The notes below the pieces were generated by a model. That model did not search any database. It was not told where the DNA came from and was given only the letters and a program-made list of their open reading frames with translations. This document shows, piece after piece, positions 1 through 64,000 of a stretch of 64,000 nt of DNA; within the stretch, counting starts at the first letter, position 1, and each line of letters starts with the position of its first letter. Location of the stretch: positions 117,676,001 through 117,740,000 of the forward strand of contig OZ024740.1 in assembly GCA_964016885.1 (NCBI GenBank), read 5' to 3'. The translations under genes were made by a program, and so were the position numbers. Source of the DNA: Eledone cirrhosa. Its lineage: Eukaryota.

Positions 1-1
1 C

Positions 2-1500
2 TCCGCCTTTCTCGACTCCATCCTCGCCCCCCTTGTCACCACCCTCCCCTCCCACATCTCCGACACCAACCACGCCCTGCGCCTTTTCGACTCCATCACC
101 TACCCACCCGGCCCACAGCCCTTCCTCTTCACCCTAGACATCAAGTCCCTCTATACCGTCATCCCCCACGCCGACGGCCTACGCGCCCTCAAACACTACC
201 TCGACCTTCGCCCCTCCTCATTCCCTCCACCCCACCCTTCTTCGCCTCGCCGAGCTGGTCCTCACCCTCAATTGTTTCTCCTTCTCGGGTGAGTTTTACC
301 AACAGGTCACGGGGGTAGCCATGGGTACAAGAATGGGCCCGAACTATGCCAACCTTTTTGCTGGCCATGTTGAGGCCCAAATCTTTGCCCAGTACACCGG
401 CCCCACGCCCGAAATGTACGGTCGTTACATCGACGATGTATCGGAGCCACGACCCTCACCCGGGAACAGCTCGACTCCTTTCTCTCCTTCTTCTGCTCCT
501 TCCACCCCTCCCTCCACTTCACCACCTCTATCTCCACCACCCACGTCCACTTCTTAGACATCTCCGTCGCCTTCGACCCCTCCCACCACTCCCTCGTCAC
601 CTCCGCCTTCTTCAAACCCACCGACTCCCACTCTTACCTCGACTTCACCTCTTCCCACCCCACACACACTAAATACTCTATCCCCTACTCCCAACTCCTC
701 AGGATCCGCCGGCCTCTCTAGCCGAGATGCCGACTTCGAGTCCCAGGCCCTTTCCCTAGTCAGCCATTTCATCCGCAGAGGTTACCCCCCTCTCTCGTCC
801 ACACCGCTCTCACCCGCGCCCGTGCTGTCCACCGCTCCACCACCCTCACCCCACGCCACCGCACACCCACCCACCGTCTCCCTTCCCCATTACCTACCAC
901 CCCTCCACTTTACCCCTCCACCGCACCATCCGCCGCCTCTTCTGACGCCTCCAGTCCGACCCCTCCACCTCCCACATCTTCACAGCCCCACCACTCCCCT
1001 CCTTCAAACGCGCACGCAATCTCCGCACCCTCCTCGTCCACAGCTCCCTACTCCCCAACCCACGCTCTCTTCCTCTCCCCCGGTTCCTTTCCCTGTTCTA
1101 GGCCCCGCTGCAACACCTGTCCCCACATCACCAACACCACCACCTTCCAGGGTCCCAACGGCCACTCTCTCTCTTTCCGGCATGCCTTCCGCTGCACCTC
1201 CTCCAACCTAGTCTACGGACTTCGCTGCACGGAGCGCAGCGCGACTTACGTCGGACAGACTGGACGTCGCCTGGCGGACAGATTCACTGAGCACCTCCGG
1301 GATATTCGTCTCGGTGGTAGTTCCCCCATCGCCCGCCACTTTGGTGGCCCTGGAGACTCCGCACGCCATCTCACAGTCTGTGGGCTACTCCAATGCCACG
1401 GAACACCCGCCAATCTCCTCAGAGTTGAACAAAGAACCATCTTCAGCTTACAGACCCACACTTCCCCCGGCCTGAATCCCCACCCTTATTCCTTTAGCCT
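2..1500 (+). pseudogene. Frameshifted Penelope-like RT/GIY-YIG ORF
   Basis: Conserved motifs are spread over different frames; only fragments such as ORF 321..557 are open. Confidence 0.88.
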
Positions 1501-2925
1501 TCGACCGCCCCCCTCCCCTCACACACATCCCCCGCTAACACCACTAACACACCCCTCCTTTTCACCGACTACCCCACTACTCCACCTCACATCCGACCAC
1601 CCTTCCCCAACTAACATACTAACATCCCTCCCTTCTTCTCCTCCCCCCTCCTTATCACACGCACACACCCACCGGCACATATATACACGCGCTCACACTA
1701 AACACACACCCTAGTACCACCACTAACCCTCACCCCCACACATCCACCCCACCACCCCGCAACTAACATCACTAACACTCCCTGACCCCAAGCACACGAA
1801 CACAGGCACCCACTTACACCACCCACCCTACACGCAACTAACATCACTAAGACCCCCAACCCCACGCACACGTACACACACACACCCTCTTACACCACCA
1901 ACTCTACACACCCTACCACCACTGACCCCCACTCACACCCGCATTCAACCCTTTCTCCACCTCCTGTATACTAACACCCACTAACACCTCCTTCATCAAA
2001 CTACACACACACCAGTACACCACACTCCCCACATCGTCCCCCACACCCTTCTCTCCCCGCTCCACCCACACCCTTTCTCAAACACTCACTCATCCCACTA
2101 ACACCTCTACTAATACACACACACACCCTCTCACTCCAACTTTCACACCTACCTATCCTCGCCCCTTTACCATTCCACCCTACTGCTGCTATGCCCTCTG
2201 ACCACCTCCCTGCACACACAGACACACAGCACTCCTACTGCCTTGACCACTTCCTGTTGCGCGCGCACCCCACATCTCCCCTCTTCCGACCAATCTCTTC
2301 ACGGATTACTCGTATGTGGACCTTCACCGTGGAATCAACTACCATCCTATGATTTTACCAACCATTCTACCACATCTTACGGAATCACCTTTACGACTCA
2401 CCCACACACACACCCCCAAAAATATTTTTTCCCCACACGCCACCTACACCCACAACACGCTTAAACACCACACACACACACGTGCGTCTCACCACATATT
2501 TACACATTCAGCATCCGGATTCCTCTCCCCCCACCCCTCTATCCACACACGCACACACACTCCGACCTACACCCCACCTCACACACACCTCTTCCTGAAC
2601 ACGCAACCCCGTTCTTCCCCTCAACCCTTGCTTTCACATACACACACACACACACAGACGTACACCTACACACACCACCTTCAGCCCTCCCCGCTCGGAC
2701 ACCCCGTCTCCCTCTCCCCACTCCACCCGCCACCACCCCTACACGCCCCACATCCTTCCACCACCTGTTTTACCCCAGTTTAATTTTATTTTGATCATGC
2801 TTTTATTTTTATTTTTATTTTTAATTTTTATTTTCATTTCCACCGTTTCCTCCCACCCCTTTTTTGCTATATGTCTCTCCACCACTCCCCTACACACCAT
2901 TTGAACTCTCTTCCCACACACTTTT

Positions 2926-2959
2926 CACCTGAAGAAGGGCTTATGCCCGAAACGTCGTT
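2926..2959 (+). ncRNA. Minimal type I hammerhead ribozyme in the PLE terminal repeat
   Basis: ac-CTGAAGA-a-GGGC ttat GCCC-GAAA-CG-TC-gt; stem I only 2 bp. Confidence 0.8.
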
Positions 2960-3046
2960 CCCCACCACCACCCCACTCTCAAGAGCGTGAAATTAATAAA
3001 CATTCGTTGTACTGCCTCTCTGTTTTGTTCCTTTTAAAAAATTTCC

Positions 3047-3139
<93 letters not shown>

Positions 3140-3359
3140 CGCAGATTAGAGCAAACATCACGAGTGCTATATCTCAAAATTATTTTTGAAAAGCATTAGA
3201 AATGCGCAACCGGTAAAACTCAAACTGAATACTAACCAATACTTATTACTAATTTATACTTATTCCTAATTAAACTATTTTTCATTGGGAAAAATTTGTC
3301 AGCATTTTCTTTTCCTTTTTACTAATATATCACAACTCGTGTGTCACATCTCTATTTTT

Positions 3360-3436
<77 letters not shown>

Positions 3437-3854
3437 TATATTGTGTTGTTTTTTCTTAATTGGGATCTGAGTACATTTTAATAGACTTTAAGCATCCTCC
3501 TGTATTGCAATATATGATTCTTCGTGTCAGAGATTCTTGCATATCAAACTTCTGTTTAAGAAATTTGAGATCCAATTCATACGTACCCGTGGTATTTTGA
3601 TTTATACTTTGCTACAGTTAGAGCCATTCATCCGTAAAATTCTCTCTGTATAATATTTCGCAGAGTTGACATATTTATCAAAGTCTATGCTGTTGTATAT
3701 GACAATATATTTTTTCTATTTATCCCAGATCATTCGTTGAAGAAAACTAGTTATTTTCGTTTCTTTCTGTTTCATTTTTATGTTAAATCTCCAATGACGA
3801 AGAATTATCAGGTTATTGGCATGAGACATTATATCATCTAATATTATTTGAAAA

Positions 3855-4040
3855 AGGTGGTGAATTGGCAGTATCGGTAGAGGGTCAGACGCCATGCTTT
3901 CTAGCATAGTTACGTCCCTTTACGGTTTGAGTTCAAATCGCGTTGAGGTTAACTTTGCCTTTCATCCTTACGGGGTCGATAAAATAAAGTACCAGTAATG
4001 TACTGGATAATTGCTGGCCTTGTGCCTAAAGTAGAAACAA
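3855..4040 (+). mobile_element. tRNA-derived SINE, main family of this window
   Basis: TGGCAGTATCGG A-box-like, GAGTTCAAATC B-box-like, core GCCTTTCATCCTTACGGGGTCGATAAAATAAAGTACCAG; flanking duplication attatttgaaaaa. Confidence 0.9.
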
Positions 4041-4108
4041 TTATTTGAAAAACCTCAGACATATGGGTGTTCATGGTCTGGGCGGATAGAATTGCCTCGG
4101 AGGTGAGA

Positions 4109-4146
<38 letters not shown>

Positions 4147-5428
4147 CTAGTCCAACTCTTGAAGCTCGCTTTTACGAATGTCCATCTTCGTTCTGATCGT
4201 AGTTAGTGTTTCGGGGAACCAATATGCATGCTGTTTCCACACCCACGGTTCCGACGATAAAGCTATCGGGAGGGGCCAGTACTTTAATAGTTTGTGAATT
4301 ACAGACTGCCAGGCAACGGGTCCTGTGTCTGACGAAGGCCATTCCCGAGTATCTGAGCAGCCAAAATATTTAGTCATTATTTACGTCAATTCTCTGAAAC
4401 AAAGCAGCTATAATTTTCTTGATTTACTCAGTATGAGTCAACTCAGAAATTGAAATTTCTCTAATATATTGGTTGGATATGAAACGTAATGTGCTTTCAG
4501 ACATATACTATATATGAACACTTATCCTTACGAATTAACGTAGTTGCCCAGTAAAAGCACAATTTCCTCCTCAAGCTGTCACAATCTAAACGACACTGCT
4601 CTATTTTCACATGAGATTTGATATACAGGGATTAATACCACCCGGATAGCAACGTCAAGACATTTCATGAATTTAATTGTAGACTTACGAAAATACAAAT
4701 ATACAATACACCAAACTTTTCACAGTTCCATAAAAGTACAACTTGAACAAACATGAGATAAGTATAGTATTATATACGAGGTGTGTGGTCCGGTTTAAAT
4801 TCTATTATATTCTTTCTTGCTTATGTTTATTTATATTTGACGTATGTATTATAAACGTTCATTCATTATCTAATAATGACTCATATATTATGCACATAAT
4901 GTATACATATTACCAAATCTGAAAATACCATAATTGATCAATATAAGCATTATATATATATATATCAGGTGCATGGCACAAATATTTGCATATTTGCAAT
5001 GATATATATAAAATAAGAGAAGACTAGAGAGAAAACCATAAAATAATATATGGTATTTTGGTGCTGTTGTAATTTTCTGGTCCAAGCTGGGACAATAAAT
5101 CAGTTATATAAAATCAACATAGCCATCTGTTCAAAGCTATGCTCGTTATTCTTCAACGTTTACAGAAATATTAAGATATTCACATATGGCTTGCCATGTG
5201 TGTTTGTATATTATATATATGCATATGCATATAAACAAGCACACATACACATATATATAATATGTTCTTATATATTTATATATTTATATATATATGTATA
5301 GACGCATGTGCACAGATTTTGTCAGTAGCAAACATATGTGAGAAGATTGACACATTTGCTTATTAATTAGTGTACATGCATGCATGTATATATGTACATA
5401 TATATTTATACATATTTAAATATCTCTG

Positions 5429-5461
<33 letters not shown>

Positions 5462-5765
5462 TTATATATATATATATATATATATACTTGTATGCATAAG
5501 TATGTACATGCACACACACACACACGCACATATATATATATACAAGATTATGTTAAATATATGAATGCATACATTTAGTTTTGTACGTATATCTTTACGT
5601 ATTTACGTAAACTTATTTTTAAAAACAGTTATTAAGTAGGTTCAAAAACACGCACATATATATAAACACGCACACATACACATACACATACACATACACA
5701 CCAACACACGTATTCCCTGCTTATATTCCTAGATCCAAGAACATAAACCACCCACCATACACGTT

Positions 5766-5861
<96 letters not shown>

Positions 5862-6178
5862 TATATATATATATATATAAATCAAGATAAATTATTGAGA
5901 AAAGACGAAATTTAAAAAGAACCCAATAAAATAAATAAGGCAAAAAGTAAAAAAAAATAATACCTTATCAAAATGAGATAATTAATAGTTTATTCATAGA
6001 CTCTACATATATAAAAGGTGGTCATATATACTTAGTGTTTGTATTTGTTTTGATAGATCCTTTATGTGAAATCGAGTGTTGAAACATATTTATTGGCAGC
6101 GTGACACTCCCAAAGTCTAACAAAGGTCATATGTACATACTTACATACACACACACATATATATATATATATTTATAA

Positions 6179-6265
<87 letters not shown>

Positions 6266-6562
6266 GAGAAATTTATATATAGAGATAGATACATAGATAA
6301 ACAGACAGATATTTATATACTCATATAGTTAGTTATTTTTATTTCGCTCTCACCATTCGTTGGCTTACAGTGTGACCACTTGAAGTGTTTTTCTTTTCTC
6401 TGATGTGTAATATTTTATCTTGGGTTGTAAATATCATTTCACTCACCATCGAAGCGAAGCGATTATACGAGACCGTTGTAATTAGTTAATGGTTTAGATT
6501 GGCAGCTATTTGGGGTCGCGTGCAATTGCTCCCTTCAAGTGGACACACCTATGCACACACAA

Positions 6563-6595
<33 letters not shown>

Positions 6596-7286
6596 TTAAA
6601 AACAAAAAAAACAAAATCAATAACGAAGAGTGCAGTACAAACAGTGTTAGTATTAGGTTCACGCTTGAGAGTGGTATGTATAATCCTTTCCATCGTTGTG
6701 GGTGTTCGTGTGCAGATAACATATCTAGCGATTACTGATAGAGAGATCGCATATGCCAGAAGTGCGAATGTCCTAGTAAACATTTAACTCATTAACTCGA
6801 GATGATGTTTCGCACGCGCACATGTTCACACCTGCACACTCCACCATACATGTATATGCATTTCATTAATAAGCTACAAGTGTTAAAAAAATTCATTTTT
6901 GCCTACTAAGTGTAATCTAATATAGAACTAAACGAAGCAATGACAAGACTGGAAATTATATTTGTTAACTGCTCCATTTATTAGACGGTGACGTTTCAGC
7001 CTGTTATCTAAATCCTAATCCTCATATCAATGCGAACAACACTTACTCATCAAAATCATTATCTTTCACAATATCATCTAAGGTTTCAGTAGATAAGTCA
7101 ACTTAAGACAGTGTAGACTACATACTCATGTCACTACACAGGAAAGGCTACCGATAATCCTTTAGATTGCATGCTAAATTAACATATATTAGTAATGTTA
7201 TCGGCACCTTCGAATAAAAGCTAATAGGTGCAACATAAGATACATATACCCCAAAATAATCTAGAAAGGAAAATAGATTAAAATAA

Positions 7287-7485
7287 TTGATTCTACTTTA
7301 GGCTCAAGGCCAGCAATTTGAAGGGACGAGGAACATCGATTAAATCGTCCACAGTGCATCACTGATAATTTATTTTATCGTCCCCGCAAGGATGAAAGGC
7401 AAAGCTATCATCGGCGGGATTTGAACTCAGAACATAAAGGGCCATAACTCTGCGCTGTAAAGCATGTTGTCCGACGCTCAACCGA
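7287..7485 (-). mobile_element. tRNA-derived SINE, main family, diverged
   Basis: Reverse complement of the same core (ggatgaaaggcaaag, gggatttgaactcag). Confidence 0.85.
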
Positions 7486-8499
7486 TAATAAGAATAATGG
7501 CAATGAAAGGATTGGATTAAAGGAATTGTATTATACTGCTTAGACGATTTATGAATAACAACCTACTCATCCTTATTGCTTTATGTAAAATTGTCAGAAA
7601 CGATGAAATAGCTTCCTGTTTTGTACGTATAGGCATGTTTCTTTATTGTTTAACCAAGATGGGAAGGCCACTGCCGATGATCTTTTGTGGGCCTCCAAGA
7701 TAGAATGAAGAAGGTATCCTCAAACCGGAGTCTTGGTCCGAAAGTTTGCAACAGTTTGGACTCTGCTAAACTCACAAAATAGTGCTTTTCAACCGAGTGA
7801 AGACTCACATCTACCACCGAAGTAGCCAACAATATGTTTTGAAATCGGAACGCAAACAGCCGAAACAAATACCACAATATACCTCGGCCAACGCTCTAAC
7901 AATTCTGGCAATTGACTCTCCTGGACAGGTACTTTATTTTACCGACTCTGGAAGACAAAGTTGATTACGTCAGTATTTAAACTCAGAAAGCCAGAACTAC
8001 TATTTTGGTAGATGATACTTACGCTCTAACGACTCTGGTAACTTACTGTAAGTGATATTTATAACAATCTCATGACATCAAATGTAGTTCAACTTGCATG
8101 AAGATTAGCACTTCCTTGGAACAACACCATCTTGCTTGCCCCCGGTTTGCCTCACAGCCAAATTGCAGCACATGGCTTAATTTGGTCTTCTTTTAGTCAA
8201 CAAATACTCTTTTTGATGATGAGTACACCCACATCGGTGTGTCCCTGTGCATTGGCATCTGCGTGTAACAGCTACAAACATTCGTTGTGGAGCCATGATC
8301 GAAGAGTTCAGACTATATTTGCTCTTTTGACGCTACACGCTAAACACGAGATAAGCTTTTTTCTTTCGAGTGAAGTCATTCACTAATCAGTGGCGCAACA
8401 CGTTGCGACAGGTTTTCCGGTTCCAACGTTATCACCAGGCACAGTCACCCGTAATGCAGATGATAGGAATATATGCATAAGCCGAACATTGACCGACAG

Positions 8500-8640
8500 C
8501 TTGTTTTCTCTGGACTGCCCTTTTCCTCCACAAAGTCTAGAGGAATGCATCACCTGAAGAAGTTCCTCGGTGAGGAGGAATGGCCGATATAGTGGATGAC
8601 GTTGACTGACGCAACAACGTTTTCGCCATCTTGTTTACCG
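8500..8640 (-). repeat. Unclassified dispersed repeat, homologous to 58100-58250
   Basis: Collinear shared blocks atggc-aaa-cgttg, tatc-gccattcc-cctcac, aacttcttc, ggcagtcca. Confidence 0.6.
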
Positions 8641-9583
8641 AGTGTTGCTGAGATATATGTCTCAGTTTAGAGATTTCCCGTTTTTTTCCCCAGCCCCTTT
8701 TTTATTATTTAATTTTTCTCTTCACATGTTTTCACTGTATTCGCTCTTCCTCTTTATAATTTTAATCCTTTTTTTATACATTTATCATTATATATTTCTT
8801 TATTTGAATAATGAAATCTTGCTTGAGTAGAGCTGAACTGAGGCTAAGCACTAACAACACGAAACTCAAGATGTATAACGAAGTTAAGTCAGAATCTAGA
8901 AAGATAATCTGAAGTAAATTAATCCCAGTGTCAGAATAATTTCACATAGAAAAACGAAATAATTTTTAAAGATAATGATAACATTTTATGAAATTAACTC
9001 ATCTATTATAATATGACAGGAAAGGATGCTTAAAATTAGTAAAAAAAAATCAAGCTGGAATATATTTTAATGCACTAGGATCGATTTAATCGTCTTTCCC
9101 ATCCCCCAAAATACAGACCTTGTACCTAAAGCAGAAACCATTATTATTACAATTTCCTAGTATTCTCAATTCCATACGATTCAGGCTTATAGCAAGGGCT
9201 GCTGAAGGTTCTCAATAGACACCAAATTAGCCTTCTTTAACATACACCTTGCTGTGACTTTGTTATTAAATCTTACCTTTACAACATAGGTTCAGAGAAC
9301 GACCTTAAGTTCTCATGTTCTAGTGCATGTCTCTCGACATTGGCATCAGAGCGTTCGATTTATTCGGTGATAAAAAATACTCGTTATTCGTCTCGAACAA
9401 GTAAATAACATTTTATTGTAAAGGTTGAAGGAAAAGAGAGATATGCCCATTAATATTTTACCTTGGGTGTAGTACAAAGACGAGGGGTGTGGAGGAAAAT
9501 GTCGGTGGGATGAATTTCTTATTCAGTGTATCCCCAATAAAGGAAGATTAAAGACTGAGACACAAAGGTGGTCTGCAAGAAAA

Positions 9584-9635
<52 letters not shown>

Positions 9636-9970
9636 TTTTTATATTTATCTTTAATTAGGTGGGTTCATGACGATAATAGTAGTCAACAGAAGTAATTGTT
9701 ATATGATATTAGGTTAGATAAGCAATATTCAAAATTCAAAATCTAGTAATCATATACCGTATCATCTGGTATTGATAAAACAAATATTAGTTATGTGCTT
9801 GAACTGATTGGATCAAATATTCACCCTACTCACAAATTGTGGCATAGTGTCTGTTTTATGTCTTGACGGATCTGATTGAGTATGTATCTCATGGTAAACA
9901 ATTAGTACCGTGCTTAGTCAAGATATTATACACAAATGCAATCAGGATAGTTAGATAGCTTTATTTAGTA

Positions 9971-10886
9971 CTAACAGTGGTACCCGGTGTTGCACGGGAT
10001 AAGGTATTTTGGAAGGCGGGCCGCCAACAGACCTAATCGTGGAAAAACTGCATGCCTGGACAATATGTAAAGAAAATAAACCGAATACTCTGATGGCTGG
10101 ATAATCTTTAAGATTTTCCTCGATGAAGCAGGAAAAATGCAGGTTTTCACCTAATGCGGGCCCTAGGGAATCAATGTGCATAATATGCCTTGAAATTTCG
10201 GGAAAATCGGCTAGACGTAACGCCTCCAAAAAGCCCTAAAAAGCTGAAAAAAAGTTGTTCAACTAATGCGAGCCCTAGGCTATGAAAAAGTTGGATTTTC
10301 TTTGCTCACGGTATAAAGAAGAGACATGCTAATACATAGTTACAATTTCAATGAAATCGGTCTGACGTAACGCCTCAAAAAACCCCTAAAAAGCTTTTAA
10401 AACACAGTTTTTCCCCTAATGCGGGCCCTAGGAGATCAAACAGTTGAATTTTTTATATGCATAACACTCCCTGAACCATAAGTAATACACATGTAATGTT
10501 TGAAAAAAAATCGGTTGGGTACTTTTCGAGTTTTAGGGATTCAAACTCACAGACATACACACACACGCACACACACACAGACATCCTCAGGTAAGTGACG
10601 TAATGCAGACAGCCAGACATACAGACAGATATTATAAGGGCACGACGTTATGTGTATGTATCTATCTAAAAAGAGAAAGACTAAGAATTATAGAGAGAGA
10701 TCGCTAAATTACCTAATGTGGTCCCTAGGGCATTGAAAATTTGAAATCATTTTTGCTCAGAACACTCCTTGAAACATAAGTATTACATATGTAAAGTTTG
10801 AAAACAGTCGGTTGGGTGGTGCTCGAGCTTTAGGGATTCAAACTCACACAGACACAGACAAACATCCCCAGTTTTATATATATAGA
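9971..10886 (-). mobile_element. Non-autonomous Helitron
   Basis: Minus strand 5' TCTATATATATAAAACTG; 3' hairpin CCCGTGCAACACCGGG then TTAG; A|T insertion site; internal repeats of cctaatgcgggccctagg. Confidence 0.85.
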
Positions 10887-12714
10887 TGATAAACATATCA
10901 CAAGATTTGAACTCAAGTATCTAATAAAACATTTTAATACATTGCTGATTACTTTAAATGCTGAAAATGAAGTTAATTGAGAAGTCGTTGCTTAGTCCCG
11001 TGTAGATTTTTACGTTGTTAGCCATGGGGTTTCTATGACCGTATTACCTAATGTGTCAACCCAATTTTAACATGGTAGGATATCATTCGAGAAAGATTTA
11101 GCTGCAATTCTAGGTCAGGCAATCACATAAAGGCTTTCACGCTAGTAAAATCTCAAACTTTAAAAAGTGATTTTAGTTTTTTTTTTTGTTTTTTTTTACC
11201 TCGAGAGATACAGAGTGCAATGAATACGTCATCATTTACAAAAATAATAAATATAAATAAGATAAATTTGCACTCAATTGTTAAAGTTCTATTAAACACT
11301 CGAGCATCATGTTTCTTCAACATTTTTTTTTTTAGTTGGATTAACTTCAATCTCAAGGTTATTTATTTGAAAAAGGCAGTGTCGTGATTAACATTTTTAG
11401 AAACTAAACTAAAAACAAATATATTTTAGATGTCATTTTGTTTATTACGTAGGTTGTTATTACGTCCATTAAAAGAACCCTCAGTATTAATTTACTGATA
11501 AATAATATATACTGAAAATATTAGACATATTATTTTGCAAGAGAGAAAATTGAAAATCTTTTCTACAATTGAGAAATAAACTTCTTAAATTAAGAAAATA
11601 AATTAAAAATTAGATCATTAAAGCATGATTCATCATCTAAAATATGTAAAGGTTTTTAACGAGTTGTGCTACATGAATTTTTAACTCACTATAGAAGTAG
11701 AAGTTAAATTATTAACTAAAATAAATAAATTCATCCTACTTAGCTTTGATTTGTGTAACATGATAAATAAAATTGTTTCTCGAGTTTTCATTTTTATTTA
11801 CTTGGTAAAGAAATCACAACTTGTCTGAGATTAAGGCATACCTTTATTTTTCATTAGCCTAAAACAATCAGAAGCATTATGATACTTGACGACAAGAATG
11901 CCCAAAAGTAATAATTACATGAATGTGGAGACACAACTTTATAATTCATTTGATTGCTTTCGTATATTGAGTCTTGACCAATTCGTCATCATATTTCTAA
12001 TGAAAGACTGCCTATTATATTGAAAAGTATTTAGAGGGATTTTGCAATAAAATTAACATTGACATTATTGAGCTGGTGTTTAGAACATAATTTAACAAAG
12101 GTCCCATATAAAGAAGATCTTTGGGGAAATATAACCAGGGGCGATTTCAAGCGAGTTGGTATCAAAAGTATGCACAGGAGGAATTGAAAAGATTCATATT
12201 CTAATTCTTTCAGTATCTGTTTCTTTGATTTAGAAGTCGCCTCCGTTATCAATTTAGCATCGAGTTCTTATACAATTTCTTCGCTCCACCATTGAAGAAT
12301 TTTCTCCTTGTTTTTGCATTCCAAGTTGTGTATATTCGTAGCATATTCCGAAAAGGTATAGTATTTCATTAAGAAACAAGTTCTAGAATTCATAGAAAAC
12401 GAATAGAAGTTTAAAAGTCAACAGAAATACGTATAAAATCTTAAAATTAAATAGCTCAATGTCGCCTGGTTATTAATAGCATGCGTAGGATAAGGCAATG
12501 AAAATTAATACATTTGATGTATCATATAATATATATCATTTGAAATTACTCTCTTTTCGCTCCTCACATCAGGTATTTACTGTAGTGTATAAATGTTATC
12601 ATACATTAAACCGAGAATGATAATACGTTTAGAGGTGCACAGTTTCTTTTAAGGTAAAAGTGGGTTGGAGCTAAATGAACAACCCAGAATTCTCTTAACA
12701 AAGTACAATGCAAT

Positions 12715-12935
12715 CCAATTCAGAGTTTTCTCCCTGTTATAGGATCCCCTCCCTGGTTGACCTCTACCAATTTCTGTTTGGTTTTCGTCATGCCAGAAGT
12801 ATAGCCGTACTCACCACGCTTGGTCAATTGCGAGTTGGTAAAGTTATTAGATCCATAGTTGGAGTGGATGGCCGCTGACGCTGAGGAGTTTCTCCGTCCT
12901 TTTAACATCTCTTGTTTTTTTGTGCCTTCAGGCAC
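12715..12935 (-). mobile_element. RTE-like 5' UTR fragment
   Basis: Motifs ggccatcc and aaaactctga shared with the 5' part of the element at 53108-53716. Confidence 0.5.
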
Positions 12936-13490
12936 GCATATATAAACGTGAATGTTTTATGCCTATGTATATAGGTATATAATAGATATTTCTTATAAAA
13001 ATCTATATGTTTATGTTCCTTTTCCTTTTATGTTTTTTACATTTTGCAAAACATATAACAAAACATTATTTTAGTGAAACGATGGAAATCTAAATTTAGT
13101 ATTTCTGCTACATTACCAATAGCAGTTATTTATGCAACCATCATTTACTTGTCTCCAGCCTTTTGATGCCGTTATTTTTAACATCTGTCGATGCGTTTCT
13201 GTTGAAATATAACTGTAATTAGTCACAGAATTTCAGAGCACAAGCAAAACAAGATGGTTACGTTGTAACAACACGATAGTGTCAAGAGATCGCCAAGAGC
13301 AAACTAGAGGGAAGGAAAGAAGTGAGAAGGAGAGAGATATACCTAGAAGAAAAAAAAAACAGAGAGAAAGTAGAAAAGAGAAAGTAGAGAGAAGAAGAGT
13401 AAGAGGGAAAGAAATGAGAAAGTGCATTTATAAAAACATATCGTGCACATACATATATAGTCATATTTGTATATAAATATCTCTCTCTCT

Positions 13491-13572
<82 letters not shown>

Positions 13573-14154
13573 GATGTCATAGTTCCGTAACTTATGTTGG
13601 AGTCGAAGGGGTGCCGTATAGGGCGTTTCTTGGGATATTAAGCCTGGCAGAACTCACCCCTCTTCAGATCTGAACACAGCAGATTTATTCCAGAGAAGGA
13701 TACAGAATGAGAGCTAGAAAGTGGGAAAGAGATATAGTGGAAGAATGGACCCAAGTACTGGACTGGTTCTTTTTTTATTGACCTCGAAATGAAGAAAAGC
13801 AAATTTGATCTACTTGTGATTTGAACGCATACCTCTAAACGCATACCTCTAAACATTCTATCCGACGTTCTACTGACTCGGCCAGTTCATCACCCAATAC
13901 ATACAAATAGAAATCCACAGCGGGAATATCGCGAGTGATGAAAACTTCAATCAACCGACACTCTGTGCTTGCAATTTTGAAACCAAAACAGCCTTCGTGA
14001 AATAAGAAGCAAACAAGGGAGAGAGCACTTATAGCATCGACTAATCCAAGTAGCTTGGAACAATTTGGGTCAATGCAGTGGAAGTAGGCCTTTTCTATAA
14101 GACATGTTGAAAGTAACGGGCATGTTTCCCGATTTGGCAGAGACATTACAATGT

Positions 14155-14260
14155 CGGACAGAATGCTTTGTAGTATTCATTTATTCCCGCCGAGATCAAC
14201 ATTGTCTTTCATCCATTCATGGTCGATGAAAAAAGTACCAGTCATGTACAGGGGTTGATT
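14155..14260 (+). mobile_element. Degenerate main-family SINE
   Basis: tcccgccgag..ctttcatcc..ggtcgat..aagtaccagt. Confidence 0.7.
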
Positions 14261-14504
14261 CTTTCTCTGTATCTCTTTCTCACTTCCTTTCTGTCACTCT
14301 CTCTATCCTTCTTTGGAAGAAATCTACTGGAGAGGAGTTGGGCTCTGCCAGGTTTAAAGAACGCCCTAGAAACCCTACATGTGAATATGGTACCCCTACG
14401 TCTCCTCAGGAGTTACAGGTCATACCATATCATACCACATATATATATCACACACACAAATATATGTATATGTATATATATGTGTGTGTGTGTATGTATG
14501 TATG

Positions 14505-14856
14505 TAACACCTGCAACCCTGATGGTATCCAATGATGTTGACTTGTTCTTCATTTTGGCAAATATCATCTTGGTTAAGAGAGTGGGACTGGCTTTGTGCA
14601 GTGCCTTTGCTCACTATAAAAGCTTCACGGCACAGGCATTGCTTTATATCTGGAGATCTCTCTACACTTGTCATCACATGGTACCATGGGCCCAGCACTA
14701 TGTGTCATTAATTGTCACAAGTGTAGTGTTTGTACCAGAGTTTTCAAGTCGCTGGCTGGACTAAAAAGTCACACTTGTTCAGCGCATCCCGTAGGGGTTC
14801 TCCTACATGGATATAAAGTAGTGGCCGTACTCGAAAACGAGTTGGCAGCCACCATG
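14505..14856 (+). mobile_element. Bipartite non-autonomous RTE-derived element, 5'-truncated, with (TATG)n tail
   Basis: Near-identical to reverse complement of 53108-53457; encodes RTE-type terminal zinc finger remnant CSVCTRVFKSLAGLKSH. Confidence 0.8.
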
Positions 14857-14918
14857 TATGTATGTATGTATGTATGTATGTATGTATGTATGTATGTATG
14901 TATGTATGTATGTATGTA

Positions 14919-15002
<84 letters not shown>

Positions 15003-15335
15003 ACATTGATGGTCAGCTTCATGCTGCTTTGATGTCTCAGTACGAACGCCCGAGTTTTTATGTTCGGGTAAATGGTACTAAATCGAAACCATTCAATGTG
15101 GGAATCAGACTTCACCAAGGGTGCGTACTGACACCTCTCCTGTTCATTATTTGCATGAACCGGATCGACAGGCGCGGCCGGGTTGGAAGTGGAATCATGA
15201 CTGGTGGGTGTAAAATCAGTCGGCTGAAATCTGCAGACGACATGGTGTTACTTAACTCGACAGAAGATAATCTTCGACTTGCACTAGAAAAGTTTGATGC
15301 CGAGTGCTGCATGGCTTTAATGAAAATCAGGCCCG
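15003..15335 (+). mobile_element. RTE-like LINE reverse transcriptase fragment
   Basis: VRVNGTKSKPFNVGIRLHQGCVLTPLLF...SADDMVLL in ORF 14858..15421; same family as 59560-60372. Confidence 0.85.
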
Positions 15336-15384
15336 ACTCTGGAATCACCTGGGTGAACCTACAGTACCTTCACATTACACTGCC

Positions 15385-15490
<106 letters not shown>

Positions 15491-15579
15491 TAAGCACATA
15501 TGAGTATACATGGACACGCCTATTTTCCTTCATGTGGTAATACATGGATGCTTAAAAATAATGTTTCTCTTTAATAATA

Positions 15580-15692
15580 ATTGTTTCTACTTTAGGCACA
15601 AGGCCAGCAATTACCCAGTGCGTTACTGGTACTTTATTTCATCGACCCCGTAAGGATGAAAGGCAAAGTCAACCTCGGCGGGATTTGAACTC
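15580..15692 (-). mobile_element. 5'-truncated main-family SINE
   Basis: Reverse complement of core and tail; flanking duplication tctttaataataat. Confidence 0.85.
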
Positions 15693-16687
15693 TTTAATAA
15701 TAATAGAGCAATTATGAAGCTCGAAAATTCACTAACGCATTTGTATACGCGCACACGCACAAAACATATATATGAAATAATAATCTAAACTATAATAAAG
15801 TAAGGAGTGCGGGACTGCGCACGGTTTATTTCTTTTAATCCAGTTAGTAGAATAAGTTGGATTACTTTGAATAAATAATGAATGAATATAACATAATTTA
15901 TCTACTAAATTTCGTGGCTATTGATTAAATATATTTTGTTTATTTAAAGATTCAATTCTTTAAAATTTCTGAAATGTCAACACTTCCGGTTGGCCATCGC
16001 TTAAATAAACACTAATGTTCTGTCACTAATTTTCTCCTAATGCAGTTTATATATAATAACGTCTTTTTTAATGTATCATGGATTACGTTACTGATTACAT
16101 AAGAGAGTGTAACGCAGTCTTCGTTCAATTTTTGTGTATATTGTCAATTACGAGTTTATTTGATCACATCTACATGTATATATATCTGCGTATAATATTA
16201 ATATACACACTACACATTCTAGCAGAAAACTACCCGAAGGGTGGCTTTTCTGCTTGTCTATATAATGATAAAAAATGGAAAAGAACTACATTAATTCTTT
16301 TTCATTATTCTAGTTTGTTAACCAACGTTTATGGACACACTAATGTAGGCACAATTATACAGGCACATACGTAGGATTATATGTACACAGACAAATACAC
16401 TTACACACATTCATGTATGTGGGTGCATGCGTATGAATGGGAGTGTATGCGTGCGTATATATATGTGTGTAAGTATGTGCGGGTCTTTATATGTCTCTCT
16501 GTGGGTGTATCTTTATGTGTTGTGTGTGCTTGTAAGTGCGTAGACGACTGAAATATCATAAGAACGAAGACATATTTTGTTGGACATAGCCTTGAGAAAA
16601 TATGTAAATATTTTGACAGAAGAATTAAGACAAGAGCGAAGTAGTAATAGGGTAAATATGAACGTATATATATATATGTATATACTG

Positions 16688-16783
<96 letters not shown>

Positions 16784-17626
16784 GTGGGGGGAGAGAGAGA
16801 GGGAGAGAGAGAGAGAGAGGGAGAGAGAGAGAGAGAGAGGGAGAGAGAGGAAGAGAGAGGAAGAGAGAGAGAGGATTTTTCTTTTTCGGCCCATTTTCAT
16901 TTTATAAACATGTAATAGCTCATGATTGGCATTTTAAACTAGTCGCAGCTCATCGTTCTCCAGTTCAGAACGTGGCCAAATACCCCCAAATATGTGTGTG
17001 TATATATATATATATATGAAGACTAAAATCCGAAGAGGGCTCGAAAGTATATAAAAAATATATATATATATAAAACCAGTTGAGCAAATATTTATTATTT
17101 GTACAGATTAAAGTTTAAGCAAAGAATCGCTGCTTTCAGCCTTTTATATATATTTCAAGATTAAAAACATATAAACACAGAGTGTCAATTAGGCAAAGAC
17201 TTACTTGTTTCACGTTTGTTGGACAAGAAAAAGGAATGTCTCATTAAATAGAACATTAGTCCTTCACCAGGAAGAGCAATGTTAAGAGAAATTGAAGGCT
17301 AGAAGGTCGAAAAAATAGAAAAAAAAGTGTTTATCAAGATGTGTGGTGCAGGTGGAAATTTCGAACTTGTTAGACGGTAAGACACATTTGCAAACCTTTG
17401 AGTGGCAGAGGGTAATCTGAGTACTAAAATAAATAATTTACACTCAAATTCTCTGTTGAATACATTTTCATTTTGTTGCCAACCCTAATTCTACACAGAT
17501 ACAGTAACACATACACGCACACAGAAACACCCCCAGCCACATATGCATTTAAAGTATATACATATATATATATGCATATAATATATGTAAATATATATGT
17601 ATATAAATACCTAAATATATAATATA

Positions 17627-17742
<116 letters not shown>

Positions 17743-18087
17743 TGGTGGTATTAGTTAAATCTACAATCTATCTGCCTCTTGGCTATGACTATGCCGAGGC
17801 ATAAACCAATTAAAAATTAATCAGAAAATTATGCAGACAAAGAAAAATGGAAGTTCCAAAATACTTAAATCCAATACAAAAAATACATATATCTTATTTA
17901 ATTTCTAGTTTTAATAATACTTATAGAACTGTTATTTTAACGTCTGCTGGGCGATTTTCCATCTTAGTTTACGAATACTGATACTGAACCAGGCTTATTT
18001 TATTTTATTTACAAACTCCAATATGATTCTTTCAATAAGAGTTAAATATTATGTCACTAAGGATATATATTATTATTTGAAATATGC

Positions 18088-18300
18088 AGGGCGGTAGATT
18101 GGCAGTATCGGTGGAGCATCGGATATCATGCTTCGCAGCATAGAGTTAAGGCCCTTCAAGTTCAAATCCCACCAAGTTAGCTTTGTTTTTTATCCATACG
18201 TGGTCGATATCATAAAGTAACCTTAACATACTGGATTAATTTATTCGAATTTCGCCTCCCCTCAGAACTTGTTACTCTTGTGCCTTATTAAGAAACCATT
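18088..18300 (+). mobile_element. Main-family SINE, diverged
   Basis: gggcggtagattggcagtatcgg..gttcaaatccc..ttgtgcct. Confidence 0.8.
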
Positions 18301-18344
18301 ACTTGAAATATATTCATTATTATTAATTTATATTACTTAGTCGA

Positions 18345-18526
18345 AAGCATAGCTGTGTGGTTCAGGCGTTCACTTCGCTAACATATATTTCTAAGTTCAG
18401 CCCCGTGGAGCGGAATCTTGAACAAGTATTTTCTATTATAACATCGATTTAACCATGTGAGTGGAATTTGGGAGAGGAAAATTACAGAAGCCTACACACA
18501 CACACACACACACACTCACACACACT

Positions 18527-18561
<35 letters not shown>

Positions 18562-18670
18562 CTGTATGTGTTTAAGTTTATGTCGCGTAACTTAGCGGTT
18601 CAAAAATAAGAAATCCTATTATATGTAAGAGGCCAGACTTGAGCAAGTAAGTAATGGGGTCAATATGATC
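18345..18670 (+). mobile_element. Second tRNA-derived SINE family (CORE-like), diverged
   Basis: agctgtgtgg head, gttcagcccc B-box-like, cttgaacaagt; similar to reverse complement of 37620-37770. Confidence 0.55.
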
Positions 18671-20360
18671 AACTAAATCAAAGCGATACCCATCATGGCC
18701 ACAGTAAAAGAACGACAGTAAAAGAACGACAGGGCATACACACACATGCATACACACATATATATCTTACATAGACTAGAAATGAAGAAATGCATTACAT
18801 AAATTGTTTCTCTTTCACAACTTGGTAATAGCCTCATTATTGTGCGTGCCGTTGTTTTGTGGTTTGGGTTCATTTACACTCAATTAATGCCTTCAGTAAA
18901 TCGTACAAACATATTTTCTAAAATATTTGCATTTTACTACCGAATCTACAATGGACTTCAAAAGAGACAAAATATAGTCAATCGACTCACGTTTTTTTTT
19001 AAATGAAATATATTGTTGTAACCCTGCGAAGATCAAGCATACATCGAACACAGCAAGATTTGAACTTAGAGGAACTTAAAGTGATGAAAGACATACAGTA
19101 AGGCATTTAGTGCGGAGGTCTTTCATTTCCCCGTGATGAAGAAACAAATATAAAGAACAAACAAACAACACAGTTATATCAACAGGAGCAGCAGCAATCC
19201 TCTTTCTTTCACTGATTTAGTTATGCTAATATCGTTATGTAAATAATAATACAATCCTACTTCAAATGAACACATGTTGAGGAGGCAACATGTAGCCGGT
19301 GAACACGCAGCTGCTGTGATTTAATGACCAACTAAGAGCGCACAGAGAACATTATTTAATTTGTAAAATACACATTGTAACCCACCCGCTTCAACATTTC
19401 ACTCTCTTCGTTATCTTTTTATATTTCTCTTTTTTTTCTATATTTTGTTCTTTCTTATTTTCTTTCTTAGTTTCATTTTCATTCATTTATTCTTTCTATC
19501 TCTTATTCTCCTTCACACACACCTCTCTCTCTCTACGCACACACATACACACGCGCGCGCGCGTATCACACATATATACACATCCCTCCCTGTGCAACAT
19601 TGATTATTTACATTCCGTTAAGAAGGTCCTTTAACCTGCAGCACATCAAATATTTAATTATTTTCCGCCTCACTCTACATCTCACCCCACTGTATCTTTA
19701 CTCTTTCCTCCCCCTATCTCTCTCTCTCAGTATATGTATGTGTGAGCGTGCGTGTATAAGTATACATTTGTGTGCGTTTATGTGTAATTATGCCTGTACA
19801 AGTACATGTGTAAGTTTTATATATGCGTGCGTTTTTTGTTATTGTTTATCTTCAGATCACCCATTAGCAAAGACATTCCAGCTTTGAAGATTCCGTCGTT
19901 TTATATAGCAAGGAACATAAACTGCAATGTTCTTTATCTATTTTTAAAGATGTTAGGTTGTTATTTGTGGGAGATTTGTCACCTATTTGCAGCAGGTTGA
20001 GTGGTTACAGAGAAGCCCATTCATTGGATTGTGAAGTACCGGAGATTAGTTATTTCAACACATACGTAAATACACATGAATATACAAACACAAATTCATA
20101 TTTACAAAGATACACGCACAGAGACATAGTCACACTGACACACTTATTTGTGTATGTAAATTAATCTAGTAAATAGTAAATTATGAATATAAATGTATAT
20201 AGGACATACGGCCGTACTTGCAAAATATTTCTTGAGTTTATACACCCCCCCCCCACACACACATATATATATATACAGAGTGTGTAAGTGAAACTGCACC
20301 AACGTGTACAAGAATATATACACATATACGAATTTCCCGGTAAATTGAAAAATGTAACGA

Positions 20361-20406
20361 CCTTTAATCGATTTTGGGATCTATATGGATCATCATCATC
20401 AGAAGA
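20361..20406 (-). ncRNA. Degenerate minimal hammerhead (G12 to A)
   Basis: Minus: tt-CTGATGA-tgatGATCcatataGATCcc-AAAA-TCGA-TT-aa. Confidence 0.4.
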
Positions 20407-21632
20407 TGTATATATCACCCAATCAAGCAAAAGGAAGCATGTATTTGATGGTTTATATATATATATATATATAGATATATATATCCATTCGCTCTTAGTA
20501 TTATTCTGAAATGGGCATACTAATTTGCATATAATTAATGCTCTTGCTGCTAATCAATTAAGTTATATATTAAGAAGTACACTAGCAGCCGCAGCCGAAG
20601 CGTATGATAAAGTTATATCTGTATAAATACACAGTGTGTAAACGAGACTGCACGTACCTAATACATAGGCATGTGAACATGCCAGAAAATACGATTTTCT
20701 CTGTCAATTGAAAAAAAAAAAAAAAAAAGGCTGAAAACCTTTTATCAATTATTGTATTTCATTGAACCACCAATGTTTTAGATGTTGTTTTTAATGGTTT
20801 GAACTAAATATATTCGGTGTTTTATCAGCTGTGCCAAACAACGAATAATGTAGCCAAAAATAAAATAGATCCAGTTTTTTTTATTCATCTTGTGTCTGTG
20901 TATATATATATACATTCTTAATATACTGCCTGATACTCAAGATTCCCAACCAACATTTTTATTATTATCAACGTCAATTTCATCAACAAATTGTGTTTTG
21001 AAGAGTGGGGCAGTTACATCAGAATTGTAAAATAATGAAAATTTAAATATTTAGCAGAATTACATGTTTTATATCAAGAAATTGTTGCACCCTACATTAA
21101 ATATACATACATCTAGAGAGATTAGCCACATTTTTGTCATAATCAGTATCAATTTTTATTTCGTAATCATCAATTTTGTTTTCGTCATTTCCGAGGATGG
21201 ACGAATACTTTTTTTTTTTTTGATTTTGAAGAATGAGATATGATATCAGCGATTACTTGTCACGTATTTGCAAAAGAATTCAAGAATATTTAAACATTTT
21301 AGAAAAGCCTACAAGTTCTCTATAAAGAAATCCCCGCAACCAGCATTAACATATATATATGTACAAAATGACATAGAGAAAAACGAATAACATCAGTTTA
21401 AACTTTCATTCAGTATGCACGTTTATTAAAATAATTAAATATAAGTATGTATACGTACATACATATATGTATACAGACTTACAGTAGTATATATATATAT
21501 ACATACTACTGTACGTCTGTATACATATATGTATGTACGTATACATACTTATATTTAAGTAACAGCCATACTAAGAGTGAGAAATGAAATTTCCTTTCAT
21601 TTTTTCCGTTTAACACATATATATATACACAT

Positions 21633-21668
<36 letters not shown>

Positions 21669-21693
21669 TTATATATATATATATGTATCCAGG

Positions 21694-21777
21694 GGTCTGA
21701 CGAGCCGCGGATTACAGGTCGGGTCAGATCGATACAGATCGAACCTTGAGCAGATCAGTGGCGAAACGCGCGTCACC
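21694..21777 (+). ncRNA. Type I hammerhead ribozyme, canonical core
   Basis: ggt-CTGACGA-GCCGC...GTGGC-GAAA-CGCGCG-TC-acc, followed by AATAAA. Confidence 0.9.
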
Positions 21778-21849
21778 AAACCAATAAAAGTAATGAAGGA
21801 GTAACCAATCGTGCTTGTTATCTTATTTCACAATATATATGTAGAAAGT

Positions 21850-22032
21850 GAGGTGAATTGGTAGTATCGGTAGAGGGTTGGACGCCATGCTTTCTAGCAT
21901 AGTTACGTCCCTTTACAGTCTGAGTTCAAATCCCGCCGAGGTTAACTTTGCCTTTCATCCTCACGGGGTCGATAAAATAAAGTACCAGTAATGTACTGGG
22001 TAATTGCTGGCCTTGTGCCAAATGTAGAAACA
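21850..22032 (+). mobile_element. Main-family SINE with target-site duplication
   Basis: Full head and core; tatatgtagaaagtgaggt repeated on both sides. Confidence 0.9.
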
Positions 22033-22169
22033 ATATATGTAGAAAGTGAGGTTTTTTTACAAAATGGAAAAAAACGAGGTGTCCTACACGAGTGAAAGTA
22101 TAAGGAAAAAAGATGAAATCGAAAATGCAACTGGAGTCTTTTTTAAAAAAAAAAATATTTATTTGGTTC

Positions 22170-22205
22170 CTTTACCGGTTTCGTAGTTCTTGTGCTTTTC
22201 AAAAG
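22170..22205 (-). ncRNA. U3:A8 variant hammerhead, stem II mismatched
   Basis: Minus: ctt-TTGAAAA-GCAcaagaacTAC-GAAA-CCGG-TA-aag. Confidence 0.6.
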
Positions 22206-22267
22206 TAGAATTGAGATAGAGGGTTTGTGGTTTTTCTCAAAACCACAAACCCTCCATCTCAATTCTA

Positions 22268-23324
<1,057 letters not shown>

Positions 23325-23334
23325 ATATATATAT

Positions 23335-23366
<32 letters not shown>

Positions 23367-23469
23367 CAGAGAGAGAGAGATGCAGCGAGAGAGAAAGTGA
23401 GTATGTTTGAGAGGTAAACAGACTACTTACTTGTCCAAACATGTTACCGTTATTTTAAAGATTGGCAGT

Positions 23470-23657
23470 AAGGTGGAGATTGGCAGTATCGGTAGAGAGT
23501 CGGACGCCATGCTTTCCAGCATAGTTATTTTCCTTTACGGTCTGAGTTCAAATCCCGCCGAGGTTAACTTTGCCTTTCATCCTTACGGGGTCGATAAAAT
23601 AAAAGTACCAGTAATGTACTGGGATAATTGCTGGCCTTGTGCCCAAAGTAGAAACAG
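23470..23657 (+). mobile_element. Main-family SINE
   Basis: Head, B-box and core as at 3855. Confidence 0.9.
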
Positions 23658-23905
23658 TTATTTTATTATCTCCCATGAGAGGAAATGGTGCATTAATCTG
23701 AATGAAATTTGAATTTAGAATTAAGAGAAAGAAAAATAAATATTTAAATGTTATTTTGGGATTTGATTTTATTATTATGATAACGAGGTTCATAAGAATG
23801 TGTGTATGCTAACCAAAGAATGTTTGCCCATGGTTCTTTCGCTAGGTTTTCCAGATTGAGGGTATCATTGATGTTTAGGGTGAACTTTTGATGTTCTACA
23901 ACTGT
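23655..23905. repeat. Left arm of an old inverted repeat (partner 25760-25992)
   Basis: atctccc..gaggaaatg..attaatctgaatg..aaataaatatttaaat..gctaaccaa..cattgat.tttagg..tctacaact matches the reverse complement of the partner. Confidence 0.75.
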
Positions 23906-24833
23906 TTGGTGGAGCCCGTATCAAGTAATTGACTCTATGTAGTAGACGGTTCGGTAAAGGCGCCGAAGACAGGTGGTTTACAGGCGGCGAATTTGCGATG
24001 CGTTGCGTTAAAGGTGTCTTGGATAAAGGGAATGATTCCTAGTCATTGGGTGCTTTGAAAGGATTCGACTCTGATGCAAGCATTCAGACCTGGTCTCGAG
24101 GCTGTAGGCACCTTACTCCCTCTCTTTTACCAGTCTCGGACGCCCTGAAAATTATGTCATATGCACTGTTTCTCCTTCCTGACAAACTGAAATAATGAAA
24201 AGCTCGAAAATGTTTCATTCGACCATCTACACTAGCTTGCTGCATCTTCTTTAATTCCTCTTTTACAGATTTCAGCCATTGGATGTGAATTACATTATAA
24301 AATATAGTTGGATATACCTAAATCAATACTTCGTCTTGGTACGTATTTCAGCGTTCTTCTAAGAGTAAATTTACCGGATGGATATAATGCAGGCGGTCTT
24401 GTATACCGAAGGATATTTCTGCTCATATGTACCAGTTTTCATCCCGAGCTGATTCACACACATACACATACGTATATACATATGTACATGCATATATATA
24501 TATTTATTTATTAAAATAACAGATTAAAGTTTAAGCAAAGAATCGGTGCTTTCACCCTTAACGGGATCTTCTATATATATATATATATATTAGAAAGATC
24601 GAGTATCGAAAAATCGGCGCACGAGTTCACGATAAACAAGATTCGAAATGAGCGGCAGAGGGCTCAATAATTCAGATGAATCAGAGCTATAACTATCGTT
24701 AAAATACCGTCACACATAGAACAAGTCTAAAATCAACCATACGATAAAAAATCGATAATAGAAGATTCGGGACAATCAGATAAAAAATATCAATAAAACA
24801 ATACATCAATAATTTAAATGTATGTAAAATCAT

Positions 24834-24968
24834 ACCCGGACCCACTAGACAGGTGTTAAATCTAGCTTCTTGGGTTTCTGTAAATCCTTAGACTGTACTC
24901 TATCAGCTCACATATAAATACATAAGAGTTCCAGAGTAAGCGGACTGGAGTTTACTTCATCAACGAGC
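24834..24968 (-). ncRNA. Large type I hammerhead-like fold, copy 1
   Basis: Minus: gctcg-TTGATGA-aGTAAAcTCC...GGATTTACa-GAAA-CCCA..CTAGA..TCTAG-TGGG-TC-cgggt. Confidence 0.65.
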
Positions 24969-25448
24969 TTAGTCCTAGCGGATAAGAGGCTAACTACAAT
25001 CGAAATACGCACATGGAATATGGCAAGGGAGATAACCTCTACATCCGCGAAAACAATTCGAGAAAATGTGGAAATACACATATCGAATAAAAGTGCTCAA
25101 TAGACATGTTAAAATAAAACAGGAGCTATTCATCACTCAATAGAATCGACCAAAAATGAGCAATAAAATTAACTGGTGGATAGCTATGTCCAGAGCTAAA
25201 AATATTAGAAAGATCGAGTATCGAAAAATCGGCGCACGAGTTCACGATAAACAAGATTCGAAATGAGCGGCAGAGGGCTCAATAATCCAGATGAATCAGA
25301 GCTATAACTATCGTTAAAATACCGTCACACATAGAACAAGTCTAAAATCAACCATACGATAAAAAATCGATAATAGAAGATTCGGGACAATCAGATAAAA
25401 AATATCAATAAAACAATACATCAATAATTTAAATGAATGTAAAATCAT

Positions 25449-25583
25449 ACCCGGACCCACTAGACAGGTGTTAAATCTAGCTTCTTGGGTTTCTGTAAAT
25501 CCTTAGACTGTACTCTATCAGCTCACATATAAATACATAAGAGTTCCAGAGTAAGCGGACTGGAGTTTACTTCATCAACGAGC
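25449..25583 (-). ncRNA. Large type I hammerhead-like fold, copy 2
   Basis: Same sequence as copy 1, shifted by 615 bp. Confidence 0.65.
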
Positions 25584-25646
25584 TTAGTCCTAGCGGATAA
25601 GAGGCTAACTACAATCGAAATACGCACATGGAATATGGCAAGGGAG

Positions 25647-25701
<55 letters not shown>

Positions 25702-25759
25702 CCAATGAGTATACATTTAGTATTAGCAGGTTGACCTGGTATGAAGTAGACATTATCTG

Positions 25760-25992
25760 AAGTTGTAGACCTACTAAAGTTGATCCTAAATATCAATGGC
25801 ACTCCTAATTTTGAAAACAAAAAAAGAAATTGGTTAGCCTACACGCAATTTTATGACTCTTTTCATCATAATCATAAAAAAATTCCAGAATAATATTTAA
25901 ATATTTATTTTTATTTCTCCTAATTGTGAATTCAAATTCCATTCAGATTAATACAGCATTTCCTCTTTCGGGAGATTCTAAAATAACAGTTA
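25760..25992. repeat. Right arm of the old inverted repeat (partner 23655-23905)
   Basis: Reverse-complement similarity; outer end abuts a Helitron insertion. Confidence 0.75.
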
Positions 25993-26980
25993 TCTATATA
26001 TATAAAACTGTGGTTGTCTGTCTGTCTATCGATTTTTGGCACACATCTCCTCTTAGAATCTCTCACGGAATTGCACCGAAATTGCTATACTTGTACATTG
26101 AGCCCTAGCGAAGACATCGGAAAAAAAAAATTTCAAATTGACCCACCCTATGTGACGAAATCGAATATAATGTATCGATTTTTGAGCGTAAGTTATCAGT
26201 TATTTCCCTTTGTTCTGTTTACATTGAGCGTCTTACGTAAAAAATTACGTTGGCTTTAACAGTTGTCGAGCCAGCAAAATATTGACCTGCAAAATTCATC
26301 AGTTCGAACACTAAGCTTCCGTTTTGCTTCATTTCCATTTAAAAGCATTTTAAAACAATATTTTTACTTGAAAACAAGTCTATTTAAAGACTACGTAAAA
26401 CAAGAAAATATTTCGTCGTTAGGCGTGCAGACAGACAGTCGTGCAGACAGACAGTCGTGCAGAGAGGTGATATACGCGCGCAGACAGACAGTCGTGCAGA
26501 GAGGTGATATAGGCGTGCAGACAGACAGTCGTGCAGAGAGGTGATATAGGCGTGCAGACAGACAGTCGTGCAGAGAGGTGATATAGGCGTGCAGACAGAC
26601 AGTCGTGCAGAGAGGTGATATAGGCGTGCAGACAGACAGTCGTGCAGAGAGGTGATATAGGCGTGCAGACAGACATAACTGATAATTTGGTTACGCTAAT
26701 GTTTTTCTCTGCGTTGCAGTGTTTACATTTTCGATCTTTGTTAATAAATAACCAGTGCAGTTTCTATCCCCAGCATCCTCTTTTGTTATAACATTCGGGT
26801 TATCGTTATGTTTTCTTAACTTCATAAGGCATATTGTTGGTTGATGGAATATTAATAAAAAACACCACATGCAAGTCTGCACAGTAGACACTACAGTTTT
26901 TAAGACAAGAAAGAAACTTAACATTGTAACTTTAACACAGCTACTGAGCGACCCCGAGCAACGCCGGGCTTTACTGCTAG
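25993..26980 (+). mobile_element. Non-autonomous Helitron
   Basis: A|TCTATATATATAAAACTG ... CCCGAGCAACGCCGGG hairpin ... CTAG|T; same ends as 33605-36870. Confidence 0.9.
26421..26675 (+). repeat. 37 bp minisatellite inside the Helitron, about 6-7 units
   Basis: Unit aggcgtgcagacagacagtcgtgcagagaggtgatat. Confidence 0.92.
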
Positions 26981-27029
26981 TATATTATAAGTCAGTTGAC
27001 TCTTTCTGTCTTTCTCTCTCAGTCTCTCT

Positions 27030-27093
<64 letters not shown>

Positions 27094-27141
27094 ATATATA
27101 TATATGAGAATAAACGTGCTGCGTTGTTGCAAATGGGTTAC

Positions 27142-27307
27142 ATATGAATAAAGTGGTCCTTCATCAGTGATCTTCCAACCATCATCGGTATTTCTTCGCT
27201 TTAAAGACCATATACCTCCGGTTGGTGCGAGCAACCGGAGGTATATGGTCTTTAAAGCGAAGAAATACCGATGATGGTTGGAAGATCACCGATGAAGGAC
27301 CACTTTA

Positions 27308-27314
<7 letters not shown>
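27142..27314. repeat. Near-perfect palindrome, 83 bp arms, 7 bp spacer
   Basis: 27142-27224 vs 27232-27314, one mismatch; ORF track shows the same peptide on both strands. Confidence 0.95.
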
Positions 27315-27380
<66 letters not shown>

Positions 27381-27383
<3 letters not shown>

Positions 27384-27836
27384 GATGCTCCCATACATCT
27401 CTGAGTTTTTCATCCTCAGTGTATGCTGATTAATGTTCAGAGCCATTCTCAGCATTCTCGTGTAGCACCCATCCACCATCTGAGTGAGTTTCTTGGTCAG
27501 TGTCCAAGTCTCAGACCCATACAGCAGCACAGACTCCACTACATCAATGAAGAGGCGGACCTTCAGGTCCACACCGATCTCAGCTCAAAAGTGACACAGA
27601 GGAGACTGAGGTTAGCTGGACATTCTCACCGACATCCAGAGTTGACATTGTACTCAGTGCTCCTTTGGGAGCCCCTACATGGACACACTAGAAGAGGAAG
27701 ACCAAGATTAACGTATGTTGATGCCCTAAGGACAGACACTGGTCTGTTGGAGACGCAGGACATGGCAGCGATAATGAGGGACAGAGACCGCTGGAGAGAA
27801 CTCATCCATGGATTTCGAGAATTTTACCCGCCTTAG
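27381..27836 (+). mobile_element. RTE-like LINE 3' end with 5' inversion
   Basis: Minus 27571-27381 encodes KVRLF..VESVLLYGSETWTLTK..EMYGSIP; plus 27574 onward continues DLSSKVTQRRLRLAGH..LLWEP..RRGRPRLTYVD..DRDRWR; TA flanks. Confidence 0.88.
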
Positions 27837-28479
27837 AATATATATATATATATCTGTGTGTGTGCGTGTGTGTGTATAAGCGACGTGTTTCCGCATAGTT
27901 TACGCCTATTATATTTTAATTACAACATGCTGCTCCGTAAATGAGAATAACATTTTTTTTTACATAATGAGAGAAACCCAATCAATTTTAGTAAATAGCT
28001 CTGTTAATTCAAATATGCATATATTTACTAGTGGAAAAATTGCTGTGCAATACTGACTTTTAACGTGATGCAGTCCTGTTGGTAATGTGGTTTCAATGTA
28101 GTAGGGGGACGTTTAAAATTGAATAAAATGAAAAATGTATTGCAGAGAATCGAAACCAAGCTATACAGTAGAATAAGCTTACTGGTAGATTACTACTTGT
28201 TTTGCAGGCCTCACTACCAGAAATATATTACCTTTTATTGTAGCGTAAACACTACAGGTTCGCGTGCTGGTCTCACTTTTTCTTCAGAGCTAATGTCTTC
28301 TTTGAAGTCACAAATATCTTCAATACATTCAACGTATTGTTGATAGGTACTCCATTTGCAAATAAGAAAGAATCATTTAGGGAAATATTAAAACTGTTCG
28401 TCTCATTAAATTTCATTGCATGCATACGTATACATACATATATACATACACAAACGCACACATACATATATAGGTGAAT

Positions 28480-28653
28480 CAGACCTGCCAACCTCTAAAA
28501 TCCCAAATAGAGAGTACCATGAAAAAAAGGGCCCCAAAACGGGGAGAAATGAGGCATAATGGGGAAATTTTACATAATGAAAGCTATACCCATTTTCACA
28601 AGAGAAATTGGGCGTAAGATCCCTCCGTCCGACGGGGAGAGTTGACAGGTCTG
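28480..28653. mobile_element. MITE with CAGACCTG(C/T)CAAC terminal inverted repeats
   Basis: cagacctgccaac ... gttgacaggtctg; target duplication unclear. Confidence 0.7.
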
Positions 28654-29553
28654 ATGTATGTATACAATATGATATAATATACAGCGTCATTATAAAGTTC
28701 TTGTGAAATTTTAAATTTTAATGACTTCAGAGCTAATGCCTTCCTTTCAGTTGTGAATATCTTCAATACATTCAAATCCATTGGAGAAATATCAAAACTG
28801 TTCGTCTCATTAAATTTCATGATTACTATTATAACTATTTTTTACCTGTGCATGTTAAATACATATAAAAATATGCGAACGAATTTCTAAATGTTTCACG
28901 TTTGAAATTTTCTTGAATGATGAAATCTCTTAATGTAAAATATTGACACCCAAGATTGTTTGATATGAAGTGAAACTGACTTTTCTCCCCTCTTTGATAA
29001 TGACACGATCATATTTCATGATTTTGGCATACTTCTGAAAGTAGCCAATAACATTCCTTCATTTCTTTTCCATGATCTTATTAATTTAACCAAATCACGC
29101 TGATTATATATATATTGTTTAAATATACCGGTAAAAACAATGGCTATTTTAATCAGAATATTTAGATTGCCTATTTTTCACATAGTTTGGACTTTTAAAC
29201 CAGGAAGCGTATCCTTACCACTGACGCAATTTATTGGGTAAGCGTCGAATGAAGAATTATATAATTTAATTTAAATTACAAATAATTCTAAATAAATATA
29301 TGACATTCACTTTGTTAGAAGGCAAGTGATGAAGTAAATCATAAACTAGCAAATCGTCGAACATAGTGATGCACTAATTAGTTTTGCGCTTATTGAAAAA
29401 GTAAAATGAATGCTTCAATGTATTCGAGGATAGTTAGTCATCAGGAAAACGCATAGTTCGGAGAAAAAGGAGGCTGGAAGTTTGAAAAAAGTTAAGAGAG
29501 AAACAAAGAGAGGGAGTGGGTGGGGTGGAGGTTAGCAAGATGGGTGAGGTTGG

Positions 29554-29611
<58 letters not shown>

Positions 29612-30263
29612 CTGGTTATAATGTAACTATATATTGAAGAATGGAAAGAAGAAGAGAATGGGAGAAAGAGAGTCTAAAGCATCAGATGAAAAATCGTCAT
29701 ATTTCTCACCAGTCGTAACGCCTATTAAACAGCTAATCCACACAAAAAATAATCGAGAAAAATACTTAAAGAAGCCTCCTGCACACAGAGCAAATAGTAA
29801 TGTTGGTACTAAAATACTTAATGTTGAGAGCTAATACGTTGTAATGAATTAAAATGACGCCCGCGGTGGGGGAAATATATAAGTTTAATGATTGCTTATA
29901 ATTAAGCAATGCAGGAGTGACAACCAAAAATTTAATCCATAGTCAGATTTATAGGTTATGGTTTAAATAGCTTAAGTAACCGCACCGCTAAATTTTTTGT
30001 ATTCACGAAGTTTTAAAAGAAGGCTTCACAATTGCCGAACTGGGGACTGTTTCTCTCGTTAATTTTAAGTTTCCTCATACATTTAGTTTTCACATTGTAG
30101 ATATGTGACCAACTAGTTATTAATTTTTTAATCACAGAGATGGTGCAGTATGTTTTTTAGCGGATAGTCGGAGGACTTGTATCATCTTATTGATGAAAAA
30201 AGCTCAGTGTATTCCTTTTCAGTGGTGACTATATATACAATCTCTCTGAGTACAGATCCGCGC

Positions 30264-30322
<59 letters not shown>

Positions 30323-31119
30323 TGTGTGTTTGTGTGTGTGTTTGTCTGTGCGTGAGTGTGTGTGTGTGTGTATGTGTGTGCAATCTCTGATTGACTGTAC
30401 CAAATGAGATAACATTGTTCAGAACAACCGTTCTTTTTAAGCCCAGTGGGAGGTTATTTTTGACCAGGCATCGCAGAGACGACTAAACTTTATAGTATGT
30501 ATATAGAGTATACACTATCGTACATTTACTCTAAGCGAAATAATGCTTGCAGCAATATTCCAGTAGTGAGCTGTTTATGCAAATCTGATTTTTCGGGTTA
30601 AAGAAGATGCTAACATTTTTGAGGTTAATGATAGGAATGTTGCCTAATATTTATGAGTTTGTCATTGGTATGGACCGTATTTGTGAGTATGTAAGTTGAG
30701 AATAGGAAAGTTAGTGTCCATGATTAACATTTCCTAATCAACTACATCTATAGGAAACATTTCAATTGGACGTGCATAAAAGGTAGTTATGGCTGCAGAC
30801 CTAACACGGATAAACATCACATCATAGAAGCTGATACAAGGGAAGCAATTCACGCATACCTGTAGAACATTTTGTTAATTACATCCCTTACATTAACTGG
30901 CATCTACTCAGGCATACCATACATAAATGCTATTTCCCATCTGGGGCACACTTAACATAGAGTCCGAGGAATGCCGTGTGAAATACCCGTGGCATGAAAT
31001 ACCAAATAACGATGTTTTAAATTGTACAAGGACTATATCAATATACATTTATATATATAGATAGATAGATATGTCTCATTACAGTTGAACATTGCAAACT
31101 TGACTGTCACCACACATTA

Positions 31120-31158
31120 TGAACCTGAAGATTGCGAAAGCATGAAAGTACTTGTTCA
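31120..31158 (+). ncRNA. Minimal type I hammerhead ribozyme
   Basis: tgaac-CTGAAGA-tTGCgaaaGCAt-GAAA-GTAC-TT-gttca. Confidence 0.8.
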
Positions 31159-31270
31159 ATTAACACTTAACATTTAATATTCTATCATACTATTTCATTA
31201 TAATACCATTATAAATTTTAAAGGATTGTAAATAAAACGAGTAAATCAGACAAAGTTGGAATTCCTCTTA

Positions 31271-31337
<67 letters not shown>

Positions 31338-32068
31338 CCGCTCAAATACTCACACAAACATGCACACACACACACACACACGCATTCGCACACACGTGCG
31401 CACATAAATGTGAACCCCTCCACACACACAAACATGCACACACACGCACATTCGCACACATGTGCGCACATAAAAATGAACCCCTCTACACCACCGCTCC
31501 CCCCACACACATATATATATATATATATAAATATATATATATATATTTATGCATATTCACTTCCTTTAGTACCCATTTTATCTGCGAGTTGTCTTTCAGA
31601 TTTTATACAGATAAAATAATCTGCACACGCCCAGAACTAGGAAAGGCAATCCTTGCTAAATGATTGCTCACTGTATCATCACCATCGTATATTTTTCCTT
31701 CCTCATTTTACATCTTATATTAAGGACATAAAATTTTGTTTGTCTCTTACTTTCTCTCCTTGACTCTATATCTCTTTATCTCCCTGCAGATGTTTGTGTT
31801 TATATGTGTGGACAAGAAGAGAATGCATTTTGTGTGTCTCTATGTATGTATGTATATTTATCTATTTGGGTGTTCGTGTATGCCTAATCTAATACATTTG
31901 GAAAGCAGATCATTTTGGAGAGGAGAGTATACATTTCGAAGGGAAACAGAAATGGAGAGAGAGAGAGAGAGAAGTGATGAAAATCCAATGGGTTAGGAAT
32001 AGTAAGATGAAAGAAGGCTACTTATTTGACATTTAATATTTTTCCTATTTCAGCCTACTCTTCTTCTT

Positions 32069-32129
<61 letters not shown>

Positions 32130-32189
32130 ACGTGATAATATCTGTTCGACAAAGTCAGCAATGCGAGAAGGCAGGGTAATGTGAAAGTG

Positions 32190-32340
32190 ATACCAGTTGC
32201 GATGGGGCATTAAGATCAATCCCCATTGAAACTACAAGATTTCTTAAAGCGGTTGGAAATACTATGCAATTTTGGTGCCATAAGAAAATAAGCCTTGGGA
32301 GGTAGTGCGCATGTTTAAAGGAAAGTTTGAGGTCTTTATT
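32190..32340 (+). mobile_element. Degenerate 3' end of an R4/Dong-like LINE next to (TAC)n
   Basis: Frame-corrected translation resembles GALxSIP..L.I......K..LG.AH..RKV, the C-terminus typical of this clade. Confidence 0.5.
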
Positions 32341-33233
32341 GGAACTTGATAGATCACTAAATACTCCATAACGCGTTGACCTACAGCCTATCGAAATATA
32401 ATTTAAATTTGAACCACTTTTCTGAAAGAACACTCCCAAAGTTTTGGCGCGAAAGTAAAAAAAATTCGATGCATAATCATGTGATCTTTCTCAACATATC
32501 ACATGGTACTTTAAACATATAGCAATCTGAGCCACATTTTTAATATAAAAGTAAAATAATTTCCCAACACCAATTAGCTGTAAGTTAAAGTCAGCATAGC
32601 CAAACATTTCTCCATCTCTCCTAATTTTTGAAAATCATGAAACATGTGAAACCGGTAAGGTAATAAATCATAGTAAATAAATCTTCTGAAAGACTCAAAT
32701 TGCATTTTCAACTTATTTTTTGCTACTTTTGTTTGACTCACGGGAGTTTTGTGCTATAAGAGGCACAATACCTTTTCCTCGTCACGTGGAATTATATGTG
32801 TACTTGACTAGCTTAATTGTTATAAGTTGCTGTTTTGTTTCATCTCTTACTCCATACGACAGCGCTCTGACTTGTGTCAGATGTTGTGACCCCGGCTTGC
32901 CCAGCAGTACCCTTGGTAGGGGTCAAAACTGCCAAATTCATCGCAACGGCTGATGACCCTAGAGTACTGTGTCTTTCGTATATATATATATATATATATA
33001 TATGCACAGGTTATATTTAAATTGTTGGGATTCAACAAGCTTAAAAATTTTATAAAATTTTATAACAGTTTAGTGGAGTAAATATTCAATATGGGTATGT
33101 CAATATTTATTTATAAAACAAATCTGTAATTTATCTGATGAAAGCGCACCATAATTCCACTATCCAGGGAACTTCAACCGTTAAAGTTGTCTTTCTTCCG
33201 GGTATGTCAATATTTATTTATAAAACAAATCTG

Positions 33234-33299
33234 TATTTTATCTGATGAAAGCGCACCATAATTTGCCTTGGTTGCCCTTGAAATATATATAATAAAATA
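33234..33299 (+). ncRNA. Type I hammerhead ribozyme
   Basis: tattttat-CTGATGA-AAGcGCACCA...TGGtTGCcCTT-GAAA-TATATA-TA-ataaaata; 8 bp stem I. Confidence 0.8.
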
Positions 33300-33341
33300 A
33301 TTATGGTTTTATAAATATAGTTTCCATTTATTAATATAGTG

Positions 33342-33446
<105 letters not shown>

Positions 33447-34324
33447 GTGTGTATAATGGTAGCTATGGTGCTTCCATAGGCGGTATGCCAAAATTAGCAC
33501 TCAATATTCATACAGAGCAGAGTGTGGATAGTATATATATATTTTATATATATATATATCACTGATTTTTCGTTTTTTTTATACTATATTTATATATATC
33601 TATATCTATATATATAAAACTGTAGATGTCTGTCTGTGTGTGTGTATGATTTTTATGCATTCCCACATTTCTCTACCGATTTTGATGAATGTTTTTCCAA
33701 TGTGCTCCAAATTTACCAGGGCAGGTCAACGCGTAATTATTTTTGCCAAAAAATGTCCTGCTTCTATGAAAAGAAATCGATAAAACTAAATACATGCTGT
33801 AACCCTCTCTCTTACACGCTTCATTCCTCTCACTACTACCATAAAAAATATATGAAACTACATACATGTTGCAACTCTCTTTAAAAGGTTCATATTTTTC
33901 TCTACTCCACTCTCAATCTTCTCTGCAACTCTCTTTAAAAGGTTAATCACTCTCTCTACTCCCCCCCCCCCAATCTCCTCTGCAACTCTCTTTAAAAGGT
34001 TACTGCTTCCGTCTACTACCCTATCAACATTACAATTTACAACAACGACAAAACTTCTTTTGAAGGAACGCGACACAAACTTTGAAACCTAAGCAACACA
34101 ACAACCATAGCTTTACTCTCTCCGTCGCTCTTCCCTCTCTCTACAATAGATTATTCCCCCTCTCTACAGTCATAACGACACTCATACATCAAATATCAAA
34201 ATGTAAAAAGCCGATAACACTAAATACATACTGCTCTCTCAACGTTACATTTTACATCAAATAACAAATATTCAAAAGCAACAGATGAATTCATAAAACA
34301 ACAAACGTAACAATAACGACATCT

Positions 34325-34612
34325 CTATAATTTAACTGCTTTACTCTCTCTGTCCCTCTTCACTCCCTATATGACAACACTGCAGAGAGAGAAACAATGT
34401 ATATGATCAAATGGAGCGTTCTGTATATTCTCCCCCTCTATAATTTAACTGCTTTACTCTCTCTGTCTCTCTTCACTCCCTATATGACAACACTGCAGAG
34501 AGAGAAACAATGTATATGATCAAATGGAGCGTTCCGTATATTCCCCCTCTCTATAATTTAACTGCTTTACTCTCTCTGTCGCTCTTCACTCCCTATATGA
34601 CAACACTGCAGT
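34325..34612 (+). repeat. 113 bp tandem repeat (about 2.5 copies) in the Helitron 5' region
   Basis: ctataatttaactgctttactctctc starts at 34325, 34438 and 34551. Confidence 0.9.
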
Positions 34613-34739
34613 GGAGCGTTCCGTATTGAGCGTTCCGTATTGGCATACGGCTTATCTGGGGCATTTTCAATCGGCTTATTGCAAATAACAACCCGCAAAA
34701 TAACACTTCATATAACAGATTAATGCTATAGACATATGA

Positions 34740-36837
34740 ATCGGAATGTAACCCGTGAACTTTTTCCTAGGCAAAATTATTCGAACAGACATGACCTCAT
34801 TGCCAGAGTGTTCAGACTGAAACTGGCTAAACTCATGGCTTTAATAAAAAAAGGTCAGGTATTTGGGGCTGTAAAATGTGACATGTTCACCGTCGAATGG
34901 CAAAAACGATGGCTGCCACATGCTCACATTTTGATTTGGTTAGCTGATAAAATCAATTCAAATGCCATGGACAGCTTCATTTCGGCTGAAATCCCTAACC
35001 CAGCAACTGACCAGGAATTACATGACATCGTCAAAGCTAACATGGTCCGTGTGCGTCGGGTCCTAATGGGCATCACACGTGGTATCCCTTACGGTCGTGC
35101 AGTAAGGGATACAAAAAAAAATTGTTGACGAGACTCAGACTGGTGGCGATGGGTACTCCCTGAACAGGCGGAGACGGCCCGAGAACGGTGGCTTCACCAT
35201 AACAGTAAAGGGAGGTCAAGTCGACAATAGATGGGTGGTCCCTTACTGCTCGCTTCTCTTGAAGATGTTCAACGCCCACATCAACGTTGAGTTTTGCAAC
35301 TCCGTCAAGTCTATAAAATACATATGCAAATATGTAAATAAGGGCTCTGATGAGGTCACAGAATACCTGGCGGGGCGGTACATCAGTAGCAATGAAACTT
35401 TTTGGCGCCTATTTGGTTTCCCCCTACACCAACAGCCCCCCGCCATCGTACAGCTTGCGGTACATTTGGAAAATGGGCAAAGGGTTTACTTTACGGACCA
35501 AACCGCCGCCGAGCTGGCCGCCGATCCGAAAGAGACACCTCTAACAGGTTTCTTCAAACTTTGCCAGTTCGATACATTTGCGCAAACAATTGTGTACCCC
35601 CAGGTTCCATCCGACTTTATATGGTCGAAAAACACTTGGGTGAGAAGAAAGTCAGGTCAGGCTGTTGAAAGACATCCTGGTGTAAAATTTGACAGCTGTC
35701 TTGGAAGGGTTTATACACTGTGTCCCCAAGTCAGCATGAGTGCTTTCATCTCTGCCTTCTTCTGCATGAAGTTGTAGGCCCACAAAGTTTTCAGGACCTC
35801 AAAACTGTTGATGGAGAAATATGTGATACGTACCGGGAAGCCTGCTTTAAGCGTGGTCTTTTGGAAGATGATTCACAATGGGATTCCACTTTAGCAGAGT
35901 GTGCTTTGTTGAAATCACCTAAAGGTCTAACGGGAACTCTTTGCCATTTTGCTTCAAAAGTGTGAATTGGGTGATCCCAAATCTTTATGGGTCAAGTATA
36001 GAGACTTCATGTCTGAGGATTTCCTCCGCCTGGCTCATCTGCAGCATCCTTCAGTGGAAGTTGCTTACAGCGGCATTATCTACAACAGGGCACTCATTGA
36101 TATCGAGGACGCCCTCCTCGACATGGGTGGGAGTGGGTTGGCGACGTATGGCTTGCCGTCAACCGTCACAGATGAAGCTAACACGTTGGCTCCGGATTTG
36201 TTGCGGGAAACAGCATATGACATCGAATCTCTTTCCCAATACTTAGCGGAAAATGAGCCCAAACGTCTGTCGGACCAAAGGTTGGCCTATTTAACTATCA
36301 TTGACGCGGTTCAAAATCAGACTGGGGGTATTTACTTTCTCGGTACGTGGGGGTACCGGAAAAACTTTTGTAACAAAATTGATTCCCGCTAAGATTCGTC
36401 AGGAGAAAAAAATTGCGTTGGCCGTTGCATCGTCCGGGATCGCTGCTACTTTGCTGCCGAGAGGCAGGACAGCACATTCAACCTTTAACCTCCCCTTGGA
36501 TTTAGTAAAAACTGAGACACCAAGATGCAATATCAGCAAAAGATCACACGAAGCTCTGGTTCTCAAAAAATGTCGCCTCATTGTTTGGGATTAGTTCCCA
36601 ATGGCACACAAGGGTGCCCTTGATGCATTGGACATGGCCCTGAAAGACATTAGGGATTCTACGGTTCCTATGGGTGGCGTAACCCTTCTGCTATCAGGGG
36701 ATTTTCGGCAAACACTGCCTGTCACCCGCAAAGGGACAAGAACTGATGAAGTGCGTGCCTGCCTTAAGTCGTCCACGTTGTGGCCCCAGGTGAAGACTTT
36801 GTACCTGAGCACAAATATGCGTGCTCATAGCAAATGA
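34740..36837 (+). pseudogene. Helitron Rep-helicase, frameshifted and truncated
   Basis: HUH motif VEWQKRWLPHAHILIW, NAHINVE..SIKYICKYVNKG, LAVHLENGQRV, GGTGKTF, ASSGIAATLL, GRTAHSTF, GDFRQTLPV, LSTNMR. Confidence 0.93.
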
Positions 36838-36869
36838 ATAAACCCGAGCAACGCCGGGCTAAATTGCTA

Positions 36870-36909
<40 letters not shown>

Positions 36910-37032
36910 TTAAAAAAATGATTTTTTAAGATTTCAGCTTTAAAAAAAGTGTTTTTCGTTTTGCCTTCATTTCGTTCGTTGTCTTGTCCTCTCTTTGTTG
37001 ATGTTTTAATTACACACACACACTCGCGTGTA

Positions 37033-37064
<32 letters not shown>

Positions 37065-37067
37065 TGC

Positions 37068-37108
<41 letters not shown>

Positions 37109-37384
37109 CGCGCGCGCGTGCGTGCGTGCGTATAATTAAAATTTACCTTCAGCATAGCGGTATACATATATGTATGTAAATTTCGTATATTTAAAGATAT
37201 TCGGTATGTTTAATAAATAAACATTTTGAATGTCAAGCCATGAATATTGAAAGGCTGCGCAATCTAGCAGATTCCAGCAGAAGCAGCGACATTCATAGGG
37301 CTGGCTAACCAGAGAATCCAATAAATTCCGAATTAACATGACTACAAAATATATGTACTCCCCCCCCCCCCCCCCTCTGATACC

Positions 37385-37610
37385 TGTGGTATCAGTTGTC
37401 ACTGACAACTGTATATTGAGAGCAGCGATGAATCTTCATCAGTTTCAACAATGATTGCTCCAGTTGTTTGATCAAAGTAACAGCATCCTCATGTTATTAA
37501 CATGCGAATGGCTGAGCATTCCTCAGCTACGCGGACCTTTAACGTAATTCACGTGACGCTTCAGCGTAACGCAGTGACAAAGCTGGTCATTTAAATTACC
37601 GGCACATTCA
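37385..37610 (+). repeat. Dispersed repeat, homologous to reverse complement of 52660-52810
   Basis: Shared gatcaa..aacagc..attaac.tgc...tggctgag.attcc blocks. Confidence 0.6.
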
Positions 37611-37619
37611 TCTGGGGGT

Positions 37620-37770
37620 TCTTCCAAACATTATCCGCCTACCTATTTCACTGACAATGCATGGTTTGACCTAGGTTATGGTAAATGTTACTTACCCAAG
37701 ATGTCACGCAGTGGGACTGAACCCGAGGCCTAATAGCTAAGAAGTGAATCTCTTAACCATTCGGCTATGT
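37620..37770 (-). mobile_element. Second-family tRNA-derived SINE (CORE-like)
   Basis: Minus: atagccgaatggttaag..gggttcagtcccactgcgtgacatcttgggtaagt. Confidence 0.7.
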
Positions 37771-38301
37771 TGTCTACATATCTATCAAGAATAGTCGTAT
37801 TCAGTAAAAACACATTTGCCAGTCTCATCCACATTCAGCAAATATACCGAACAAAACCTACTTCTCCCTTCTCAATTGTATCCACTACACTACCTCGTAT
37901 ACCATCGCTGCTGGGCAGGGGAAAATTGTTTTGCCCTTCCCATTTTTTTATAGCTTAGTCACTATCAGCTTTGTCATGTATATAGAGTTATTAAAATGCA
38001 CAAATATTAAAATATAACCATATACATATTGTGAAGCCTAGTTTTTTTAATATTCTTTTTTGAAAGGTTTTAATTAACTAGAGAGACTAGATGTAACATT
38101 GCTTCTCTGGTATGAACAAAGCTAGGGTTTTTATGTTTTAGAAAACCAGATGGATTTCAAGATTGCTTTTCATCGAAGAATCGCAGGTTTGTTGGGAGAT
38201 GTTTCTGGTGCATGTGGACAACACATGTAGTAGTACATCCATTCGAGTATACATACAGTTGATAAAGTGTGGAGGAAAAAAGGAGTGACTGAGTGCGTAT
38301 G

Positions 38302-38426
<125 letters not shown>

Positions 38427-38510
38427 GAGAGATATGATTTAGATAACATCAGTAGCAACCTGAATATTTTGCATCTCCCACACAAATATTATATATATAT
38501 ATGTGTGTGA

Positions 38511-38573
<63 letters not shown>

Positions 38574-40419
38574 GGTATGTATGTATATGTGTGTGTCTGT
38601 GTGTTTGCATCTCTGTATGTGTGTATGTGTGTGGGTGTGTGAGAGAAAGTGTGTGTGTGTGTAATTTTGCTTGGCTTGCTATTGAGGAACTCTCGGAAAA
38701 TATGTTGAAAATGTTTGAAAATTCACTTCAAAGTATCTCTTACCGTGCAGAATACCGGTATTTCTTTAAAATAATTCCTTGGCGTCCTTTCAGTAGTTAA
38801 TGATTTTAACAGAACATAGCTCGACCCCTCCTCAACTCACCCCTTCGAACATAAGTTTACAAAGAAAAAAAACCAACGGGGAAATCTATACACGATTACT
38901 TTACTTATTACCAATAGCAGCCAAATCTCCTTTATATCACAGTCAATATTGTATAATAAAGAAGGATACATTGCCCAATTTAGACCCAAACATACGAAAA
39001 GACGGGATGTTTGTAGCCGGTATGAGTCTATCAGACTTGATCTGAGCTAAATAACCACAACAACCATGTAGATTCTACATGATTGTATGGTTTGCTAGGT
39101 AAAACAGATTGCACTTTGACAACATTAAAAACAAAGAAACGTACTGGTTTTAAAGTCATGACCTGGATGTGCCCCTCCCACCTTCCAATGTAAGAACTTA
39201 AGTGCCGAAACACTCGCCTGAAAGGTTTTTTTTTCTCTGAAAACCTTCTGCCGTCCAGCTCTCCTGAGAGATTTTGATACACTGTACTTCAAAGAACTTT
39301 GGTCACCACGATAACTATACTAGATGAACTTAAACGCCATGAACACCAACAGTAGCATCACCACCAATAACATCATCAGCAGCAGTAGCTATAGCAACAT
39401 CATCTTCTAGAATATAACTTATGTGTGAATCTGATTCGTCGTAGTCGTAGTTTTTCTATTGAATATGCAAAACAAATATCACGACTTGGTATTAAAATTC
39501 CTTCATAAAGACTATTAATCACCGAAAACATTGATAATAATAATATACGTAAATGACAACAGCAACAATAACAATAATAGTATTTCCTGACTCTACAGAT
39601 AGCTTATTTGATTGGCGCTGCAAGAAAAAAACGAACAGTGATAGATACCTTAATTTGTAAAGCACAGCTTGATATCTAGCTAAGCAAATATCAACAAAAG
39701 ACCAATGAAATGTTGAATAAAGCCACACGTGGAAATTTCACGGTTCCACAACTTACTTGAGTTACATATTTCGCTAACAGAAATATTTGAGTTTGTTTTC
39801 CATTCTCTACATTTGCTCTACATTTTTACATCATATTTCTATTGAATAGCACAAAATTACATGTTAGCGTTCATTTACAACATACACACATACAATCCCT
39901 TGGATAATGTTCAAACTAATTTTCACATACAACCGCACACATTCACACTCACACATTCACATTTCACATACACATGTTCTTATACACCGCCACAACTACC
40001 ACTAATCAATATCCTTTCCTACAACGCCACTATTTAGTAGCTATTAGAATTATCACAATATGTGTATGAGTTTGGAACTAATGACATGTGAAGAAAATAT
40101 CAATGTGATATTGTAAGATGCGAATATTTCCTCTGAAGGAAACTTACCTCTTCTTAATTTTATATATATTTATGTATTTTTAAAGTCTTTAGTGAAATAA
40201 ATTAAATGAAATTATTAAGTGGAGGGAAAATATTCTTATGGTTTAAGTCAAATAATTACTATATGGTTTTACGAGCATTTACTGGAATCCTAAGCAAACG
40301 AGAATTTTTAACTAACCCTACCTTTCCTCTTTAATTCATTTGTAGAAACGCGTTTAAAACTAATAGAACTGTTGAATATTTTGTCTGAATCCTTGGATTT
40401 ATTAGTTATTATTAATGAT

Positions 40420-40615
40420 GAGTTCGAATCCCGCCAAGGTTAGCTATACCTTTCTTCCTTACGGGGTTGATAAATAAAGTACCAGGGTCGATTTAATCGA
40501 ATTTTTCCTCCCCTTCAAATTGCTGGACTTATGCTTAAAGTAGAAACAATTATTAATGAAATCGACTTTCTCTTCCCCCAAAAATTGCTGGCCTTGTGCC
40601 TAAATCAGAAACCAT
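40420..40615 (+). mobile_element. 5'-truncated main-family SINE with duplicated 3' tail
   Basis: gagttcgaatcccgcc..core..two successive aatcga..attgctgg..agaaac tails. Confidence 0.8.
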
Positions 40616-40739
40616 TGATTAATACTCTGGGAACCCATACACGTAGAGCATTTTGGATAAATTGACCCAACGAATCACACGGTTCGTTCCATTTGAGGAT
40701 TAAAGAAACACGTTGAGTTTAATCTTGGTATAATTCAAC

Positions 40740-42030
40740 CATATATCTTATATGAATTGATACATTTAACATCTAATTGAGATATACATGTGTGGGTAAT
40801 AGGACAATGGGATTGATGAGTTAATATATGTATACAGCAACTATAACGGTACGCGATGGGGCCCACCCACAGCCCCGGCGGACAGAATGAAGAAGGTGTT
40901 TCCCCGGTGGACGGCAAGGCAGACGTGCTGGAAAAGCCACTCCAACTCGCGGGGCTCACACCTGCGGCTGGCCAGCTCATCGCCTATGGTGGTGAGTAAA
41001 GAGGTAGCCTTGGGGCCGAGGACACCAGAAGTCTCCACTGCCAGAGGTACGACCGCAAACCTGTCGGAGAGCGACCGGTACTTGAGGAGTTTGGCCCCCT
41101 CAGCCCGACGTGCAGCAGAACCTGGGTCAGTCGCAGACTGCACCAGGTTGCGGCTGCAGAAAGTGTCGGAGGAAGTGGCATCCCAGACGAGGGGTTTGCC
41201 ACCGCGGAACGGGGAGATGGTCATGCCATCTGGCCTTTTGCCGTCCCCTCGATCCATCCCCACCGGCTCGAGCTGGGAAGGGAAGCCTGCAGCGTCCAAG
41301 CCATGCTTAATGACCTTGTTGAGGGCAGCATGGCGTGGAATGCGGCCGGCACTGTGGCGACAGGAAAGCGGGTGGAGGCCGAAAGAGTCCACGGTGAAAC
41401 CGCAGCGACATTGGTGTGGCTGGCAGATCCGGAGGCCGAGCCTCAGAGAAACGCCGATGCGCAGGCTATGGTTGTCTAGCTGCGTGCCATTGGAGAAGGA
41501 GGGCAGGGCATGGAGCCAGACACCACTGTGGGGTTTGGAGGCCGCACGAAAACAAGCAAGGCGGTGCTGGTCCAGCTGGCGCGTGAGCCTGTCTGAGGCC
41601 AGGCTGCACTGGATGGCATCCCAAGTGCGTTGGGGGAACTTAACGTCAACAGGGGAGAAGGAGGAGGGACGTCTACTGGGCTAATTCCCAGCCGGTCCCA
41701 CGTCTCACAGGCAGCCTCACATTCTCTGAACACAGAGGGTTTTGTTGTGTTTTGAAGAACCCTGCTGACGAGGACGAGGCACGAGCTAACCGACGAAAGA
41801 TACGCCGGCAAAGCTAGTGAGATCGGGGACCGGAGGCCAAGGCCGCCATACCTGACAGGTAAAGTGGCCTGTTGCCATCCTATGTCGTCAAATTTGACGT
41901 TGCATATCTCCTCGGCTGCTGCTCGGATACAAGTATCGACGTCAGCGAGGAGAGATGTCTGGGTGTAGCACGGAGCGCTGCGGAGTGTATAGAGGAGCTT
42001 CGGCATGGCGAAGCAGTTCCTCAGCAGGAG
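40740..42030 (-). mobile_element. CRE-clade-like non-LTR retrotransposon, 3' part with restriction-like endonuclease
   Basis: PKLLYTLRSAPC, QATLPVRYGGLGLRS, GLHPLSCRHSAGRIPRHAALN, DGKRPDG..PLVWDAT, K..KY, PLAVETSG (ORFs 41476..42006 and 40841..41392). Confidence 0.88.
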
Positions 42031-42057
42031 AAATACGGTATATATCTGAAAGATATA

Positions 42058-42213
42058 TACCGCATTTCTCGGCGTCGAAGACGCTATTTTTTATTCCTAA
42101 AATAAGTCTCGAAAATCTACCATGCGTCCTGGAGGCCGAAAGTTGTTTATTATTTTTTTCCAGATTTTGGTTGTAAAAATTAGGGTCCGTCCTCGAGGAT
42201 GAAGCGTCCTCGA
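42058..42213 (+). mobile_element. pogo/Tc2-like MITE, right end truncated
   Basis: Left end taccgcatttctcggcgtcgaagacgc; internal inverted gcgtcct blocks; right end stops at gcgtcctcga. Confidence 0.6.
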
Positions 42214-43215
42214 TCCAACCCCACCGACTCGACCTGGGAAGGGAAGCCTGCAGCGTTCAAGCCATGCTTAATGACCTCGTTGAGGTAGTTTAAGATAAAA
42301 AATGACAAACACACAGATATAAATACAGACAGTCTTATTTGTTTCACGCTTGCTGGAAAAGGAAAAGGAATGTCTGAACGTATCGGGCGTTAGTCCTTCA
42401 CTCGGAGGAGTAAACTTAGGAGGAAGAGGATGCTGTATGGTTGAATATAAAGAAAGGAAAAGTGTTTACCGTGATGGATGAGGTGGGAATGTAAGTAGTC
42501 CGGCGTTCATGGTGATGTGCCAAGGTGTGTACGAAGCGTCTGAATCTATCACTGGTACTGATATGTGCATGTTGATGAGGTGCATCTTGTGAGTGTTTTT
42601 GTTTTTATTTTCTCCTTGTGTGTGTGTGTGTGTGTGTGTGGTTCAGTCTATGTGCTTTCGTGTCTTGCCAATGGAAGTGTGTGTGTGTGTAGTTTCTATA
42701 GTTTCTGACCCCCCTCCTTCCTCAGTCATTACATAGATGTGTGTGTATGTAGTAAATATTTTTCTAAGTGCGTTTGTTTATATATATGTGTAGATGTGAG
42801 TGTGTTTGTAATTCTATTGTCTATGTATCTTTCTAAATAAACGCACATAAACACATATACACTCACATAAATATTATATATAAATATAATTTACACAAAC
42901 ACATATATACACACACATAATCATATCAGCCAATGTGTGTAGCCAATTCGCAATACATATAAACACACACAAGTGTAGCGAATATTAGACGCTGCCACTC
43001 CTCCTTCTACAGTCGACGTTATCATCCCTTCCTTCGTCAGTTTGTCATCACTCATTCCTTCCACATTCATCTCTCGTGTGTGACGGACATATACACAAGG
43101 GCATTATATATTACTAAATAAGAGAGTTGGGACAAGGGGAAAGAAAGAAACAGTTCAAGACAAGTTTGTGAGGGAGAAAGAAACGAAAAATAAATCTGAA
43201 TATTTGTAATACAAA

Positions 43216-43433
43216 AGGGCGGTGGATTGGCAGTATCGGTAGAGAGTCGGACGCCATGCTTTGCAGCAAAGAGTTACGGCCCTTTATGATCTGAGTTCAA
43301 ATCCCGCCGAGGTTAACTTTGCCTTTCATCCTCACAGGGTCGATAAAATAAAGTACCAGTCACGCACTGGGGTCGATTTAATCGACTTTTCCCTTCCCCA
43401 AAATCACTGGCCTTGTGCCTATATAAGAAACCA
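43216..43433 (+). mobile_element. Full-length main-family SINE with 17 bp target-site duplication
   Basis: aatatttgtaatacaaa on both sides; A/B boxes, core and gtcgatttaatcgac palindrome. Confidence 0.93.
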
Positions 43434-43606
43434 ATATTTGTAATACAAATAAACATAGATATAGAAACTAAACAATTATTGAAGGGAGATAATTAGCTAT
43501 GCAAAGTTTTAAGTAGGGAGGGATAATAAAATCTATATTGAAAGAGTATAGACATAGAAAACAGAGTAAATAAAATGTTAAATATAGGAGATACTAAATA
43601 TAGTGA

Positions 43607-43730
43607 AGGTGCTCGTCTTAGTGGTTAGATAATTGGATTCTTAATCATGAGGTTGCGAGTTCGATTCCCTGACTGGGCGATACGTTATGTTCTTGAACCA
43701 GACACTTTATTTCACGTTGTTCTTTCTGCC
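43607..43730 (+). mobile_element. Third tRNA-derived SINE head
   Basis: cttagtggttag A-box, gagttcgattccc B-box, then non-tRNA body. Confidence 0.6.
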
Positions 43731-44167
43731 AGGAGTTGCGACAGATAAATAATATTTGCAATAGAAAGACCAATAGAAACATTGTTTCCTTGGTCCAATT
43801 TGACGAGTTCACCCCACTAAGGTAGAGGACTGTTCGATCGAATAAAAAAATAAGAAAAAATATATTAAGACATGTTTCTGGTTAAGAATCTAATTGCAAT
43901 CATATATGAATAATAGTAATAAACTTAATAGTTATAAAAATTATAAAATTAGATGAATATTTCAATAGAAATAAAGATAACCAGATGAGATACTCATATA
44001 ATAAATATAAATATCAAAATAGATTTACGTAAATATAAACAAGTATACATATAGAGACACATACATATACCAATATATAGATACACACATATAAATACTC
44101 TCTCTCTCCCCCTCTCTCTCTCTCTATCACACACACACACACACACACATGTGTACATATATATATA

Positions 44168-44272
44168 TATATGGTATCACCCAAAAATGCATACTCACTT
44201 CAATAGCAATCTAATAAATATTGCCTGTACAGGTAATCAGTGTGTATACATTTTTGAGGGTACCCCCTGTAT
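44168..44272. mobile_element. Small Tc1/mariner-like MITE remnant
   Basis: caaaaatgcatactcact vs agtgtgtatacatttttg inverted; right end ccctgta. Confidence 0.55.
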
Positions 44273-44342
44273 ATGTATGGGGGGTACTCCGCATACATGT
44301 ATATATCAACATACAGAGGATACATATACATACGTCTACAAG

Positions 44343-44380
<38 letters not shown>

Positions 44381-44456
44381 GAAAGAAAGCATGATTAGTT
44401 GAATGAAAATGTCAAATTCCTTCTGAACTCTTCGATTCACACACACGCGCGCACAC

Positions 44457-44609
<153 letters not shown>

Positions 44610-44747
44610 CATACATACACGCACACACACACACACATATATATATATTATTCGAGTTGTTTGTATCTACGTATGTATGCACACTCATGTATAAGTATAT
44701 TATACATACATGGGTACATACATTCATACGTACTTACATTCCACAAA

Positions 44748-45030
44748 TGGAACTGTAAAACTATGTAAAACATTCCAAACAGTTTGCTTGTAAGAACTGC
44801 ATATACACGCGTTTAGATATAAAAACATATGAATATGTGCACATATATAATTCAAAGCAAGCAGTTACACGCATGCAATGGCATATATACCTTAACGTAT
44901 ACATAGATGGAGACAGATATACATAATTACCTAGTTAATGTTGTCTAAATACTATTGAAAATGCCTTGTTTATGGGTTAGAAACCGGCTTTCTTTCTATT
45001 GGTTAGAAATTAAAGAAACACACCAAACGA
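44748..45030 (+). mobile_element. 3' remnant of the R4/Dong-like family seen at 46630-49272
   Basis: aaaacattccaaa, aactgcatatacac, acctagtt, gttagaaacc..ctattgg shared with 49048-49270. Confidence 0.75.
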
Positions 45031-46122
45031 ACATACATATATACATACATATATTAATAAATACATATATACATACAAACATTCACACATACAAACATAC
45101 ACACATACATTCAGACATACATTCATGCATAGATACACACATATATTCATACAAAAATACACACATACAAACACACACACATCCATTCAGACATACATAC
45201 ATACATTAATACATACATACATCCATTAATACACACATACATAATTTGAAGTAAAAAAAAAGTAAAAACATTAGCAATTAGTGGCGTACAAAGCAATATT
45301 TCTCCTACGACATTGTCTTATCTAAATATGTATCAAGAATGATCTAATGTTTACTGACAATTAATGGAGAATAATTAGAGTCTGGGTAAGACAGTTTATG
45401 GTGTAGACGAAAGCGAAATGATTTAGATAGCAACGTAAGAGATATGAAGAGGTGCGGATGATTTGAAGGAGAAAGGAAGCAAGAGAGCGGAACAAATCCT
45501 TCTAATTTCCTGTAGGTACCGGTGAGAAATGGCATGTATTAGAAAAGAAATAAAACAACAGAGTACTAGGTTCAACTTTATATTATTCAGAAGGAGGTTT
45601 TAAATCATATATGGATGTACATATGTAAGTTTGTACCTTTACATGTACACCCCTATATACATATATATATGTATATATATATATAACATATACATACATA
45701 TATGTATATATATATTTATATATATGTATATACATATATATATATATATATAAAGAATTAGTATATCTACCAACATATATATACAGATGCATACCTAGCA
45801 TAGGTATGCATCTGTATATATATGTTGGTAATATACTAATTCTTTATAATTATCTCCAAATTATTTTGTTGAGCAAAAATTTGCTAAAATTGCTACTATA
45901 GTTAATAGTAATGGCTCGGCTACTGTCTTTTAACACCCCACTCCTCACTGATTAACCTCGATGTCACGTGATTGATTCTTTTGAATTTGCCACCGACCAA
46001 GTAGGTAGTAATTTTTTCAATGTCTTGGAATTTAGTCCACGCTTGCTTTTTTCCATCCACTGAATTATTTTTGTATAAGTTCCCTGTGTCTACGCATCGC
46101 CTGGTAACTTATCTGAGAACAG

Positions 46123-46202
46123 ACTTCCTGATGACGAAAGGCTTTCCATGCTTTCCATTGGAAACTATGTTTATTCCCTTTCAGAAACTAATTAGTTGGA
46201 GT
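46123..46202 (+). ncRNA. Type I hammerhead ribozyme with extended stem II
   Basis: acttc-CTGATGA-cGAAAGG...CCTTTCa-GAAA-CTAATTAG-TT-ggagt. Confidence 0.8.
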
Positions 46203-46290
46203 GAAATTTTACTAAGTAAGTTAATTTTTATAATTTTCTTATTTTACGTATTTCATATATATATATATATATATGCTTACATATATATAT

Positions 46291-46336
<46 letters not shown>

Positions 46337-46338
46337 CT

Positions 46339-46401
<63 letters not shown>

Positions 46402-46514
46402 CGTGTATGTATATATATATGTATGCATATATATATATATATATGAATATACATATATATAAATATATATATACATGTATGTATGTATATATATATATAC
46501 ATAAATATATATAC

Positions 46515-46585
<71 letters not shown>

Positions 46586-46629
46586 TACATACATATATAT
46601 GTATATACATACATACATCCATACATACA

Positions 46630-49401
<2,772 letters not shown>

Positions 49402-49483
49402 GTAAGAATAATAAATTTGAAGACTAAAATCCAAAGAGGGCTCAAGCAGCGATTCTTTGCTTAAACTTTAATCTGTTATTTTA

Positions 49484-49596
<113 letters not shown>

Positions 49597-49954
49597 AGTA
49601 TAGACTCTGTTGGTGGTGTGTTCTTATCTATCAGAATTGTATTGCAACAATCCTAAAAAATATTCCACTCATGAATCCAGGCGCTCGCGTATAGATAACA
49701 TCTCGTTTTCATACGTATATATATAAAGAACAAGCTTATATACGTGCCTGCATTCGCACATACACGAACACACACAAACACAAACATACCACACGCAGTT
49801 GCACACACCCACACGCATAAACACACACACACATATATATGTACACACACACACACACACACACATATATAAATATGTATATATATATATATATATTTGT
49901 ATATATATATGTATATATATATATATATATATTTTTATATATATATATGTATTT

Positions 49955-50085
49955 AAGGAAAAAAGATGAAATCGAAAATGCAACTGGAGTCTTTTAAGAA
50001 TATTTATTTTGTTCCTATACCGGTTTCATAGTTCCTATGCTTTTCAAAAGTAGAATTGAGATGGAGGGTTTGTGGTTTTTCTCGC
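49955..50085 (-). mobile_element. Copy of the U3:A8 hammerhead repeat (fold at 50015-50050, stems degraded)
   Basis: Homologous to 22101-22238. Confidence 0.8.
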
Positions 50086-50204
50086 AGATCAGCTAGTCTG
50101 CTAATATGCAAATCAGGCCGATCAGTTGAAAATAGCATATATTTTCACTAGCTCTGACAATTAGATTTATTAGATTTATTTACAGCCATGTAGAGCGAAA
50201 AATG

Positions 50205-50279
<75 letters not shown>

Positions 50280-50339
50280 TTATTCCGGGTTGAATATATA
50301 TATATGTCTTACATTCATTCACCTTTGGTGAATATAGCC

Positions 50340-50890
50340 TTGGCCAGAAGGAGTTGATGTCATCAGACGGTGTCCAACATTCATTGGGTGTTTAGACTTT
50401 GAAATATAATACCTACCCGACCCCCGTCGGTAGATCAGTAGGGCTTCGCTGTCCATCTTGTCGCCCTGGCTTCTAGCTTATCTAGTTTCTCTTGCTCAAT
50501 AAGCAACAACTGGCTTCTTTTGCTGACTACCCCAACCGCAAACTTTTGCCCTCTCTCTCCCTGGCATTCCAACGACAGTGTGTATTCTCTATATCGATTG
50601 AGTCAGGAATACCCTGTAGCCTCCCAATTTAACTGGAAATAACCTGGCCTGCTGCCTTTTCTCTATTCACTCCTGCACAATTTACTTGACACTCTCCCGC
50701 TCATGGGCTTGACGGAACTCTTCTTTCTACGGTTCTGTGAGTTCAATCAGGATTATCTTCATCATGTGGAGGACCAGGAGAATCTGCAACCTTTCTCCAG
50801 AGTCAACCTTCATTTCCCACGTTTAGTCCACTTTCAATAGGCCATATATTGTTCTAACTATGGTAGATGGCTTTCCCCCTTCTTTTACAA
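50340..50890 (-). mobile_element. HERO-like non-LTR retrotransposon 3' fragment
   Basis: Minus translation WEMKVD..KIILIELTEP*KEEFRQAHER..ARLFPVKLG resembles the IELTVPWEE..AHERK..FPVEVG endonuclease motif. Confidence 0.7.
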
Positions 50891-51781
50891 CAGTATTGAT
50901 GATGTTGATTTACTCCGCCTTTGGTATTCTCTATGTCTTTCTTGATCCAAAATATTATTATTATTCGCAATGAACCCTATATCAACGTGCCATACAAACA
51001 TACATTTATACATACAAATGCATACATATATATATACATACATACATAATACATACACATGCACACACACAAAGACGCGCATACACACACAACACACGCT
51101 CCCCCCACCACACATATATATACATATACATATGTGTGTATGTGTGCATGTGTGTATATGTGGGTGTCTGCCACTTCAATTCACTCAAGATGGAAACATA
51201 CTAAACGATATTAGAATAATGTTTAATAATCAATTTTATTATAACTGAAAAGCTTCACGCATCGACGACAGTTTTTTGTTGCCTATCTTTGGACTAGATA
51301 TAAATTTAAATGAGACTACACATAGATATTTATAGGATGGATGGAATAAATAAATTAATTAATTAATGGAAAGTTGTTCTCAGAAACCAGAGAAGAAACA
51401 TCCGTAAAAAAATGTATATTGTTATTCCTAACCCACCGGACAAATAATTTATATCCAATTCAATTTTATTTGCTTCTACGTATACATATAAAAACAATCT
51501 GGCCATTTTGTTTCGGAATTGTCTCTCTTTCTCTATTTTTGTAGAGAAAGAGAGAGAGGATAAGAAAGTGGGAGAGAGAGAATGTGAGAAAAAGAGAAAG
51601 TGAGAACGAGAGTAAAAAAATAAAAAGTAGTATGTGCCAAAATGTATTGCTACATTTATAATACACCTGGTCATAGCCGGGTACCTCTGGTAGTAAATAT
51701 ATAAACAGATAAACAATGGTCACTCACCATGACAGAACGATAGATGTATATTGTTGAATAATCAAATACACCCCTCGCACT

Positions 51782-51824
<43 letters not shown>

Positions 51825-52012
51825 CGAAGGAAATGTGGTAAGGAACCAGGTGGACCATAACGCACCAAAGTACTCAATACTTAGGGTAGTAGAGTGGGTA
51901 ATAGGAACAATTAAGACCCCGACGCCCGAGCTCAAGCCGTTTCGATGGCTAATTCTGGACTGCTCGGCCGTCGGGGTCTTACTTGTTCCTATATATATAT
52001 ATATATACAGAT

Positions 52013-52157
52013 GTGAGAAAAACCACAGACCCTCCATCTCAACTCTACTTTTGAAAAGCAGAAGAACTGCGAAACCGGTAAAGGAACCAAATAAATATAT
52101 ATATATTTTTTTTAAATAAGACTCCAGTTGCATTTTCGATTTCATCTATTTTTTCTT

Positions 52158-52160
<3 letters not shown>
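52013..52160 (+). mobile_element. Copy of the U3:A8 hammerhead repeat between (TA)n tracts
   Basis: Homologous to 22239-22366. Confidence 0.85.
52048..52083 (+). ncRNA. U3:A8 variant hammerhead, best-preserved copy
   Basis: ctt-TTGAAAA-GCAGaagaaCTGC-GAAA-CCGG-TA-aag. Confidence 0.78.
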
Positions 52161-52188
<28 letters not shown>

Positions 52189-52929
52189 TACAAATAGAAA
52201 ATCGTGAATAAAAACATACGAAAGAAAACGTACACGTAAAGGTACACTAGTAGTAACAGCAAGCAAACATTTTAAGGCTATTTCCCATGCAAAAGCAGGA
52301 GTGATAGGAAGAAAGGAGAAAAGGAATAAATGGACGAGAGGAGATCATACAAAAATTTTTAATATTTTCATCAGCTTTTAATCTTTGGTTTCGACGAGTT
52401 AACTAAAAAATACCACGCAAAATTGACGCCTCATACAATGGAGATATTAATATCTCTGTTGGCATAATGTTTGTGTGAAGAAAAAATTAATTCGAGAGAG
52501 AGAGAAATAATATGCGTGCACTCAGTAAGAAAAGCACACAAAGTTGCACTAGTACTAACAGCCACAAGCATTTTAAGGCTATTTTCCCTCCAAAAGGAGG
52601 AAATAGTTTTGCGAATATCATGACAGCCAATATAAATACACAATAACCAAAGACTTTATATACACGTGTCAGTGGAATTCTCAGCCACCTGCACGCTAAT
52701 TTCACCAACAGGCTGTTCTGTTGATCGAGCTCTGGAACAAACATCGTCGGAACAGAGAGATCATATGTTTAGTCTATGATGATGAACAAGTTCAGCTTTT
52801 ATGATGTTAATGGTAAGACTAAAACATCACATGATGTGCATGTTGATCCAGTGATGTCTCGGAGCTATAACCTTCTTTGCAACAGAAGTGTTAGCCGCCC
52901 ACGTGCGTCATAATTTATACATATATAAT

Positions 52930-53043
52930 CACTCTCCTCGCCAACCAAGCTTTGTGTAGTTGCCAGTTTAATCGAGGACGACCCGATTATGCACAGGTTG
53001 TACCGGGTTACATGTTACCAGTAGCTCTGAAGAGCGAGCTGAC
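52930..53043 (-). mobile_element. 5' fragment of bipartite RTE-derived element
   Basis: Homologous to 53600-53716. Confidence 0.75.
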
Positions 53044-53107
53044 ATACATACATACATACATACATACATACATACATACATACATACATACATACATACA
53101 TACATAC

Positions 53108-53716
53108 ATGGTGGCTGCCAACTCGTTTTCGAGTACTGCCACTACTTTATATCCATGTAGGAGAACCCCTACCGATGCGCTGAAGGAGTGTAACTTTTTA
53201 GTCCAGCCAGCGACTTGAAAACTCTGGTACAAACACTACACTTGTGACAATTATTGACACATAGTGCTGGGCCCATGGTACCATGTGACGACAAGTGCAG
53301 AGAGATCTCCAGATATAAAGTAATGCCTGTGCCGTGAAGCTTTTATAGTGAGCAAAGGCACTGCACAAAGCCAGTCCCACTCTCTTAACCTAGATGATAT
53401 TTACCAAAAAGAAGAACAAGTCAACATCATTGGATACCATCAGAGTTGCAGGTGTTATGTCAGAGTTTTCCTTCTCCTAGAATTCTGCCTTGACAAAGGC
53501 TAAGGGGTCATCTCTCCCGGTGATTTTGGATGGCCATTGACTCTTAAGAGCTCCTTTGCCCTTTGACAGGTTTTGTGTTTAGTCCTGCAGGATGTCCAAA
53601 GTCATCCTCCTCGCCAAGAAACCTTGGTGGGTTGCCAGTTTAGTCGCCAACGACCCGACCATGAGACAGGTTGTACTGGGATACATGTTACCAGTAGCAC
53701 CAACTGGTGACCTGAC
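53108..53716 (-). mobile_element. Apparently full-length bipartite non-autonomous RTE-derived element
   Basis: RTE-like 5' UTR (ggagaaggaaaactctga) joined to the 3' zinc-finger remnant and (TATG)n tail; (CATA)n on both sides. Confidence 0.8.
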
Positions 53717-53777
53717 ATACATACATACATACATACATACATACATACATACATACATACATACATACATACATACA

Positions 53778-54075
53778 TGATGGCTGCGAACTCTGCTAAG
53801 AGTGTTGCAATCACTTGTCAGATTATAGAGTTTGGTGCACTTTTAGGCTACGGTCAGCCACACGAACCTGTAACATATCTTGAACAAGCAATGCCTGTGT
53901 TGTGAAGGGTTTTTTAAGTGGGTGAGGGCCTTGCACTCGACCAAACTCATCCTTTCAGCATCGAAAACGCTACCCGAAAAAAAGAACTGGTCAGTATCAT
54001 CGGATGCTTCCGAAGCTGCAGTTTCTTTTGTCAGAGTTTCCCCCTTGAGGCCTTTCACTCCCAGGTGAAAAAAAA
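53778..54075 (-). mobile_element. Diverged relative of the bipartite RTE-derived element
   Basis: Shared gaaactctgaca, acaggcattgc and gcagccatcatgtatg blocks. Confidence 0.7.
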
Positions 54076-54619
54076 CAACAACATACATATATACATGCAT
54101 ACATACATAAAATACTACATACAAGATCCTGTATCACTCCCAACGAACGAGCAGCAAATTTACAAACATCTGCAAAGTATGTAGTTCAGTTATGTGTTCA
54201 AGCTTAGATTTAAGTATTTATAGGGAATTTCATTCCATTGAACAGACCTGCAATACAGAACACTCACAAGACCATGACAATCACCAAACTAAATATTAGA
54301 GACAACAAGACGATAAATGATATAAGAAAAAGAATGTAACCTTGTTTAGTTTCATTTGAAACACGAAGAGGATGGAAACATTGGCTATAACAAATTGACG
54401 TTACATCATGACGTCACAGGTTGACGTTGCTATCTTGGCATCACAAATTGACGTTGCCGTCTTGACGCCATGAATTAATGGAATTGACGCTTTGTATATT
54501 ATTTAGATTGTCCATCCATACATACTTACACACACATACATACATACATACATTTATATATGCATTAAAACATTTGAACATACATACATAAATGCAAACA
54601 TACATAAATGCATAAATAC

Positions 54620-54960
54620 ATGATGATGGCTGCCCCCTCGTTATCGAGTATGGCCATTGCCCGATATACCATTATTAATAATTATTAATTAATTCTATCG
54701 TGCAATGCCTGTGTGTGAAGATATTTTTAAAGTGAGGAAAGACTGTGCACTGAGCCAATCCCACTCTCTGAGCGACAGTAGCTATAGCCCGAAAAGAAGA
54801 AAAGATCAACATGATTGGTAACTATTGAGCCGCAGGTTTTATATCGGAGTTATCCCAGTTTCCTGAGTTTCCTTCTCCTAGTAAAATGCCCTGACAAAGG
54901 CTAAGGGTTCTTCACTCCCAGTGGTTTAACCGCGTAATTGGGTATCCAGCCCGACTATTT
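54620..54960 (-). mobile_element. Diverged relative of the bipartite RTE-derived element
   Basis: ttagcctttgtca, taggagaaggaaactc, gagagtggga, acaggcattgc, ggcagccatcat. Confidence 0.7.
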
Positions 54961-55090
54961 CTATGTCCCTGCGCATATACATACATACAATACAAACATA
55001 AACACTCACACATACATATATCATGCTCAAACAATTGGAATAACATCATAACCACAATTGCTGCTGCTGCTGCTGCTACTACCACTACTA

Positions 55091-55145
<55 letters not shown>

Positions 55146-55228
55146 AACTTCTGCTGCTGCTTTATTGATATTCAATGCTATATTTCTCAATATTATTTAT
55201 TTGTATATTGTCTGATTGTGTCCATACC

Positions 55229-55286
<58 letters not shown>

Positions 55287-55556
55287 ACTGTGTATATGGT
55301 ATATATATATATGTGTATTGTATATATACGCGTTGTGTAGGTAGTATGTTTGTATTTATTTCCCTGTCATGTCTAATATTTGTTATTACTAACAACAACA
55401 ACAAGAGAGAAATGAAGGAGAAAATATAAGTTGTGCTTGTGTCGGTATTTGTCAAAGGCTTTTTGCGGGCATGACATGTTTTTCTAACTCTGACAACACG
55501 CCACGAGAATATGATTTCAGAAGAAAAAGAGAAGGGCTAACCCACGTATGTTTGTT

Positions 55557-55596
<40 letters not shown>

Positions 55597-55601
55597 TACA
55601 T

Positions 55602-55633
<32 letters not shown>

Positions 55634-55648
55634 GTAAATATAAATATA

Positions 55649-55697
<49 letters not shown>

Positions 55698-55907
55698 ATA
55701 TATATATATGTATATATGTATACATACATACATACATATATATATATAAGCAAAACGGATATTTATATATATATATAAATACATACTTACATAATATATA
55801 TATACACACAACCCCACATATAGATATATATAATAACGGCAATAATAACAGAAACTGCAAAGATTACTAAAACAACACAGTAACAACAACAGCATCTACA
55901 CCAATTT

Positions 55908-55944
<37 letters not shown>

Positions 55945-56059
55945 AAAAATAAAATGAAAAACAAAACAAAAAAACAACCCAATAACGACTAATAAAACAA
56001 CATTGCAACGTATCAGAAATGAGAGAGCACACTCACACGTACGCATGCCCTTCCTCTCC

Positions 56060-56182
<123 letters not shown>

Positions 56183-56919
56183 CAGACCCATATTTACATA
56201 CAGTTATATTTAAATATATGTATCTGAGGATACAGGCATTAATTTTGGAATACTCATCAACTTAGAAAATGGGTTTGTCTTTAGAAATTTTGGAACTAAG
56301 TAGAATAACTCACTGGAGTAACTTACCGTATATACTTGAATATAAACTGTGGTATATGTGCCCCCCAAATAATCGATGGTTAAATCGGGTCGGTTTATAT
56401 TCTGGATCAAAATTGTGACGATTTTCAGCAACTTCAAATTCTACGTAAATAAGGTGCTAAAATATCTGGAGGGACTATTTCACAATGAAACACTGTTTTT
56501 CTACATTTACTACATTGTCATGAGCTTTATTTATGCATTGCCACGAGAACGTTCACAACGCATTAAACAAATTATTTCAGCATTTTAATACATATCCACT
56601 ATAAATACCCACTACTCATATACGCACCAATGCACACACGTGTACACATACACATATACACATGCACTCGTGCATCGCCTGTTTTTCTCTGTGACTTAAT
56701 TATTTATGTCTATAGATATAAAGTATAGTCAAGACGATGTGATTCCTTTGTTGGAACTGTATCCTATATCTATACATACACCGCAACGTAATATACATCA
56801 AGTATTATTCTGATCTGCAAACACTTAATACATTCAAATCGCAAACACTTAATACATTCATGCCTATATGTATTTCTATAGATATCTGAATTTTACGCCA
56901 TTATACAAGGTAATGATAG

Positions 56920-57130
56920 TTGATTGGCAAAATCGCCAGAGCATCTAGCAAATGCTTTGTGGTATTTGTTTCAGCTCTTCACGTTCTGTGTTCAAATCGC
57001 ATCGAGGTTAGCTTCTGTTTTTCATCCTTCTGAGGTCGATGAATTAAAGTACTAATGAAGTTGTAGGGTAGGTGTAACTGAATTTCCGCTCCCCTCAAAA
57101 TTTCTAGTTTTGTATTTGAATAAGAAATCC
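56920..57130 (+). mobile_element. Old main-family SINE
   Basis: gattggca..gttcaaatc..tttcatcctt..ggtcgat. Confidence 0.7.
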
Positions 57131-57404
57131 TTATTTATTGTTAGGCATCTCACGATCGCTGTTGAAGTTGTTTAGAACTCGAGCACATCTCAAAATTGCA
57201 TAACATCGCATAACTGACTGATTGATTCTCATCCAGCCATCCTTCTGTGGAAAAACTTCGTCTTTTCCGAAATTCCGCTTTGCAAAGAGAACTTGATAAA
57301 ATTGTACGTATCTTATCAAGTTGATTTGGACAATACCAAATGTAATTCTACTATTCTGAGGATCAACTCGTCATTTGACCTATACTGTTCCTCCTGCATT
57401 ATTA

Positions 57405-57782
57405 TGTGGATTGGCAGTATCGGTAGAGAGTCGGACGCCATGCGTTCCAGCATAGTTACGTCCCTTTACGATCTGAGTTCAAATCCCGCCGAGGTTGACT
57501 TTGCCTTTCATCCTTATGGTGTCGATAAAATAAAGTACCAGTAATGGACTGGGTATTTGCTGGCCTTGTGCCAAAAGTAGAAACAATTATTATGTGGATT
57601 GGCAGTGCCGGTAGAGGGTCGGACGCTCTGCTTTGACGCATAGAGTTACGGCCCTTGCCATTCTGAGTTCAAATCCCGCCGAGGTTATCTTTGCCTTTCA
57701 TCCTTACGGGGTCGATAAAATAAAGTACCAGTAACACACTGGGTTATTGCTGGCCTTGTGCCAAAAGTAGAAACAATTATTA
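57405..57782 (+). mobile_element. Tandem pair of main-family SINEs
   Basis: Two units starting attatgtggattggcagt (about 57401 and 57589). Confidence 0.9.
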
Positions 57783-58099
57783 TCAGAGATAATCTATGTC
57801 ATATCCTTCACGTGTATGAGTTATAAAAACGCTGCTCTGGAGCGTTTATGTGGCCCTTACGCTTTCTTAGTGCATGACATTTCATTTGCCAGGCTGCTCT
57901 GAACGATGTATTTAAATGATATCTGCACGCTGCCGGTTTCCTATCATTAGTGGAAACTCTCGGCTTCGCCCGCACGCACACGGACGGAATAACTATTTTA
58001 CCGTTTGAGAGTTGGAAGTCGCTCATTTGAAATACCGCCTCTAGTGACATATTCTCCGGCGCTAATATTTTTGGCTATAAACAACTCTAAGGAGTGGAA

Positions 58100-58250
58100 G
58101 TTGAACAGTTTTTGGACTGCCTCCTTCTCCAGCATGAATGAAGGCATTGTGCCCGAGGAAGAAGTTTTGTGAGGGGGAATGGCTGATACAGCCGGCAGCC
58201 GATATCACTGGCTGTTTATTGTGACAACGCTTTTGCCATTTTGTCCGTGG
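58100..58250 (-). repeat. Unclassified dispersed repeat, homologous to 8500-8640
   Basis: See 8500-8640. Confidence 0.6.
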
Positions 58251-58789
58251 AGCTTAACTAAGATATGCCGTTGAAGCGAGAGTGTAGTTTTCTTTCTTTT
58301 TTTTCTTTAGTTTTGTTTTATTTTGTTTTCTTTGTATATTTGAAAATCGAAAAAGTCATTTTCAGGCAATAAATATAAAGAAAGTAAAACCTACATGACA
58401 TCAAAGGGATAAGTGTTTCTTTTAATAAAATGCCTGTTAAGTGTTTGAATACAGTATTGGTAACTATAAACTTATTTCAATGACTGAATTTAATGCATAA
58501 ACATTCGTTATCGTAACACACCACTTTTAATAGTGTGTAAAGGGAAATAACCTATGTTTTAGCGATTAATTTTTCCCCTTTACATATCAGTTAAAAATTG
58601 AAAGGTAAAAATCTTTCAATTTTTATATATTTGTAAGACTCGCATATTTTACGCATCTCATTCATAAAATGAATTTCACAATGGTGTTAAATTACTTAAG
58701 GTTAGGATGTTTAGATTTTAAAGCATATTCGATGTAATTCGAGTTGACCTATCATTTATTAATTCTACACAAGACCCTTGTAGAATATT

Positions 58790-59070
58790 CTTGCGATGGT
58801 GAAAGGGCGGACGCTTACGTGTTATGGTCATGTATTTCACAACTCATTGTCTAAAACCATCCTTCAGGGCACAGTCGAGGGAGGGCGAAGTAGAGGCAAA
58901 CAAAGAAAATTCTGATCTGACAAAATCAAACACTGGACTGGTCACCACACTGAGATACTTCTACGCATGGTGAAGAATAGAGACCAATGGCGACGGCTGA
59001 TTACGAACGCGTCTAGAGTGGCACCCACAACGATCGGCTGCACAACCAGTTGCGGGAACGTGATTGATCG
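58790..59070 (+). mobile_element. RTE-like LINE 3' fragment
   Basis: YGHV..SLSKTILQGTVEGGRSRGKQRK..DKIKHWTG..RDQWR. Confidence 0.75.
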
Positions 59071-59164
59071 AAATCTTCAATGTAACAAGCAAATACCAGA
59101 CACCTCTAGAATGCCAACATAGTGCAGACATTGCCAAGTAGGATTTCTAAACTTCCAACTACAG

Positions 59165-59504
59165 CAGGGTTTCCTAACCCTTTTTGCCTCATCGCCCACT
59201 TTCCACTGCCTACCTGTATAATAAATACTCCAAAGCATAACACAAATGTTCGGTAATAGTTTGTTATTGGTTAATCATTCCCATTTAGTCACCGGTTTTA
59301 TTTTAAAATACATATTATTTGTATATCTGCTTTGAATATTTTTTTTCAGGTAGCATATGTTGAAATACCTTCTTAATACTCGAAGACGTATATCGTCCCC
59401 CCAAATGTCCAATAGCCTACCATTTCTTGTCCAGTTGCTCACCGTCCACCAAACAGTTGAAATCACTCACCGGTGGGTGACATCGCCCAGGTTGGGAAAC
59501 CCTG
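59165..59504. mobile_element. hAT-like MITE
   Basis: Ends cagggtttcctaacc ... ggttgggaaaccctg; 8 bp target duplication not recognisable. Confidence 0.75.
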
Positions 59505-59559
59505 ATCTGATCTACAAAAAAATAATTCGACTATACAATGTTATCGTTGTTCACAGAAA

Positions 59560-60372
59560 TGTCCTATACTCCTCTATGCCACTTATTTACTTCTTAGAGG
59601 TCATTGTTTTCACGAACAGAATCAGCATGTGCAGCCGAGCTGGAAGAGGTATCACGACTGGTAGGTGTAAAATCAGTCGGCTAGAATATGCAGACGACAT
59701 GGTGTTACTTAACTCGATACAAGGTGATCTCAGACTTGTACTTGGTAGGTTTGATCCTCTCAAGGAAGCCTTCGCAGTGCACTCTATATGTGAATATAGT
59801 TCCACTGAAGCAAGTGAAGAATTTCAAGTATCTCAGGGCCTTGTTCACGATTGATGGAAATCAGGAGGCTGAATTAAGTACAAGAATTGCAGGAGCTGGT
59901 GCAGTAGTGTGCCAGCTCTCAGCATTCGGTAATCTGAATTTAGGTAGGTGAAACGCCAAACTCACTATCTTCAATTCGGCATTAGTGCCAAACTTTACAT
60001 ATGGTCATGAATATTGGGTAGTGACTGAAAGAATACGATCGCAAATACAAGCGGCTGAAATGGGGTTCCTCCGAAGGGTCTTTGGAGTAATATTACTCAA
60101 TAGAGTGCGTAGCTCGGAGATCAGAGAGTCACTCCATGTAGAGTCACTACATCTCCGAATTGAGAGATCTCAGGTCCGATGCTATGGGCATGTGGTTAGA
60201 ATGTCACAGAAAAGAATCGATGGATAGCTTTTACCGGCAAAACCAACCGACAGGAGACCCAAGAGGCGACCCCGAGCAAGATGGTTGGATAACATTCATG
60301 AGCTTTGATGGTTCTGCTTGAAGATCCAGCCGGATCAGTTGGAGACGGTTCTTTCTGATAGGACTCGCTAGA
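59560..60372 (+). mobile_element. RTE-like LINE 3' part with (GAA)n tail
   Basis: YADDMVLL, LKQVKNFKYL, TYGHEYWVVTERIRSQIQAAEMGFLRR, YGHVVRM, RRPKRRPRARWLD. Confidence 0.9.
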
Positions 60373-60461
60373 GAAGAAGAAGAAGAAGAAGAAGAAGAAG
60401 AAGAAGAAGAAGAAGAAGAAGAAGAAGAAGAAGAAGAAGAAGAAGAAGAAGAAGAAGAAGA
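60373..60461 (+). repeat. (GAA)n microsatellite
   Basis: Direct reading. Confidence 0.95.
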
Positions 60462-61571
60462 ATGAGCAGGATGAGAAGGATGAGGATGAGGAAGAGGTCA
60501 GGAAAGTGAACGTTATGTGGCATTTCTACTCAGTTCTACACACCACATAATATGCTATCTAAATTATATTTTAATTTCAGATTTACTAAGTATTTTAGGA
60601 ATATTTTTAAATACTACAGTAAAAATTATTCTTTTGTTAAACTAACATATGAAAGAAAAGGAGACTCAGCTTTTTACTCCCTCTGTGTGTGTATCTGCAG
60701 TTGTGTGTGCGTGCGTGTGTGTGTGTCCCTGTGTGGTAGTGTGTCTTTCTGTGACTGTGTGTATCTGTTGGTGTGTGTGTGTGTAATCTCTCTCTCTCTC
60801 TCGGCGCGCGCGTGTGTGTATTTTCAGACTGGCTTGCTCAACTTACGATTTCTTTTATTCGTTCTCTGTTATTTCTCTCATATATTTTATCTTATAGTCC
60901 GTAGTTTTATCAAATTGTTTTAATTTAAATATGTATAGCATCAGTGGCCAACCAAAGAAAGAGGACTATAGAAAACCTGCAACAAAATAATAGAATAAGC
61001 ATATACACGTCAGTAAACTTTTGTGAGGAAGTACATAATAGATAACATCTATCGTTCCACTACTTCACCTGATATCTGCTTTATCCACCCTGTGATGATG
61101 GAAGGCAAAGGTAACCTTGGTGGAATTTGAACTCATAAAGCGAACAAAGGTAGCTATATACCACTAAGTATTATGATCGATGCTGTATATAAGTAATCAA
61201 ATAGTAACGTTCCCCTTAAATATCAACACTATATTTTAACAGGGAGATAATTCTGTCATAAGCAGTAAAAGTTATTTCCCATGGCACTTTTTTTTTTGCA
61301 TTACGTCACGAATTTTCGGACTCCTAATTGAAATAAAAAGATAATTGTGTGACGTAAGTACGTAAATATTTATTTTCTAATGCTTAATCTGATAAATGGA
61401 CAGAAATCATTTTACCGGAAAATATTTTAATGAATAACTTAATTAGAATCAGAGTGTTTGTTATACTATAATGATGAATGAGTGAGGAGTGTCCGGTTCA
61501 ACGTATAAGTTTGTGTGGAGATAAGATACTTCACTAGCTCAGTGATACAATGAAAGATTATGTGTGTGTGT

Positions 61572-61609
<38 letters not shown>

Positions 61610-62304
61610 ATTTGCAATATTTTTCAAAGTTTATCTGGCTTCTATTTAGGGACAGATTTTCTCTTTCTCAAAAGTATTTTCTCTTTCTCAAAAGAAAACC
61701 CAGATTCTGTGTTTAAATCTGAGATGATCTGGCTGACAGGAAATTTAAAAACTTAATATTTGTTGAGTGACGGACGCTGGTATGGCTGAAGGTTTAATAA
61801 ATTAACCACGCAATCAAAAGCTCCTGAGTGTGATCCCATTGATTTACTCTTTGAATTTTTATGTGTACCACAGCCGAGAGTCGATCCAACTCTTTTAAAT
61901 GAAATAAGGTTGGCGGTAGCTGTGTGGTAGACAGTCGGTTGGATTGTAATTGTAAATCAAAGGTCCAGTCATGTCATATATTGAACCATGTTGATACACG
62001 TGCCAGCGGAATACTCAACCATTTACATGTTGATTCACGAGTTGGATGTTCAGTTGATCGAACAACTGAATGCTCATCGGCGAAACCGATAGTAGAGCAC
62101 AAGCATTCATTGCGAGCTCTATATTGTTCAGTCATAATGAAGATGCAATATTTTTGTTATATTGCTTTGAGATTTTTGTTTCGTTTTTAGCATAAATTGT
62201 TATGTTAATTTTGGAACTTAGTTGCATCATTGTATAATCTGTGTCGTAAAATGTGACGGCGAGACGGTATGAGTTTAAAGAAGTGATAGCGTGGGGAAAA
62301 TAAT

Positions 62305-62502
62305 GATTTCTATTATAGGCACAAGCCCGCAAATTTGGGAGAGGGAAAAGTCGATTAAATCGATACCAGTGTATTACTGGTGCTTTATTTCATCGACCTC
62401 GTAAGGATGAAAGGCAAAGCTAACATCCGGGTGATTTGAACTCAGAACTTAAAGGGCCATAACTCAATGTTGCAAAGCATGGTGTCTGATACTGCAATCA
62501 AC
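62305..62502 (-). mobile_element. Main-family SINE
   Basis: Reverse complement of head, core and tail. Confidence 0.85.
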
Positions 62503-62891
62503 TGTGATGGCATGGGAGAAATTATAGACGAGAGGAGACACTTGCGCACTCAGGTACCTTTTTTGGCAGGTAACATGCTTTCAATGGGAGTTAACTGAAC
62601 TGAAAGCGAGATGTTCTTAGTTCTACCACTTTCACATTAACACACCTTCGCATTGGGTAAACAATTATATATATATTACTATTCTCCTCTTGGTTGAGAA
62701 CAAATTTGGTCGTTCTGACTGCTGCTATTTATAGCGGGATTCGACTGACCTCCCTGCCTCTGCCTCCATATTTACACACGGCACTTGAAAGAATTGCTTC
62801 CACTTCTTTTACTCTCATCTCGGGAACAATTTTGAATAGCGCCAGTTCGTAATTTGAACTCGGGAATTTTATATTCTCCGAGTGAAAAGAT

Positions 62892-62972
62892 CCTTCTGAC
62901 GAGAGTTTTTCTCTGCAACGGATGCCGTATGGACTCCGTTTATTTTTGAGACTCGAAACCGATTCGGTAAGT
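62892..62972 (+). ncRNA. Hammerhead copy 1, stem I disrupted by deletion
   Basis: cctt-CTGACGA-GAGTTT...AGACTC-GAAA-CCGATTCGG-TA-agt. Confidence 0.7.
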
Positions 62973-63359
62973 AAAGTTAATTTTTTAAAATTTATTTTGA
63001 AACTTTTTATTATTTGCTAAACCTTGATTATATATGTTCTGGTTCGTTAATTTATTAACCTGCCATTGAACCACATTGGCATATGGTTGGACAATACATG
63101 TGTCCCTTAGCGCCTTGTGCGTGTAGGAACATATACTCTATTATTACTTAGCTCCTCTTGGTTGAGAAAATATTTGGTCATTCTGACTGCTGCTAGTTAT
63201 AGCGGGAATCGACTGACCTCCCTGCCTCTGCCTCTATCTTTACACACGGCACTTGAAAGAATTGCTTCCACTTCATTTACTCTCATCTCGGGAACAAATT
63301 TGAATAGCGCCAGTTCGTAATTTGAACTCGGGAATTTTATATTCTCCGAGTGAAAAGAT

Positions 63360-63441
63360 CCTTCTGACGAGAGTTTTTCTCTGCAACGGATGCCGTATGG
63401 ACTCCGTTTATTTTTGAGACTCGAAACCGATTCGGTAAAGG
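63360..63441 (+). ncRNA. Complete canonical type I hammerhead ribozyme, copy 2
   Basis: cctt-CTGACGA-GAGTTT...AGACTC-GAAA-CCG att CGG-TA-aagg. Confidence 0.9.
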
Positions 63442-63735
63442 TAACCATAGTAAGTAAAGTTAATTTTTTAAAATTTATTTTGAAACTTTTTATTATTTGC
63501 TAAACCTTGATTATATATATATATATATAATGGCCTATTTTTTCACGGAGAAAGTCATAGGATATGTGACATTTTCTGAGTTGGACGCAACAAAAAGTTG
63601 TTCTTAGTTCCTGATAGAAAAACAACGAGTATTGCGTAATCTCGAGTACAGCAATGAATACTGAGAAAAAGTTACTGACTAAAAGATAAATCTTCATTTA
63701 GTGTAATTATGTATATTAGGACAGTACTTTCAAAA

Positions 63736-63774
<39 letters not shown>

Positions 63775-63833
63775 GAAATTGAAAATGTTAGAGTAAAATT
63801 ATATATTTGGTTCTATATGTGTTTATTTTAATT

Positions 63834-63933
63834 TGAGCCGCTGAAGAGGATTCATTTTAATAACTAGCTAAGCCTTTTCTCCCGCGAGAATCTGAAAAGT
63901 AGAAAAACAGCACTCACCTGCATACTTCCCTCA
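63834..63933 (+). ncRNA. Type I hammerhead-like fold with long stem II/III loops, stem I bulged
   Basis: tgagccg-CTGAAGA-GGATTC...GAATCT-GAAA-AGTA...TACT-TC-cctca. Confidence 0.6.
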
Positions 63934-64000
63934 TGAAAATATTAGTTAAGTTAATTTAGGGTTAACATATTTAAGGCTAGTGAGTCTAAAAAATGGTATC

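What the first reader, a model, noticed from the sequence alone, without database searches (positions are those of the whole stretch)
24591..25650. Young 615 bp-period retrozyme-like element with an oversized, core-variant hammerhead
Seen: 445 bp near-identical repeats, no ORF, no TG..CA ends, (TA)n flanks. Each repeat has a 135 nt minus-strand fold: 5 bp stem I, core UUGAUGA (U3:G8 wobble), A.A next to the core, branched stem II (ccag/ctgg, actct/agagt), true hairpin stem III (CCCA/TGGG, CTAGA/TCTAG) and a GUC site. Inference: cleavage at both sites (25454 and 24839) would release a 615 nt unit that could circularise, as retrozymes do. The size and architecture are unlike minimal PLE hammerheads.
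Basis: partly seen in the sequence, partly recalled or inferred. Interest (0 to 1): 0.7.

Follow-up and report, generated by a model that had tools for sequence, protein, structure and literature searches.

The report
Variant-hammerhead retrozyme with a cutting footprint
This is one copy of a protein-free 615-base jumping repeat, scattered by the thousand into TA microsatellites of an animal genome, whose units carry a conserved, oversized hammerhead-shaped RNA motif with an unusual core; the ends of its genomic copies pile up just behind the predicted cutting site, so the RNA likely cuts itself in the cell and is likely pasted in by Penelope-like retrotransposon enzymes.

Summary
Observation confirmed except the 'branched' stem II, which is one 76-nt rod. 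The locus is 1.72 units of a non-coding 615-bp repeat from a superfamily with 5,309 motif hits in a 3.0-Gb genome. Of 124 insertions, 123 share one 3' end at (TA)n; 5' ends vary; arrays reach tens of units. The type I hammerhead fold covaries across families. Core: U3 with A8 or G8 (C3.A8 in one family, C3-G8 in 0 of 30), an extra base after A9 (known from Penelope-like elements) and a near-invariant extra A before G12 (not found in the papers read). In an unselected sample, 29 of 100 insertions end 0-22 nt behind the predicted GUC cut, against about 3 expected; 56 read through it. Best reading: a non-LTR retrozyme, likely self-cleaving and circularising, copied by target-primed reverse transcription with a Penelope-like (probably Hydra-clade) enzyme. 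No parent element and no RNA data were found; stalling of the polymerase at stem I is a live rival for the pile-up. The scan has noted other retrozyme families, some with U3-A8 cores, elsewhere in this genome; no note matched this sequence. New variant of a known kind.

The parts
24591..25650 (-). Whole insertion: 1.72 head-to-tail units; fixed 3' end at 24591, truncated 5' end at 25650
24591..25205 (-). Complete 615-bp unit counted from the fixed 3' end (inferred start of reverse transcription)
   Evidence: 123 of 124 insertions share this end
25206..25650 (-). 5'-truncated second unit (445 bp, 2 mismatches to the first)
24839..25453 (-). Predicted cut-to-cut monomer, 615 nt, predicted circle; no ORF over 57 aa
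   Evidence: circle is inference
25449..25583 (-). Type I hammerhead motif, upstream copy: stem I 25583-25579 with 25453-25449; core U3-A9 25578-25572; extra A 25571; stem II rod 25570-25495; extra A 25494; GAAA 25493-25490; stem III 25490-25455; GUC 25456-25454
24834..24968 (-). Type I hammerhead motif, downstream copy (same layout, GUC 24841-24839)
24662..24687 (-). Conserved hairpin 1 near the 3' end (also 25277-25302); candidate docking site for the borrowed enzyme
   Evidence: pair types vary across 31 rows of many families; role is inference
24607..24645 (-). Conserved hairpin 2 next to the 3' end (also 25222-25260); candidate docking site
   Evidence: role is inference
24572..24590 (.). 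(TA)n target at the fixed 3' junction
25651..25697 (.). (TA)n target at the truncated 5' junction

Best explanation
The locus is one insertion of a high-copy, non-coding tandem retroelement (a non-LTR retrozyme) whose RNA likely cuts itself at a variant type I hammerhead and is likely copied into (TA)n by the enzyme of a Penelope-like element. Shown: dispersed young families, one fixed 3' end at (TA)n, ragged 5' ends, arrays from a fraction of a unit to tens of units, a covarying three-way junction with hammerhead core pattern, and a pile-up of 5' ends just behind the GUC. Inferred steps: (1) an array is transcribed on the minus strand; (2) each hammerhead cleaves after GUC, giving 615-nt monomers (about 0.7); (3) part of them is ligated to circles (about 0.6); (4) a Penelope-like RT/GIY-YIG protein, most likely of the TA-targeting Hydra clade (about 0.55), nicks (TA)n and starts reverse transcription at an internal site 248 nt behind the cut; (5) on a cut template it runs off at the cut and the GC-rich cDNA tip is trimmed to the first TA-like match, which gives the pile-up; on a circular or uncut template it runs on and writes more than one unit.
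For: Copy number and spread. Polarity: 123 of 124 insertions with the fixed end and TA there; 1,163 exact TA-plus-3'-end junctions for the sister subfamilies; same polarity in distant family D. Fold: unconstrained RNAalifold gives the three-way junction; stem II rod has 5 pairs with two-sided change, 0 of 500 shuffles as high in covariation score; stem II base 3 of 4 pairs two-sided and stem I 100% paired across 30 divergent rows. Core pattern: U4, G5, A6 30 of 30, position 7 all four bases, position 8 purine only, G10.1 27 of 30. A before G12: 5,309 hits with it against 29 without, control 6. Pile-up: 29 of 100 ends at 0-22 nt behind the cut, 3.2 expected under a flat or TA-microhomology-class model; 23 of 79 at risk in the first unit, 0 of 56 at 1-29 nt past the cut; 56 read through, 33 exceed one unit; seen in G8 (13 of 46) and A8 (8 of 28) lineages; unrelated hammerhead family E shows 8 of 30 ends at 6-23 nt behind its own cut. 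Helper on hand: an 821-aa ORF with RW, DKT, CxCx5C, CxxC and CxH motifs in (TA)n, matching the Hydra description in PMC8557442 section 11; 52 of 56 scored copies have no internal stop. Internal RT start and AT-rich nicking are shown for a Penelope-like element in PMC11167929. U3-A8 followed by an extra base is reported for Schistosoma Penelope hammerheads in PMC4209133.
Against: No cleavage, transcript or circle is shown. No autonomous element sharing sequence with the unit turned up in the loci screened with one Hydra-type protein or with the covariance model (29 loci); nearby ORFs were separate insertions. In a deep mutational scan of a type III hammerhead only the G:C swap rescued the 3-8 pair (PMC9901934), so U-A, U.G and C.A may be slow; 8 of 9 Xenopus retrozyme dimers did not cleave in vitro (10.64898/2026.07.22.740005); for the anole element cleavage was not needed for insertion in vitro and uncut RNA was the main template (PMC11167929). 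The pile-up peaks at 11-17 nt behind the cut, which is also the foot of stem I; the window for the count was chosen after seeing the data and 4 of 100 ends were corrected by hand. In the earlier sample, picked by the hammerhead itself, only 4 of 121 ends lay within 9 nt of the cut. The rows of the alignments were picked with anchors that include core letters, and sequences are related, so shuffle counts are not probabilities. The window copy folds no better than shuffles, and stem I or III has low pairing probability in many single copies.
Confidence: 0.72

Rival explanations
1. The fold is real but serves as a protein-binding or polymerase-blocking structure: the RNA is copied as an uncut multimeric transcript, the reverse transcriptase stalls at the foot of stem I, and no circle is made.
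For: Ends peak 11-17 nt behind the cut, just past the distal part of stem I, and at 6-7 nt in family E, the foot of its stem I. Non-C-G 3-8 pairs were poor in PMC9901934. Uncut RNA was the main template in PMC11167929.
Against: The longer and more stable stem II and the 3' hairpins give no pile-up (23-nt bins: 0.27 at the cut, at most 0.074 elsewhere). Four first-unit ends lie inside stem I (1, 4, 5 and 7 nt behind the cut), one of them without TA match, and none lies 1-29 nt past the cut. The catalytic positions keep the hammerhead pattern across families down to 67% identity.
Confidence: 0.18
2. The unit is the terminal repeat (pLTR) of an autonomous Penelope-like element, and the arrays are its truncated ends amplified locally as satellite by unequal crossover, not an element that moves by itself.
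For: Vertebrate retrozymes resemble pLTRs and this route is proposed in 10.64898/2026.07.22.740005. Arrays of 14-17 and more units exist. Only a small share of all copies was inspected.
Against: Copies are dispersed with one fixed end and run through the unit junction into the next unit, never into an ORF, in the loci examined. Units of the youngest family are identical or 1 base apart in 12 of 12 units compared from different arrays. Partial last units end anywhere, as expected of reverse transcription.
Confidence: 0.07
3. The catalytic core uses the downstream CUGAUAGA (25521-25514) with a short stem II instead of the upstream UUGAUGA.
For: The sequence allows a short hairpin before GAAA in the window's subfamily.
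Against: No pair with two-sided change, one pair broken in 19 of 31 rows, a 1-bp stem I; the motif is lost in distant families that keep the upstream core.
Confidence: 0.03

Closest known systems
Animal non-LTR retrozymes (Cervera and de la Pena 2020, PMC7229834: abstract, passages, sections 14 and 17 read; Li, Clavereau, Pollet, bioRxiv 10.64898/2026.07.22.740005: parts 1-3 of 5 and passages read)
   Same: Non-coding head-to-tail repeats with one type I hammerhead per unit, low GC, thousands of copies, Penelope-like elements proposed as helpers; unit lengths of 51-972 bp are on record.
   Different: Unit of 605-623 bp against 170-400 nt for the circles tested; a 76-nt stem II and a stable 36-nt stem III instead of a short palindromic one; non-C-G core pair and two extra core bases; strict (TA)n targeting, one fixed 3' end and a 5'-end pile-up at the cut, none of which I found described in the parts read.
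Hammerheads of metazoan Penelope-like elements, including the U3-A8 Cercyon variant (Cervera and de la Pena 2014, PMC4209133: parts 1-2 of 4 and passages of supplement file 2; file 1 could not be searched)
   Same: U3-A8 core, an extra base between A9 and G10.1, G10.1-C11.1 pair, short helix I.
   Different: Those are minimal, with helix III absent or palindromic and C11.1 directly before GAAA in the printed consensus; here an A stands between C11.1 and G12, U3.G8 and C3.A8 also occur, and stems II and III are long.
Hydra clade of Penelope-like elements (Craig et al. 2021, PMC8557442: passages, section 11, supplement passages listing Hydra-1_Obim in (TA)n)
   Same: (TA)n target, fixed 3' end, 5' truncation, hammerhead upstream of the 3' end; non-autonomous multicopy head-to-tail partners are described for Chlamys elements.
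   Different: No ORF; no sequence shared with the one intact Hydra-type family compared; 5' inversions are rare here; Hydra elements have canonical hammerheads.
Natural hammerhead core variants (Perreault et al. 2011, PMC3088659: passages and section 8)
   Same: U3-A8 covariation occurs in nature; a U10.1.U11.1 mismatch is tolerated; insertions A6a and U13a are listed.
   Different: A.A or C.A opposition at the stem II base (or an A inserted before G12) and wobble pairs at 3-8 are not listed in the section read; figures were not visible.
Plant LTR retrozymes (recalled, and as summarised in PMC6765202 passages)
   Same: 600-1000 nt cut-to-cut RNA of similar size.
   Different: No LTRs, TG..CA ends, primer site or 4-bp duplication; type I, not type III, hammerhead.

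Membership tests
Animal non-LTR retrozyme | Head-to-tail tandem units, at least two with a complete hammerhead | tested here: met
Animal non-LTR retrozyme | Type I hammerhead topology (stem I open, II and III closed) | tested here: met
Animal non-LTR retrozyme | No protein coding, no LTR features | tested here: met
   longest Met ORF 57 aa; ends
Animal non-LTR retrozyme | Dispersed, multi-copy, mobile | tested here: met
Animal non-LTR retrozyme | Self-cleavage of the transcript | not testable with these tools
   only indirect: 5'-end pile-up behind the GUC
Animal non-LTR retrozyme | Circular RNA in tissue | not testable with these tools
   read-through of the cut in 56 of 100 insertions fits a circle or an uncut multimer
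Hammerhead ribozyme, canonical core | U4 G5 A6 N7, A9, G12 A13 A14, A15.1-U16.1, H17 | tested here: met
   part of the 3' letters was imposed by search patterns, but family D, found by similarity, keeps them
Hammerhead ribozyme, canonical core | Watson-Crick C3-G8 pair | tested here: not met
   U-A 21, U.G 7, C.A 2, C-G 0 of 30 rows; window copy U.G
Hammerhead ribozyme, canonical core | Stem II starts directly after A9 and ends directly before G12 | tested here: not met
   extra A/C after A9 (30 of 30) and A before G12 (5,309 against 29)
Hammerhead ribozyme, canonical core | Loop 1 to loop 2 tertiary contact | not tested
   a bulged stem I extension is possible (86% of cells paired) but no contact was modelled
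Non-autonomous Penelope-like element | Fixed internal 3' end, 5' truncation, microsatellite target | tested here: met
Non-autonomous Penelope-like element | Sequence shared with the terminal repeat of an autonomous element | tested here: inconclusive
   none in the loci screened; the genome holds far more candidates than were read (106,019 first-look candidates)
Non-autonomous Penelope-like element | Inverted 5' copy and 30-40 bp tail | tested here: inconclusive
   one clear inversion among the loci (L027); no second 3' end seen
Plant LTR retrozyme | LTRs with type III hammerhead around a unique centre | tested here: not met
   arrays of one unit, type I fold

The most novel reading that the evidence does not exclude
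This superfamily uses a hammerhead subclass with a rebuilt core: a pyrimidine-purine 3-8 pair that avoids C-G, an obligatory extra A before the general base G12 and a 76-nt stem II, tuned to cut only part of the time. Cut templates and circles then both feed Penelope-type reverse transcription, and the genome itself records the cut site and the ratio of cut to uncut templates in the ends of thousands of insertions, which would be direct evidence that hammerhead cleavage acts in the Penelope/retrozyme life cycle in vivo.
Probability: 0.35. Interest if true: 0.72.

Novelty: new variant of a known kind. Interest (0 to 1): 0.52.

Why it matters
The role of hammerheads in Penelope-like elements and retrozymes is open: one paper found cleavage dispensable in vitro, another proposes circles as templates. 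A family with thousands of young insertions, one fixed start point and a measurable stop at the predicted cut makes both questions testable, from DNA alone and at the bench, with an intact candidate helper in the same genome. The core variant (wobble or U-A at 3-8, extra A before G12) is missed by Rfam here and would be missed by descriptors that demand C3-G8 or C11.1 directly before GAAA, so such ribozymes may be under-counted. The class itself is known, and this scan has met other families of it in the same genome.

Tried and rejected
Rfam scan: no hammerhead match at E up to 10. Sequencing runs: no RNA holder listed; this says nothing about expression. Contigs of two runs of unrecorded kind covered the stretch, one from a second organism with a share of 0.31, and show related variants only. 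Search for an autonomous parent: flanks of family loci screened with one Hydra-type protein, direct reading of L031, L221 and L363, an inverted pair at 4.4 kb that proved to be two arrays (L139), and a covariance-model search of 29 loci: none found. Pfam has no family for the helper ORF; the protein atlas was unavailable. Branched stem II rejected; downstream CUGAUAGA core rejected. One hand-drawn pair of my stem II model was out of register (25 of 31 unpaired). On the divergent alignment RNAalifold did not recover stem II by itself because of gaps; the base pairs were counted on a named structure. Family D 5' ends: 6 of 30 fell within 26 nt behind to 6 nt past the cut, but several extensions broke early, so it is not counted as a test. 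Literature searches for retrozyme/hammerhead/octopus, Penelope hammerhead core variants, C3U/G8A (43), insertion before G12 (66), octopus or cephalopod with Penelope and ribozyme and truncation at the cleavage site (132) gave no description of this family, of the A before G12 or of the pile-up; two relevant papers (Przybilski and Hammann 2007, Lunse et al. 2017) are not held and were not seen, and figures and some supplements could not be read, so absence from print is not established. The host taxon was not tested; 'octopus-like' is my guess from genome size and repeats and the wording of earlier notes.

Full report
Observation. The stretch 24591-25650 holds two 445-bp repeats at a period of 615 bp with 2 mismatches, between (TA)n runs. 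The longest Met-started ORF in a doubled unit is 57 aa. Rfam has no hammerhead match here, and the window copy folds no better than shuffled sequence (z = -0.03), although its lowest-energy structure is the hammerhead three-way junction.

It is a family, not a local duplication. The window's genome has 3.0 Gb. A search with the element gave 90 matches from 39 of 1,768 candidates scored, mostly 93-99% identical and often in arrays. A 30-mer of the ribozyme has 292 exact hits, an 18-mer 1,276, and the gapped motif spanning stem III 5,309, with 0 for the reversed control. Subfamilies range from 99% to about 67% identity: a 605-bp subfamily B (2,492 candidates), several at 82-88%, a 623-bp family D (3,642 candidates) and more distant ones. 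The youngest 615-bp family forms arrays of 14-17 or more units, and 12 of 12 units compared from different arrays were identical or 1 base apart.

Insertion pattern. After dropping 34 overlapping loci and one cut by a locus edge, 123 of 124 insertions begin at the same base (24591 in the window) next to (TA)n; the other end is variable and touches TA repeats in 81 of 121 resolved cases. Family D has the same polarity. On the strand that carries the hammerhead, the fixed end is the 3' end and lies 248 nt behind the GUC. This is the pattern of target-primed reverse transcription from an internal start, shown for an anole Penelope-like element in PMC11167929 (parts 1-2 of 4 read).

The fold. On 31 representatives of the closer subfamilies (82 distinct sequences clustered at 3 differences; alignment) RNAalifold returns the three-way junction without constraints. 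A single 76-nt stem II rod has 5 pairs with changes on both sides and a covariation score that 0 of 500 shuffles reach; one pair that I drew was out of register. On 30 rows from many families, 3 of the 4 pairs at the base of stem II change on both sides and stem I stays fully paired through C-G/U-G exchanges. The rows are related, and they were picked with anchors that contain core letters (2 of 23 distant loci dropped for lack of a core match; loci truncated within the motif left out), so these counts are support, not probabilities.

The core. In those 30 rows U4, G5 and A6 are invariant, position 7 takes all four bases, position 8 is always a purine, and the 3-8 pair is U-A in 21, U.G in 7, C.A in 2 and C-G in none; an A or C follows A9; G10.1 stands in 27. 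Family D, found by similarity, has U3 in 34 of 34 and A8 in 33 of 34 sequences. On a tree built without the core strand, G8 needs at least 5 changes, so the window's U3.G8 is one state of a position that flips. The A between C11.1 and G12 is near-obligatory: 29 hits lack it (control 6) against 5,309 with it. U3-A8 and the base after A9 are known from Penelope hammerheads (PMC4209133, parts 1-2 and supplement passages; PMC3088659 section 8). The A before G12 is not in the consensus printed there, and my searches did not find it described, but two relevant papers and all figures were out of reach. Two unrelated hammerhead families in the same genome, with C3-G8, show the same pair of extra bases and covarying stem II bases, one of them in the window at 46128.

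A footprint at the predicted cut. Short copies found by their 3' end seemed to stop just behind the GUC (8 of 12). To test this I took the first 100 of 1,163 TA-plus-3'-end junctions of the sister subfamilies, mapped each 5' end and corrected 4 by inspection. Of 100 ends, 29 lie 0-22 nt behind the cut, against 3.2 expected from a flat rate or from a rate that depends on TA microhomology (Poisson P about 1e-18; window chosen after seeing the data). In the first unit 23 of 79 insertions at risk stop there and 0 of 56 stop 1-29 nt past the cut; no other 23-nt bin exceeds 0.074 against 0.27; 56 read through the cut and 33 exceed one unit. The stop occurs in lineages with G8 (13 of 46) and A8 (8 of 28; 2 of 5 unassigned). 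In the unrelated family E, 8 of 30 ends lie 6-23 nt behind its own cut; family D was not cleanly resolved. Against: most ends sit 11-17 nt behind the cut, not on it, which is both the first TA-like match and the foot of stem I; and in the sample picked by the hammerhead only 4 of 121 ends lay within 9 nt of the cut. The sample concerns sister subfamilies, not the window's own; in the window's subfamily 7 of the 40 loci end 9-16 nt behind the cut, but those loci were picked in a way that favours this.

The helper. No parent element was found. An unrelated intact element in L031 has an 821-aa ORF with RW, DKT, CxCx5C, CxxC and CxH motifs, an inverted 5' repeat, a minimal hammerhead 132 nt before its 3' end and (TA)n flanks. 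These motifs match the Hydra clade, nearly all of which insert into (TA)n (PMC8557442 section 11; its supplement lists an octopus Hydra family). Of 56 copies scored, 52 have no internal stop. It shares no sequence with the unit, so it is a candidate only.

Mechanism. Transcription of an array, cleavage after each GUC, partial circularisation, and reverse transcription from the fixed internal start into a nicked (TA)n by a Penelope-like protein. Run-off at a cut 5' end gives the short class; circles or uncut multimers give more than one unit. The repeat structure, polarity, fold and pile-up are shown; cleavage, circle and helper are inferred. Cautions from print: only the G:C swap rescued the 3-8 pair in a type III hammerhead (PMC9901934 passages); 8 of 9 Xenopus retrozyme dimers did not cleave (10.64898/2026.07.22.740005); cleavage was dispensable for the anole element in vitro.

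Verdict. It meets the testable features of animal non-LTR retrozymes (PMC7229834 sections 14 and 17) and works like a non-autonomous Penelope-like element, without a shown parent. It fails two canonical core features, hence a variant. Earlier notes of this scan describe other retrozyme families in this and related genomes, two with U3-A8 cores; none matched this sequence. Interest 0.52: known class, distinct core variant, and a countable genomic trace that bears on an open question.

Noticed in passing
window 46122-46203 (+): Second hammerhead family (E): C3-G8 core with an extra C after A9 and an extra A before G12, palindromic stem III; belongs to a roughly 540-bp tandem element with frequent inverted 5' copies, 3,076 candidates.
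   Followed up: partly
window 62896-62969 and 63364-63437 (+): Canonical type I hammerhead in a 468-bp tandem ending at (TA)n; a third retrozyme-like family; the upstream copy has a deletion after the cut site.
   Followed up: no
L079:2476, L247:1016 and 1077, L162:849, L234:1534: Small hammerhead family (F) with the same two extra bases around a 4-bp stem II; an inverted pair in L247.
   Followed up: no
L031:231-4845 (G000:C1:1138230-1142844): Intact Hydra-type Penelope-like element, 821-aa ORF, no Pfam match, at least 52 intact copies at 98-100% identity.
   Followed up: partly
L190, L224, L225: A family of the same superfamily with C3.A8 at the core pair, the wobble counterpart of U3.G8.
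   Followed up: partly
L192-L207, L312-L316: Youngest 615-bp family (U3-A8, C after A9) makes much longer arrays (14-17 or more units) than its sisters, with near-identical units between arrays.
   Followed up: partly
L070 (G000:C6:51340014-51342459): One array joins units of two subfamilies (83% and 96% to the window), suggesting insertion into or template switch onto a related array.
   Followed up: no
L060:5637, L068:2299, L145:3077: Further hammerhead-like motifs with U3-A8 cores and no extra bases, from other repeat families.
   Followed up: no
window 22151-22322, 27139-27317, 22454-23324: Long fold-back repeats next to (TA)n runs, and a mariner-like transposase remnant (by eye, name recalled) with 90-nt inverted ends.
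   Followed up: no
window 722-1714 (+), 46711-48745 (+), 35106-36392 (+), 40841-42090 (-): Broken ORFs that look by eye like a GIY-YIG Penelope C-terminus, a non-LTR reverse transcriptase, a Helitron and another retroelement (labels recalled, not searched).
   Followed up: no
window 26400-26695: 37-bp minisatellite of about 7 units.
   Followed up: no

What the first reader, a model, noticed from the sequence alone, without database searches (positions are those of the whole stretch)
62674..63518. 468 bp-period retrozyme-like tandem with one intact and one disabled hammerhead
Seen: two repeats of about 365-375 bp with a spacer of about 105 bp, and no credible ORF. Copy 2 has a fully canonical fold (4 bp stem I, long interrupted stem II with aacgga/tccgtt, CCG/CGG stem III, GUA at 63437). 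Copy 1 lost 14 bp right after the cleavage site, removing the 3' strand of stem I and creating G|GTAAGT, a consensus splice donor. Extra hairpins upstream (agttc/gaact, ctcggga..tccgag) suggest a highly structured RNA. Inference: non-coding retroelement whose ancestral unit (about 480 nt) could be excised and circularised.
Basis: partly seen in the sequence, partly recalled or inferred. Interest (0 to 1): 0.75.

Follow-up and report, generated by a model that had tools for sequence, protein, structure and literature searches.

The report
Penelope-footprint hammerhead retrozyme, one broken copy
This 845-base stretch is one of over a thousand scattered insertions of a non-coding 483-base repeat with a hammerhead-ribozyme motif, a known kind of element (animal retrozyme) that is likely pasted into TA microsatellites by Penelope-like retrotransposon enzymes; the broken ribozyme in the first copy is a one-off deletion.

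Summary
Real, and a new member of a known kind. The unit is 483 bp (63036-63518); the 'spacer' is part of it. The locus is 1.75 units between (TA)n tracts. The genome holds 696 exact copies of the hammerhead 3' half and 1008 exact 3' ends. Copy 2 has a full type I hammerhead whose stem II covaries between subfamilies. Copy 1's deletion is 15 bp, occurs once in the genome, and GTAAGT is present in both copies.

Insertions carry the Penelope footprint: 5' truncation, partial tandems, inverted arms, and two fixed 3' ends (A and B) 109 nt apart, with a covarying hairpin before B. 30 of 34 head-to-head insertions pair one A end with one B end; none pairs like with like. Both arms share one haplotype (4-5% vs 46% discordance between loci). 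ORF-bearing Neptune/Nematis-type elements here show the same rule, but no partner sharing extended sequence was found.

Cleavage and circles are untested. This locus likely cannot release a unit circle. This scan noted the same footprint before in other families, in this and other genomes.

The parts
62674..63518 (+). Whole insertion, 845 bp, 1.75 units, single-armed, 3' end at site A
62674..63035 (+). Copy 1: 5'-truncated unit (unit positions 107-483) with a private 15-bp deletion; its 5' end joins the left TA tract at the TAT of site B
63036..63518 (+). Copy 2: complete 483-bp unit (38% GC)
63360..63441 (+). Intact type I hammerhead motif; predicted cleavage after A63437; stem III is near-palindromic (ACCGATTCGGT)
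62892..62972 (+). Hammerhead of copy 1, lacking the 3' strand of stem I (2 bp left instead of 4)
63036..63144 (+).
63098..63134 (+). Hairpin just before site B; 16 bp in the best copies, covarying between subfamilies
63511..63518 (+). End site A (TTATATAT), also internal at 63028-63035; main 3' end of insertions
63136..63144 (+). End site B (CTCTATTAT); 3' end of the second arm in inverted insertions, internal at this locus
63450..63455 (+). Donor-like GTAAGT (GTRAGT across the family), also at 62967; splicing not shown
63438..63508 (+). Predicted hairpin that would compete with hammerhead stem I; no covariation support
62666..62675 (.). Left (TA)n target tract
63519..63529 (.). Right (TA)n target tract

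Best explanation
This locus is a 5'-truncated, 1.75-unit insertion of a dispersed non-coding 483-bp hammerhead repeat (non-LTR retrozyme) that was likely reverse-transcribed into a (TA)n tract by a Penelope-like RT/GIY-YIG protein supplied in trans, likely from one uncleaved or re-circularised RNA. SHOWN: unit, copy number, TA flanks, two fixed 3' ends A and B, A+B pairing in inverted insertions, one haplotype per insertion, read-through of the cleavage site, covarying stem II and tail hairpin, uniqueness of the copy-1 deletion. INFERRED steps: (1) a source locus with two hammerheads is transcribed and self-cleaves to a 483-nt monomer that is ligated to a circle; (2) a Neptune/Nematis-type protein binds near the tail hairpin and nicks (TA)n; (3) the nicked DNA end primes cDNA at site A, helped by UAUAU microhomology, and copying runs round the unit for up to about 2.4 turns; (4) in over a third of sampled insertions the opposite DNA end primes at site B on the same RNA, giving a head-to-head pair with a 109-nt tail on one arm; otherwise the cDNA end is joined to the TA flank, as here; (5) copy 1 later lost 15 bp by slippage between GTAA repeats, so this locus has one working hammerhead at most and would not release a unit circle.
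For: 696 exact hits of the hammerhead 3' half; 1008 exact A-ends running into (TA)n; 708 unit-unit junctions. In 88 distinct loci (133 arms), 119 arms end at A or B and 107 of those 119 run into (TA)3+. Inverted insertions: 30 of 34 A+B, 0 A+A, 0 B+B, 4 with one other end; single arms: 48 A, 7 B, 10 other of 65. Discordance at 40 polymorphic sites: tandem 25/486, inverted 21/502, between loci 46%. Stem II: 2 pairs fully compensatory between subfamilies and a third partly; 0/500 shuffles reach the covariation score; slid controls collapse (22 sequences). Tail hairpin: 0/500 shuffles, 16 double-change cells (27 sequences); z -3.2 to -7.5. Open RT + GIY-YIG frames of 1096 and 938 codons exist in this genome. 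Inverted pairs of their terminal repeats are A+B at 8 of 9 distinct loci. One such family has the same stem I (CCTT/AAGG) and ACCG..GGUA stem III. No pile-up of 5' ends at the cleavage site: 16 vs 9 at a control position. Literature: PLE tandem/inverted/tail structure (PMC8557442, passages); two internal RT start sites define the tail (PMC11167929, parts 1-2 of 4); retrozymes as PLE derivatives (bioRxiv 10.64898/2026.07.22.740005, parts 1-3 of 5).
Against: No autonomous element with extended similarity to the unit was found in the 50 GIY-YIG loci examined (drawn from 150 listed of 10,596 candidates), and a pattern for short-stem-II relatives gave only a deletion variant of this family; the partner is inferred from footprint. 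Circle and homogeneous linear multimer cannot be told apart from DNA. Shared haplotype could also reflect one dominant source locus at a time. Stem I is 4 bp, and in a 176-nt context a downstream hairpin out-competes it (pair probability about 0.75 vs 0.06); 8 of 9 predicted Xenopus retrozymes did not cleave in vitro (bioRxiv above). Covariation rests on two or three related subfamilies, so on few independent events; stems I and III are invariant and say nothing. In the older subfamily I read 6 A+B, 1 A+A and 4 unclear pairs. The A/B length classes for the Neptune-type repeats were set from the same data. A weak excess of 5' ends at 399-408 appeared in the sample (6 of 40, p 0.03, post hoc).
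Confidence: 0.8

Rival explanations
1. Same element and same enzyme, but the template is a linear, uncleaved multimeric read-through transcript; the hammerhead is dispensable for mobility and circles are rare or absent.
For: cDNAs read through the cleavage site. In the Anolis PLE, hammerhead mutants insert normally and unprocessed RNA is the main substrate (PMC11167929, part 2). A downstream hairpin is predicted to block stem I. Arrays are short (longest 1148 bp).
Against: With 5' truncation at each cycle, a purely linear route should shrink sources unless RT jumps templates, yet 8 of 60 loci hold two complete hammerhead spans. Core and stem II are kept across subfamilies about 75% identical. 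Mussel, coral and axolotl retrozymes form circles (PMC7229834, sections 14, 17 and passages).
Confidence: 0.35
2. The unit is the pseudo-LTR of an autonomous Penelope-like element not sampled here, and the copies are its truncated 3' ends.
For: Same footprint and hammerhead-A-tail-B order as ORF-bearing elements of this genome. Only 50 of more than 10,000 GIY-YIG candidates were examined.
Against: Where copies extend past one unit they wrap into the same unit (708 junctions), never into shared coding sequence. PLE protein hits near 15 places in sampled loci are not contiguous with the unit. Past site B the unit has no ORF, whereas the N1 family has its ATG shortly after B.
Confidence: 0.07
3. 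Local DNA-level duplication or satellite/MITE-like amplification, with the hammerhead a passenger.
For: Tandem units within a locus are more alike than between loci.
Against: Dispersed over many chromosomes, fixed 3' and ragged 5' ends, TA targeting, asymmetric inverted arms, no terminal inverted repeats, no long arrays.
Confidence: 0.03
4. The copy-1 deletion is meaningful: a template switch onto the ribozyme-cleaved 3' end, or an exapted splice donor.
For: The 4-nt microhomology window includes the cleavage site; two other deletions touch it (L082; L176); the -1 base becomes G.
Against: Junction unique in the genome; 18 deletions of 8 nt or more spread along the unit; GTAAGT pre-exists; no retrocopy with the one spliced junction tested.
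Confidence: 0.08

Closest known systems
Metazoan non-LTR retrozymes (PMC7229834; bioRxiv 10.64898/2026.07.22.740005)
   Same: Non-coding, low-GC unit with a type I hammerhead, in monomers to short tandems, many copies, co-occurring with PLEs.
   Different: Unit 483 nt, above the 170-400 nt of the first paper, within the 51-972 bp of the second. Long (52-nt) interrupted stem II. Dispersed 1-2.4-unit insertions rather than long arrays. Insertion-end rules (two sites, TA target) are not described in the parts I read. Cleavage and circles not shown here.
Endonuclease-bearing Penelope-like elements, Neptune/Nematis type (PMC8557442, PMC4209133)
   Same: 5' truncation, partial tandems, inverted 5' arm, tail on one end only, microsatellite targets, hammerhead with palindromic stem III.
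   Different: No ORF. Tail 109 nt against the 30-40 bp described (39-66 nt in this genome's ORF-bearing families). Canonical C3-G8 core, whereas the local ORF-bearing families N1 and N2 carry U3-A8.
PAc (Anolis Poseidon) in vitro mechanism (PMC11167929)
   Same: Two internal RT start sites bounding the tail, a stem-loop at the start region, both target strands extended, AT-rich target.
   Different: In PAc the start site is not homologous to the target and does not differ between strands. Here both sites have short TA microhomology and the two arms of one insertion almost always use different sites.

Membership tests
Non-LTR retrozyme | Type I hammerhead with complete core and three stems | tested here: met
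   (copy 2 and family); no Rfam hit
Non-LTR retrozyme | Short non-coding, low-GC repeat unit in tandem, multi-copy | tested here: met
   483 bp, 38% GC, no ORF, 708 unit-unit junctions
Non-LTR retrozyme | Two consecutive complete hammerheads ('active' definition of the 2026 preprint) at this locus | tested here: not met
   Copy 1 lacks stem I 3' strand; met at 8 of 60 other loci of the family
Non-LTR retrozyme | Self-cleavage | not testable with these tools
   needs in vitro transcription
Non-LTR retrozyme | Expression as unit-length circular RNA | not testable with these tools
   see Tried and rejected
PLE-type insertion | 5' truncation, partial tandems, inverted arm, one-sided tail | tested here: met
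PLE-type insertion | Microsatellite target bias | tested here: met
   107 of 119 A/B ends run into (TA)3+; 1008 exact ends
Autonomous PLE | ORF with RT and GIY-YIG between pLTRs | tested here: not met
Derivative of a named local PLE family | Extended sequence homology to that family's pLTR | tested here: inconclusive
   Only stem I/III and a CGTGTAGG word shared with family N1; 50 GIY-YIG loci examined
Neptune/Nematis clade (candidate partners L152, L153) | C-terminal GIY-YIG with CX2-5CxxC linker motif | tested here: met
   Motif read in translations, Pfam RVT_1 + GIY-YIG; no tree built, so Neptune and Nematis are not told apart
LTR retrozyme (plant type) | Type III hammerhead in LTRs around an internal region | tested here: not met
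   Type I topology, unit wraps on itself

The most novel reading that the evidence does not exclude
One retrozyme RNA circle is copied twice in a single event by an asymmetric (dimeric) Neptune-type RNP: the first DNA end always starts at site A, the second at site B beside a covarying 16-bp hairpin. Because (TA)n is self-complementary, the asymmetry must be set by the RNA-protein complex or the order of priming, not by the target. The 483-nt circle would be a minimal, ORF-free substrate that explains the Penelope inverted-arm-plus-tail structure and proves trans-mobilisation of animal retrozymes.
Probability: 0.4. Interest if true: 0.55.

Novelty: new member of a known kind. Interest (0 to 1): 0.32.

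Why it matters
The locus itself is an ordinary dead-end copy. The family gives countable support for a link so far argued from co-occurrence and pLTR similarity: that Penelope-like enzymes mobilise animal retrozymes. It also defines a small testable RNA (two start sites, one hairpin) for the unresolved second-strand and inverted-arm step of Penelope insertion. Five library searches did not list a paper on this family or on the A+B pairing. The library lacks most subscription papers, I read none of the supplements, and earlier unchecked notes of this scan report the same footprint in other families.

Tried and rejected
Rfam: no match in the window at gathering threshold or around the locus at E up to 10. 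Expression: no RNA holder listed; three runs of unrecorded kind from one sample were laid as contigs and show only many variants of the repeat; no conclusion on expression or circles. Spliced retrocopy: one candidate junction searched, 0 hits; other acceptors untested, so the conserved GTRAGT plus about 130-150 AG-free bases stays unexplained; it may equally be a helix strand. 'Anti-hammerhead' hairpin 63438-63508: predicted in all three subfamilies (z -1.2 to -2.2) but not in families N1, N2, N4, and covariation is no better than shuffles (282/500); kept as a prediction only. Stop of reverse transcription at the cleavage site: 16 vs 9 hits with patterns of unequal stringency, 11 of the 16 true 5' ends, controls not curated; no clear pile-up. 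Raw identity of paired arms: above the between-locus median in 38 of 41 tandem and 40 of 46 inverted pairs but rarely the top match. Lower mutation rate in the hammerhead not used, because 60 loci were picked by an exact match there. A shared 22-nt word near four GIY-YIG loci proved to belong to another nested non-coding repeat, not to their pLTRs. My first hammerhead scan had a register error and missed the motif; fixed. In one search the filter for indel-prone sites did not act, so the 40 sites include some from those regions. Duplicate loci L011, L030, L031 were dropped before the counts; L132 and L141 before those. Sequence look-up in earlier findings: nothing. The host was not identified; 'octopus' in my paper searches was my guess from genome size and microsatellite content.

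Full report
OBSERVATION. The window holds two copies 468 bp apart, differing by scattered substitutions, a small indel near their start and one 15-bp gap. Copy 2 carries a complete type I hammerhead: stem I CCTT/AAGG, CUGACGA, a 7-bp stem II base with a long interrupted extension, GAAA, stem III ACCG/CGGT and GUA ending at 63437. Rfam does not find it and the region folds no better than shuffles, so I tested it by comparison. An older subfamily about 75% identical keeps the core and changes stem II on both sides at two pairs fully and a third partly; 0 of 500 shuffles reach the covariation score and slid controls collapse (22 sequences). This rests on few independent events, and stems I and III are invariant.

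THE UNIT AND THE FAMILY. The genome is 3.0 Gb. The 'spacer' is part of a 483-bp unit, 63036-63518. Exact patterns give 696 hammerhead 3' halves, 708 unit-unit junctions and 1008 ends running into (TA)n; these are lower bounds. Copies differ from the majority by about 2% at non-polymorphic sites (108 pieces), so the family is young. The unit is non-coding.

INSERTION ANATOMY. I analysed 88 distinct loci: 28 from the similarity search and 60 taken in order from the first 100 listed pattern hits on C1. Of 133 arms, 119 end at one of two sites, A (unit position 483) or B (about 109), and 107 of the 119 run into (TA)3+. 5' ends are ragged; the longest arm is 1148 bp. 34 insertions are head-to-head: 30 pair A with B, none A with A or B with B, 4 have one other end (21 of 24 in the 60-locus set). 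Single arms end at A in 48, B in 7, elsewhere in 10 of 65. In the older subfamily I read 6 A+B, 1 A+A and 4 unclear. The 109-nt segment from A to B is thus the one-sided tail described for Penelope-like elements (PMC8557442, passages), which in vitro lies between two internal RT start sites (PMC11167929, parts 1-2 of 4 and passages). A hairpin of up to 16 bp ends about 10 nt before B in all subfamilies, with covariation above all 500 shuffles.

ONE TEMPLATE PER INSERTION. At 40 polymorphic sites, tandem rounds differ at 25 of 486 comparisons, inverted arms at 21 of 502, and copies from different loci at 46%. Each insertion therefore comes from one RNA, or from one source dominant at the time. 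cDNA reads through the cleavage site; 5' ends are not clearly piled there (16 vs 9; weak in-sample excess). The template was uncleaved or re-ligated; DNA cannot tell which.

PARTNER. The genome has over 10,000 GIY-YIG candidates. Among 50 loci examined are open RT + GIY-YIG frames of 1096 and 938 codons with a CX4CxxC linker, the Neptune/Nematis mark. Their terminal repeats have the same order (hammerhead, end A, tail, end B, TA flank), and inverted pairs are A+B at 8 of 9 distinct loci, five of them ORF-bearing (classes set from the same data). Family N1 shares stem I and the ACCG..GGUA stem III with the unit but has the U3-A8 core known from PLE hammerheads (PMC4209133, passages). No extended similarity to the unit was found, and no sampled copy is contiguous with an ORF. 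The partner is inferred from footprint.

COPY 1. The deletion lies between two GTAA words, leaves 2 bp of stem I and occurs once in the genome. 18 deletions of 8 nt or more were seen in about 190 aligned pieces, spread along the unit. GTAAGT is present in both copies and is GTRAGT in 127 of 148 copies; one spliced junction tested gave no retrocopy. The locus once had two hammerheads, like 8 of 60 sampled loci, and has likely lost the ability to release a monomer. A template switch onto a cleaved end is possible but not needed.

CAVEATS ON ACTIVITY. Stem I is 4 bp and a downstream hairpin is predicted to out-compete it, without covariation support. The near-palindromic stem III would allow dimer folding (inference from the sequence; dimers per PMC4209133). 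Only 1 of 9 predicted Xenopus retrozymes cleaved in vitro (bioRxiv 10.64898/2026.07.22.740005, parts 1-3 of 5). Circles are shown for mussel, coral and axolotl retrozymes (PMC7229834, passages and sections 14 and 17), not here. A recent Octopus vulgaris repeat annotation has no occurrence of 'hammerhead', 'ribozyme' or 'retrozyme' in its main text (PMC13282606, passages). No supplements were read; they may describe tails or families like this.

VERDICT. A new family member of the known non-LTR retrozymes with a clear Penelope insertion footprint. The intact/disabled contrast is incidental. After these analyses, a word search showed that the scan had noted the same two-armed footprint in other families of this and other genomes (unchecked notes, not support). 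Interest 0.32.

Noticed in passing
window 138-1714 and 2929-2952, 3186: Broken Penelope-like ORF (RT motifs read in translation; weak GIY-YIG Pfam hit, E 0.0012), a hammerhead-like core at 2929 and an N2-type terminal repeat at 3186.
   Followed up: partly
window 45750-46260: A second non-coding hammerhead family (core at 46128) with an inverted piece and TA flanks; relatives in L080, L109, L159.
   Followed up: partly
window 21697, 31125, 33242, 52051: Further hammerhead motifs; 31125 and 52051 match terminal repeats of ORF-bearing families N4 and N1.
   Followed up: partly
all fetched DNA, 1.10 Mb: Nine hammerhead groups found at 3 or more loci each (one mixes this family with N1), often nested in the same TA tracts; the sample is biased towards such nests.
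   Followed up: partly
L170:2898, L164:3819, L158:3576: Family N2 terminal repeats have a U3-A8 core and GCAA in place of GAAA in all copies seen; activity unknown.
   Followed up: no
L152:1775-5062, L153:4809-7622: Open RT + GIY-YIG frames of 1096 and 938 codons; candidate sources of protein in trans.
   Followed up: partly
window 63450-63455; L162:2242, L117:3117, L152:9139: Several unrelated hammerhead families have a splice-donor-like word (GTRAGT or GGTATG) 10-25 nt after the cleavage site; intron, U1 site or helix strand is unresolved.
   Followed up: partly
L080:2850-4866: Two full units of a diverged subfamily 1545 bp apart, each followed by a piece of the second hammerhead family; looks like a local block duplication.
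   Followed up: partly
window 61080-61138, 62389-62447, 57398-57783: Copies of another short dispersed repeat (75% alike), SINE-like by recall, flank the locus.
   Followed up: no
window 22660-23289, 34724-36392, 40841-42090, 46711-48745: Fragments of other mobile elements: HTH_32 hit, Helitron-like by recall (no Pfam hit for the piece tested), an unassigned minus-strand frame, and a LINE-type RT (RVT_1, zf-RVT).
   Followed up: no
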